The notes beneath the pieces were generated by a model. It saw nothing but the letters and a program-made list of their open reading frames with translations. It ran no database searches and was not told the DNA's origin. Both the position numbers and the translations under genes were made by a program. Of a stretch of DNA of 64,000 bases, positions 1-64,000 are shown one piece after another. This DNA is from Mustelus asterias. Taxonomy: Eukaryota. The stretch spans positions 27,094,001-27,158,000 of the forward strand of contig NC_135814.1 of the NCBI RefSeq assembly GCF_964213995.1, in the 5' to 3' direction. Position 1 is the first letter of the stretch. Each line of letters begins with the position of its first letter.

Positions 1-1389
1 AGGCACTAAATAGACTCAATCTGCCAGCTGTAAAGAAGTGGATAGTTCAGGCGTCAGAGACAGCAGCATGCAAGATTGCCTGGCTCAAAGCCAAAGGATT
101 ACATAGTGTTTAGGTTTGATGTTATAAACCCAGGAGTTATGATTACTTAGATGTATGTGGGCTATTCATCATCTTTGCAATTACAAAAAGTTAATAGCAT
201 ATACGGAAACATTTCCAACAACATCTTATATTAGACAGTTACAGATGAGCATCGGAAAACAAGTATTCAACTGCAATTTTGAAATTTCACCCATGTTAAT
301 GTTGAAAGCAGACATTGAGCAGCTGGTCATTAAACATGGTGATATACAGTACAACTAAGCCATATCAATAAAATGTGTATCCCATCTGCTATTAATGTTT
401 TCTTACGGATATTTGTAGCCATGGGTAGCAATTTTCACAGACAAATGTCTGTGCCATATTTCACTGAACTCCGTGCCAAAACTGAAGCTTTATCTGTTAA
501 ACCAAAATGTTGGAAAGATTAACATTTGTATACCTAAGATGTGCTGATCAATCAATTATACATTAAACCATCAGTTTTTTGACCAATATAGATAAAATCA
601 GGTAATTCATGAATTAATATATTGTATTTTGATTTACTGTCACTAAGTGGTTTAAAATATATTGTCAATATATAGAATATAAAATATTAGTTTCTCATTG
701 CAAGTTCTATGAATTCGTCCACCATATTATAACTATTACATTGATGGTTGTCAGAGTGACACAAAAATGCCTCAAATTTCTGATAATGTGAAAATTTGTT
801 CCAGAGAGAAAAATCACTTGTTAGTCCTTTACTCTTGGCGAAAATTTCCTTATGTACAATGTGTTTTATTGCCATCTTTTAATTCCATTTAATTATATTC
901 ATCTTTTTCTTGAGTTATCTGCCCAAACAAAGGACCCTGGCTGTTATTCGCCCAACCATAGCTAAGTGCACCATTAAGCCCATGGCGGGATGGTCTTCCT
1001 GCCCATAGCCAATCGAGGTCCATTAATATTTAACCAGTGGTGGGTAGGGGACTTGTCATGCATGAAGCCCAAACAGCCAACCCTACTGAAGTTGCTTGTG
1101 GGCTTCCAGGGAGGGGGACCCTTGTTCAAAGGTACTCTTTGCATAATTGAGGGATTCCACTGTAGTATAAGTGTCTGGCACATTTAGGGGGGTTAATGTG
1201 GGACCAAGTACAATAGCGGCTACACAGAGATGTGAGAGAACATGTTACCTGCATCTGGGGGGGGAAGTCTAGTGTTGGACAAAACAAGCATGTAGAGAGC
1301 TCTTTACTGCATATGTTAACTACAAGAATGATGTACTTCAATACATACAATTAGCATATTTAAGACCACAAAAGCTTCATTAAGACCTA

Positions 1390-2100
1390 TCGAATGGTAT
1401 CCAACACCCTACAACATGGTGGCAGTAGTGGGATGGACCCCAAAATCCTAAAAGCATGAGGAAGTAAGGAAACAGCAATCTGATCTATGAAAAGTTGAAG
1501 ACACAACTGGAGATCATTTAAAAAAGCTTCATTGCCAGAATTGACTGAACACAAAGTCATGGGACCTGGCCAGATCACAAAAAGCTGATCAAAATTTAAA
1601 AACAAAATTGAAAGGGAGCTGAAAGGCAAAAGAGGCTGTGCAGATGAAAAGAAGAACTCGGGTGAATGCAGAGTCATTGGACCTGGCAGATCACAGAATG
1701 AGCAAACTACAATAAAAAGGCAGAAATTGCCTTTTAAAATCGGCAGCAATCAGAGTCAGCGAGAGCATACCAGAGCATGGCTTCAAGAAAGCTGCACCAG
1801 CGTCCACAGTCAGCACTATAACGCCATAACATCCAAGCACGCTCTGAGGAGAGGAAAAAAAATCAATCTGGAACAATTGCAACTAAAGAATTAGCATAAA
1901 AGAGCAGCAAAGGCCAGGATTCATGCCATTGAGATTCTAAATCACAGGAGTGAAATGGAGAAGTCTGTAGCTGGTCGACCCAAATAGCCATTGTTTACAT
2001 TTATTTAATGCTAAGTGTGAGTGTAATTGCAATGGGAGGCCACCAAAACCAACATAAGCAGGTAAACACTTTGAGGACAATCTTACCAAAAACATTAAGT
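1390..2100 (+). mobile_element. Possible highly decayed non-LTR retrotransposon ORF1 (coiled-coil, L1/Crack-type) remnant
   Basis: A-rich plus strand with fragments resembling ORF1 motifs (NLEQ..KN near 1865, DNLTKN near 2075) and an imperfect internal repeat (about 1553-1590 vs 1671-1703). Many stops; weak call. Confidence 0.25.
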
Positions 2101-4488
2101 GCCGACTGAGCATGAAAAACAGGAGTAAATTGCACCCATTTGTTGGGCAAGTTCTCAAATGCAATCGTACGGTACTTCGTGCAAAAAACGAGGTGAAGTG
2201 TGGTTCATGCCAGTAGGGGGAGTGGACGGAATCTATTCTCACTGGGAAGCCGCCCACTGGCCGAGCACTGCCCCGATATCCCTGCCTTCATCATGGCCCC
2301 ATTCCCTCCCAATAGGCCCTGCTCCTTGGCACTGACTGGTGCCCAATGGGCACAGTCAGGGTTCCTAGTTGGCAATGCCAACATGTCAGGCTGATACTGC
2401 TAGGGTCCCAGGCTGACACTGCCCACCCCTGCCCATCCAGGGGGCCTAAATGGCCTTCAGTCGCACTGGTAAAGCCATCAACAGGCCCTGTTGCTAGGGA
2501 CCATATGTGATCCTTTCCAGTGAGGACCTCCACTGGCAAGATCATTAAGACAAGTGAGTCCGGGACTCACCAGTTATATTAAATAACAATTTAAATATTA
2601 AATGAGCCTTGTGCCCTTCCCAGGCATGTGGCTGATCCCACCAGCAACCCAGGGCCAGTAAGATTGTGAGAGGTGAGAAACCAGGCGCGAACCCAGTTTA
2701 ACCCCCCAACTCATGATTTTACTGGCTCACCACACTGGTCAACAGGTGTGATGAACCAGAAAGATCACTCCCATTGTTTTCAAATGAACTGAATTTTGGC
2801 AACTTCTTAAAGCTGAACCTGCACTTTAGCATTTTTTGACTATGGATCAAATGATCAACATACCAGATCAGTTTAGACTTATTAGAGTCAAGTCGAATGG
2901 AAAATTGGGGATCCTGGAGAAGAGAACTTTAAAACTATTGAAATATATCAGGTTTAAATAAAAAGTCCAGATAAATAATTTCATACTGTTTTGATGAACT
3001 TGCTGATGAAGTGATCCAAATGCAGTTAATTGATGAATCCTGAACCAGCGTCGATGAAATAGTAAAAGCCTAAGAATATTTCATCTTCAATTTGAGGAGT
3101 GCACAGAGCTTAAAAAGAGGCCCAGAAAACCCCAGAAATACAAAAGTCAATATTGGAGTAAAAAGTACATTGAAACATGGAAGATAAGAGCAGGAGGAGG
3201 CCATTTGGCCCTTTGAGTCTGCTCTGCCATTCATTATGATCATGGCTGATTATCCAACTCAATATCCTAATCCTGCTTTCTCCCCATAACCTTTGATCCC
3301 ATTCGCCCCAAGTGCTATATCCAGCCGCCTCTTGAATACATTTAATGTTTTGGCATCAACTACTTCCTGTGGTAACGAATTTCATAGGCTCACCACTCTT
3401 TGGGTGAAGAAATGTCTCCTCACCTCCATCCTAAATGGTCTATCCTGTATCCTCAGACTGTCACCCCTGGTTCTGGACACCCCCACCATCGGGCACACCT
3501 TTCTTGCATCTATTCTGTCTAGTCCTGTTAGAATTTTATACGTCTCTATGAGATCCCCCCTCATTCGTCTGAACTCCAGCAAAAACAATCCTAACCTAGT
3601 CAATCTCACCACATACATCAGTCCCTCCATCCCTGGAATCAGCCTGGTAAACCTTCACTGCACTCCCTCGAGAGCAAGAACATCCTTTCTCAGAAAATGA
3701 GACCAAAACTGCACACAATATTCTAGGTGTGGCCTCACCAAGGCCCTGTATAATTACAACAACACATCCCTGCTCCTGTACTCGAAACCTTTCGCAATGA
3801 AGGCCAACATGCCATTTGTCTTTTTCACCACTTATTGCACTTGCATTCTTACCTTCAGCAACTGGTGCACAAGGACACCCAGGTCATAAGAACATAAGAA
3901 CATAAGAAATAGGAGCAGGAGTAGGCCATCTAGCCCCTCGAGCCTGCCCCGCCATTCAATAAGATCATGGCTGATCTGACGTGGATCAGTACCACTTACC
4001 CGCCTGATCCCCATAACCCTTAATTCCCTTACCGATCAGGAATCCATCCATCCGCGCTTTAAACATATTCAGCGAGGTAGCCTCCACCACCTCAGTGGGC
4101 AGAGAATTCCAGAGATTCACCACCCTCTGGGAGAAGAAGTTCCTCCTCAACTCTGTCTTAAACCGACCCCCCTTTATTTTGAGGCTGTGTCCTCTAGTTT
4201 TAACTTCCTTACTAAGTGGAAAGAATCTCTCCACCTCCACTCTATCCAGCCCCCGCATTATCTTATAAGTCTCCATAAGATCCCCCCTCATCCTTCTAAA
4301 CTCCAACGAGTACAAACCCAATCTCCTCAGCCTCTCCTCATAATCCAAACCCCTCATCTCCGGTATCAACCTGGTGAACCTTCTCTGCACTCCCTCCAAT
4401 GCCAATATATCCTTCCTCATATAAGGGGACCAATACTGCACACAGTATTCCAGCTGCGGCCTCACCAATGCCCTGTACAGGTGCATCA

Positions 4489-5236
4489 GTGACCAAGACA
4501 CCACACAACCCTGCAACAGCAACCTCTGCAAGACGTGCCGGATCATCGACACAGATGCCATCATCTCACGTGAGAACACCATCCACCAGGTACACGGTAC
4601 ATACTCTTGCAACTCGGCCAATGTTGTCTACCTGATACGCTGCAAGAAAGGATGTCCCGAGGCATGGTACATTGGGGAAACTATGCAGACGCTGCAACAA
4701 CGGATGAATGAACACCGCTCGACAATCACCAGGCAAGACTGTTCTCTTCCTGTTGGGGAGCACTTCAGCGGTCACGGGCATTCGGCCTCTGATATTCGGG
4801 TAAGCGTTCTCCAAGGCGGCCTTCGCGACACACGACAGCGCAGAGTCGCTGAGCAGAAACTGATAGCCAAGTTCCGCACACACAAGGACGGCCTCAACCG
4901 GGATATTGGGTTTATGTCACACTATTTGTAACTCCCACAGTTGCGTGGACCTGCAGAGTTTCACTGGCTGTCTTGTCTGGAGACAATACACATCTTTTTA
5001 GCCTGTCTTGATGCTCTCTCCACTCCCATTGTTTTGTTTCTTAAAGACTGGATTAGTTGTAAGTATTCGCATTCCAACCATTATTCATGTAAATTGAGTC
5101 TGTGTCTTTATAAGTTCTGTTTGTGAACAGAATTCCCACTCACCTGAAGAAGGGGCTCAGAGCCTCGAAAGCTTGTGTGGCTTTTGCTACCAAATAAACC
5201 TGTTGGACTTTAACCTGGTGTTGTTAAACTTCTTAC
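4489..5236 (+). mobile_element. 5'-truncated Penelope-like element (GIY-YIG endonuclease C-terminus plus pseudo-LTR)
   Basis: Translates as NVVYLIRCKKGCPEAWYIGETMQTLQQRMNEH...GLNRD. Duplicated target TACAGGTGCATCA at 4476-4488 and 5234-5246. Ends in CTTCTTAC like the other Penelope ends in the window. Confidence 0.93.
5136..5180 (+). ncRNA. Minimal type-I hammerhead ribozyme motif in a Penelope pseudo-LTR
   Basis: CTGAAGA (5144-5150), stem GGGGCT/AGCCTC, GAAA (5167-5170), palindromic AGCT helix III, flanking CAC/GTG stem I. Confidence 0.75.
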
Positions 5237-5246
5237 AGGTGCATCA

Positions 5247-6868
5247 AGACATCCCTGCTTTTATATTCTATCCCCCTCGCAATATAGGCCAACATCCCAT
5301 TTGCCTTCTTGATCACCTGTTGTACCTGCAGACTGGGCTTTTGCATCTCATGCACAAGGACCCCCAGGTCCCTTTGCACGGTAGCATGTTTTAATTTGTT
5401 TCCATTGAGATAGTAATCCCATTTGTTATTATTTCCTCCAAAGTGTATAACCTCGCATTTCTCAACGTTATACTCCATTTGCCATATCCTCGCCCACTCA
5501 CTCAGCCTGTCCAAATCTCTCTGCAGATCTTCTCCGTCCTCCACACGATTCACTTTTCCACTTATCTTTGTGTCGTCTGCAAACTTCGTTACCCTACACT
5601 CCGTCCCCTCCTCCAGATCATCTATATAAATGGTAAACAGTTGCGGCCCGAGTACCGATCCCTGCGGCACGCCGCTAGTTACATTCCTCCAACCGGAAAA
5701 ACACCCATTTATTCCGACTCTTTGCTTCCTGTCGGATAGCCAGTCCCCAATCCACTTTAACACACTACCCCCAACTCCGTGTGCCCTAATCTTCTTCAGC
5801 AGCCTTTTATGGGGCACCTTATCAAACGCCTTTTGGAAATCCAAAAACACCGCATCCACCGGTTCTCCTCCATCAACCGCCCTCGTCACATCTTCATAAA
5901 AATCCAACATGTTCGTCAAGCATGACTTTCCCCTCATGAATCCATGCTGCGTCTGATTGATCGAACCATTTCTATCCAGATGCCCTGCTATCTCCTCTTT
6001 AATAATGGATTCCAGCATTTTCCCTACTACAGACGTTAAGCTGACCGGCCTATAGTTACCCGCCTTTTGTCTCCTTCCTTTTTTAAACAGCGGGGTAACA
6101 TTAGCCGTTTTCCAATCAACCGGCACTACCCCAGAATGCAACGAGTTTTGATAAATAATCACTAACGCATCCACTATTACCTCTGACATTTCTTTCAACA
6201 CCCTGGGATGCATTCCATCCGGACCCGGGGACTTGTCCACCTTCAGTCCCATTAGTCTACCCAGCACTGCCTCTCTGGTAACATTAATTGTATTAAGTAT
6301 TTCTCCTGCTGCCAACCCTCTATCGTTAATATTTGGCAAACTATTTGTGTCCTCCACCGTGAAGACCGACACAAAAAACTTATTTAAAGACTCAGCCATA
6401 TCCTCATTTCCCACTATTAACTCCCCCCTCTCGTCCTCCAAGGGTCCAACATTCACTCTAGCCACTCTATTCCTTTTTATATATTTATAAAAACTTTTAC
6501 TATCATTTTTTATATTAATTGCTAGCCTAGCTTCATAGTCTATCCTTCCTTTCTTTATCGCTTTCTTAGTCTCTCTTTGTTGTTTCTTAAATTTTTCCCA
6601 ATCACTTGTTTCTCCACTATTTTTGGCCACTCTGTACGCAGCTGTTTTTATTTTAATACTCTCCTTTATTTCCTTCGTTATCCACGGCTGGTTCTCCCTT
6701 TTCTTACAATCCTTGTTTTTTGCTGGAATATATTTTTGCTGAGAACTGAAAAGGATCTCCTTAAAAATCCTCCACTGTTCCTCAGCTATCCTACCTGCCA
6801 GCCTGCTCTCCCAGTCTACCTTAGCCAATTCATCCCTCATCCTATCATATTTCCCTCTGTTCAAACAG
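5247..6868 (-). CDS. CR1 ORF2 reverse transcriptase domain (5'-truncated; continues at 4488-3986 after the Penelope insert)
   Basis: Track ORF 5233..6897 ends RDVLMHL and track ORF 3986..4621 contains [14 protein letters not shown]. The frames join when the insert and one TSD copy are removed. Confidence 0.85.
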
Positions 6869-9800
6869 AGGTCCCGCTGCTCACTTCCCTCTCCCAATTT
6901 GCAACCATTCAGGTAGTAATTGCCTCTTTGTTTTTGTTTCCTAAGTGAATAACCTCACATTTATCCAAATTATACTGCATCTGTTATTGATTTGCCCACT
7001 CACCCAACCTGTATCCTCATCACAGTTCACCCTCCCACCCAACTTGATATCATCTGCAAACTTTGAGATGTTACATTGTTCCCTCATCCAAATCATTAAT
7101 ATATATTGTGAATAGCTGGGGTCACGGCACTGAACCCTGTGGCACCCCACTAGTTACTACCTGCCAAATTGAAAAGCACCCATTAATTCCTACTCTTTGT
7201 TTCCTCTCTACCAACCAGTTTTCTATCCATCTCAATACACTTCCCCCAATTCTATGCGCTTTAATCTCTTATGCGGGACTTTGTCAAATGCTTTCTGAAA
7301 GTCCAAATATACCACATCGACTGGCTTCCCCTTGTCAACTCTACCAGTTACATCTTCAAAGAATTCCAACAGATTTGTCATGAATGATTTCCCCTTCATA
7401 AATCCATGCTGACTCTGTCTGATACTGCCATTGCTTTCTAAATGCTCCCCTATAAAGTTCTTGATATTGGATTCGAGAATTTTCCCCACCACCGATGTTA
7501 GGCTTACTGGTCTATAATCCCTGTTTACCCTCTACCTCCATTTTTGAATATTGGAGTGACATTAGCTCCCCTCCAGTCTACAGGGACTGTTCCATTGTCG
7601 ATAGAATCCTGGAAGATGACCACCAATGCATCCATTATTTCTAGAGTCACTTCCTTAAGTACTCTGGAATGTAGATTATCAGGCCCTGGGGATTTATCTG
7701 CCTTCAATCCCATCAATTTTCCCAGCGCCATTTCTCTACTAAAATTGATCTCCCTCAGTTCTTCCCACTCACTAAATCTTGCATTCTTCATCATTTTTGG
7801 GATCTGATTTGTGTCCTCTTTTGTGAAGACTGAACCAAATTATGTATTTAGTTGCTCAGCAATTTCTTTGTACCCTATTATACATTCCCCCGTTTGTCTG
7901 TAGGGGACCTACATTTGTCTTCACCAACCTCTTTCTCTTCACGTTTCTATAGAAACTCTTAGTGTTCCCTGCAAGCTTACTTTCATACTGTATTTTCCCC
8001 TTCTTAATCAATCCCTTGGTCCTTCTTTGCTGAATTCTAAACTACTCCCAATCATCAGACCTATTTTTTTTTGGCCAATCTGTATGCTTCTTTCTTGGAT
8101 CGGATACTATCTCTAATTTCCTTTGTAAACCATGGATTAGCCCTCTTACCCATTTTGCTTTTGTGCCAGACAGGAATAAGCAGTTGCTGCAGGTCCCCCA
8201 TGCCTTCCTTGAATGTTTGCCATTGCCTATCCACTGTCATCCCTTTAAATAACTCTCCCCAATCTATCAAGGCCAACTCACACCTCATATCTCCATAGTT
8301 TCCTTTATTAAGTTTCAGCGCTCTGAATCAACTACTTCACTCTTCATCTTGATAAAAACTTCTATCATGTTATGGTCGCTCATCCCCAAGGGGTCTCACA
8401 CAGCTCGATTGGCAATGATTCCCTTCTCATTACACAGTTCCCAGTCAAAGATGGTCTGCTCTCCAGTTGGTTCCTCCACATATTGGTCAAGAAAACCATC
8501 CCAGGAATTCCTCTTCTACGGCATTGTGGCTAATTTGATTTGCCCAATCTATGTGCAGATTAAAATCACCGATATTCCCTTATCACATCTCTAATTTCAT
8601 GTTTAATACCATTCCCAACATCACTACTTCAGATTGAAGTCTATATATGACACCCACTAATGTTTTTTGCCCCTTGGTATTTCTCAACTCTACCCATACA
8701 GACTCCGCGATGTCAAAGCTAATATCCTTTCTCACTATTGTGTTAATTTTCTCTTTAACCAGCAGTGCCACTCCACCATCTTTTCCTTTATGCCTGCCCT
8801 TCCTAAATACTGAATACCCTGGGACATTCAATTCCCATCCCTGCAGCCATGTCTCCGTAATCCTAATTATATCGTAATCCCAATTATATCGTACCCGTTT
8901 ACATCTATCTGCACGATTAGTTCATCCACTTTATTGCAAGTGCTCCACCCATTAAGGCACAGAGCCTTTAAGCTTGTCTTTTTGTCTCACTCCCAATATT
9001 TTTCTCTATAGCCCTATTTGAATTTTGTCCTTGGTTTCTTTGCCTATCACTTTTCTTATTCCCTTTTCTACCTTTTGTTTTTTGTCCTTGCCCCCCTCCT
9101 TCTTTGACTCCTTACATAGGTTCCCATCCCCCTGGCATATTAGTTTAAACCCTCCCCAACTGCTCCAGCAAACAGTCCCCCTTGGACATCAGTCCCAGCT
9201 CTGCCCAGGTGTAACCCGTCCAATTTGTACAGGTCCCACCTCCCCCAGAACCAGTTCCAATGCCCCAGGAATCTGAAACCCTCCCCCTGACACCATCTCT
9301 TCAGCCACGTATTCATCCGATATATCCTGTCATTCCTACTCTGACTAGCTTGAGGCGCTGTAGTAATCCTGAGATCACATCCTTTGAGGTCCGATTTCTT
9401 AACTTTCTTCCTAGCTCCCTGTATTCTGCTTTTGGGACCTCATCCCTTTTTTATCTATTTCATTTGTACCGATGTATACCACGACCACTGGCTGTTCGCC
9501 CTCCCCCTCCAGAATGTTCTCTACTCACTCCGAGACAGCCTTGACCTGAGCACCAGGGAGGCAACATACCATCCTGGAGTCTTGTTTGTGGCCACAAAAA
9601 CATCAGTCTATCCCTCTTACAAGTGAGTCCCCTATAACTATTGCACTGGCACACTTTTTACCCCTCTCCTCTGCCGCAAAACCAACCATGGTGCAACGAG
9701 TTTGGCTGCTGCTGCTTTCCCTTGGGAGGCCATTCCCCTCAACAACATTCAAAAAAGGTGTATCTGTTTTGCAGGAGAATGGCCACAGGAGATTCCTCCA

Positions 9801-10918
9801 CTGCTCGCCCATCTCTCTTGCTCTGTCTGGTGGTCACCCATTCCCTTCCTGCCTGCGGAGTCTGAGCCTGCGGTGTGACCACTCCTCTATATGTGATATC
9901 CATGATACTCTCTGACTCCCGGGTGCTCCACAGTGTCTCCAGCCGCTGCTCCAGCTCTGAAACTCAAGCTTCCAGGAGCTGCTGCTGGAGACACTTCCTG
10001 CACACATGCTGACCCAGGGGACTGGAACTGTCCCCAGCCTGCCACATGGAGCAAGAGGAGCAAACCACGGCTTGGAGCTCTCCTGTCATGTCTTACCCCT
10101 TTAAATTAAACTTTTGAAAGACGTTTTGTTTCAGATTATATCCAATTCTCTAGGGCCTTTCTTTCCTGTTCCTCATCACTACCGAATATAACCGTTACAA
10201 ACTATAAACCACAGAAATTACACAGAAGCACTGTTGTAGTGTACAACCACAACTACAATGCCAAGAGAAATAAAAGAAAAATACTACTTACCAATCAGCA
10301 GCCAATAACTTACCTGCTGGCTGTGACAGTATGGTTCGATTTTTTTCTACCTCTCACTTGCCTTCAAGTCTCCCTCGTAGGTCTGTCTCTCCGCTCTTGC
10401 CAAAGAACACCTAATTTCCCCTCAGCACCAAATTCCCACTTATCTCAAAATTCCTGATACCCTCACTCTGGCTGAAATCTCACTCCGGCTGCAGACACTC
10501 TCCCACTGGCGTGCGCAGGTTCACTGGACATGCTCTTGCTAAAAGCACTGCCTTATATACATCCGAGGTGAGCTAGGATGACTCACACACCAGTCTAAAA
10601 TTCCTAAGTGTTCACACCTATTGAGGCCCAGAGAGTTAGGGGAACTTACTGAGACTCAAAAATATATATTTTTGGAAATCCCAACATATGATCTGAACTA
10701 CAATAGCAGGCAACAGTGCAGGGCAAGCAGATTGTTGTGAATGAAGGAAAGCTATCTGATAAAAGGCAAAAAAAACAATTTCTGCTCAAGGAAAATGGAA
10801 GAAGGTTGCTGAATGATCGTATCTGAACTGAATTGGAAGATTTGAAACTCAAGATTCAAGCTAAGTGTAAATTCTTGAAAATGCATGAGACACTAGTTGT
10901 CATTGAACCATTGACTCT

Positions 10919-11228
10919 TTAGAATCTCTCCAGTGCATAAAGAAGCCATTCGGCCCATCGAGTCTGCACTGATTCCCTGAAAGAGCATCCTGCCCAGCCC
11001 CGCCCCCATCTGCCTGCCCTATCCCCATAACGCTGTGCATTTGCCATGGCCAATCTTCCTAACCTGTACATCTTTGCATTTTGGGATGAAACAGGAGCAC
11101 CCAGAGGAATACCACACAGACACGGGGAGAGCGTGCAAACTCTACACAAGTCACCCAAGGCCAGAATTGAACCTGGGTTCCTGTCACTGTGAGGCAGCAG
11201 TGCTAGTCACTGTGCCACCGCACTGCCC
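10919..11228 (-). mobile_element. HE1-like tRNA-derived V-SINE
   Basis: Reverse strand reads GGGCAGTGCGGTGGCACAGTGACTAGCACTGCTGCCTCACAG...GGTTCAATTC (A/B boxes), then the conserved central domain and a CR1-type tail. Confidence 0.88.
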
Positions 11229-11239
11229 TAAACTATTCT

Positions 11240-12270
11240 AACCAAGCTGTTCAAGTTCAGAACAAACATTTTGAGGTATTACAGAGGTACAAAAGACTAC
11301 AGAGCTGGAGAAAATGGGTGGATATTCTGAAATAGACTTGGAAAGTCCATATTTTCGAGGGCATACATAAAGAGATGAAAATCAAAATAGCTACAGAAAG
11401 TCGAAGTTCTCGTTAAAGAGCGCCAGGGATCTCAAAAAACAAGCAGCAGAAGCACAGTTACAAATTGCGAGCTTGAGCGATAGCACAGAGAAATGACACT
11501 CTGCCAAGGAAAGCAGATCAGTGTAGAGAATCCAGTTTCACATATGAAAGGTGCATTTGATAATGAAAAACAAGAACTAATGAGAACATTGGAATATTGC
11601 TCACAGGCAGTAGAAAGAGGACTTGAAACACTTAAATAATGAACTTGTGGAAACAAATTCAACAAAAATGGATCTTCAATTAAAACTTGATGAACTTCAA
11701 GCATCAGAACTCTTTAGTAAGCATCGGGCAAAATGCCAGGAAGAGGAAAAGAAGTTGCTGATGAATCAGAACAGTTGCTTGAAAGCAGAATTAACAACCG
11801 AAACCGATTAACTTCTTGAATTTTGGTCCAATCTGAACAACATGAAGGATGAGGTAAAAACAGAAAATGCTGCAAAATCTCAGCAGGTCTGACAGCATTT
11901 GTGAAGAGAGAATAGAGCCAACATTTCGAGTCTGACTGACCCATTGTCAGAGCTGCTGAGATTTTCCAGCATTTTCTGTTTATGTTTCAGATTCCAGCAT
12001 CTGCAGTATTTTGCCTTTATGAAAGATGAGGTGTACAGTGTGATCGAGCAAATCCAGACTTCAAAAGCAGAAGGGTGAATTCTACAGAACAGATCATGAT
12101 CTGATGTTTGTTTCTTGGACTCTTCCAGTTCAGTGACCATGGAAGAAAGATTCTGAAAAGAACTGAGTGCCCAGACAAAGTTGTTAAACTTTATACAAGA
12201 TTTCCCCATATAACTCTGAAACAAAAACTCTGTAACTTACCAGCTTTGTTGTTGAGCTGAATGAAAAGAT
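11240..12270 (+). pseudogene. TPR: Intronless decayed copy of the nucleoporin TPR N-terminal coiled coil
   Basis: [40 protein letters not shown]...EKKLLMNQNSCLKAELTTETD and MEERF*KELSAQTKL match recalled vertebrate TPR segments ([40 protein letters not shown]...[36 protein letters not shown]) collinearly. Contains stops and frameshifts, no introns. Confidence 0.8.
11856..12018. mobile_element. Short fold-back repeat (second Penelope-type pLTR derivative) inserted in the TPR pseudogene
   Basis: 14-bp TSD ATGAAGGATGAGGT (11842-11855) / ATGAAAGATGAGGT (12019-12032). Inverted arms AAACAGAAAATGCTG..AAATCTCAGCAG / CTGCTGAGATTT..CAGCATTTTCTGTTT. Degenerate hammerhead core on the minus strand at 11914-11955. 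Confidence 0.75.
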
Positions 12271-13668
12271 TCATAAGCTCAAAAAATAATTGGAAAAGTA
12301 TAAAGTAATCAAAAATTTATCCAAAACTGTGAACAAATGGGAATGAAGGTTCCATTGATGAAATGTGAACTTCCATATGTGTCACAGTGAGCCACACAGC
12401 AAAAGAAGAGGGAAAAAGCTCTATAGGGACAAGCACAGCATTCGTCCACCCCAGAAAGATTAGGATAAATCAACAATTACCCTTCACCACAACTGCTAAA
12501 TTGGAAAAGTACGGTTCAGTAACAAGGGGAAATGAAGATATAAGAAGTTGGCCAGATGCCAGAGCCACCTCCAAATCAACAGAGTTTAGCTGCAGTGACA
12601 CAGCCTACCAATACTTTGAAAGTAGTGCTAACAGGATATGGAAGGATTCAGACAGCCTGAACCTATGGACTCAAAGCCTTGGAGGGGGGAGGTGGGCTAA
12701 TAGTAACAATGTAAATACATAGGGTAAACTTGAATAATTTGAAATACGTTGCAGAGAGTGACTTGGGTGACGTGTAGTATAAGGCTCTGTCACATGTAAG
12801 GTCAATGTGGGACTGAGTTTCCTGATTGTTTCATTCTATTTAAGAGTCCATTTTCGCTTTAAATGACTGATGGAAATAAATCACGCATGTCCCCAAACAT
12901 TCCCACCTCCCTACAACCAACTTCCTCCCTACCTACCGCACCCCCTTCTGCATACTGCCCTCCACCACCCCCATCAGCCTCTGGAAGCTCCCATGAAGCA
13001 CATTACCCATCAAAGGCACAGGTCGATTGAGAGAGATTTCAGAGGGATGAGCTGCGCTGAGCATGGGAGAGTGCATAGCCAGCAGCCTGAGCAATGAGAC
13101 CAGAAAATCTGTTCCTTAATTCATTTGTAAGAGAGGGTTATTTTCCTCATGGGACTACCATTGGAAAGTGCCGATGCATTAATGCATGATTGCTTAATCA
13201 TACCATTCAATGTGCAAAATTTGAAATAAGAATAAAATTGAAAATTAGCTCACAAAGCATCCAATCGCAGCAGCATATGTCTGGGAAAGGATTTGTTTTG
13301 CAGCTATGATGGTATATTGAGTACTGCTTGTGTTGTTTCAATCTTATGCAGTAAGTTAATAAATGTATTTTTATTTCACTTCAAATGTGGGATTCTGTGC
13401 TATAACAGATGCAGAATGGTAAAGCCAATGAATGTAGCTATAGTAGTTCTGCCAAGCACCTGTTTAAAACACGAAATAGCCTCTTATTGCCTCGACTTGA
13501 TGAATGTCTAAAAAAAAGTTGATTCTGGAGCCATTTGGAAATATCCTGGAGGAAGGAAATTAGATATTTTATACACCTAAAACACCTTTGCAAAACATGA
13601 GAAAAATCAAGAGAAACAATGTACATGATGGAGGGACTGTTCATTTCAGAAGTGCATATGGAGACATG

Positions 13669-13795
13669 AGGTGGAATTTTCCCATTCCGCCCAGCATGGG
13701 AATCGTAGTGGGCAGGACACTGACCATGCAAAGGTCAACTGATCTCAGGGGGGGGTTTTCCGACCTGGGGTGAACATGGTTGGAAAATCCAGCCC
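13669..13795. mobile_element. Short MITE with GG(G)TGGAATTTTCC / GGAAAATCCAGCCC termini (Harbinger/PIF-like)
   Basis: Terminal inverted repeats. Related copies at 36508-36648 and 56251-56376. Confidence 0.65.
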
Positions 13796-14297
13796 ATCAT
13801 AAAATAAGAGTTTCTTTCTGAGTTGATCTGGTAAAATATCTTGCTAGCTGATGCAAAACTGAAAGAATTAAGTCGGTGTGAATCCACCATAAAGAAGGCC
13901 AGCGCTGATAAACCTTCCATGTTCACTTTCTGCTCTAAGGAAACAAGCAGGAGTAAGTTAAGTAGACTGGAGATACTAAACGATAAGCAACAGATGAATA
14001 AGCATGATTGAGAAGATTGCATACAGGTAATAAGTTATGAATAGGTCATTCATAGCAAGCTTCTGCAAAACCATTTGAATACCAAGAATTGAAAAACTAC
14101 TTAAAACAGTAAAGGCATAACAAAAAAAAACTAATGAAGCAGTAACAATTCTTGGAAATCTTTAGTGTGCTGAAAAGTCTCCTGTCTCCTGCAATTGTTC
14201 GGATTGTATGCACTTCACATTTATCGGTACTTCTGTTGTACTAGCTGAAAGAGCTGGCATTTGCAATGGAATGATAGTTGAGATCTTTAACTCTATT

Positions 14298-15186
14298 TGT
14301 GATGTGGCCCCTTTAAGGGGGTGAATCCTTGAGGGTCACATGTGTGACACTAGTGTATGTTTAAGAAATGTTTTATTTTAATCATGCCGTCTGCACATTG
14401 TAAGCTTTGGGTTTTTTCTCCATTGCTGCCGAGCTATCCGCCAGAAGTCCTTTTATTACTGCTTCAATGGTTTAAATGGGGTTTTGTTTATTTTTACTCT
14501 GGGTCTCAGGTACTTTCCGGAATTTTTTTGACCTTGCATTAGAGGGAAGATTGATTGACAAGTCAAAGTCAAGAGGTTCCTCCCAGAAGAATCCAAGGAT
14601 TCACTTTCAGTTTTGGGTTTAGTGTCAGAGGTTCTCCTGGTTGTCAAGTGGCAGGCAGGTTTTCTCTCTCTCTCTCTCTCCCTAGATTGTAAATTTTGCT
14701 GGCTAGCTGAAAGCAGGTCTCCTGGCCTAACTGGAGTGAAAATTCTGCTGTTGGTGGTTTGCTAGCTAGCTAGAATCTATATCTTTCTCCATGGTGTTTT
14801 GGGAAGCTGTTTTGACTTTAGGCTTGTCTGTGTGTCTGTCAAGAGAAGTGCAGAATCCAACCAAAGGACTAAGTTCCAGCATCACATGAGAATTCTTCTT
14901 TTCTGTGTTAAACCTGTGGCAAGTGTTTTGTTTATGGAATTTGTTCGACTGGAATGGTATTTCACTGTGAAAGATTTATATAATATCATGGTTGTTTATT
15001 TTCTTGTTTAATTGGTAAAGGTTATTGCTAATTTTCTGCTATACGTGTTAACTACATTCTTAAATAAGCTTTGTTTGATAAAAGCTCCTAGTGGGTTACT
15101 TGAATCATACATGAAGTGAAACATCACATGCTTAGCCTAGCCAAATTTAGCTTGCAAAACTTATGATCCAGGGGGACTTCATAACA
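14298..15186 (+). mobile_element. Probable solo LTR
   Basis: TGTGATG...CATAACA termini, internal (CT)n, A-rich polyA-signal-like region near 15060. No clear TSD. Confidence 0.5.
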
Positions 15187-16184
15187 CACGATCAAGCTGG
15201 ACCCTATGGAGAAGCAGCGCAGGAAGCCAAGCCAATCAGCTGTAAGGGCATCTTGGGCAGGGGAGGAATCTCAGTTGAAGCCAGGGAACAAGTTGCTTGT
15301 ACATACATATATATATAGAGCCAGTATTAAACCCTTCTCAATGAGTCGCCTTCAAAGTTATTGCACTACTGGTGAAGTCCATCTTGTAACTCATTGAAGG
15401 GGAAGCATAAAGAGATGGTGAGGCCAATAGTCGTGTCAGAAACACTTATGTTGAGGAACCTGACAGAGAGTAGCATCTAATTATACTGCAGCAATCTGTT
15501 AAATTGACATTCTGTAATGAAACTGTTCAATTATCCTTGTTCTCTTTTTAAAGAAATTTAGGAACAGTTTGTGCCTGCAAGCAAACCTACACAATCATAC
15601 ACTCTGTGCCACAAGCACCACCTACTAGAGCACGAACATAGAACCACACAACCTGGCTAATGTAAGTGATGAGTTAGTTGGAGCACAATTTGAGTCACAT
15701 TGTGTGGATGAGGATGAATCATTGAGTGGCATTAGTCACACAAAGACAGATGTCTACTGTGCTCAGGTGTCCTGTACAGTTTCTGGCCTCCCTGCAGCAT
15801 CTAATACAGACTTGACTGAAAAATGTAGACTTTTGTTTGAGTGGAATTGTTCAATGAGTCCCTTGTTTCCATGCAATGAACAGAGAAGGTTTAGGTGATG
15901 CAAGTGAATATCTGCACAGTTAAGGGTAAATGATGCTCCTTATTGGAGTATGCCAAGGGGAAAAGCACCAGTGGGATTCATATTAAAGCAGAAACAAAAT
16001 GTATTTTGGAGTCAATGGAAGAATTGCTTTTGAAGGAAGTCAGTTGAAATTATGTTCTTCTCACAGATACCAAATGTTTTGAGATAGGTCATTTGCTGTG
16101 TTGAGGGGAGACAATCATCCATCTGCAATTACAACCTCCAAGTACTTTATATCTATCAATGTGCACCTATTGCGCAGTGTAGAT

Positions 16185-19150
16185 TGTTCTGGGTTGCAAT
16201 AACTGGCAACAAGGGATTAAAAAATATAAAGATTTATTAAAAGTACTGAGCAGCTCTTAAGAGCTGTGATGTGACTTCCCACTTCCATGGGAGAACTCGC
16301 ACACTACAGATATGTGACCCCTTTTGAAGCCATGTCATCCCAGTGTCTACGTGACTACCGGGTATACATCTTTCCCATTTAAGTTGGAACAACCGGTAGT
16401 ACAAAAGGTGCAACAGTGTAAGACAAGGTGTAAACTATTTACAACATACAAAGTTAAACAGGGCTAACAAAGCATAACTATTTACATTGTGCTTAGCACA
16501 GATTGGGCTTCTGCAGCTGGTACATAGCTCATCATGTCACTTCCTCCTTTTAAAAAAATAAACTCAATTTGTAGATTAGTCCATCACATAGTCCTCAAAC
16601 CATGTATTTGGTTTACTCTGGTGCCCTGAGTGTGTGATTGTGCCAGTTGACTGTGCTTGGGATGCCGTCAGGTTGGAGTCCTTGGTGTGGATAGCATCAG
16701 GCATCCTTGTGGTGTATCCAGTGGCTGCAGGTCTTGCTGTGTTCGCCTCTGGAGGGCCTCCATTTCTATTGGTGTGGAGGGTCTAGATTGCAGGCTGGAT
16801 GCATTGTGTTCTGCAGTAGGAGAAGCCAGTTTCTTATATAATGAGCACAGTCCAAGGAGCCACGTAGCTAGTTGGCTGACTGGCATGGCTGTGAACTACT
16901 GCCAGTTTGTCGTGGCTGTGTGGGGTCTGGATCCTGACTGTCTGATCAGGTTCTCAAGGGGAGAGTCTGAAAATGTTCTCCTGGTCACCGCTTATGAGGG
17001 AGCCACTCACATTGGTTTCCACTCTCAGTTGCAAGATGGCTTTGGCAATGTGGATCATGGTCCTCGTGTGCCTGGACAACATTTGTTATGCTGACGAGGG
17101 AAAGGCCTGGCTTGGCACATCTTGCAGACTGCAGAGTGCTGCAGAGAAATCTGTGCTGTCTCAGGCACACTTCTCAAGTAGATACTTGGCTGAGCGTACC
17201 ACCTGTTCTGCTCAGCCCGTGGATATAGGGGACTACTCGTTACCTGCTAAAAGCCCCATATATGTGCAAAGTCTTTGAACTCCCTGGAGATGAACTGGCA
17301 AGTATTAATCGGTCATTATCCTTTGAGGGATGCTCTATGTAGCAAAGTATCTCTTGAGCTTGCCAATGTCTGTGTTGCTTTTCACGTCGGAAAGTGGTCA
17401 ATTTTGTACCAGAGTAACAATCTGCTAAGACCAAGGGCTGTTTACTATTCCATTTGAAGACATCAGTCGCCATGAGCAACCATGGGAGGTCCAGGACTTT
17501 GTGTAGGTGCAATGGTTTTTTTGGCTTGATGCAGTTGAACACATCACATGGATGTTTCCCTCTTCATATCTGCATTCATCGATGGCCAGTTTAGAGATTC
17601 CTATGCCTGTGCCTGGTTGCCTCCAATGTTGGGTGCTCTTGATGGAGTTGCTTGGTATATTACCCCCACAGGAACGTGGGAATGATGAATCGCTGGCCAC
17701 ACAGTATCAGTCTATCCTGTACGATTAGCTCTTCTGTCATTGGGAAGAATGTGCGGAACCCGAGGGGACGATCCTTTGAAGACTCAGGCCAGTCTCTCAT
17801 AATGATGGCGTAAAGCTGCCTGCAAATGAGATCCGCCTGTAGGGCAACCTTCAGTTCCTTGATTCGACAAGACAAAAGTACCAGCATGGTCATGATGTCA
17901 AAGTCCTCCTCATGATCTGCCTGGTCAGTAAGAGGGCTCTGGAAAGAGCATCAGCGAGATGCAGCTCTTTAACATGGTTGTAGGTGACTCTGAGGTTGTA
18001 GCATTGCAGCTTGAGCATCATGCACTGCAGTCATGCAGATGCAGTATGAGAGGCTTTTTAAAGAATTGGCTGAAGATCAATTTCAACACTTACAAGATGA
18101 CCAGAGATGAAGTCATGAAATTTCGGACAAGCAAAGTCTAAGGCAAAGAGTTCCTTCTCAATCTGGGCACAACAGGTCTCAGTGTCAGTGAGGGCCCTTG
18201 ATGCAAAAGCTACTGGTCTGCCATTCTGGATGCAGACTGTGCCAAGTCCATGCTGGGAAGCATCTACTGATAGGAATACAGATGCTTGAACGTCAAAGTA
18301 TCGTAGCACCAGAGGAGCTGGCAGTGTCTAATGAGTTTGTTGAATGTAGCAGTAAGATGCTTCTGCCAACACCATTCGAAATCTTGGTGGAGGAGATGAT
18401 GAAGAGGTCCAGTGACCTCACTGTAGCATGGAATGAATTTGGAAATATAATTTGTCATAGCAAGGAAGCACTACAAGTCGTGCTTGTCCTTTGGAATGGA
18501 TATCTGTTGTATAGCTGTTGTCTTATCTGGATCTGGCTTCATACCATCAGCTGTGAGAATGTGACCCACATAGGGAAGCAGATTGGCCCTGACTCTGCAC
18601 TTAGCTGGGTTGAGCTTTAACTGTATGATCCTGATTCTGTCGAGGACTAAACGATGATGTGCATCATGTTCTTACATTGAGTGATCCAGACCAGGATGAC
18701 TTTGCAGGGTTGTCCTGCAAAGAGTTGCTCCATGCATCATGAGAAGAACTCACTGTCAGTGGAGATCCCATGGGGCATGTGGAGGAAATGTTTTTTGTCT
18801 ACTGGAGACATGAACAGAGTGAGTTGAGGAATCTTCATCCAACAGGTTTTGCCAGAACCCACACTTCATATCCAAGATGCTGAAAACTTTGGCATTGGGC
18901 ATGTCAGCTATAACTTGTTAAACTGTCTTCATGGGAGGACAAGGTCTCAGCCTTGCTTGGGTGAACTGAGTTAGTGCAGATCCTGACCTTCCTGTCTTTC
19001 TTTACTGAAGCCACCACTTATGAAACCCATGTGTGGCCTTGCCAATAGGATCACCCAATGTTGCCCGCCATCTGATGCAACTCATTGACTACTTTCTGCT
19101 TCATTGCCAGGGGCACTCATCTCAGAGCACAGACCGTGGGTAATATTTAG
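16185..19150 (-). mobile_element. Decayed Gypsy LTR retrotransposon (pol remnant plus putative 3' LTR)
   Basis: RNase H LSVDASQHGLG..RPVAFASRALTDTE..AQIEKE (18058-18309), RT thumb NYISKFIP (18264-18458), integrase DVFKWNSKQPLVLADCYS (17240-17542). Polypurine tract at 16540-16551 followed by a TG...CA LTR at 16539-16185. Confidence 0.8.
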
Positions 19151-19199
19151 TCATCCAGCCTCATATATGACAGGTAGCTTCCCAATGACTTTGCAGTTG

Positions 19200-19470
19200 A
19201 ATATATTCTCTCATTTCTGGGGCCTGGTGCTGCAGTGTGTACATCTGGTTCACTGGCAAGTTCTCCTCAAAGTCACACACCATCCAATTGGAACAACATT
19301 GCTGTTTCTTCACTGTGGCTGGATCAAAATCCTGGAACTTCCTTCCTGACAGCACTGTGGGTATACCTACACTACATTGACTGTTGTGGTTCAAAATGGA
19401 GGCTCACCTTCTCAAGAGAAAGTAGGGCTGGACAATAAAGTGATGCTCATCACATGAAATAATTGAAAAT
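19200..19470 (+). mobile_element. 3' end fragment of a second LINE family (shares its tail with the second SINE family)
   Basis: Contains TCAAAATCCTGGAAC..AGCACTGTGGGT..CAATAAA. Related fragments at about 26910-27610, 41650-41790 and 49135-49400. Confidence 0.55.
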
Positions 19471-19499
19471 AGAGTATTCCTCTGTTTAGAAAGGAAAAT

Positions 19500-22400
19500 G
19501 TTGTGGAGATGCCGGCGTTGGACTGGGATAAACACAGTAAGAAGTCCCACAACACCAGGCTAAAGTCCAACAGTTTTATTTGGTGGCAAAAGCCACTAGC
19601 TTTCAGAGCGCTGCTGCTTCATCAGGTAAGTGGGAATTCTGTTCACAAACAGGGAATATAAAGACACAAACTCAACTTACAAAATAATGATTGGAATGCG
19701 AGTCTTTACAGGTAATCAAGTCTTAAAGGTACAGACAATGTGAGTGGAGAGAGGGTTAAGCACAGGTTAAAGAGATATGTATTGGCTCCAGCCAGGACAG
19801 TTCGTGAGATTTTGCAAGCCCAGGCAAGTCGTGAGCATCGTGAGGGTTACAGATAGTGTGACATGAACCCAAGATCCCAGTTGAGGCCGTTCTCATGTGT
19901 GCGGAACTTGGCTATCAGTCTCTGCTCAGCGATTCTGCGTTGTCATATGTCGTGAAGGCCGCCTTGGAGAATGCTACCCAAAGATCAGAGGCTGAATGCC
20001 CATGACCGCTGAAGTGTTCCCCAACAGGAAGAGAACACTCTTGCCTGGTGATTGTCAAGTGGTGTTCATTCATCCGTTGTCATAGCATCTGCATGGTCTC
20101 TCCAATGTACCATGCCTCAGGACATCCTTTCCTGCAGCGTATCAGGTAGACAAAGTTGGCCGAGTTGCAAGAGTATGTACCGTGTACCTGATGGATGGTG
20201 TTCTCATGTGAGATGATGGCGCCATGTCGATGATCCGGCACGTCTTGCATAGGTTGCTGTGGCAGGGTTGTGTGTGGTGTTGGTGGTCACTGTTCTCTTG
20301 AAGGCTGGGTAGTTTGCTGCGGACAATGGTCTGTTTGAGGTTGTGTGGTTGTTTGAAGGCAAGAAGTGGGGGTGTGGGGATGGCCTTGGCGAGATGTTCG
20401 TCTTCATCAATTACATGTTGAAGGCTCCGGAGAAGATGTCATAGCTTCTCCGCTCCGGGGAAGTACTGGACGATGAAGGGTACTCTGTCCGCCGTGTCCC
20501 GGGTTTGTCTTCTGAGGAGGTCGGTGCAGTTTTCCGCTGTGGCGCATCGGAACTGTCGATTGATGAGTCGAGTGCCATATCCTCTTCTTATGCGGGCATC
20601 TTTCAGCATCTGGAGGTGTCTGTTGCGATCCTCCTCATCTGAGCAGATCCTGTGTACATGGAGGGCTTGTCCATAGGGGATGGCTTCTTTAACATGTTTA
20701 GGGTGGAAGCTGGAGAAGTGGAGCATCTCGAGGTTATCAGTGGGTTTGCGGTACAGTGAGGTGCTGAGGTGACCATCCTTGATGGAGATGGGTGTGTCCA
20801 ATAATGCAACCGATTCTGGAGAGTAGTCCATGGGGAGTCTGATGGTGGGATGGAACTTGTTGATGTCATCATATAGTGGTTTTAGTGATTGTTCACCATG
20901 AGTCCAAAGGAAGAAAATGTCATCGATGTATCTAGTGTATAGCATCGGTTGACGGTCCTGTGCGGTGAAGAGGTCTTGTTCGAACCTGTGCATGAAGATG
21001 TTGGCATATTGAGGTGTGAATTTGGTCCCCACGGCTGTTCCGCGTGTCTGGATGAAGAACTGGTTGTTGAAGGTGAAGACATTGTGGTCCAGGATGAAGC
21101 GGATGAGTTGTAAAATTGCATCTGGAGACTGGCAGTTTTCGGCATTGAGTACTGAGGCAGTTGCAGCAATGCCATCATCGTGGGGGATGCTGGTGTAGAG
21201 TGCCGAGACATCCATTGTGACGATGAGTGCTCCTGGTTCAACTGCTCCATGTGTGCTGAGTTTCTGTAGGAAGTCTGTAGTGTCGTGACAAAAGCTGGGT
21301 GGTCTTTGTACAATGGGTTTCAGGATACCCTCGACATAGCCGGAGAGGTTCTTGCACAGGCTCCCATTACCCGATATGATGGGATGGCTGGGTGTGTTTG
21401 CCTCGTGTATCTTTGGGAGGCAGTAGAGATCTCCAACGCGGGGAGTATGTGGGATGAGAGCACGGAGGGTGCTCTGAAGGTCCGGATCAAAGGTCTTGAT
21501 CAGTCTGTTGAGCTGACGGGTGTGTTCTTTGGTCGAATCTGCAGGTAACTGTCTGTAGTGTTCCTCGTTGTTCAGTTGTCGGTACACTTCTTTGCAGCAA
21601 TCCGTTCTGATCAGTATGACGATGGCCCTTCCTTTGTCTGCTGGTTTGATGACAATGTTACCAGTTTGTCTTGAGAGCATGGATGGCATTGCGTTGTGCT
21701 TGGGTGATGTTCGGGGCTGTCTTGTGAGTGCGGCTGATGAATCTGGTGTTGACGCACCTCCTGACGGCTTGGGCATACATGTCAAGTCGAGGGCAGTGGC
21801 CTTCCGGAGGAGTCCAATTCGACTCTTTCCTCTTCGGATGCACTGCGGATCTCTCTGTCGGCTATTCCGGTTCATTGGCTGTCTCATTGTGTTCGCTGTT
21901 GGCCTCTTGAGGTTTGTGGAAGAACTCCCGCAGCCTCATTCGCCTGATGAATTCCTCTGTGTCTGCTGCGAGACTGATGGGGTCTATTTTGGTGGTGGGG
22001 CAGAAATTGAGCCCTCGGCTGAGAACTTTGATTTCATCTGGTTGAAGTGTGTAGTCCGACAAGTTGACAATGGACTTCCCTGCAGTTCTACTGTTTTCTA
22101 CTGTGGTACCAGGGGAGGCTTGGTTGCTGCTGGTGGTGATGCTGAGTTTCTCAAGTTTCCTGTTCTTGGTGTGCATCTAGATGGCGTAGTTCCTTTGTCT
22201 CGTCTACACTGCAGGAAAGGATGTCCCGAGGCATTGTACATTGGGGAGACCATGCACATGCTACAACAATGGATGAATGAACACCACTCGACAATCACCA
22301 GGCAAGACTGTTCTCTTCCTGTTGGGGAGCACTTCAGCGGTCACGGGCATTCGGCTTCTGATCTTCGGGTAAGCGTTCTCCAAGGCAGCCTTCAGGACAC

Positions 22401-22810
22401 ACGACAACGCAGAGTCGCTGAGCAGAGACTGATAGCCAAGTTCCGCACACATGAGGACGGCCTCAACTGGGATCTTGGGTTCATGTCACACTATCTGTAA
22501 CCCCCACGATGCTCACGACTTGCCTGGGCTTGCAAAATCTCACAAACTGTCCCGGCTGGAGCCAATACATATCTCTTTAACCTGTGCTTAACGCTCTCTC
22601 CACTCACATTGGCTGCACCTTTAAGACTTGATTACCTGCAAAGACTCGCATTCCAACCATTATTTTGTAAATTGAGTTTGTGTCTTTATATGCCCTGTTT
22701 GTGAACACAACTCCCACTTACCTGACAAAGGAGCAGCGCTCTGAAAGCTAGTGGCTTTTGCTACCAAGTAAACCTGTTGGACTTTAACCTGGTGTTGTGA
22801 GACTTCTTAC
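19500..22810 (-). mobile_element. Penelope-like element with RT and GIY-YIG remnants and an inverted partial second copy
   Basis: Frameshifted minus-strand RT (TMDVSALYTSIPH, GTAVG..PQYANIFM, RYIDDIFF; 20439-21887) and GIY-YIG region at about 19850-20260. Plus-strand copy of GIY-YIG end plus pLTR at about 22202-22810, inverted relative to 19537-20150. TSD TAGAAAGGAAAAT (19487-19499) / TAGGAAGGAAAAT (22811-22823). Confidence 0.93.
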
Positions 22811-23279
22811 TAGGAAGGAAAATTCCAGAGGTTATTGCGGGATTGTATTGTAAGTAATCACCTATTTGTCTTGAATTTCTGAAATGTATTTCAGAATGTC
22901 AATTGTATTTTTTACCAATCATCCTCAGTGTTACATGAATTTAATTGAACTTGCCTATCCAATTTTTTAATTGTCCTCCTCTTTGAAAGCAAGTTGGCAT
23001 TGAGCATTCTATAGGTCACACACATTTAGTTGTGTAATTAGAACCATTGAACATTATAATTCGGGAGAAAGACATTTACTCCAGTATGTCTCATTTAATT
23101 AAAGCAATTTGTATCTAATTCTACTGCACCACTCTTTTCCATAAGTATTTTTCCGGGTTTAATGCAGTGGATGCGTGTTAGAAGTGACAACTGATCTCAC
23201 TTTTCACTTTCAATTACTCTTCCCTGTCGTCTGGCTTGATGGAACTTCTCTCGCTTAGTTCTGATTTTGGAAAACCCAT

Positions 23280-23690
23280 TGTTGAGAATTTATTTTTAAG
23301 AGGTTGCAACCTGCAGGATAGAGAAAGGATAGCCAGTGAATGTAGTGCACTGGATTTTCATGAAGCATTCTATAAGGTGCCATACAAGAGATTGCAATAA
23401 ATTAGAGCTCATGCAATTGGAAGTAATATGTTGGGTGGAGAATTTGGTCACAGACATAAAATGGAGAGTGCCAGTTTTGGATTGGCAGGCTGTAACTAAT
23501 GTGGTACTGCAAGTACACCTTAGCTATTTATAATTTCTCGATATAACATAAAAGTGGGGATGAGGTGTAATATAGTTAACTTTGCTGACCATTCAAAGGC
23601 TAAGTAGGATAGTAAGGTGTGAGGAAGACACAAAAAGGCTACAAAGTGATATAGACGGATTAAGTGAGTGAGCAAAATCATGATAGCATT
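23280..23690 (+). mobile_element. Degenerate CR1 RT fragment
   Basis: Remnants of LDFMKAF.KVPH and FAD motifs. Confidence 0.65.
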
Positions 23691-24805
23691 ACGGAGCGCG
23701 GAATTTTACGCTGCCTCACCGACAGATTTGTAGGTGGGGGCCGAGTATAAAATTCCTCAGAATTTTCTGCTGGGTTCCTGTCAGCCCTGACATCTCTGCA
23801 ATTTTACACTGGGCAGACAAGGCCATGGCCAGCCAGCCAGCCGTTGCCCCAGTTGAGGTCCTTAAATGGCCGATTATTGATCATTTAAGGGCCAATTCCC
23901 ACCCAGCCTCAACGTTCAGGTGGTGGGAGGAGTTCCACGCTATGCAGGAAGCCTGAAAATAAGTCAGGTTCAGATGTTGGGTGGGAAATGTGGACCTCCA
24001 GCACCAACCTCCATTTAATCTTGGTTTCCAACTCTTCCCCCGCACCCCCCCCCCCCCCCTCAGTTTAAGGTCCGGTAACAGTGGGACCAACCTGCCTCCC
24101 AAATCCAGCCTCCCCACTGACATGACAATCCCTGTCTGTCCACAACCATCTCCCAAGTCCTACCCTACCCTCCCTGCACTGACACCCCTCAAAACCTACC
24201 TGGTCTTGGAATCTGGGTCTAAGGCACTACAGGCTGCTTGCTGTCTCAGTCCTGGCTACTACAGCTTCTGGTGCTGCCTGGAATAGAGAGCTGCTGGTTA
24301 ATCAGATTGACTGGCAACTCTCTGATGCAAGACTTCCCCTTAGTAAGGGGCAGAAGTCCCGTCTCCAAACAATTAACAATCGTTGGAATGGGAAATCAAT
24401 GTGGAGAAGGAGCCTCAGTAGCAGACTGTTGGATGGGAATCTCCAGCATCCATGGTCATATGATACATAGCACAGCAACAGGCCCAACAATCCATGCTGT
24501 TGTTTATGTTTTACTTGCTCTCCTCTTGTCTTTCCTCATTAAATCCATTACCGAAATCCTCTATTCCCGTCTTCCCTGTATGCTTAACTAGCTTCCTCTT
24601 AAATGCATTGATACAATTCGCTTCAACTCCATGGCCAGAATTTTACCGCTACGCCCGCCCCAATTCCGGTCACAGAACGGAATTCTTTGTTGGCCTCAGG
24701 CGGGATTTTACAAGCCTCGCCCGAGCGAGGTCGTAAAATATTGGCCCACGTGGTGGTGAGTTCCACATTCTTACCATAGGTTGACTGTAGAATGCTGTTT
24801 TCTTT

Positions 24806-25088
24806 TAATTTATTCATCACAAGTAGGCTTACATTAACACTGCAATTAAGTTACTGTGAAAATCTCCTAGTTGTCACACTCTGGTGCCTGTTCGGGTACA
24901 CTGAGGGTGAATTTAGCATGGCCAATTCACCTAACCAGCACATCTTTCAGACTGTGGGAGGAAACCGGAGCACCCAGAGGAAACCCTCGCAGACACGGGG
25001 AGAACGTGCAGACTCCGCACAGACAGTGACCCAAGCCGGGAATCGAACCCAGGTCCCTGGTGCTGTGAAGCAGCAGTGCTAACCACAG
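24806..25088 (-). mobile_element. V-SINE with HE1-like head and core but a different 3' tail
   Basis: 24915-25088 matches the other HE1-like copies. 24806-24914 does not match their tail. Confidence 0.75.
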
Positions 25089-25089
25089 G

Positions 25090-25960
25090 TTCTGAATTTG
25101 CTAATGGATTTCTTGGTGACTATCTTATACTGGTGGTCTCTGGTTTTCACAAGAAGAAGAAACATTCTCTTTATAGACACTCTATCGAAATGTTTCAGAA
25201 ATTCATTTTGAAACCTCAAACAGGTCACTCCTCGGGCTTCTTTTTTTCAGGAGAAAAATCATCCAACCTCAAAATCCTTACCATATATGTATACTTGCAC
25301 ATTTCTAGAAATCATCTCTGCACCCTCTCCTTGTCTCCGTATCATTTTTTTGTAATGTGGCTACCAGAATTTCAGTTTTCAAAATGTAGTCCAGTGAAGG
25401 CTGGATTCAGATTAGCACAACTTCCAAATTCTATTACTCCTGAGGCTTGCTTTTTTTGTTGCTTGCTAACCTGTGGTGTAGCTTTTCATGATTCGTGTAT
25501 TTGTACTCTGAGAACCCATTGTTCCTTTTCACCACCTAGATTTTCATCTTCCAACTAATAAATGATCTCCCTGTTCTTCCAACGAAAATTGTACTCTCTC
25601 ACATTAATCTGTGCTGAACTTCATTTACCAATTACTTTCCCATTCTGCAAGTTTATTAAAGTGCACTGCAATTTGTTGCAGTGCTCTGCTGTACTGACTA
25701 ACCAATTTGGTGTCATCCACAAATTAAACAATCGTATTTTTGATTTCAAAGACCAAATTTTTAATGTAAATTGTGAACAGATGGAATATAATTGAGAAAT
25801 GTGAGATTAACTACTTTGTTGGGAAATATAGAAAAGCAGAATATTTTTAAATTGGCAAGACAGTTGGAACATTTGGTGCTCAGACGGAGCTGGATGTCAT
25901 TGTACATGAATTCTGGAAAGTTAACATGCAGGTACAGAAAACTGTTCGTGCTTAAATGTA
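25090..25960 (-). mobile_element. Highly degenerate CR1 ORF2 3' fragment
   Basis: Collinear decayed similarity to 3300-3880 and 5250-5640. Confidence 0.5.
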
Positions 25961-26129
25961 AAGGAGTCTGATTGCAAGGACCACAAAGAACAGGACAAAC
26001 AGTCCGAAGAGCGAGAAGATTTGTACGCAAGGTTATTTTATTAATTAATTCATGGATGTGGGCATCACTGGCAAAAAAAGCCTTTATTGCCCATCCCTAA
26101 TTGTGCTCGAGAAGATACAAACATATGAA

Positions 26130-26367
26130 TGTTATGATGGTCACGAAGCGACACTGGGAATCATCGATAGATCTCCCCATACGATCTCCCCATGGAGTAC
26201 GAACTCCCTTATTGAACGAGCAGAGACATGAGCAGTGGAAGGTTAAACATGTTGCTCTAATCCGGACCACTGTTTAGGTCCCTGGGTACGCCACGGGGGC
26301 GACTCGTCCTTTGGTTTCTAATAAAGTGTTCTGGTGATGGGAAACTGGCCTTAGCTGAATTACTACT
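26130..26367 (+). mobile_element. Solo LTR inserted in a CR1 tail
   Basis: Starts TGTTATG, AATAAA at about 26320, 5-bp TSD ATGAA at 26125-26129 and 26368-26372. The terminal CA appears mutated to CT. Confidence 0.65.
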
Positions 26368-28280
26368 ATGAATGAAAAGCAGGAGTAAGCCATTCGGCCC
26401 TTCCAATGTACTGCACCATTTAATATGATCACAGCTGATCTGATGAAATGTAAACTTCTGGAGTTTATGACGCATAAAGCAGGGGTTGTTGCAAAGGTGG
26501 GGTGACATGAATTGCATCCAATGGTCAATAGGATGAGAGAATTTGGAATGTCTCCAAAAACGGAAGGAGGGGTGGGAGACTGGGAGTTAAAAATTGCACA
26601 ATTCAAATTTTCATTGGCATAGTGATACCATGGCTTCCGGGGAATGACTCTTCTGGACACAGTTTAACATCACTTCAAAGACAAAAAAACTGGGCTATCA
26701 TCTGTACTGACAACACCAGGAATTCCTGGGATCTTGGGAGATGAAAACTTCCATATTGCCTTCACTGAAATATATGCAAACTTTTGCTTAATAAATTCTA
26801 TTTGATTCCTAAATTCGTACCTTCTAGGTAAAGCACAGCTTTGGACCCTTATGTTAGAAATTAAAAATTCAAGTTGGTTTCAATTAGAATTTTAGACCTC
26901 AAAAGCTTAAACCTTACATTACCATTGCTAAAACCCCTATCATCAACATCATGAGGATTATCATTGACCAGAAATTGAACTGGACCAGTGATCTGAATAT
27001 TTTGGCTGTAAGAACAGGTCAGACGGTGGGAAATCTTCAGCAAGTAGCTCACCTTCTGACTCTCTAAAGCCTGTCCACCATCTACAAGGCACAAACCAGG
27101 AATATGAAGGAATACTCTCAACATGCTAAATTGACCCAATTATCAGGAGATTAGCAGAGTAAATATGTGAGGTTACGGGAATGAGGCCTGGGTGGGATTG
27201 TGGTCGGTGTAGACACGATGGGCTGAATGGCCTCATTCTGCATGTAGGGATTCTATGAATCCTGGATGAATGCAGCTCCAACACTCAAGAAATTCAGCAC
27301 TATCCAAAATAAAGCAACCTACCTGTTTAGTACCCATCCACCACCTTAATTATTTACCCACTCCGCTCTTGACGTACAGAGGCAGCAATGTATATCACTT
27401 AAAAAGATCTACTGCAGCAACTCATCAAGGCTCCTTTATTTAGTCCCATCTGCCACCTCTACCAACTAGAATTGCAAAAACAGAAGGCACATGAGAACAT
27501 TGCCGCCTGGACGTTCTCCTTCAAGTCACATATCACCCTGACGCTGAACCATATCATTTTTTGTTCACTCTTGCTGGGTCAAAATCCTGGAATCTTCTCC
27601 CCAATAGCACAACCCTTGCTTTATGTGTCATAAACTCCAGAAATTCACATTCCATCACAAACAAATGCACATCTCTTTTCAGATACATAGAAGCCATAAA
27701 TAGTCACATTCTCCTGTCAACATATCTTAACCCAAGGCTTACACTAAAAGCTACTAAATAAACAGAACCACGTCTTATCATAATGTCATAAAATAAACAT
27801 TTCCTCTCAGTTACAGATCAATTAAAGCAATGGATGGTTCCTTTAGACACAGTGTCATCTAAGTTCAGGCTGCTTTAGCTATTCCTTCAAACTGATTTGA
27901 AAACAAACACCTTCATATTTTGGTCATTGAGACAGCTTCAGCCCAAGACTCAAATGAGCTTCATCATAAATTAACAAAACACTTTTGTTTCTTCACAAAC
28001 AACTGCTTTTCCTGTTCCCCAACTATCTTGACTGTTAATTGTCCAAAACTGAACTATTTAATTTTAAACTGTGTTTATAGAATAAAATCCATATATATTA
28101 CTAATCCAAAAGAGTGATGGAATTATCAAAATCTTATAGTAATGCAATTCAATGTTATAGGGAGATGTTTAGATTCTCTGTTATTAGAGATAGCCATTGC
28201 CTGACACTTACATGGTACAATGGTACTTGACACTTGTCAGTCCAAACTGAAATTAGGAATTAGAAACGTCATCAAACATG

Positions 28281-28600
28281 TGGCACAGTGGCAGAGTGGT
28301 TAGCACTGCTGCCTCACAGCGCCAGAGACCCAGTTTCGATTCTGGCCTTGGGTGGTTGTTTGTATGGAGTTTGCACATTCTCTGTGTCTGCGTGGGTTTC
28401 CGCTGGGTGCTCCAGTTTTCTCCCACAATCCAAAGATTAAGTTAGGTTGATTGGCCATTATAAATTGCCCCTTAGTAATAGGGGGATTAGCAAGGTAAAT
28501 AAAAGAGGTTACGGGGATAGGGCCTGGGTGGGGTTGTTTTTAGTGCAGGCTCAATGGGCCAAATGGCCTCCTTCTGCACTGTAGCGATTTTGTGATTCTA
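28281..28600 (+). mobile_element. HE1-like V-SINE
   Basis: Starts GGCACAGTGGCAGAGTGGTTAGCACTGCTGCCTCACAG and ends AATGGCCTCCTTCTGCACTGTAG. Partial copies at about 27150-27258, 35650-35815, 54610-54712 and 55205-55392. Confidence 0.88.
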
Positions 28601-29119
28601 AACTCTATTTGACAGGTTTTTGCCCAGTCACCCAATCTAACCATATCCATTGCAGATCACAATATCCTCATTATAACATACCCTTCCTCCTATCTTCATG
28701 TCATTGGTAAATTTGCTGAAGTGGGCACCATATGTAACAGTCCAGAATTCCATAAACCTCAGCTTCCCTCACAAAGCACACCCTCTGCCATCTGGAATGC
28801 AAACGCTGCCAAAAAAGTTACAGTGCGCCTGGAGTCACAAGTAGAACAGAATAGGTGAGGACGACAGATTTCCTTCTCTAAAGAACATTCATGAACAAGA
28901 TGGGTTTTTACAACTAACGATGGTAGTTTTATGGTAACCGTTACTGCGAATAACTTTATTTTCCAGATGGATTCATTGCATTCGAATTCAACTGACTGTG
29001 GTGATAGAATTTGAAGCCATGTCCCCAGAACATTAACCTGGACCTCTGGATTACTAGTCCTGTGACCTTGCCACAATGAATCCATTTCTCCCTAGTGATT
29101 ACCATGTGCCAAAATCATT

Positions 29120-29360
29120 TGTGTGTGGATGAGGCAAGCTACTTGCCAGAATGCAGCAGGTCATTGAATCTTGTCTGGCACTGAACCCATGAGTGATGAT
29201 AGTCTCGTGCTGTGCTCACCGGATTTGCAGTTCAAATCCAGACCTTCTTGGCTGTTGAAGGTGGATTACCTCAGCCAGTCGGGTACGTTACTGGTCTCCT
29301 ATTTTGGACCTCTTTCACTTGGGAGGCCCTAATCAGAAAAGCGTGTGGTAGCGGGATCCA
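29120..29360 (-). pseudogene. Myb/SANT-like DNA-binding domain remnant (Harbinger/PIF accessory ORF type)
   Basis: Minus-strand translation RFSD...KEVQNRRPVTYP...KKVWI*TANPVS....SWVQCQTRFNDLL fits the RFS..L..EV..RR..W..IA..VS..RTW.QC.KRFNDL pattern. Confidence 0.6.
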
Positions 29361-30249
29361 TCCATTTGGCTTCTCCTCTGTGAATAAAAGTGTCAGGCAA
29401 TAGGACCGTGACCCATTCAGATTACAAGTCTTATTCACTCACTATATCAATGGTTACTGTTAAGATGTGGTGGAGAAAATGGCTCTACACAAATGCTTGG
29501 TACGGATGTGATTCCAGATAGCATACTGTGTTCCGTGATCACTGACAGGCCAACTGGTTTCTTCCCTCTTAGTCACACTGTTATGCCATGACAGTATCAA
29601 CTGTGTGAGCACATCCTGATAGACAAGTGGCAGGAAGGCAAGTGGATGGGATAATGTGCATGGCACTGTTCATCATTCATCCACACACTGAGTATTGGAA
29701 GCTACCTATATTACCTACACGAATGTGCAATATCTGTACCCAGTAGTAGTGGCACGACAATGGTTGTGTTCTGTGAATCCACTCATGCTTTCCATGCTCC
29801 AGCACAGTACACTGATTAGGCAGCGACAGTGACAATTTTTCCATAGAGAAAGCCCATGATGCGCCATCTGTTCCAGGGTCAGCTAACAGTTGAACAACAT
29901 TTACAGCTTTGATGCTCACCTGACAAGATAATGATGTCTCCTCCAAGTCATCCAACCTGCCTCTGACCCCTCACTACTTCTCCAGTCGCCTGCGTAGACT
30001 CCTACTATAGGCCACCTTTGGTGCTATGTTGAAAAGCTTTGAAACCTGTGCTTGGTTGTGCTGTGCCATTTTTGTCTCCACTGCTAGAATGACTTGCAGC
30101 ACCTGCTCCAGTCAAGTTGCACGTCCACCTTTAAGTTGTGCAAGACAGCCTCAACTCCTGATAGCCTTGCAATTTTTTGCCCACTGCTCAGGTGTGCAGC
30201 CACACAACAGCAATGGCTACATTTTACAGTCCGATAAATATCCACAAAA

Positions 30250-30700
30250 GTGATTCCAGGGATGAGAAATTTCAGTAATGTGGATAGACTGAAGATGCTG
30301 AGGTTGTTCTTGCGAAAGAGAAGATTACGAGATTTGATGGATGCCTTCAAAATCATGAGGTGTCGGACAGTATAAACTGGGAGAAGCAGTTTCTGTTGAC
30401 AGAAGGATTGAGAACCAGAGGACACCGATATAATGAGAATTGTAAAAGAATCAGTGGCAAGAGGAGAAAGAACTTCTTTAGGCAGTGAGCAGGTAGGATC
30501 TGGACCACAGTGCCTGAAAGTGTGGCAGAGGCAGATTCAATTGTAACTTGCATAAGAGAATTGGTTAAGTACTCAACAAAAAACGATTCACAAGATTATG
30601 GTGAGTGTGATTAGCAGTGCTGCCCTTGCTGAGCACCAGCACAGACACATTGGGCTGAATGGCCACTTTCTGTGCTGTATCCTTTCCATGATCCTATAAA
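30250..30700 (+). mobile_element. Degenerate CR1 3' fragment
   Basis: RLKMLRLFLRKRRLRDLMDAFKIM-like ORF2 C-terminus plus tail. Further CR1 3' fragments at about 31995-32300(-), 39285-39380(-), 40460-40940(+), 43025-43750(-), 54235-54460(-) and 61920-62130(+). Confidence 0.7.
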
Positions 30701-32489
30701 ATGAGCAGGTAGCACAATGTTTGCATGCTGCCTGCAGTGGAAATAACGGGAATGGGTTAATCCTGCATCACAATCCCTTTTTCCATAACCGATTGAATTT
30801 TGCGGTCCTAATCTCTTGTTTGGTTCTGAGTAATCTTTCATTGCAAGTCCGAGAAGCATCAAGGATTTTTTTTTAAGGTACAGATGCTGTGCATACATTT
30901 GTTATTTTGCTGACTTTTAATTAAATAGAATACTTAACTGTGGAATTTCGATCACATCAAATCCTATAGGCCTGGCTGATTTGCTGACTCCCAACAGTGT
31001 ATGAAAGCAAAATTAACATCAAATGATGCCACTATTAATTTTGTGTCTGCTTTAGTTATTTCAATTTCTTCATAGACTGGCTTGGTGTCTGCTTCAAATC
31101 ATCCAGTATCCCCCACACCAAGTGACATTATTATTCATCGCTAAGAAAAACATTTTATAAAATTAAAGGCAGTTTAAATTAATTGCATGTCTTTTCAATT
31201 GGTTAGTTCTGAAGATTACCTTTTTGAAGTTCTCAGTTCTTACTCTTTAGGAATGCAAGGGTAGGTCAGCTGAGTAATGAACTGCAATCCAGAGAAACAA
31301 ATTGCAAAATGGAAATAGCGTCAATTTTTGCTTCTAATATTTTTAATTAACTGGTCTGAATGCCTTTTTGATGATTCATGTCTCATGCACAAATACCACT
31401 TTTCTCTATTCTCAATAAACTTTATAGGTGCAATGTGTTTCAATTATGAAACTATGACCTGACTCTCAGACAGTCAACTTATCATCAAGTTTTATTTATA
31501 GCTGCATGCCAGCAATATGAGTTATCAATGAAGCGACTAATTAGTTGCGCGATGTGCCTCTGGAATGTGCGACTAGCACCTTGTCATGTAATAGGCAAAG
31601 ACTAAAATATGGATTAATTGGTCAAAACTCAATTATCACAGATGACTGGCTATCAAACAAGAGACATTTCTTGCAACATGCTGTCTGGCCACCTTATTTA
31701 TTTTGCATCCTGTAATATCCTCTCCAAGGTTAATTAAAACAATTTTGTTTGTGTTGTTCTGGTAATAATTTCTTCTTTTGTGTTGCTGCTTCTTATGGTT
31801 TGGATATCAAAGAAAATAATTCCAAAAGTCAGTCTAATGTTAATTAGTGAAAAGTGTTCCTCAACATGTATGATACACTGCAGCTTTCAAATTGTTTTAA
31901 GAATTGGCTGCTTTCTTTGAAATTGTCACATTACAGAACAGCTGATATGATGTGGAGTTCTTTCTTACTGCCTGTGTGGCAGCACTGATACAAACATACA
32001 TGAATTAGAAGCAGGAGTAGGCCACTCAGCCCCTCAGCTCTGCTCCACCATTCAATAAGATCATATCTGATCTGATTGGAATCTCAACCCTACATTCCCG
32101 CCTATCCCCAATAATCTTTCACCCCCTTGTTAATCAAGAATCTATCTAAGAGTTCCAGAGACACACAACCCTCTGATCTCCTTATCTCTGTCTTAATTGA
32201 GTGCCCCCTTATTTTTAAAAAGTGACACCCTCATTCTAGATTCGCCCACAAAAAGAAACATCCTCTCCACATCCACTCTGTAACTACCCCTCAGGATCCT
32301 TGTGCAGTCATCAGTAAATAGCCCTACTTCTGACCTTATGATGGAGGGAAAGTCATTGAGGAAGCAGCTGAAGATGTTTGGGTCTGGGACCTTCAGGGAC
32401 TCCTGCAGTAATGTCCTAAGACTGAGATGATTCTATATGTCTGTGTTCAATTCAATATGAGGCATTAACCTGCTAAGCAATGGAAGATT

Positions 32490-32800
32490 TCATAGAATCT
32501 ACAGTGCAGAAGGAGGCCATTCAGCCCATCGAGCCTGCACCGACAACAATTCCACCCAATATCCCTGTAACCTCACATATTTTACTTTCTTAGTTCCCCT
32601 GACACTAAGGAACAATTTATCATGGCCAATCAACTTAACCGGCACACTTTTGGAGTGTGGGAGGAAACCGGAGCACCCGGAGGAAACCCACACAAACACG
32701 GGGATAGTGTGCAAACTTCACACAGACAGTGACCCCAGCCGGGAATCGAACCCGGGTCCCTGGCGCTGTGAAGCAGAGTGCTAACCATCTGCCACCGTGC
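32490..32800 (-). mobile_element. HE1-like V-SINE
   Basis: Full head, core and tail on the reverse strand. Confidence 0.88.
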
Positions 32801-33535
32801 ACTGAGTATTGGAAGTTACCTCCATGAATGTACAATATCTGTACCAGATAGCAGTGACAAGACAATGCCATCTCCATGGTTGTGTCTTATGAATCCATTC
32901 ATATTTGTCACATTGCAAAATGAAAACTCAAGGATTAGAGTGCTTGATTATTTCCATTTTGTTCCCCAATCTTTGCTCCAAAGCACCCAAGAATTTTGAA
33001 TGTTAGCTATCCCCACAACTATTTACACACTTCCATTATGTTTCTTGCAATCTTTTAAAACTGTTTAAGATTCAATTTTGACTGATCATCCACCCACAAA
33101 TCTGGCTCCAGATCAGAATTGAGAAATTCTGCTGCCGTCTATGTTGGTCAGCCGATTAAAGAAAGCTCTTCAAATTGCGTACACTTTCTTAAGTCTATCA
33201 ATGGGCACCTTTTCAAAGATTTATTTTACGTCAAAAATATTTCATTTAACAGGAAACTGACAGGTTTATTGTAATGAAACCATAAATGGTTCAGTATAGT
33301 TTTTTTTGCAAGTCACTCCTGGTGATTTTAAATCAGGTTGGAGGATTGGAAACTTCTATCTTTAAAGTGATAAAACCCATTTTCGGTTAATATTAAGAAA
33401 ACTGCACCAGTTTGCCACACTTAAATTCATCAATGAACAGATACGTTTTGTTATGCGGTGTAACAGAAGAATTCCATTGAAGAGATTACTGTTGTGATCG
33501 TGCAAATAAATTTCATAGAAATGTAGAGTAGCATA

Positions 33536-35621
33536 CAGTAAACCCTTATTTTAAGTTGTGTCTGGGTTGCTGGAAATCACGGTTTTAACTGAAAAACCTT
33601 TCAGTGAATCATGGGTTCCCATAGGAATCCATGTACACATTAAAATACTGTACCATACTGTCCAGCACTGTGCATTCCTAGCTGAAATAGCCTGCAAAAT
33701 AAATCAGTGAATATAATCCGGTGAAATTCAAATTAGATAACACTCCCCAGTCTCTCTTCTTAGGCTGTTCCTCGAGTTCAGAATGTGGAGATGCCGGCGT
33801 TGGACTGGGGTGGGCACTGAAAGAAGTCTCACAACACCAGGTTAAAGTCCAACAGGTTTATTTGGAATCATGAGCTTTCAGAGTGCTGCTCCTTCCTCAG
33901 GTGAGTCAGCTGATGATGGAGCAGCACTCCAAAAATTTGCGATTCCAAATAAACCTGACGGGACTTTAACCTGGTGTTGTGAGATTTCTTACCTTGAGTT
34001 CAGGGATGACTTGCTTCCACTCCAGCTCGATGGGTTGAGGAGATGTTTGACCTCTTCAGGGATGCTTTGAGGAGATCCTGAATTGTTTGAGTGGAAGTGG
34101 TTTTGAGTGATTTGGAGCCTTGATGATGGGCAGGTGAGTTTGGGGGAAGACCTGGTTCTTGCCACTGGATTGGAGGATCTTTTGAAAACACTGTTGGTTA
34201 TTCTGATTGATGATGTATTCTCACTACCTGCTGCCTTGATAAGCGAGGAGAAGGTATGGTGTGAGTAGTAAGCTCTGAACACTGCAATTGCTCCCTGATC
34301 CATGGGCTGTATCAACAAAATTGTGTTAGGTGGCAGGGAAACCATCTTCACATTTTCAGAAATATCATCGAGGCTGACAGGATAACCCAGGCAATTCTCC
34401 AAGATTAGCAATATCTTGAAGGTGAGACTTGCTCTGGTGTAATATTCCCTCCAGGCAGGGATGGCATATAGAAAGAAGTACTTTTGAAAACGTACCCCAA
34501 TCATCCAGGCTTTCTAATTTAAATGCCAATTTACATGGAAACGTACCTTGTGGTAACCCCTCAATTCTCGGACTGGTACACCATTCTTAAACTTAAAAAT
34601 CTACATTGGAATTTCCACCAAGCAGAACAGTCAGTCGATTCTTGGCAGCTTGAAATCCTGGCCTCATCTTCTCTTTCAAAATGTATGTTCTCTGTGGCAC
34701 ATGTTTCCAAAAGAAGCTCCGTCTCATCATGAAAAACTTGTTTTGATGATTTGCCACCTTCTTCAATGACTCTCTTGAAATGGGCTGTGTATTCATGAGT
34801 CGCTTCTGTATCAGCACTCGTTGCTTTGCCAGACATTTTAATGTTGGGCAGATAGGAACACCTCTTGAAACACTCGAACTGTCCATGACTAGCATTGAAA
34901 CTTTCTGACTGAACATTCTCACCCTATAAGTCTTCATGCAAGTTTTTGGCTTTTGCTTGGATGACCATCAGACTGAGAGGCACATGACGCTGGTTTTGGT
35001 TTTTGATCCAGACTGTCAAAGGTCCTTCCATGTTCTACATTGTGCTGCTTATAGACTGACCCACTCTACTAGCACTTAATGTGTGACATGCTGCGCACTT
35101 TGTTTGATTTTATCAATGTTAATACAAATTGTTCTCACTGAGGTAGAGGGCTAGCCCAAGCTTTCTAGCAATATTGACTGTGCATTCTTGAGATGTTTTA
35201 AAACACCCAAATTTTGCTGCCAGGCTGATGGCTTTCTTGATTTCTATACAGCAGCAAACACACTAACATCACTTACTGGGTGTCTCTGGCTTATGTTTAA
35301 AACTGATTTAAAAGTCTCATCCATGGCGAAAATCCAAATTTAAAATCAAATTTAAATCTTCCAACTTTTTGTTTGCGGAGAAAAAAAACAGCATCCTTAA
35401 CAAGGCCACAACCTGACAGGACCCAGCGTGGTATGAAAGGAGCTAAGGAGCGTTGCGTGAAATGTGATGATGATAAATGGTGATGATGTGCAACACACAA
35501 TGACGTGAAATGGCACTAAATTGGGAATCGTAGCTTAATTCAAGGAAAATGGGCCGAAAGCAAGAAAAACGTTATAACCAAAAAACTTACAAGTGGGGCA
35601 ACTTAAGAAACGGATTTATTG
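33536..35621 (-). mobile_element. Tigger/pogo-family DNA transposon with decayed transposase
   Basis: TIRs CAGTAAACCCTTATTTTAAGTTG / reverse complement CAATAAATCCGTTTCTTAAGTTG, TA flanks at 33534-33535 and 35622-35623. Transposase motifs QVF.DET..FWK.VP.RTYI.KEK..PGFQAAKNRLTVLLGGN and LPPNT..LIQPMDQG.I.VFRAYY. Confidence 0.9.
33782..33992. mobile_element. Non-coding palindromic mini-Penelope (two inverted pLTR ends) inside the Tigger element
   Basis: Arms homologous to 19500-19630 and 22715-22810. TSD CTCGAGTTCAG (33771-33781) / CTTGAGTTCAG (33993-34003). Confidence 0.85.
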
Positions 35622-36507
35622 TAGTCCATGCTGACTCTCTAAGATCAAGTCCAAAGACGTGCGGGTAAGGTGGATTAGCCTTGCTCAATTGCCCCTTCAT
35701 GTCAGCATACGAACGTCGGGTTGCGGGGATAGGACCTGGGTAGGACTGTAGTTGGCACAAGCTTGATGGGCCAAATGGACTCCTTCTGCACTGTATGGCT
35801 TCTATGATTCTATGAAATCATGTAAGCCAATTCCCTTCCCCTTCCCTCATAGCCCCACTTTTTTTTAATCTTCAGATGTTTATCTAATTACCTTCTGAAA
35901 GTCACTGTTGAATCTGCTCTTCCATCTCTCAGGCAGTGTATTCCAGGTCATGATGACTCATTTAATGGAAACCAGAATCACAACCTAGCCAGGACCATTC
36001 TGAATGCAATTTGCAAATCTATTTGTGCATGAAGATAGCATTGGAGAAAACTTTTACATACTTCTTACTTTAATTTTGTCACTTCCTTTCATATCAAAAT
36101 GAAATTAACTGGGAACTGTATCTCCAGAGGATATTGTACTAATACACTGAATGCAAAATTGTAAGCTTAATCTAATCCTTTCCCTGACATAAAGCAATGT
36201 CTGTACCCAAAGAATTATTCTTCATAATATATTTGATCTCAAATTAATCACACCTTATCAACATGGGGAATTTATAATGTTGCTTTCACAACACAGAAAA
36301 TTTATTGTCATACTGGCATGGTATATATAAAGCATTTTCCATCGTGCAAAAGGCAGTCCAGTAGGTTATATAGCCGTACCATGGAAGCTCAAAACCAGTC
36401 AGGTTTGATGGGATAAAGGTCTCTGTTTAACATTTGTCAGGGTTTTAGATGAGGCAAGTTTGGTTCATCTGAACTCCATTTGTACGGCACAGTCTACAAC
36501 ACATGAT

Positions 36508-36648
36508 GGGTGGAATTTTCCCATTCCGCCCACCCACCATGGAAATTGTAGCGGGTGGGACAGAAAATTTGGTGGACCATTTAAAGGTCCGTTGACCTTG
36601 GGTGGGAATTTCTGGCTGTGGGACATGGATGGCCGGAAAATCCCACCC
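36508..36648. mobile_element. Harbinger/PIF-like MITE
   Basis: GGGTGGAATTTTCC...GGAAAATCCCACCC termini. A second related element lies at about 36711-36826. Confidence 0.7.
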
Positions 36649-37212
36649 AACAGCTCTAATTTTGCATGAAGAAGCTAGAGGATGGTTGGTATGCGAAAAT
36701 ATCACAATACTGGCAGGAATTTTCTTGTCCCATTGTGGGCGGGAATGGAAAATTTCGAGAGCCAGGCAGAAGACTTTTGATGACACCAGAGAATCTTGGC
36801 CATGGACAGGGCTGGAAAATCTCAGCTACTATAAAAGATTGCGCTTTTTTGATCCAGAGCAAAGAGATCTTTATTCAGCAGGCAATATTATCCTGGAATG
36901 TTTTTTGTGATGCTGGGCACCTGAAGTGGAAAGAATTCTCTAAAATCTTTCACGTTGCTGAATATTAACTTACCTAATGAATAATTGTGCTCTGACAGTT
37001 AGACCCATTTACCTGACCAAGGCTGCATCACTCTCAACACCTTGGCATCAAATCTTTTTATCCTTTATTATGCCACAGTCAAGCTATATCAGCTAGCTTA
37101 CATAAACTGGAATTTTACTTCCTTTACAAAGGCTCATCATCACCTTGAAAAGCAATGACATAACCTTCGGTACATAGCAGAGAGTGGGAATTTGAATTGT
37201 TTTACTTCTTTT

Positions 37213-37589
37213 AGAGGCAATAACCTAGTGGTATTATCACAAGACTATTAATCCAGATTCTCAGCTAATGTTCTGGGGACCTGGGTTCGAATCCCACCAC
37301 GCCATCTGGTGGAATTCGAAATCAATAAAAAAATATCTGGAATTAAGAATCTAATGATGATCATGAAACGACTGTTGAAAAAACCCATCTAGTTCACTAA
37401 TGTTCTTTAGGGAAGGAAATCTGCTGTCCTTACCTGGTCTGGCCTACTCCAGAGCCACAGCAGTGGGGTTGACTCTTAACTGCTCCTCTGAAATGGTCTA
37501 GCAAGCCACTCAGTTCAAGGACAATTAGAGATGAGCAATAAATGCTGGCCCAGCCAGTGATACCCGCATCCCCTGATCAAATAAAAAAA
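37213..37589 (+). mobile_element. Second tRNA-headed SINE family (possibly SacSINE1-like)
   Basis: Head with TAGTGG A box and GGGTTCGAATCCC B box, tail GCAATAAATGCTGGCC...AATAAAAAA. Other copies at 51102-51457(+), 53178-53532(-) and about 28790-29095(-, degenerate). Family name uncertain. Confidence 0.8.
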
Positions 37590-40500
37590 TGAAACAATAT
37601 TGATGAATGCTTTTGAGATATATTGTTTACCAACAGACTAACAGAGGCAAAATCACGACCTCTTCCCTTCTTTGGTAATGTGTGATCCACAAGAGTCACT
37701 GCGGATGTTTGGAGCTGCATTGCACAGTTGTTTTGTCAAAATGTGTTGGTTTTAAGTAGCTCCAATCATAGAATAAAATTACATTGAAACAATAAAATGA
37801 AAATCTTAGCTTACGGTTAGTGGCAATTAGTCAGCGCAAAACTATTCAAACATCACACTTGGAGAGTATTTACATTACAAATTTATTGTCAACGCAGTGC
37901 AACCTGATTTTAGAGTGACGCTCTCTGGCAATCTTACACACCACTTCAATTTGGCACAGCACTGAGTGTAGATTCAGTGTTGTGTCAATTCAGTTTACTG
38001 TGTATGCTGTTGGAATGCGGATCAATTTGTAATTTTATCTTGCTTCAGTTTGTGTGTTTAGGGAGCAGGGGGGATTCTCTCTTCACCACTCCTGAAGGAA
38101 TTAACCTTCTACTTCTTGGGAGAGAGTTCTGCTCTTTTGCATGTTCACAGCTCTGTCCAAAAACAAGATAGTTCAAGTTTCAACCAACCGGTAACTAAGC
38201 AATTTAGACAAGAGTCGATTTGGCTGGAAACCAAACAGCTACAAGTCTCAGACACAGCCTTTAAATAAAATAAATAATTTTATCTGTTTTATCACAGCAT
38301 TTATTCCTTATACGGTGATCTAACCAATGAAAGGGAGACAAGCAGACAATTGGCAATAAGCACATTATACGGTTCTCAGTTGAGCTGCTAGAAGCATTTT
38401 CCCACCATTGGGCGACACCTCAGCTTTATCTGTCTTGCTGGAATCTGGCACCCATTTTCTGCCTGATCTGAAGTGCAGCAGTGATGTCCTAAAGTATGAA
38501 GGAGTGGATTGTCCCTCCCGCACTGCTCACAGGGCTCATAGCAGGTGCAAGAGGCTGACTGTGTGTGGGTGGAATTATAAAAAAGAGAACAGGAGAAAAG
38601 ATCCATATGAAACAAAAAAAAAGGTTAGTGAATCTCTGGTACAGACAGCTGGCTAAAAATTGAACAAAGGCTTTGCACAGGAGACAGCAGCTGTGTCAAC
38701 CAGAAATCCAACCTGAAGCCAGTGACATCTCAATAAAAGATACCGAGTGGAATACTAAAGCATGTATATGTTGCACCAAGCTGGGAACTGGATTCAAGTA
38801 TACTTTTCTTAACAAAAAGTGTGGAATACTCTCACCTTTGCTCATTTTGTCTTTCACACAGTAAATGAAGAAAAAGATACCCAATCTGTACTATGTTTGT
38901 TTAAAATGTGTTGCCGTATAAAGATGACTGATTTGTTACTTATTCCTGTATTCCATGATAAAGCATAAATTATTAGACAGTGCTGAATAAGACATTGATG
39001 TTATGTTATCTGAATCAGCCTGTCTCAGTGGGAATGAATGAAAAGTGATATGAGGCATTGAAATCCATGCTGAAAATCTAAATTGGACAATCAGTCAACT
39101 GCAGTAGCATTTGTGAATGTGTGAATGCAACACTGATATCATTGTTCTAGCATCTACTTACTTGCAAAATCATTTGGTTCATGAAAAATGAGCTAACACC
39201 AGACAGTCAGACTTTCAATTTGGGACGAGGAACTTGAAATCTGGATAATTTCAGGTGCTGACCCCCTTGCCACCTCAGGGTACATATGAAATAGGAGAAG
39301 TAGGCCATTCGGCCCCTCACACCTACTCCACTATTTAATAAGATTATGGTTGTTCTAATTGTGTTTCAAATTCCACACACCCAATACACTCTCATGGGAT
39401 ACAATCTTCAAAGGTAAATGCCATAATTGAGCTGGAGGTGAGCTCAACACCCAATTAGTTGCACCAAGCTCTGCGAGGAGGTGGGGTGCCTCTTGGAGCA
39501 GAAGTATCCAAGGCAGTTGCTGGCCATGACAGGGCTTAATACTGTCTTGTACAAGAGAAAAGACAGGATGTCAGAGAGTCAGAAGGTCCAGTACCCAAAG
39601 AAGTACCTACACTGCCATCCAAGCAGTACTGCACTCAATCCCACATTGAAATCCCTAGTACCAAAAATATTTTTGGTTTTAAGAAAAAACTTCAAAGCTT
39701 CCTACATTGAACCAAACAGCTGTGCACACATGTATACCAGACTGTTCGGGTTAGGCGATTTCCAATTTGAAACTCCCCTCCTGGACCTCCTCTGGCTGTT
39801 ACTTAGTTGCTCAAGGAGCTTAATGGACTGTTAATTGGAGGCAGATGCGGTCCCATCACACTCTGGCAGCATAGGGGTCTAAATTTCAATGTATGCCCAC
39901 TTGGCTTGTCCTGCAATTGAAAATTGGTTCCTCAGATGTGGTTAATCATGCTTTTAATTACTTATCAATCAGTGTGGACATTTAGGTATCTGGTAATAAA
40001 AGGAACTCATTGACCTTTCTTTTTGGTGTCTAAAAATTGGAAACTGGGAGATGCATTAGTAATCCATGCTGTTATCCAATCATTCTACTAAATACCCTCA
40101 ATGCCAAGTCATTAAAACCAAATTTAAGAGGCTATTTCAAGACTACATCTGATTTGGAACAGGTTTATCTCCTTTGATGTACAGCAGAAATCTTACCTTC
40201 AATAGACCAGGAATTAAACTCTGTTTCTAAATTCATTGGGGTTGGAATAGCTCGCTTTCCAAACCCCTGCACTGTCAACCACCCACATGCTTAACTTGGC
40301 AAAGACAGAAAAGTTTCTTGCTAAGTGAACCTTTTTTTTTGCCTGGATGCCAACTGGATGTTTATTTGAATATTTTAGCAGTCAATAACCAATTAGATGC
40401 AATAATAGATTGAGTGAGATGAAGTAACTCCGTGTTCAAAGGATAATTTCAACACGGAGCAAAATAAGTCTGAATTGAACAAAGGCTACAATGAAGGTTC

Positions 40501-43500
40501 AATGGATTGATTCCTGGTATGAAAGAACTGTCCTATGAAGAGATGAAGCAGATTTGTGCTATATTCTTTGGAGTTAGAAGATGAGGTAATCTCATTAAAT
40601 GTGTAAAATTCTTAGATGGGAAAGATGTGGAGAAGTTGTTTTTCCTGCCTAAAGCATCTAGAACAAGAGGGTCACAGTCTCAGGATAAAGGATTGTCCAT
40701 TTAGGACTGAGGTAGGAAAAAGGTTCTTCACTCCTAAGTTGTGAATCTTTGGAATCCTTTACTACAGAGGATTATGGATATTTGGTTTTATTGTCTATTC
40801 AAAGCTGAGATTGATAGATTTTTAGAAATCAAGGGGATATGGTGGGAAAGTGAAGCGGACATAAAAGTTCAGCAAGGATCTTCCTGGCTGAGGAAGCAGG
40901 TATAAGGAGGTTATTCCTGCTTTTATTTTTCATTTTCTTGTCTTTGTGAAGAATGTCATCAGTGTGGAGTTTTAATTAGAAGCTTTTTGGACCAGGTTTT
41001 CTTGTCTGCGGATGATCGGAGACCAGACGGACGCAAAGATTAGATTATGGGACCCCTCAGAAATTCCAATGCAAGGACTCTGCAGGAGTTACCTGGGAAG
41101 TTTCAACTTCCAGTGGGCTATTTCCGTGCTCTCCAGGACTTTTCAACTTGGAGTTAGAGGCTAAGACTGCAAAGGGCTCTGACCTAACAACCTGGAAATA
41201 CAAATAGACCAAAAAAAATCTAACTTTTGGAGAACTATTCAACTAAACCCCCAATTCACCCTCCCAAAATATAGCATCTCGTCCAGTAAAAGAGGCGTTA
41301 ACTTGGCTTCCCCTGATGATCCTGCATTATGAAGAAGAACTTGGCAATCCAATGGGGTGATTGCTACTCCTCGGAAGATTAAGCACATCATCTTTGAAAA
41401 AGCAAACAAGCATAAGTAAAAACAAAAAATATTTAGGAAGAGGGATAGAATTGGGTTTGACTTCAGTGTGCCTCAGACATATTCCCCACTAAAGACACAA
41501 AGAATGACCATTTTGGTGAGGCATCAGAGACTAGTTGCTACACAGGATATGTTCACAGAACATTCATAAGATAATGGGAGAAAGGATAGAGTAAAATTTC
41601 TAATTAGGCAACTTATTAAATTGCAAAGTATCCATCTAGATTCATCTTTCCCCTGCCACACACTAACAGCACTGTGGGTGGACCTACACCACATGGACTG
41701 CAACACCTTCAGAAAGTGGCTTACCTGTTCGGAATGGTCAATTCCTGCTGACCCTGTCAATGATGTTCATATCGCATGAATGATTTTTAAAAAATTGTAA
41801 TTTCCAACTAATTTAAATAAACAGTCCATCTTTTATCATTGTCTACTGCAAACAAAAATGTTAAATTGGGCTACATTTTAATATGCAATGAATTGGGAAC
41901 CGTATTTTATAAATGGAACTAGGAGTGGAACTGACAGTTTTCCTTTGTTATGCATTCAGTGAAGAAGTCAGCATAAATGTCTGCTTTATCATCCTGTCCA
42001 ATTAATACAGCAAAGAAAACTCCTGCTCATTGTTGAAACTACTTAATGACTGTGTCAGCATTCTGCAACCATGTTCACTTGTTGGGATATGAATGCCCAA
42101 CAGCAGAACAAGGCTATATTTTGGTAAATCTTCCAGTTTATCAAACAAATATAGTTGTGCCATGGTTCAAATTCTAGCAGTGTTATTCCTTTGAAGTTAC
42201 AGCAATTTTTCAGCATAACTGGAAAGAGTAGCTTTTTTTGTCTGGATTCCTTTCCATTTTTAAGGCCGCATCTTCAGGGGTATTCAATGAGACGTATAGC
42301 AATTTTCAATGTCAGCATGTCTAACATAACAGCTTTGGTAAGGCAGATACCTTTCATGTCGAGTTGATTGATATTGATAATTCCACAATGTTACTACCAA
42401 CACTTTCCAAGGGTCATGTCAGAAGTCAGCCACTTGTTGCCGGGGCGGGGGCTGCGGAATGGTGGCTCCCCTCAGCTGGCGCAAGCACCACTCGCCCCCC
42501 CTCAATCCTGAGCGGCTTCTGGGATCCCTGATGCAGGCACAAGTCCTACTGGAATGCCACCAAAACATATTAATCCACTATCAGCAGCGCAGACAACAAA
42601 TGAACAGCACTACTGACTTGCCAATTTATGGGCTGTGTTACCAGCACAGAGGAAGATAAAGGTAAATCTTTCTCCGGTGTTTCAATAGTTTTCTATTGTA
42701 TTGTGATGATGTAATATTCTGTTGCATGGACTAGGAAAAGTAAGCTATTTTGGTAACCTAATTATTAAACGGAAATTGCACAAAGTAGCTGAACCCACCT
42801 TTCACTTAATAGAATGAATCCTCGAGGACAAAACATGTTTTCACATATAACTATACACTGGGCTTTTTTTTTATTGAATCTTCTATAGATAGTTAACTGT
42901 CAATCTAGCATAAAACTAATGCACTCTTGAACTATAAAAGTTTTCAGTTTTCACATTTCAATAGTTTTATTGCTTTTTCCACATATTTATCTCTGTCAAA
43001 CACCTGGATCTGATCCTGCAGTTGCATACAAATTAGAAGCAGGGGTAGGCCATTTGGCTGTTCAAGCTTGCTACGCCATTTGATAAAGATCATGCATGAT
43101 CTGACTGTGACCTCAACTCTACTTTCCTGTTCATTCCCTTTATTCTTAGACTCTCTTGTCAATCAAGAATCTATCTAATTCAACCTTAAGAAGAACCTCT
43201 AGCCCTGCCGCCACTGCGCTTTGGGGAAGAGAATTTCATAGACAAACGATGCTCTGAGAGGAAAAAAATAGTCTCCTCATCTCCATCCTAGTTCTAGTAT
43301 CTCCTACAAGGGGAAACATCCTCTCGGCATCCATCCTGTCAAGTCTCCTCGGGATCTTGCATGTTTCATTAAGATCACCTCTCATTCTTGTAAACTCCAA
43401 AAGATACAGGCTTAATCTGTGCAACCTTATCTCCTAAAATAATCCCGTTATCCCAGGAGTCAACCGACTGAACCTTCTCTGAACTCTTCTAATGCAATTG

Positions 43501-43824
43501 TAACCTTTCTTAAGTACGAAGACCAAAAACATGCACAGTACTCCAGATGTACCAACACCTTTTACAAAAGTAAAACTTCCCCATTTGTATACTTGATTTT
43601 CCTTGCCATGAACAGCAACAGTCTATTTGCCTTCTGAATCACTTGCTGTGTCTGCACACCAATGTTTTGTGATTTATGTACCAGGACAGTCAGATCCCTC
43701 TGCACCAGAGACTTCTGCAACCTCTCTCTATTAAAAAAATAGATTGCTATATTCATAAGAAAATGAATATGCTGATGCCTCTACATGCTAGTTTTAAAAT
43801 TACTTGCAAACGATAACTGGTCCG

Positions 43825-46800
43825 TGATGCATGATTAAATCACTCGGGAGGCTAGATTGTACCCGGGAAATAAAGGCTTTTATTACTGACAAGAATGGAG
43901 CACACTATATACAATACAATCCCAGATTAAAGGGTCACCAGGCAGTGCAGTGACCTTTAAACTTCTCCAGGTAGGCGGAGCCAACTGGAGTGTACCACAG
44001 AACAATATCAACAGGTAGAACAGCCCAACCCTAACCCCAACAGTGACAACAGTAACATATCTACAAATACCCATAGTGCTGACCATCTATGGTTCGGTAC
44101 TCATAGTGGTAACCAACTATGGTTCACCACATTCACCCCTCCTTTAAAACAAAGGCCGGCGGGGCAAAACAAAACAGAACAACTGTTCATATATTCACAA
44201 GTTCAGTCGTATTGGAGGACCGCACCGTCTCTGCGACCTCCTCAACACTGGCGGTAACGCCGGTTCTGGTGACCGTGGTGACCTTCTCTCCAAGGCGGTG
44301 TCCAGTGACTCCTCCAGTTCCTCATGGACGGGTGGACTACAAGGTGGCGACAATCTACTGGACTCGAGCACGCCTCGAGGTGGCGACAATCTCCTGGACT
44401 CAGGCAAGCTGTACACGGGAGTAAGAGGATTAAGTGGTGGTCCCGATACTGCCCGCGCCGTGTCAGGAGGGGAGATAAAGGTCAAGGGGTCCCTAACTAG
44501 GGGTGTGGGAGCGACTGGGGTTTCCAAGTCCCCTGCAGGCGCCAGATCTCTAATAGAGACCGTGTCCTCTCGCCCGTCAGGATATGCCACATAGGCATAT
44601 TGAGGGTTGGCGTGGAGGAGATGGACCTGTTCAACCAAAGGGTCGGACTTTTGGGTCCTAACATGCCGCCGCAGGAGGACAGGTCCTGAGTACATCAACC
44701 AAGATGGTAATGAGGTCCCAGAGGAAGACTTCCTAGGGAAGGAAAACATCCTCTCATGTGGAGTAGCGTTGGTTGCCGTACACAGGAGGGAGCGGATGGA
44801 ATGGAGCGCATCAGAGAGTACCTCTTGCCAACGGGAGACTGGAAGACCTTTCGACCTCAACGCCAGTAAAACAGCCTTCCAGACTGTAGCATTTTCTTGT
44901 TCAACCTGTCCGTTACCCCTCGGGTTATAACTCGTAGTTCTACTTGAGGCAATCCCTTTTGAGAGCAGGTATTGCCTCAAGTCGTCACTCATAAATGACG
45001 AGCCCCTATCACTGTGGATATAGCTGGGGTAACCGAACAGGGTGAAAAGATCCCGTAATGCTTTGATAACCGTGGCAGCGGTCATATCTGAACAGGGAAT
45101 GGTAAAAGGGAATCGTGAGTACTCGTCAATCACGTTGAGGAAGTACACGTTCCGATCTGTCGAGGGAAGGCGGCCCTTGAAGTCCACACTCAGTCTTTCA
45201 AAAGGGCGAGTGGCCTTAATGAGGTGTGCCCTGTCAGGTCGGTAGAAGTGCGGTTTGCATTCAGCACATACCTGGCAGCTTTGGGTTATGGACCTGACAT
45301 CATCCACTGAGTAGGGTAGATTCCGGGCCTTTACGAAATGGAAGAGCCGAGTGATCCCCGGATGGCAGAGATCATTGTGGAGGGCCTGTAATCGATCCTC
45401 CTGCACACTTGCACATGTTCCACGCGACAGGGCGTCTGAGGGCTCATTGAGCTTCCCTGGACGGTACATGATATCATAGTTGTAGGTGGAGAGTTCGATT
45501 CTCCACCTCAAGATTTTATCACTTTTGATCCTACCGCGTAACGTGTTGTTGAACATGAACGCCACGGACCGCTGGTCCGTGAGCAGGGTGAATCGTTTTC
45601 CCGCCAAGTAATGGCGCCAATGCCGAATGGCCTCCACAATGGCCTGGGCCTCTTTTTCCACCGCGGACTGCCGAATTTCAGGGCCTTGGAGGGTGCGAGA
45701 GAAAAAGGCGACGGGCCTGTCCGCCTGGTTAAGTGTGGCGGCCAGGGCGAAATCAGATGCATCACTCTCCACCTGAAAGGGGATGGACTCATCAACAGCG
45801 TGCATCGTGGCTTTCGCGATGTCGGCTTTTATCCCTTCAAAGGCTAAGTGAGCCTCTGCTGCTCGGGGAAAAGAGGTAGACTTGATGAGCGGACGGGCTT
45901 TGTCCGCATAATTGGGAACCCACTGTGCATAGTATGAGAAGAAACCTAAGCATCTTCTCAGTGCTTTGATACTAGTGGGCAGGGGAAGTTCAAGGAGGGG
46001 ACGCATATGGTCTGGATCAGGGCCAAGGACCCCGTTTTCCACCACGTATCCGAGAATTGCTAGGCGGCGCTTGCTAAATACGCACTTCTCCCTGTTGTAG
46101 GTCAGATTCAGGCGAGACGCAGTGCGTAAAAATCTAAGGAGGTTGGCATCGTGGTCCTGCTGGTCATGGCCGCAGATAGTGACGTTATTCAGGTACGGGA
46201 AGGTAGCCCGCAGCCCGTTCTGGTCCACCATTCAGTCCATTGCACGCTGGAAGACCGAGACCCCATTCGTGACGCCAAAGGGAACCCTTAAAAAGTGGTA
46301 AAGATGACCATCCGCCTCAAAGGCCGTGTATTTTCGATCCTCTGGGCGAATGGGGAGCTGGTGGTAAGCTGACTTCAAGTCAATGGTGGAGAACACCCGG
46401 TACTGCGCAATCTGGTTGACCATGTCAGATATGCGCGGGAGAGGATACGCATCCAGTTGCGTGTATCTATTAATGGTCTGACTATAGTCTATGACCATCC
46501 GGGGTTTGTTTCCAGTTTTAAGCACCACGACTTGCGCTCTCCATGGACTAGTGCTAGGTTGAATGATCCCTTCCCTGAGGAGCCGCTGAACTTCAGATTG
46601 AATAAAGATCCGATCCTCAGCGCTGTAACGCCTGCTCTTGGTTGCGATGGGCTTGCAGCCTGGCACGAGATTCTCGAATAAGGATGGTGGGGTGATTCTG
46701 AGTGTCGAGAAGCTACACGTGGAGCGCGCTGGGCAATTTGGAGGCTGCTGTACTCCCACTGAAAGTGGAGGGAGTGGCCCATCGTACTGCAGGGTTACAC

Positions 46801-48534
46801 TCCTCAGGTGGACCATAAAGTCTAGTCCCAGGAGTATTGGAGTGCAAAGGTGTGGTAACAGGGGGAGCCTGAAGTTCTCGTAAACTGTGCCCCGCACCGT
46901 TAGGTTGACCACGCAGCTCCCTAGCACGGTAACAGACCGGGACCTCGACGCCATCGAAATTGTCTGTCTGACAGTCCGTACTCGGAGACCGCACCCTTTC
47001 ACGGTGTCAGGGTGAATGAAACTCTCCGTGCTCCCACTGTCAAACAAACAATGAATTTGGCGTCCATTTACCTCTATGCCCATCATGGACTTGTCGAGTC
47101 TGTGAGGCTTGGCCTGGTCCAGGATGATTGACGCCACCGTTGGGTCTTGGGTGCCATTGCAGGCAGCTGAGATGGTTGATGATGATGACCCCTGCTGGTC
47201 GTCTGCGGTCGGTGCCGACCAAAATGGCTGCGCCCATGGATCGCACGTGGTCGGTGGCGCTAAAAGTGGCGGCCCCTGCAGGTCGCACATGTCTTGCGTC
47301 TTCGTCGTCAGGAATGGCGGCGCTCTGGAATCGCACGTGGTGGAAGACCTCGAAGAAGCTGGAGACAAGGAGACAGGCCCTGGAGAATCACACGCCGCGC
47401 TGCTATGCTTGGAGGGTGGTTTGGTCCTGCAGACTTTGGCATAATGCCCTTTCTTTCCACACGCGGAGCAAAATACCGTTCTAGCTGGACATCGCTGCCG
47501 AGGGTGTTTCGCCAATCCACAGAAGTAACACCGCGGGCTTCCTGGAGCTGCCGCCGTCGTCGGGTCCGAGGTTGAAAGCACAATCGTGCAGTTTTTCGGA
47601 GCCGCTGGGTAAAGTTGAGTCGGTGGCTGTACTTGCCACGATGTTCCCACGTGGTCGGTGGGGTACGTTTCTAGACTTCTGGAGGCCGTTTCCATTGTGT
47701 CAGCCAATTCTACCGTCTTAGCGAGGTCTAGGTTACCTTGCTCTAGCAGCCGAAGGTGAATATACGATGAGCCGATTCCCACCACGAACGCATCTCGGAA
47801 CAAGTCATTCGTATACTGGGCCGCCGACACTGGCTTGCAGTTGCAGGCTCTGGCTAGCTTTTGAAGTTCGCGCAGGTACTGTCCTGTCGTTTCGCCGGGC
47901 TGCCGCCGTCGAGTGGCTAGAAGGTGTCGAGCATGGATCTCGTTTGGCGGTTTGTTGTACAGTTTCTTAAGTAGTTCGATGGCCCCTTTGTAGTCTTGGG
48001 CATCACGGATTGATGAGTATACGGTGTCGCTTACCCTCGCGTGGAGGACCCGCACTCTATCGGCGTCGTTTTGAATGGCTGTTGAGGCATCGATGTAGTC
48101 TTGAAAACACTTTAACCAATGGTCGTAAGTGTTCGACGCTCCTGCCGCACGTGGATCTAAAGTAAGCCGATCGGGTTTCAACATTTGCTCCATGGTTTTT
48201 TTTTACCAAACTTTTGTTAGTAATAAAATTGATGCGCGATTAAATCACTCGGGAGGCTAGATTGTACCCGGGAAATAAAGGCTTTTATTACTAACAAGAA
48301 TGGAGCACACTATATACAATACAATCCCAGACTAAAGGGTCACCAGGCAGTGCAGTGACCTTTATACTTCTCCAGGTAGGCGGAGCCAACTGGAGTGTAC
48401 CACAGAACAATATCAACAGGTAGAACAGCCCAACCCTAACCCCAACAGTGACAACAGTAACATATCTATAAATACCCATAGTGCTGACCATCTATGGTTC
48501 GGTACTCAGTGGTAACCAACTATGGTTCACCACA
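43825..48534 (-). mobile_element. Full-length young Gypsy LTR retrotransposon
   Basis: LTRs at 43825-44131 and 48230-48534 (TG...CA; by eye 6 substitutions plus one 2-bp indel). 5-bp TSD GTCCG at 43820-43824 and 48535-48539. Polypurine tract at 44132-44145. Domain order gag-PR-RT-RH-INT. Confidence 0.97.
44195..48193 (-). pseudogene. Single gag-pol ORF broken by one in-frame TGA (46232-46234)
   Basis: Two CCHC knuckles (CYFCGLAKHPRQRC, CSACGKKGHYAKVC), protease LFDSGS, RT IDLKSAYHQ and PFGVTNG, RNase H ESDASDFA, integrase HHCC plus D-D-E. Reads FQRAMD*MVDQ in one frame; the RT catalytic site reads YLNN. Confidence 0.92.
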
Positions 48535-49701
48535 GTCCGTTCCTACCTTCACTAACTTAGCCTTAGTTTAACTGTCATCACAGTTATTTCATGATTAGAT
48601 GTAATTGTAGCAGTTCATTGAGTCCGTTTGTTGATTCAGAATTCATGGGTAGGGAGGGTGCATAACTGAATGGATATGAAAATCTGCTTGTAAAGGATCA
48701 CTCCAGAGCCTGTGAAGTCAATAACCTTTTTATTGGATCTAGGAACATGAATCGATTGTATTGTCCTTATGCACTGCAGGCAAATAAATAATGTTATTCC
48801 CCTCATGTCCCATGTTTATGCACTAATAATTGCTTATATAAAGGGAGTGGCTCTTTAACATTACACCAATGATCTCTTTAGGTTGTGGGATTTTATAGAG
48901 AATGCCAAGGAATACATAACGTTTAAAAGGTTAAACAAACGGGCACCTTTCCTTTGCCAGATATCTCTGCAAGATCATTGTACCAGATTCTGCTTGAATT
49001 CAGGACTTTTTATTCTGAACCTCTTGTGACAAAATGTATTATTTGTATTCTGGTTTGATTTGACAGTCATACATTTAAATGCATGAATAATACATACGGA
49101 CCAAGAGTTTCCACTTTGGATGCACTAATTGATCGAAGGACAAGAGCAGCAGATGCATGGGGACACCACCAGATTCCCCTCCAATTAAACACACACCACC
49201 CTGACTTGGAAATATATTGTCGTTCCTTCACTGTTGCTGGATCAAAATCCTAGAACACCCTCCGTAACTGCACTGTGGATGTACCTACACCACATGGACT
49301 GCAGTGGTTCAAGAAGCCAGCTCATGACTATTTTCTCAAGAGCAGGGGCAATAAATGCTGGCCTAGCCAGTGATGCTCATACCCTGTGAAAGAATACATT
49401 TTTAAATGTTGTGTCCAAAATTACACTTGTTTTCAGACGTATTCTTCTTTTTGTCAAGTTTTTGATCAAACTCATAGACATATCATTGGATGTAAAACCT
49501 TCCATATGATTGGGCAGCCTTTGGACCATTTTGTTTTTAATTACTTTAAAATATTCTTCTATATCAGAGTGGTAACATAGCGCAATTAAATTGGCACAGT
49601 TGAAAATGTCTTTATCACTGTTTAGTCAGAGTGTCCAGTCCATCACTAATCCTGAATCACTGAAAATGACTTTTAATCACATTGGTCTACCGTAGATTCT
49701 T

Positions 49702-50057
49702 AATCTGGAGATGGACTGGGGTGGGCACAGTAAAAACGCGATGTTAAAGTCCAACAGGTTTATTTGGAATCATGAGCTTTTGGAGCGCTGCTCCTTCATC
49801 AGGTGAGCGGTATCCTTTGAACTGAGTTGTCAACTATCCAAATCTAAAAATTCCTGGTAACACTTCGAATGAATTGCATTATTTGAATGAGAGTGAATTT
49901 ATTTTTAAAACTTCAAAAATCATATCAGAGTAGTAAATTTGCCATATTTAATCCAGTTAACAAGGTCCACTCACCTGATGAAGGAGCAGTGCTCCGAAAG
50001 CTCATGATTCCAAATAAACCCTGTTGGACTTTAACCTGGTGTTGTGAGACTTCTTAC
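49702..50057. mobile_element. Mini-Penelope with inverted pLTR arms enclosing about 160 bp of non-Penelope DNA
   Basis: Left arm about 49702-49807 (minus), right arm 49967-50057 (plus) ending CTTCTTAC. Intact hammerhead core CTGATGA-GGAGC/GCTCC-GAAA at 49975-49999. Confidence 0.82.
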
Positions 50058-51101
50058 TGTAGTTTGAGATATTACATTCTTAAGCACACTTATTAATGAC
50101 CAGGCATCTAAAAAATAAAGTTTAATTTAAAAATTCTCCTCAAAGATCTGCAAATAATCATCGTTTGCAGAAACAAGCCAAAGTGGACTTGAAAGTCCTC
50201 AACTTTTGTTCATTGGTTTGACCTAGTTCAGATGAATTGTGCTGAAAGAAACAGAGGCAAGCTAACAGAAACTCCAGTCCAAGTTCTTTAAGAGCCAACT
50301 TCAGTTAAATACCAAATCTGTCGCAAAATCAATACAAATGTTGTGAGATTCGATTGATGGTTGTTGAAGTTCCAGACTGAAAGAGAGAAACCAAGCCACA
50401 TAAGTCACAGAACACTGTTTTGGGTTTAAATTATATCAGTTGTGTGACTAGCAGCTCCCCTTTCAACTGAGTTCTCAGCTATTCAAACCTAAGACGTCTT
50501 GGTAATACTTCCAGTGATTTGCATTATCTGAATGAGAGTGAATTTATTATTAAAACTTCAAGAACCATATCAGAGCAGTAATATTGCTGAAGAATATAAG
50601 GCAACATTTAATCCAGGTAACAAGAGCCTCACCCGCCTCTGAAGAAATGGTGTGAACTCCACGTTACCGGCTTTGGGGAAGGCCCACCCAAGTAAGTGCC
50701 AACTAAGCACTTAAGCGTCCAGTAGTGGCTTTCCATAAAAGCAAAGACCTCAGCGGATCACCCCATCCCAATGCTGGGTCTCTTGATCTGACATTGAGTG
50801 CCTTTGAGCAGGCAATGCTAACCCTCCCTCTCCCAGGGAATCAGCGATTATACGCAGCAGGGTTTGCATTTCAGGCTTTCCGCATGGTGCTTGCCCCTTC
50901 AGCCACTGGTTGAATATCTGTGGTGGCGGAATGAGGCCATTAAGTGGGCAATTGGCAGCAGATCAGAAAGGCAATCCATGAGCCTTCCCACCCAGGAATG
51001 AATCAGGGAACAGACGGGAAGGTAGCGCGGCCCTACCCAGCACACTCTCACCTGATTAAATGCCCCCCTCCCTACCTTCAAATTCAGCTCAAATTAGATT
51101 T

Positions 51102-51457
51102 AGGGGAGGCAATGTCCTAGTGGCATTGCCGCCAGACTATTAATCCAGAAACTCAACTAATGTCCTGGGACCCGGGTTCGAATCCCGCCACGGCAGATGA
51201 TGGAATTTGAATTCAATAAAAGAACATCTGGAATTAGGAATCCACTGATGACCATGAAACCATTGTCAATTGTGGGAAAAACCCATCTAGTTCACAAATG
51301 TCCTTTACGGCAGGAAATCTGCCGGCCTTTCCTGGTCTGGCCTACATGTGACTCAACAATGTGGTTGCCTCTCACCCTGCCCTCCCTAGGGTAACTAGGA
51401 ATGGGCAATAAATGCTGGCCAGCCAGTGACGCCCATGTCCCACGAATGAATAAAAAG
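51102..51457 (+). mobile_element. tRNA-headed SINE (same family as 37213-37589)
   Basis: A/B boxes and shared body and tail. Confidence 0.85.
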
Positions 51458-53177
51458 CAAGTTTCCTGCCAAGAATCATCTCCGACCTCGCCCGCGGCTG
51501 GGATTATCTGGGTCCACTGCTGTAAACAGAGATTTGGCTGAGCACCAAATTCTCCATTCTCACTGGCGGCGGTAGCGGGGCATGCAAGGATGGAGAATTC
51601 CGGCCATTATGTTTTCAGTTGTTAAGTCAAACACATAGCAATTTGGTATAGAGATTGAAAAAACATTTTTGTAAAGCTAGGTAAAATCCTTTCTATTTAA
51701 AATGTGTGTTATATTGTTTATTCATTCATTTATCTATTGTTAATGATGATGCCTGAATCAGGGAGATAATTTTCACTTTTGGGCCGAATGATAAACTGGC
51801 CAAGATGTTCATTATACACCCATCATAATTTTCTCTTCCAGAGAAAGGAATATAGGACATGGTATATAATGGGCACCAAATCTACAACCACCAGTTTTCT
51901 GACCATACTCACAATGAGATTCACTTGTAAGACCTGCTATTGTGATGTGCTGCTGCTTTTTGTAAGCACGAGAAAGGCTTATGATAATTCCAGTAGCTAA
52001 AGTAATGAACTGAAATATTTTGCTTTCATGTTTTCCATGTTATCAAAGGATTACCTAGGTAGCAAGTTTAAATGAATTGGATTTGCAAAGGAAGGTAATG
52101 TAACGTAGAGAAAATGTTGTCACTGGCATTTCAAACACAAAGCCGGTGCTTGTTATAGGCAAGTTATGTTACAAATCTAATTTTTGACAAAGTCTGCCGC
52201 TCAGGGAACCGAAGATGGTGGCAAGAAAATCTAATAAGTAGATTTTGAAGGAATATTTTCTTTGCTAGATTTAGTTAACTGCTCATGCTTGAGTAGCTGT
52301 TTTCAAATTTCCTTGTACCTCCTCATTGGAGGTTCATCTATCCTAGGGGCTTTCTATAGATTGATAAGACGTGTGCCTTTCAAGAATGATTAGCTACTGA
52401 TTTGAGTATAAAATTTGGCCAATAAATTGCATGTATGATGAAAAATGTGTACAAACTGTATGTATTAACAGATAGAGCTGGTTAATAATGCTGAGGGATA
52501 CATAAATTAGGCAATGCTATTCCTAATACTTCAAATTTTAATCTTGGAATTGTTTATTTTAATTAGTTAGCTGTTGCGATAGTTCTGGACAAGGAGCTAC
52601 GTGTGAAGCTCACTGTGCTACTCTGTTGAATTTGACTTGGAATCTGAAAAGATTTGCTCTGGTTGTTGGGAAATGTTGAGCATAGCCATGTAAGGTGCAT
52701 CCATTTTTAACTTTGAAAGGAAATCTATTATAAATTAGCAGGAACATGAGGGATGATGTTAATCCTCATTACCAGGGGAAACCAGGGTGGGAAATGAATA
52801 CTGGTTCCGATGACTTATCTACCGACAACCAACATCGATTTCGTGGCCTTCAATTTTAAACTACCCTTCTGAACAGGTTTTAAGGTGCTCAGATTTTTCT
52901 TTTGAAGACCAAAATGTGTCCTGAGCAGGGAATTATTTGCAGCATTCCACCAAGTGAGGATGAGCAAAAGTGGATCTGAACCAGAAGAGGCTATTTAATG
53001 ATATTTTCTTGTGATTCTCTGGGGAAGTTTTGGTTTCCCCTTTGCCATGCTCCCCCCACCCCCCCATCCACTTTCCCTCCTGTGAGAACCATCTAGAACA
53101 CCCTCTCCAACACTTACCTTGCTACCAGAAAATCTTCTGTTGGTGCCATACAGTAACCACCTGTCACTCCTTGTTTT

Positions 53178-53532
53178 ATATTCATTCATGTGACATGGGC
53201 ATCGCTAGCTGACCAGCATTTATTGCCCATCCCTAGTTGCTCGAGGGTAGTTGATAGTCAACCACATTGCTGCGACTCTGGAGTCACATGTCGGCCAAAC
53301 CAGGTAAGGACAGCAAATTTCCTTCCCTAAAGGACATTAGTGAACCAGATGGGTTTTTCCGACAATTGACAATGGTTTCATGGTCATCAGTAGATTCTTA
53401 ATTCCAGACATTTTTTATTGATTTCAAATTCCACCATCTGCCATGGCAGGATTCAAAGCTGGATCACCAGAACATTAGCTGAGTTTTTGAATTAATATTC
53501 TAGCAATAATACCACTCGGCCATCGCCTCCCC
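53178..53532 (-). mobile_element. tRNA-headed SINE (same family as 37213-37589)
   Basis: Reverse complement of the 51102 copy. Confidence 0.85.
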
Positions 53533-55409
53533 ACACTCACCAGCCACCTATCACCTCTTGCCTTTTTGGAGTTGGATTGCTCGCCATTGGCAAGCCTATG
53601 AAACTGGGGTCTTAGATTTTACAAGCCAATATTGGGACTGTTTTTGTCGATCCCTCCTCCCCTCTTCTGGACCCCTGATTCAAGTTAAAATTGCAGCTAA
53701 AGTGCTCCTTAAATTACAAGGCAAATGTGGTGATGAGTTGCCAGGGTATAATTCTGAGATAAAATTAGCATATATGGACTCTGGACAGCACAGGCACGAT
53801 AAACAAATGACATTTTCTCTTCCTAGAACTATAATACTATGTTCCAAAAACAGCAGAATTTCTTTGGATTTCTGGTCCTGAAACTCAGTCTCAAAATTCT
53901 AGCACTTCAAAATCTGTCATTGAAATGTAGATTGCATTTAAAATGTACAGGACAATATTCGATTAGCCATACTGCAGCCGAACATCAAACTTGTGTAAAG
54001 AAATACGCAGAATGACAGAGATGATGAGAAGAAATTGATAATCTAAGGACGAAAGCAGCCGTGACTTGAATTTAACAAAACTCTTAATATTGTCTCTGGA
54101 CTCAGGGGCATTGACCTCTCTGGTTTGTATTTCAAACTGAATCAGGAAGTGAGGAACATTAACCGACTCAACATCTAACTTATCCTGTTTATTAAAATCA
54201 TTTTCTTCCACTGTAGTAATGGGTTACAGTCAGTACAAAGAAAATTACAGCACAGGAAAAGGCCCTTTGGCCCTCCAAGCCTGCACCGACCATGCTGCCC
54301 GACTGAACTAAAACCCCCTACCCTTCCGGGGACCATATCCCTCTATGCGCATCCTATTCATGTATTTGTCAAGACGCCCCTTAAAAGTCACTACCACATC
54401 TGCTTCCACTACCTCCCCCGGCAACGAGTTCCAGGAACCCACTACTCTCTGTGTAAAAAATAGTACTACAATCTAGTGCCATGGAAAGTATCAGCTCAAG
54501 GGTTGACTTCTCTAACATGGTCTCAACAAATTAAACATATAACTCATTCAAAATCCTGAAGATTGTGTTCTTGTGTGCACAAAGTTCACTTGTGTACATC
54601 ATGCACAGCTAGGGTAAATGCATGGGGTTATGGGGATGGGGCCTGGGTGAGATTGTGGTGGGTGCAGACTCGATGGGCTGAATGGCCTCCTTCTGCACTG
54701 TAGGATTCTATGCACATATTTGAGGAAGTGGCTGGGACTTGTGTCATGAATGGCTGGCACTCAATGTGTCGGAACTTTCATGTCCTGCATGGTGTGTTTC
54801 ATGGCGGTATATGCGGCCTGCCATTCCCCGGCTGTGAAGGGGACTTCCCGTTCTATGCACCTCCTGCCGCCAGAAAACGCACAGCGGGGTTTCACCGTCG
54901 GCGGGACTGGAAAATCCTGCTACCAAGAATGGCCAGAACATTCTGGCCGATGCTTATGCCACCTAAATGGCGCAAATGACATTTTGGCCAGAATTTTCAA
55001 AGAATCACAGGGTCTGGGACAAGTTGGCTTTGAAAATTCCTGACCCAAGGGACAACTCAGGATCCTGGTAATAGTGGGAGAGAACAAATTCTCCCTGATG
55101 GGAAGAAATTTGTTTATGAAAGTATGGCTAAACTGGGCTGAGCTTTTTTTTTCGGTTGAGATCAGTAAGAGTACGCCTATCATTCAGGAAGAGCGAAGAA
55201 AGCACATGTGCAGGTTAGGTGGATAGGCCATGCTAAATTGCCCCTTGGTGCAGGTTAGATGGATAAGCCATGGGAAATGTGTGGGGTTACGGGGATAGGA
55301 TGGGGGAGAGGACCTGGGTAAGATGCTCTGTCAGAGAGACAGTGCAGACTAGGTGGGCAGAATAGCCTCTTTGGCACTGGAGGGATTCTATGTATATGTG
55401 GTTAAACAC

Positions 55410-57395
55410 AAGAAAGCCATGGGAATGAGAACATGTTGATTTTTCTTTGAAGCAGAAGGGAATGAGTACCTTGTTTTGATTGATTGCTATAGCAAATGGA
55501 TAAGTGTTGAGTCCATGCCCAATACCACGAGTAACAAAGCTACTGACGTTTTGAGAAGTTGGTTTGCAATTTACAGGTTTCCAGAGGTGTCGGTGTCAGA
55601 TAATAATCCATAGTTTTCATTAGGAGAGTTTCAAATGTTTCTGAGTAACAATAGAGTCAAGCCCACCCGAGTGTCACCATATTTCTCAGCATCAAGAAAG
55701 ACGTGTACAGATTATGAAGAGGTATTTGCTAAGTGACAAGCAGGCAGCAGTTTCTATGTTTCATTTCAACACAGGCTAGACAATTTTCTGTTCTCTTACA
55801 AAATAACCCCACCAATCCACAACAGATTTTTCACCTGACAAGTTAGTCTTTAAAAACAGGTTCTTAGGGTAAGGTTTAGTTTGTTTAGCCTGTCATCAAT
55901 AGGAAAGTAAGAAAAAGAGAAAAAAGGGAAGATGCGTGACAATACACCAGGCGTGAAGCATAGAGTTCAGTGCTTGTCAGAAGGTCATTGTGGGGAAAAA
56001 AAAGAGGTGATCAGAAGAAGTATGTGCTTGGACTGGGGAAGAAACTAGATGCATTCACAGAGATAGTGAAGATTGGAAAGGGACTCTGCTAGTATGATGC
56101 GGGCCATTTGCTTGAAAGAGGAAATCTGACAATGGAAGGGCAGGAGAAACCTCCTTTGACCCAAATTCCTCTTCCTCAAAGGGAAAATCACAAAGAAATT
56201 GAAAGTTTCCCAGTATCACAGAATGCACCAGTCCAGCTAAGTGACTCGGAGGGCGGAAGTTTCCCATTCCACCTGCCATGGGAATCATAGCAGGCGTGAC
56301 AGGACCATGCAAAGGTCCATTGACCTTGGGTGGGATTTTCCTGTCTTGGGGTAGGCGTGGCCAGAAAATCCCACCCAAAGTTTTTGATGACAGTCCCAAC
56401 CTTTAAGTGGAGTTGCCAGTCAAAGTTCCAGTTTGACACAATCAGAGATGTTGCGAAAGCAGAGTCAAGCTCATCAAAACGGAAGAAAAATACCCGGACA
56501 GAAAGAGAAAATAAGCCGGATAGGTTCAGTGAGAGCATGTAGGACAAAAAAGAGGAAATAAGTATTTTCTTTGGGTTATCTCATGTTAAATAATGATTTT
56601 GTTGAACTCATACTGATGTTAAGGAAGAACAATTGTTCTTTTTACATGCAAATTACTCAGAAAATTTCAGTCAATGTTTTGATTGTGATCACAATCGAAG
56701 CAAATCAGTAACTCAAACTGTTAAAATGCAGGTATTGCTGAAGTTGGTTTAGTCTTTGATATGATTTATTATTGTCACATCTATTGGGATACAATGAAAA
56801 GTATTGTTTCTTGCACGGTATACCGACAAAGCATACCATTCATCGAGTAGATGGGGAGAAGGAAAGGAGAGGGTGCAGAATATAGTGTCACAGTTACAGA
56901 TAGGGAGAAGAGAAAGATCAACTTAAATTATAATGGGTCCATTCAAAAGTCTGATGGCAGCAGGGAAGAAGCTGTACTTGAGTCGGTTGGTACGTGACCT
57001 CAGACTTTTGCATCTTTTTCTCAATGAGACAAGGTGAAAAGAGAGTATGTCCAGGTTGCGTGGAGTTCTTGATTATGTTGGCTGCTTTTCTGAGGCAGCA
57101 CGAGGTGTTGACGGAGTCAGTGGTTTCATATTGTATTCTGAGATGAGCAGCTCAGACTGTTAAGGTGCAGGTATTGTTGATATTGATTTAGTCATGCTGT
57201 ATTTTGAGAAATTATAGTTGGGTACCATCTTTTTTTAAATGGGGAGGGAGAGTAAGTATATTGCAAAGTTGAGCATTTTGTTCATTGCCCTCTCTGCTGT
57301 CCTTTCTGTTGGGGTGGTGTAAATAACGTTAGTTTGGTAATGATTGCCTGCTGAGAGTCCACATGTTAATCCTTTCTCATTGCAATACACAACAC
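55410..57395 (+). mobile_element. Decayed Gypsy integrase and 3' region with later MITE and LINE insertions
   Basis: Translates as EYLVLIDCYSKWISVESM..TT....DVLRSWFAIYRFPEVSVSDNNP*F...FQMFLSNN.VK..RVSPY (integrase core, about 55440-55700). C-terminal R..KPDRF near 56520, polypurine tract at about 57238-57250. Downstream boundary uncertain. Confidence 0.7.
56755..57125 (-). mobile_element. 3' fragment of a non-CR1 LINE (possibly Rex1/RTE/L2-like)
   Basis: Begins with a GATTT-type tail and TTTATTATTGTCACAT, and splits a roughly 45-bp repeated unit (56712-56754 vs 57150-57195). Confidence 0.5.
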
Positions 57396-58979
57396 CTTCT
57401 GGCCAATTAAGCTATTTATATATTTTTTTAAATCACAGTGCATGAGCAATATAGCTTGGGTACATGGCAGGAACACAGAATTCATCCAAGTGTTGGATCC
57501 CTGGCTGTACACTGAAAATCTTGCCTGTGTCCATTTCCAATTTGTATCTCCTGAGTTTAACTTTGTTGAGGGTGGGGTGAGGGGTGGAACTTACACTTCA
57601 GACGCTATTAATTGGTTTATCTGCCCGTGTGCTATTAACTGGTTCCATTATTTGGCTTCCTATATCAGTTGATTCTGTGACAAGAAGGGAGAAACAAAAT
57701 GTTCAAATCCCAGCAAAAATCAGTAATTCTGACACTAGTAATAATAGAGTTCCATTTTTAAGGTACACAAGACTGGTTCAGACAGGTTTTACCGCTACCC
57801 TTCGTTTCCACGTTTTAGTGGTTTTGCCTTTTGGGTTCTGAAAAGCGCCGCAAAAATATGCACATGGCTTGTAGTCAAGCTAGCTTGCAGTCATCAGAGG
57901 GAGTAAGGCACTGGTCCTCGTTTCCCTGCTGCTTCCCCAGCCTGCTCCAGTCTTCAGATGGAACTGTTTTATTAAGGGCTGCACTCTTTAATTTCCAGGC
58001 AGCCCAGCAGAGTGCATCTGTTTTACATGGGATTTATGCCAGCTCCTATTCTGATGGATAAGCAGATGAACGAAACAGGAAATTATAGCAGCTCTTTAGG
58101 CCAGTTCTTATTCTTCATATTGGAGAAAATGTGGTTGCAACTCATTGCATGAAAATCGTGGGGCAATTGCAAATTGCACAGCGCAATGTACATACAACAG
58201 TGGTTTACTATGTTGCAATATCAGGGACATTCACTGTTTAATTTGTTTTAATTTTCATCATACGAATGGAAAAGTTTGCTTATCCCTGTATTGAGCAACA
58301 TTTAGGGATGTGATATTAAGTGATTCAAAGGACCTTTCTGATGCCGATATAACAACATATTTACTGGAGCTGGCATATTAATTTAGAACAATCGAAGTTT
58401 CTTGTGACTTTCATTGAGCAGTTCTGAGTGAACAGGTGACATTGGAGTTTTTGTATGACCAAATATTTATCTTAAAACTTACCCACTGTCCAGGAAGTAA
58501 TTGATTCCTCCTCTCAATCACAGCCTCATGTTTTTTAAATCCTACTCGGACAAACAAGCAATCTGAGTGTAACTTTGTGTAAGGAAAATTGAAAAAGGTT
58601 GACGGAAAATATTGCTTTAGGGAATTGCTTGAACTGGAGATGAATTGACATTAGAAGTTGCTGGTGACACTACTTGAAGCTTATCTGATATATTTTACTA
58701 CAATTCTTCAAGTGACTACACCACCAAACACCCTGCACTGATATAACTCCACTATGGTAAATCAGAGACCAAAGTAGTTGCCCTTGCATAACTGCTGAAG
58801 CTGTGCCCTTCAGTTACATAGCAACTCATCAATACTAATCTTTGAATTGGGTAAATATAGTACAAGGCCACATTTGCAATGAACACCAAAATGTTGAAGC
58901 ACCCATATAATGCATATGACATAAGATAGGTATACGTTTTACATACAACAAGTTATATTCAATTCTTACATACCTTTTT

Positions 58980-59295
58980 ATCACTTCTCGGCCTTTTGGC
59001 TAAGATCAAGTGTAGTATCGACATGCTGTGCTTAGTTGAAGTCATTAAGTTACATTTTAGCTTCATTTGAAGCAATTTTTAAAAGCGGCATCTCGGCCTT
59101 TTGGCTAAGGTGCAAATGAGATCAAGCCTTGGAGGAGGAGCTATGCCTACTCCAATCAGCTTGGCTCATGTAGATCAAGCCCAAGACAGGAGGTGAGAGC
59201 CCTGTCTTGTCAGCTTGGATCGGGAATGTCTCAACTTGTTGAGACTCTGAACTGGATTTGATTTGATTGAATTGGATAAATAAATTTTTTAAAAA
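58980..59295 (+). mobile_element. U2 snRNA-headed SINE-like insertion
   Basis: 58980-59019 equals the U2 5' end (ATC[A]CTTCTCGGCCTTTTGGCTAAGATCAAGTGTAGTATC). Second U2 fragment at 59091-59109, AT-rich tail, ACCTTTT repeated on both flanks (58972-58978, 59295-59301). Confidence 0.75.
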
Positions 59296-62200
59296 CCTTT
59301 TATTGCAGACAAAATCTTCACAGCCAAGTGATTCTGATCGGTAGTGTGTATTTTTTCAGGACGATTTGGTGAAAAATGGCCAAATCAGCACAAGGATCAA
59401 GGAAATTTGAGAAATTACATCCAGTGTGAATGGAGTTTCCACGATTGTTTGTGTTAGTTTACAAACCTTTGCACTAGAAACTGGCCCATTCACAAAATCT
59501 GACCATGACCCCAGGTCGAACTCATTATCATGGTGAGTTTCAGTTGCTTGGACATGTTAATGGGCTTTCGAGGAGACTCTGAAAATTAAATTGTTTCTTG
59601 GCACAAGGGCATTGTTAGGCACCTTTCAAAATGTATGCATATGCTTTTAATTTGCTGCAGATTTAGATTAGATACTGAAAATAATGTATATTATTAGCAA
59701 TAAACACATTTTATGTTGCATTAATTAATGAACCCCGCACCATATTAACATTCTTAATTATATAAAGGAATCTTTTAATGTATTTTTTCAGATACGTTCT
59801 AAAATACCGCCAGGTTGAGCTGTTCAATTTGGCGAAAGCTGGAAGGTGAGCAAAAGGAAAAGAGCGAAAGTAATTTTTGCCCGGATTACTAATTGCATTC
59901 AACAATTGGCCCAGCTGTCCAAAAAAACTTTTGCAATGTGCAACAAAATTAAATGCAGGTGATAAGTAACAGTTTTAATATCTTTAATATGTCTAAAAGG
60001 AAACAATTTCCAATTGCAAAACTCATTGAATGACTGAGCTATGAGATTGCTTTGCATCTTTATCCCTGTTTCTACTTGGGTACATGTAGTACAGTGCATA
60101 GTATTACAAACCTTCCAGAGTGTCTGTCTTCTGAGATGTCCTGACAAGCCCCTGTGACATAAAGGTTAAAGGCAGTGGTGATCTTCACTGCAATATTCGA
60201 ATCCAGATTTGTGCCAAGGTGCAGAGGCTTTTTGTTTTGGCAAAAGTGGCAGATGAGCCCAAACATCCTAAGTCCCGCCCAGAAACACAGCTCATCCTAT
60301 TTTCATGGGGGTGGTAATGGAGTTGAGCTGGGATTCAGAGGTGGTTGGCCATTAAAGTTATCAGTTGCCTCCACTGAAGTGGGGTTTTTGTAGTCCACAA
60401 ATCTGAAATTCAACATCTGCAGCAGTTTAGACCAAGTAAGAGCTGATCTGAACTTGGAGGATTCATTTGGATAGCCAGGGAGGGTAAGGTACCATGGATA
60501 TAGTCCATGGCCACCATTGAGAGAGAGAGATGAAGCAATCTTTAGGAGAGGTAAGACACCCTTTGGGATAGGTAAAGCACCCTTTAACATTGTTACAAGT
60601 AAGCATGATTGTGCGTAAAAAGTGCATAAACCCATTGGAACTGTCAAAAATGTTAGTGGATTTAACTCTTCAGGGCTTTTAAATTATAAAAAAGTCTGGA
60701 GTTGAAAGAAATGATATTTGATATTTTATTCTGTCTGTTGCCATAGGTCTGAGGGTTATCACTTCAGGAGTTGTGCTGCAATGACTGATTTTACTAACTA
60801 ACATCGCAATAGGATGTCTGTTAAGTGAGATTGACAGTGATTATAAAATAGACTTGTTTGTTTGCATAAAAGATTAGTTGAAGAAATTTCTACATACTGA
60901 ATGGATTGTTATCAATGCGAGTTTTATTTTAAATAGTGAGGTCATCAATAGACGCATGCATTTATTTTATGTCAGCATGGTTCTTGAGGTTTGCCCGTGG
61001 TTGATAATATGTGAGTTTCCATGGAGGGGGTAGAGGCAAAGGGTGGTAGGTGGGCTGGGGTGACATGAGTTGGCATAGGGGCTATGAAGGGCCATGAGGA
61101 TGTTGGTCGGGATTATAGTGAATATGATGGCCATGCAGGGATGGATGGCAGAGATTGGCATGAATGCGGTCTTTGGAGTGTATGATGGGCTTGAGGGGTA
61201 AGGGCGTCATAAAAATTTTAATCATTCCAAACTGCTGGATCACAGAGTTTTCTGCCCAGCCAGCCTCTGCACCCGGCAGCCTCTGCGCTTGTTCCAGGGG
61301 TTGCCCTGACTTTCAACCCAACCTCCCAGTCTGGGCCGCTGTTTATAAAAGGTCAAGTTTGCAGAGCCAAGAATTATTTTGAAATTCGTAGACATGAGAA
61401 AAGATCTGAGCCTCAGAATTTCATCCAAATTCCTGGGTGAGAGTGTGAGAAACATTCTAAAATATATGGAGCAATATTCTGATTCTAGAGACACAAACAT
61501 GCATCCCTAATTAACTCGTACATTTTATAGGCAAGTGTAAAAGTTTATTCAGATTAGTGAGATTAATTGGAAAAAGACTTAATAGCAATTATTATATTCA
61601 AATTATGATACTTTCCTATCTCCTACAAATAGCCTCACAAGACAATTTAAGAAGGAATCTGTATTATTTTGCAGAAGTTGTATTTTCTTTTGAGTGTTCA
61701 TATCAAAATCAAATTAATTTTATTCGCTGTTTCTGTTAATGGATGGGTTCCTTCAGTACATTGTTTTTATTTGTGCATCAACCCTAATTATAAATGTAGT
61801 AACAATTTCTTATTCTCATGGGTATTGGTTTTGGAAATAAAATTGCAACAGTTTTCCAGCTATATTTCATACATATATTATACAGTCATGAAGGATCATC
61901 AATTCAAAATGTCATGAAAAGGTCGAAGAGAAAGGTTAGACATTTCTTCACACAGAGGGTGTTTGTAATGTACGGGGAGTGGTTGAGATAGAGGCTATTA
62001 TGTCACTTAAGGAAAGAGCAGATAAATATTTGAAGCAGAGAGGACAGACTGAGGGTGATTGGAGTGCTTTTATGTTGACAGTTCAGGCACAAAGGGATAA
62101 AAAGCCTCTTTAATTGTTTTAAATTTCTATGGTTCTTAAAGTACAAACGTTTCATGTTTTCATGACTGCCTTCAAAGCATTTACTTTCAATCTGGACAAG

Positions 62201-62317
62201 AAGCAGCTAACTCTTTAGGAGCTTAACTTTTGTTTACTTTCCAGCAGAGTTTTATTAGATTCACCGTGGCAACAAGAATTCTGGACTATTGGACTTTTGC
62301 CCATGCACCATAAGGAA

Positions 62318-62335
62318 GTGTGTGTGTGTGTGTGT
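62318..62335. repeat. (GT)n microsatellite
   Basis: Seen directly. Also (CT)n at about 14663-14682 and poly-C at about 24044-24059. Confidence 0.9.
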
Positions 62336-62713
62336 GGTGGGGGGCGGGGGAGGATGGGTGGCTGGGTTTGTGGGGCTGGTGCTGTAGAGGGTGACAGGAT
62401 GTGGGGAATAAGCCAATTTAATATGTGAAACATTCTGCAGTCAGCCAAAACCTTTGAGCTTGAACTTGGGTAAAACAGCAGAAGTCCGCATTTTTGGAAC
62501 TTTACACCGAAGAACAGTTTTCACGAAAAATATTTGACCATGGAAAAGAGATCAATAGCCGATGCAGAAAAAAAAGAGAGAATTTTAATTGAAATTGACA
62601 TTGATGGCATGATAATAATCATGTTCTTCTATTCAGCACGAACTTACCAATCATACAACAGAATGTTAGAAGAATGATGTGGGTTATTTATTTGACGATA
62701 AGACCATATGCAT

Positions 62714-63041
62714 ATCATAGAATCATAGAAACCCTACAGTGCAGAAGGAGGCCATTCGGCCCATCGAGTCTGCACCGACCACAATCCCACCCAGGCCCTA
62801 CCCCCACATATTTACCCGCTAATCCACGCATCCCAGGACTCTAAGGGGCAATGTTTAACCTGGCCAATCAACCTAACCCGCACATCTTTGGACTGTGGGA
62901 GGAAACCGGAGCACCCGGAGGAAACCCACGCAGACACGAGGAGAATGTGCAAACTCCACACAGACAGTGACCAGAGCCGGGAATCGAACCCAGGACCCTG
63001 GAGCTGTGAAGCAGCAGTGCTAACCACTGTGCTACCGTGCC
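62714..63041 (-). mobile_element. Young HE1-like V-SINE
   Basis: Intact A/B boxes, CpG-rich, (CATAGAAT)n tail. Confidence 0.92.
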
Positions 63042-63741
63042 AAAAGGTCTGACAGGGCAAAACAAAAGATGCCAAATCAGACCAAAGCACAACCAAAAAC
63101 TCTTTATAGCCTATTGCTAGTCTGTGACACAACCCAAACATAGCACACCTATTGACATCGGAACGTATCTCAAACCAAGTTAACAGTAACTGAGTGGCAA
63201 TGTGGAATATGCCTGGGTCTGTAAGACTGCTGCTCTGTTTCACCTACAAAGTACATGGGATTATGCATCATCTGTGTTGTGGTGGATAGTGATGGACAGG
63301 GGTTTAGACACATACAGTTTACAGATACATCGCAACATCCCCCTTCTTTCTAAATTAAAGTTTTACCCTGAAAGAATTAAAAACTATTTACATTACATCA
63401 GAAGAAAATGACATTGGCCAAAACCTTACCACCTCACCCGCCCCGATTCCGGGTGGGCGAGGTTCCCAGAATGGAAATTTTTATTGGCCTTTGGCGGGAT
63501 ATTACGATTCCACCCAACATGTTTGAATATATTATTACATGAAGCAATGAACAACAGTCTGTGAAGCTTAATGGAAGCTTGTCCACACTTGGCTACAGTT
63601 AACTTGGTTTGAGATACGTTCCGATGTCAATAGGTGTGCTATGTTTGGGTTGTGTCACAGACTAGCAATAGGCTATAAAGAGTTTTTGGTTGTGCTTTGG
63701 TCTGATTTGGCATCTTTTGTTTTGCCCTGTCAGACCTTTTG
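63041..63741. repeat. Perfect 144-bp inverted repeat (63041-63184 / 63598-63741) with a 413-bp spacer
   Basis: Direct base-by-base comparison of the two arms. Confidence 0.95.
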
Positions 63742-64000
63742 TCACTCATTGATATGATCTTAGTTCTGGGCAACTGCTCAGCATTTCCATTGGATTCTAA
63801 TGTCATTGATTCAGTATTGTTTTTTCTGATGTGGATAATTCATTACCTGCCTGCCGTATGTGGGAACATCTCCCCTGTTCTTCGATTAAGGTGTCTCGTA
63901 TTCCCGAGGGTATCGAGGCGTGGTCCTGAGAAACGTTGTTTGCACTTGCCTGCTGAACTGTGATTCCACAGTGGTTCCTGCAGTCAGATTGAGTTTGTAA

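Follow-up and report, generated by a model that had tools for sequence, protein, structure and literature searches.

How can a short non-coding retroposon that begins with a piece of spliceosomal RNA be moved and transcribed? The question is raised by an element at positions 58980 to 59301 on the forward strand of the 64,000-nucleotide stretch of Mustelus asterias DNA analyzed here (the window), in which a U2 snRNA head is followed by a chain of hairpins. For the SINEU retroposons of crocodilians, transcription is described as an open question in the available part of PMC4494074, since the transcript does not include the snRNA promoter.

The element is about 310 nucleotides long and non-coding, with an A-rich tail. 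Its head (58980 to 59019) corresponds to U2 nucleotides 1 through 40, including stem I and the branch-site-pairing sequence, and matches the genome's own U2 at 39 of 40 letters, the exception being a single G-to-A change at 58983. Downstream of the head are an arm similar to U2 nucleotides 11 through 38 read in antisense (59024 to 59051), a small hairpin (59060 to 59073), and a U/A run (59074 to 59085) that has the spacing of the U2 Sm site without a canonical Sm sequence. A second copy of U2 stem I, provided with a new outer stem, occupies 59088 to 59113 and repeats 19 nucleotides of the head exactly (58986 to 59004 equals 59091 to 59109). Two long hairpins follow, termed A (59116 to 59169), with conserved stems and a hypervariable loop, and B (59173 to 59221), which has a 3′ arm derived from U2 nucleotides 39 through 62 and holds the single clear compensatory pair of the family. 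Another hairpin (59228 to 59245) sits at the place of U2 stem IIb. The 3′ end (59246 to 59295) is formed by a diverged U2 segment that reaches to just before the Sm site, and then by an A/T-rich tail. As a whole, the 322 nucleotides fold with a z score of -3.44, and 0 of 100 shuffles fold as well.

An earlier reading made from the letters of this DNA (the sequence-only reading) had described the U2 head, the second stem I with its outer stem, and the hairpins at 59060 to 59073 and 59228 to 59245. A check of the window sequence recovers all of these motifs in place. It also recovers the ACCTTTT flanking duplication, whose 7-bp copies lie at 58972 to 58978 and 59295 to 59301, but this is weak evidence when taken alone, since mismatched pairs of flanks reach at least 7 letters in 7.1% of cases. 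Duplications are nevertheless clear for the family: at least 8 letters are duplicated in 36 of 64 headed copies, compared with 2.7% for the control.

These copies are members of a real, young, U2-derived SINE family. One 22-mer from the body has 4,871 exact matches in the genome (control 0), which is a lower bound on copy number, and a 21-mer spanning one head-body junction has 265. A search of the element against its own genome reveals that the best other copies, among 40 scored from 2,355 first-look candidates, are 94–97% identical. The sequence-only reading had proposed a dispersed, structured SINEU-like retroposon rather than a lone truncated U2 pseudogene. The match count, the duplications, and the conserved stems described below uphold this proposal. 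In the unselected sample, defined as the first 63 loci of the 22-mer list on contig C1, the 5′ end falls in U2 nucleotides 1 through 8 for 48 of 64 headed copies, and exactly at +1 for 17. Several subfamilies have spread in parallel, and among the clades listed in a tree built from 167 nearly complete bodies, taken from every locus retrieved, the differences are greatest immediately after U2 nucleotides 35 to 40. The window copy belongs to subfamily B and matches the majority of 51 copies picked for likeness to it at 97.6% (the median for these copies is 98.0%). This pattern indicates that the element is copied as a unit from source copies, with duplications, and the clade-specific junctions disfavor independent chimeras.

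What, then, is the origin of the body? The roughly 275 nucleotides behind the head had been taken as non-U2 sequence, but they are largely U2-derived by way of another family, called D. This family was reached through a diverged short copy, which gave 1,506 candidates, 40 of them scored. Its members are about 215 nucleotides long (19 copies are 77–96% like their majority) and consist of U2 nucleotides 1 through 31, an insert, and diverged U2 from nucleotide 39 to about 170, including stem IIb, an Sm-like site and stem III; the branch-site sequence is absent. Family D aligns with U2 at a score of 118 (the best of 1000 shuffles reaches 60), and the Rfam U2 model gives 44 bits on one of its copies. 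Positions 59088 to 59275 of the window align in turn with family D at a score of 119 (shuffles, 65.5), and hairpin A duplicates a family D hairpin (59.5, compared with 33.5 for the best of 1000 shuffles). Because of these two matches, the inner stem I is most likely the old head of family D. By the first of them, the 3′ end would be U2 nucleotides 39 through 97, cut before the Sm site, and the hairpin at the place of stem IIb is likewise traced via this family. The 3′ two-thirds of the element descend from this older U2-derived SINE, in front of which now stand a new U2 1–40 head and a 67-nucleotide linker. The family shows how a SINE can arise from the gene of a spliceosomal RNA, the steps being U2, family D and the present dimer-like element.

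The U2 link of the 3′ end rests on family D and on global alignment to U2, in which 1 and 16 of 2000 shuffles do as well; direct local alignment is not significant by itself (141 of 1000 shuffles are as good). For the linker region (59020 to 59087), neither a family D 3′ end (178–844 of 1000 shuffles as good) nor degraded U2 nucleotides 41 through 108 (583–1269 of 2000) is supported. Against degraded family D nucleotides 66 through 145, with windows chosen post hoc, 2 of 2000 shuffles do as well for subfamily C, and 111 and 134 for subfamilies A and B.

Two other classifications of the element were set aside. A functional U2 snRNA or variant is rejected because Rfam U2 scores 54.8 bits at the head, compared with about 190 bits for the genes, and because a canonical Sm site is lacking and the branch-site sequence is predicted to be paired. 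A classical Pol III SINE is rejected because the head is U2, T runs are present internally, and Rfam finds only U2, which is the sole family reaching its gathering score in the window and the only one to do so for the body among 13 Rfam matches. The T runs in the head and body (58994 to 58997, 59055 to 59058, 59076 to 59080, and 59099 to 59102) argue against Pol III, as has been argued for SINEU (PMC4494074).

The U2 genes themselves point to a likely helper. The U2a genes reside in arrays on contig C24, and genes of a second, 90%-identical type, U2b, form an array on C21 and score 175 bits. U2 arrays contain a LINE that encodes a CCHC ORF1, an APE endonuclease, a reverse transcriptase (RT) and a zinc-binding domain, and whose relatives include proteins named Tx1. 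The 3′ end of this LINE joins U2 nucleotide 38, and the LINE duplicates U2 nucleotides 38 through 58. A junction at U2 nucleotide 38 corresponds to the Keno target (PMC6136364; PMC4640811). Judged by its APE-type Tx1 structure and this 3′ junction, the LINE appears to be Keno, with no sequence labelled Keno among its returned relatives, and the helper may be another Tx1 family rather than a Keno-type LINE. The LINE copies inspected have ORF2 frames that are broken or cut. As a separate observation, a LINE protein of the window has its highest-identity named relatives in Chiloscyllium (68%), Callorhinchus (66%), Scyliorhinus (63%) and Hypanus (61%), all in partial alignments, whereas bird, turtle and frog relatives reach at most 53% identity. 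This agrees with the cartilaginous-fish host supposed in the sequence-only reading.

The SINE is found inserted at the same site, between U2 nucleotides 37 and 38. Its tail is joined to U2 nucleotides 38 through 52 in 8 of 8 exact matches (control 0), and a looser search returned 54 rows, comprising 14 verified junctions of tail to U2 nucleotide 38, 3 ambiguous cases, 1 duplicate and 36 unrelated sequences. One U2a gene on C24 even holds a SINE, a LINE and another SINE in series, in the order promoter, U2 1–40, SINE, U2 38–55, truncated LINE, U2 pieces, SINE, and U2 38–191. SINE and LINE also stand in series at non-U2 sites, with one repeated duplication between them (L005, L015, L063, and L142), and tandem SINE/LINE arrays are common. 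Targeting is loose: of the 63 unselected loci, whose flanks were checked against U2 and the LINE, none was located in a U2 gene, and the LINE adjoined 2. Together, the common junction and duplications indicate indirectly that the element is probably mobilized by a Tx1-clade LINE with a common target, the same kind of evidence as that in the original SINEU paper.

The sequence-only reading had suggested that the element arose from a U2-targeting retrotransposon. The tie to such an element holds in the common U2 nucleotide 38 junction and duplications, but descent from it does not. The SINE tail resembles the LINE end over only about 10–15 letters, and over fewer in subfamily B, and the body is not simply the 3′ end of this LINE. 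We found no significant match for an origin of the body from the LINE 5′ UTR, the LINE 3′ UTR or DNA downstream of U2; against the two UTRs, 13–51 of 200 shuffles score equally high. Two of ten comparisons are borderline, in which one subfamily was set against U2 upstream DNA and the inter-ORF region (5 and 4 of 200 shuffles), and both of these matches are absent with the other subfamily. Because the body is largely U2-derived and has no significant likeness to the LINE UTRs, the element did not originate by internal deletion of Keno. A SIDE-type LINE derivative was also rejected, given that the ends do not come from the helper LINE and only the last 10–15 letters are alike.

Could copies inside U2 genes supply the missing promoter? 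Ten SINE heads abut U2 upstream DNA without a gap, as recovered by three pattern searches (2 of 2, 6 of 7, and 4 of 14 matches, with overlaps removed). The -70 to -45 region, where the proximal element has been placed (PMC4494074), is present in seven of the ten: one on C24 (U2a, at 43.06 Mb) and one each on C1, C2, C6, C8, C14 (62.230 Mb) and C21 (28.064 Mb) (U2b), with the upstream element assigned by position only. The remaining three carry 7, 32 and 36 nucleotides of U2 upstream DNA. The sequence-only reading had proposed a search for a source locus with a U2 promoter, and these copies provide candidates, but not for the subfamily of the window copy. Searches with exact patterns and the listed upstream letters gave no promoter-bearing copy of subfamily B among 18 matches or of family D among 12, and none was found for the GGTCGG subfamily. 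The C14 promoter-bearing copy is 98.9% like a dispersed copy, and its identity to six sampled copies is at least 97%. In the sample, near-identical dispersed relatives exist only for the promoter copies on C14 and C6; for five of the seven copies that include the -70 to -45 region, no sampled copy reaches 97%. The promoter copy in the C24 array is not a source, because it is internally deleted and its likeness to the sampled dispersed copies does not exceed 90.5%.

Promoter stretches have also been exported. Six of them are flanked by duplications at dispersed sites (L083, L098, L164, L165, L168, and C14), and the duplication of L087 includes U2 nucleotides 38 through 58. From these duplication-flanked cassettes, we infer that RNA from SINE-bearing U2 loci was retrotransposed. 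Full-length LINE copies are likewise joined to upstream DNA of U2b plus U2 nucleotides 1 through 33 or 35 (L169 and L175). Locus L170 consists of the promoter, U2 nucleotides 1 through 39 and the LINE 3′ UTR, and nothing more; an event of this type would give rise to such an element. The stretch, or part of it, is present in 20 public runs that come from 11 studies and at least eight organisms; contigs cover the body, and also pieces of the LINE, in all four runs inspected (three guessed to be RNA and one DNA), although such contigs cannot reveal RNA start, strand or level.

The predicted fold of the element also involves its U2 head. The first part of the linker resembles the reverse complement of U2 nucleotides 11 through 38, and its differences are mostly A-to-G and C-to-T changes that keep G-U pairs. 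In most copies this arm is predicted to fold back on the head: U2 nucleotides 27 through 37 are predicted to pair with it in 121 of 125 copies, compared with 15 of 46 linker-shuffled controls. The arm of the window copy is weakened by G-to-A changes at 59034 and 59048, and its head is predicted to pair instead with the tail (59248 to 59264), a pairing seen in only 2 of 56 subfamily B copies. By plain alignment, the arm is undetectable in the window copy (1619 of 2000 shuffles as good), while for two copies of subfamily A the match is moderate (21 and 7 of 2000). The 5′ end of the Keno-type LINE is also predicted to fold back on part of that LINE's own U2 head. Our model predicts that the arm hides the branch-site sequence, presumably to keep the RNA from acting as a U2 decoy. 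The sequence-only reading held that spliceosome-interacting sequence might be retained; those letters persist, yet the predicted fold encloses them in a hairpin, and this speaks against use by the spliceosome.

Structural conservation was assessed with 52 hand-picked bodies spanning the clades. Among these, 98.5% of cells pair, mean divergence is 3.5% in 102 paired columns versus 11.2% in 164 unpaired columns, and subfamily-level stem changes preserve pairing. One base pair occurs as G-C, G-U and A-U, whereas changes on both sides affect only 2 of 51 pairs, a number reached by 157 of 500 shuffles. Because pairing is kept and paired columns are less variable, we conclude that the structure is conserved, with thin covariation.

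Considering these findings together, Keno-type enzymes probably move the element, and source copies inside U2 genes probably use the U2 promoter; we infer both the enzyme use and the transcription. Specifically, the Keno endonuclease would nick a U2 gene between nucleotides 37 and 38, and the reverse transcriptase would copy SINE RNA beginning from the A tail. The U2 head of the new copy would then join the matching upstream part of the gene to yield the promoter, U2 nucleotides 1 through 35 or 40, and the body, and RNA polymerase II starting at U2 +1 would produce element RNA whose antisense arm folds the branch-site sequence away. Most copies would land off target without a promoter, the window copy among them, and occasional read-through RNA would carry an entire promoter-SINE cassette elsewhere. 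In its fullest form, this proposal describes an RNA parasite that renews itself through the U2 gene: it is built from U2, homes into U2 genes by way of Keno, regains a correct head and a Pol II snRNA promoter with each such insertion, founds a new subfamily each time, has evolved a masking arm, and can export cassettes. We regard the odds for this more ambitious version as even. If true, this would be a SINE life cycle that does without an internal promoter, and it would probably explain how SINEs with an snRNA head come to be transcribed.

Alternatively, Keno-type enzymes might move the element while read-through transcription of the LINE, U2 arrays or host genes supplies its RNA, so that U2 insertion is a by-product of enzyme preference. 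Cassettes with DNA upstream of U2 +1 (L164, L165, L168, and C14) do need transcripts begun further upstream, and both the abundance of tandem SINE/LINE arrays and the lack of any promoter-bearing subfamily B source among those found fit such an arrangement. However, the starts of three-quarters of the headed copies in U2 nucleotides 1 through 8, with upstream DNA rare, would require read-through RNA to be cut precisely at +1, and Rfam detects no ribozyme in L063. We therefore consider read-through an unlikely main source of element RNA.

Far less probable is that the head was acquired anew with every insertion by a reverse transcriptase jumping from a headless RNA to U2 snRNA. Such jumps have been described for SINEU and R2 (PMC4494074; PMC3414825), and extra U2 pieces with various ends (nucleotides 47–55) precede copies L074, L076, L098, L154 and L168. 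Yet the head-body junction is fixed in each subfamily, with 265 exact copies of one and others common to clades, head changes are shared within clades, and the arm in the body fits the head. The clade-specific junctions largely refute independent chimeras. We give equally little credence to a source that is a functional host small RNA, either a U2 variant or a structured non-coding RNA, with the dispersed copies as processed pseudogenes. Family D does retain an Sm-like site and stem III, and stems are conserved while loops vary, with stem changes that keep pairing, but conservation of structure is also expected under selection for retrotransposition. Moreover, several subfamilies spread in parallel, the element stops before the Sm site and masks the branch-site sequence that family D had lost, and the loci found include no clean gene that has both a promoter and a 3′ flank of its own; promoter copies mostly continue into U2 nucleotide 38.

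The preferred reading, in which Keno-type enzymes mobilize a SINE transcribed from U2 genes, can be approached experimentally, because named loci that fuse the U2 upstream region at +1 to the element make transcription of an snRNA-headed SINE directly testable. As a transposon, the family is of a generally familiar type, and Dfam or Repbase may already list it without a name. We found no report of an snRNA-headed SINE from sharks, nor any description of a non-autonomous Keno partner, in the literature searched, which covered sources other than subscription journals, Dfam and Repbase. In their available parts, the chondrichthyan SINE paper PMC5499810 yielded no mention of snRNA, SINEU or Tx1, and PMC8143547 and PMC5381603 yielded no shark case. 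SINEU is reported only in crocodilians in the available part of PMC4494074. The present family adds a second vertebrate lineage with snRNA-headed SINEs. It is also a candidate for a non-autonomous partner of Keno and a naturally occurring structured cargo for a retrotransposon with site specificity.

In a comparison by features, those that generally define the SINEU group (SINEU-1, -2 and -3 of crocodilians) are present here, namely an snRNA head, a short (under 500 bp) multi-copy non-coding sequence, copying as a unit with duplications, and probable Tx1 mobilization. As described for SINEU (PMC4494074), these short retroposons have a U2-derived head and an A tail, repeated 5′ addition of U2 pieces, partial duplications, internal T runs, tandem insertions around a duplication, and a probable Tx1 LINE helper that itself has a U2 head. 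Family D further resembles SINEU-3, a rearranged U2. The hosts differ, being crocodilians for SINEU and cartilaginous fish for the present family. The preferred target of SINEU is the Mariner transposon Mariner-N4 (PMC4494074); the specific target found for the shark element is the U2 gene, and its likely helper is a U2-targeting LINE. Relative to SINEU, the shark family is also distinguished by copies with U2 upstream DNA and by a predicted head-masking antisense arm.

The element shares its 3′ junction at U2 nucleotide 38 with Keno (PMC6136364; PMC4640811) but encodes nothing and has a body that is not LINE-derived. Utopia uses the same U2 insertion site (PMC4640811), yet it carries a restriction-like endonuclease where the LINE described here has an APE domain. 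The nearest analogues in life cycle would be the R2 SIDEs of Drosophila, which are non-autonomous, reside within a multicopy RNA gene, are co-transcribed with it, and are moved by a site-specific LINE (PMC3414825). These SIDEs, however, are LINE-derived, being internal deletions that include a ribozyme (PMC3414825), whereas the shark element is built from its target gene, has no detected ribozyme, and has dispersed into thousands of off-target copies.

A second type of U2 gene, U2b (score 175 bits), is arrayed on contig C21 of the genome that carries the window (G000:C21:28.055-28.082 Mb; loci L208-L210), and shares 90% identity with U2a, the type arrayed on contig C24. The U2b units are approximately 450 bp in length, and U2b has an upstream region of its own. 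The C21 array has received many insertions of both the U2-derived SINE and the Keno-type LINE that is its putative helper, and it also carries inversions. On C24 (G000:C24:44.81-44.94 Mb; L051), a tandem unit of 8,035 bp that was amplified as one block includes one intact U2 gene, one U2 remnant interrupted by the LINE, and a broken Keno-type LINE. ORF2 of this LINE is itself interrupted by another short element, which we take to be a likely tRNA-type SINE.

At locus L170 (G000:C7:56.56 Mb), the U2b upstream region and U2 nucleotides 1-39 are joined to only the last 270 nucleotides of the LINE, a proto-SINE layout. Furthermore, the LINE 5´ UTR begins with an arm (L169:1551-1700, minus strand) that is predicted to fold onto the LINE's own U2 head, like the arm of the SINE.

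Both long hairpins of the SINE (window 59116-59169 and 59173-59221) carry the same C / UCA internal loop, which is constant across subfamilies and is possibly a protein-binding motif. One minus-strand copy (position 1024 of L057) has many A-to-G changes relative to the majority, a pattern expected if RNA editing were to precede reverse transcription. Some copies are paired nearby in opposite orientation (L125, L148, L153, L158, L098 and L054), several of them head to head.

Other transposon remains in the window, all on the minus strand, are an LTR-retrotransposon pol (44195-48202) encoding protease, RT, RNase H and integrase in two frames divided by a stop, and two LINE RT fragments plus one DDE_1 transposase fragment (5233-6954, 20439-21935 and 33989-34513).

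Short stretches that we presume to resemble the U1 5´ end lie close to a LINE 5´ end (L096:3635-3665) and directly ahead of a family D head (L261; G000:C11:26846894-26846986); an Rfam search at E 0.001 did not report U1 for these stretches. Family D, an older U2-derived SINE of about 215 nucleotides (L217-L236, for example G000:C5:51274680-51274797 plus flanks), yielded 1,506 candidates, 40 of which were scored. Its copies keep an Sm-like site and stem III, and the branch-site sequence is gone. This design is similar to that of crocodilian SINEU-3 (PMC4494074).
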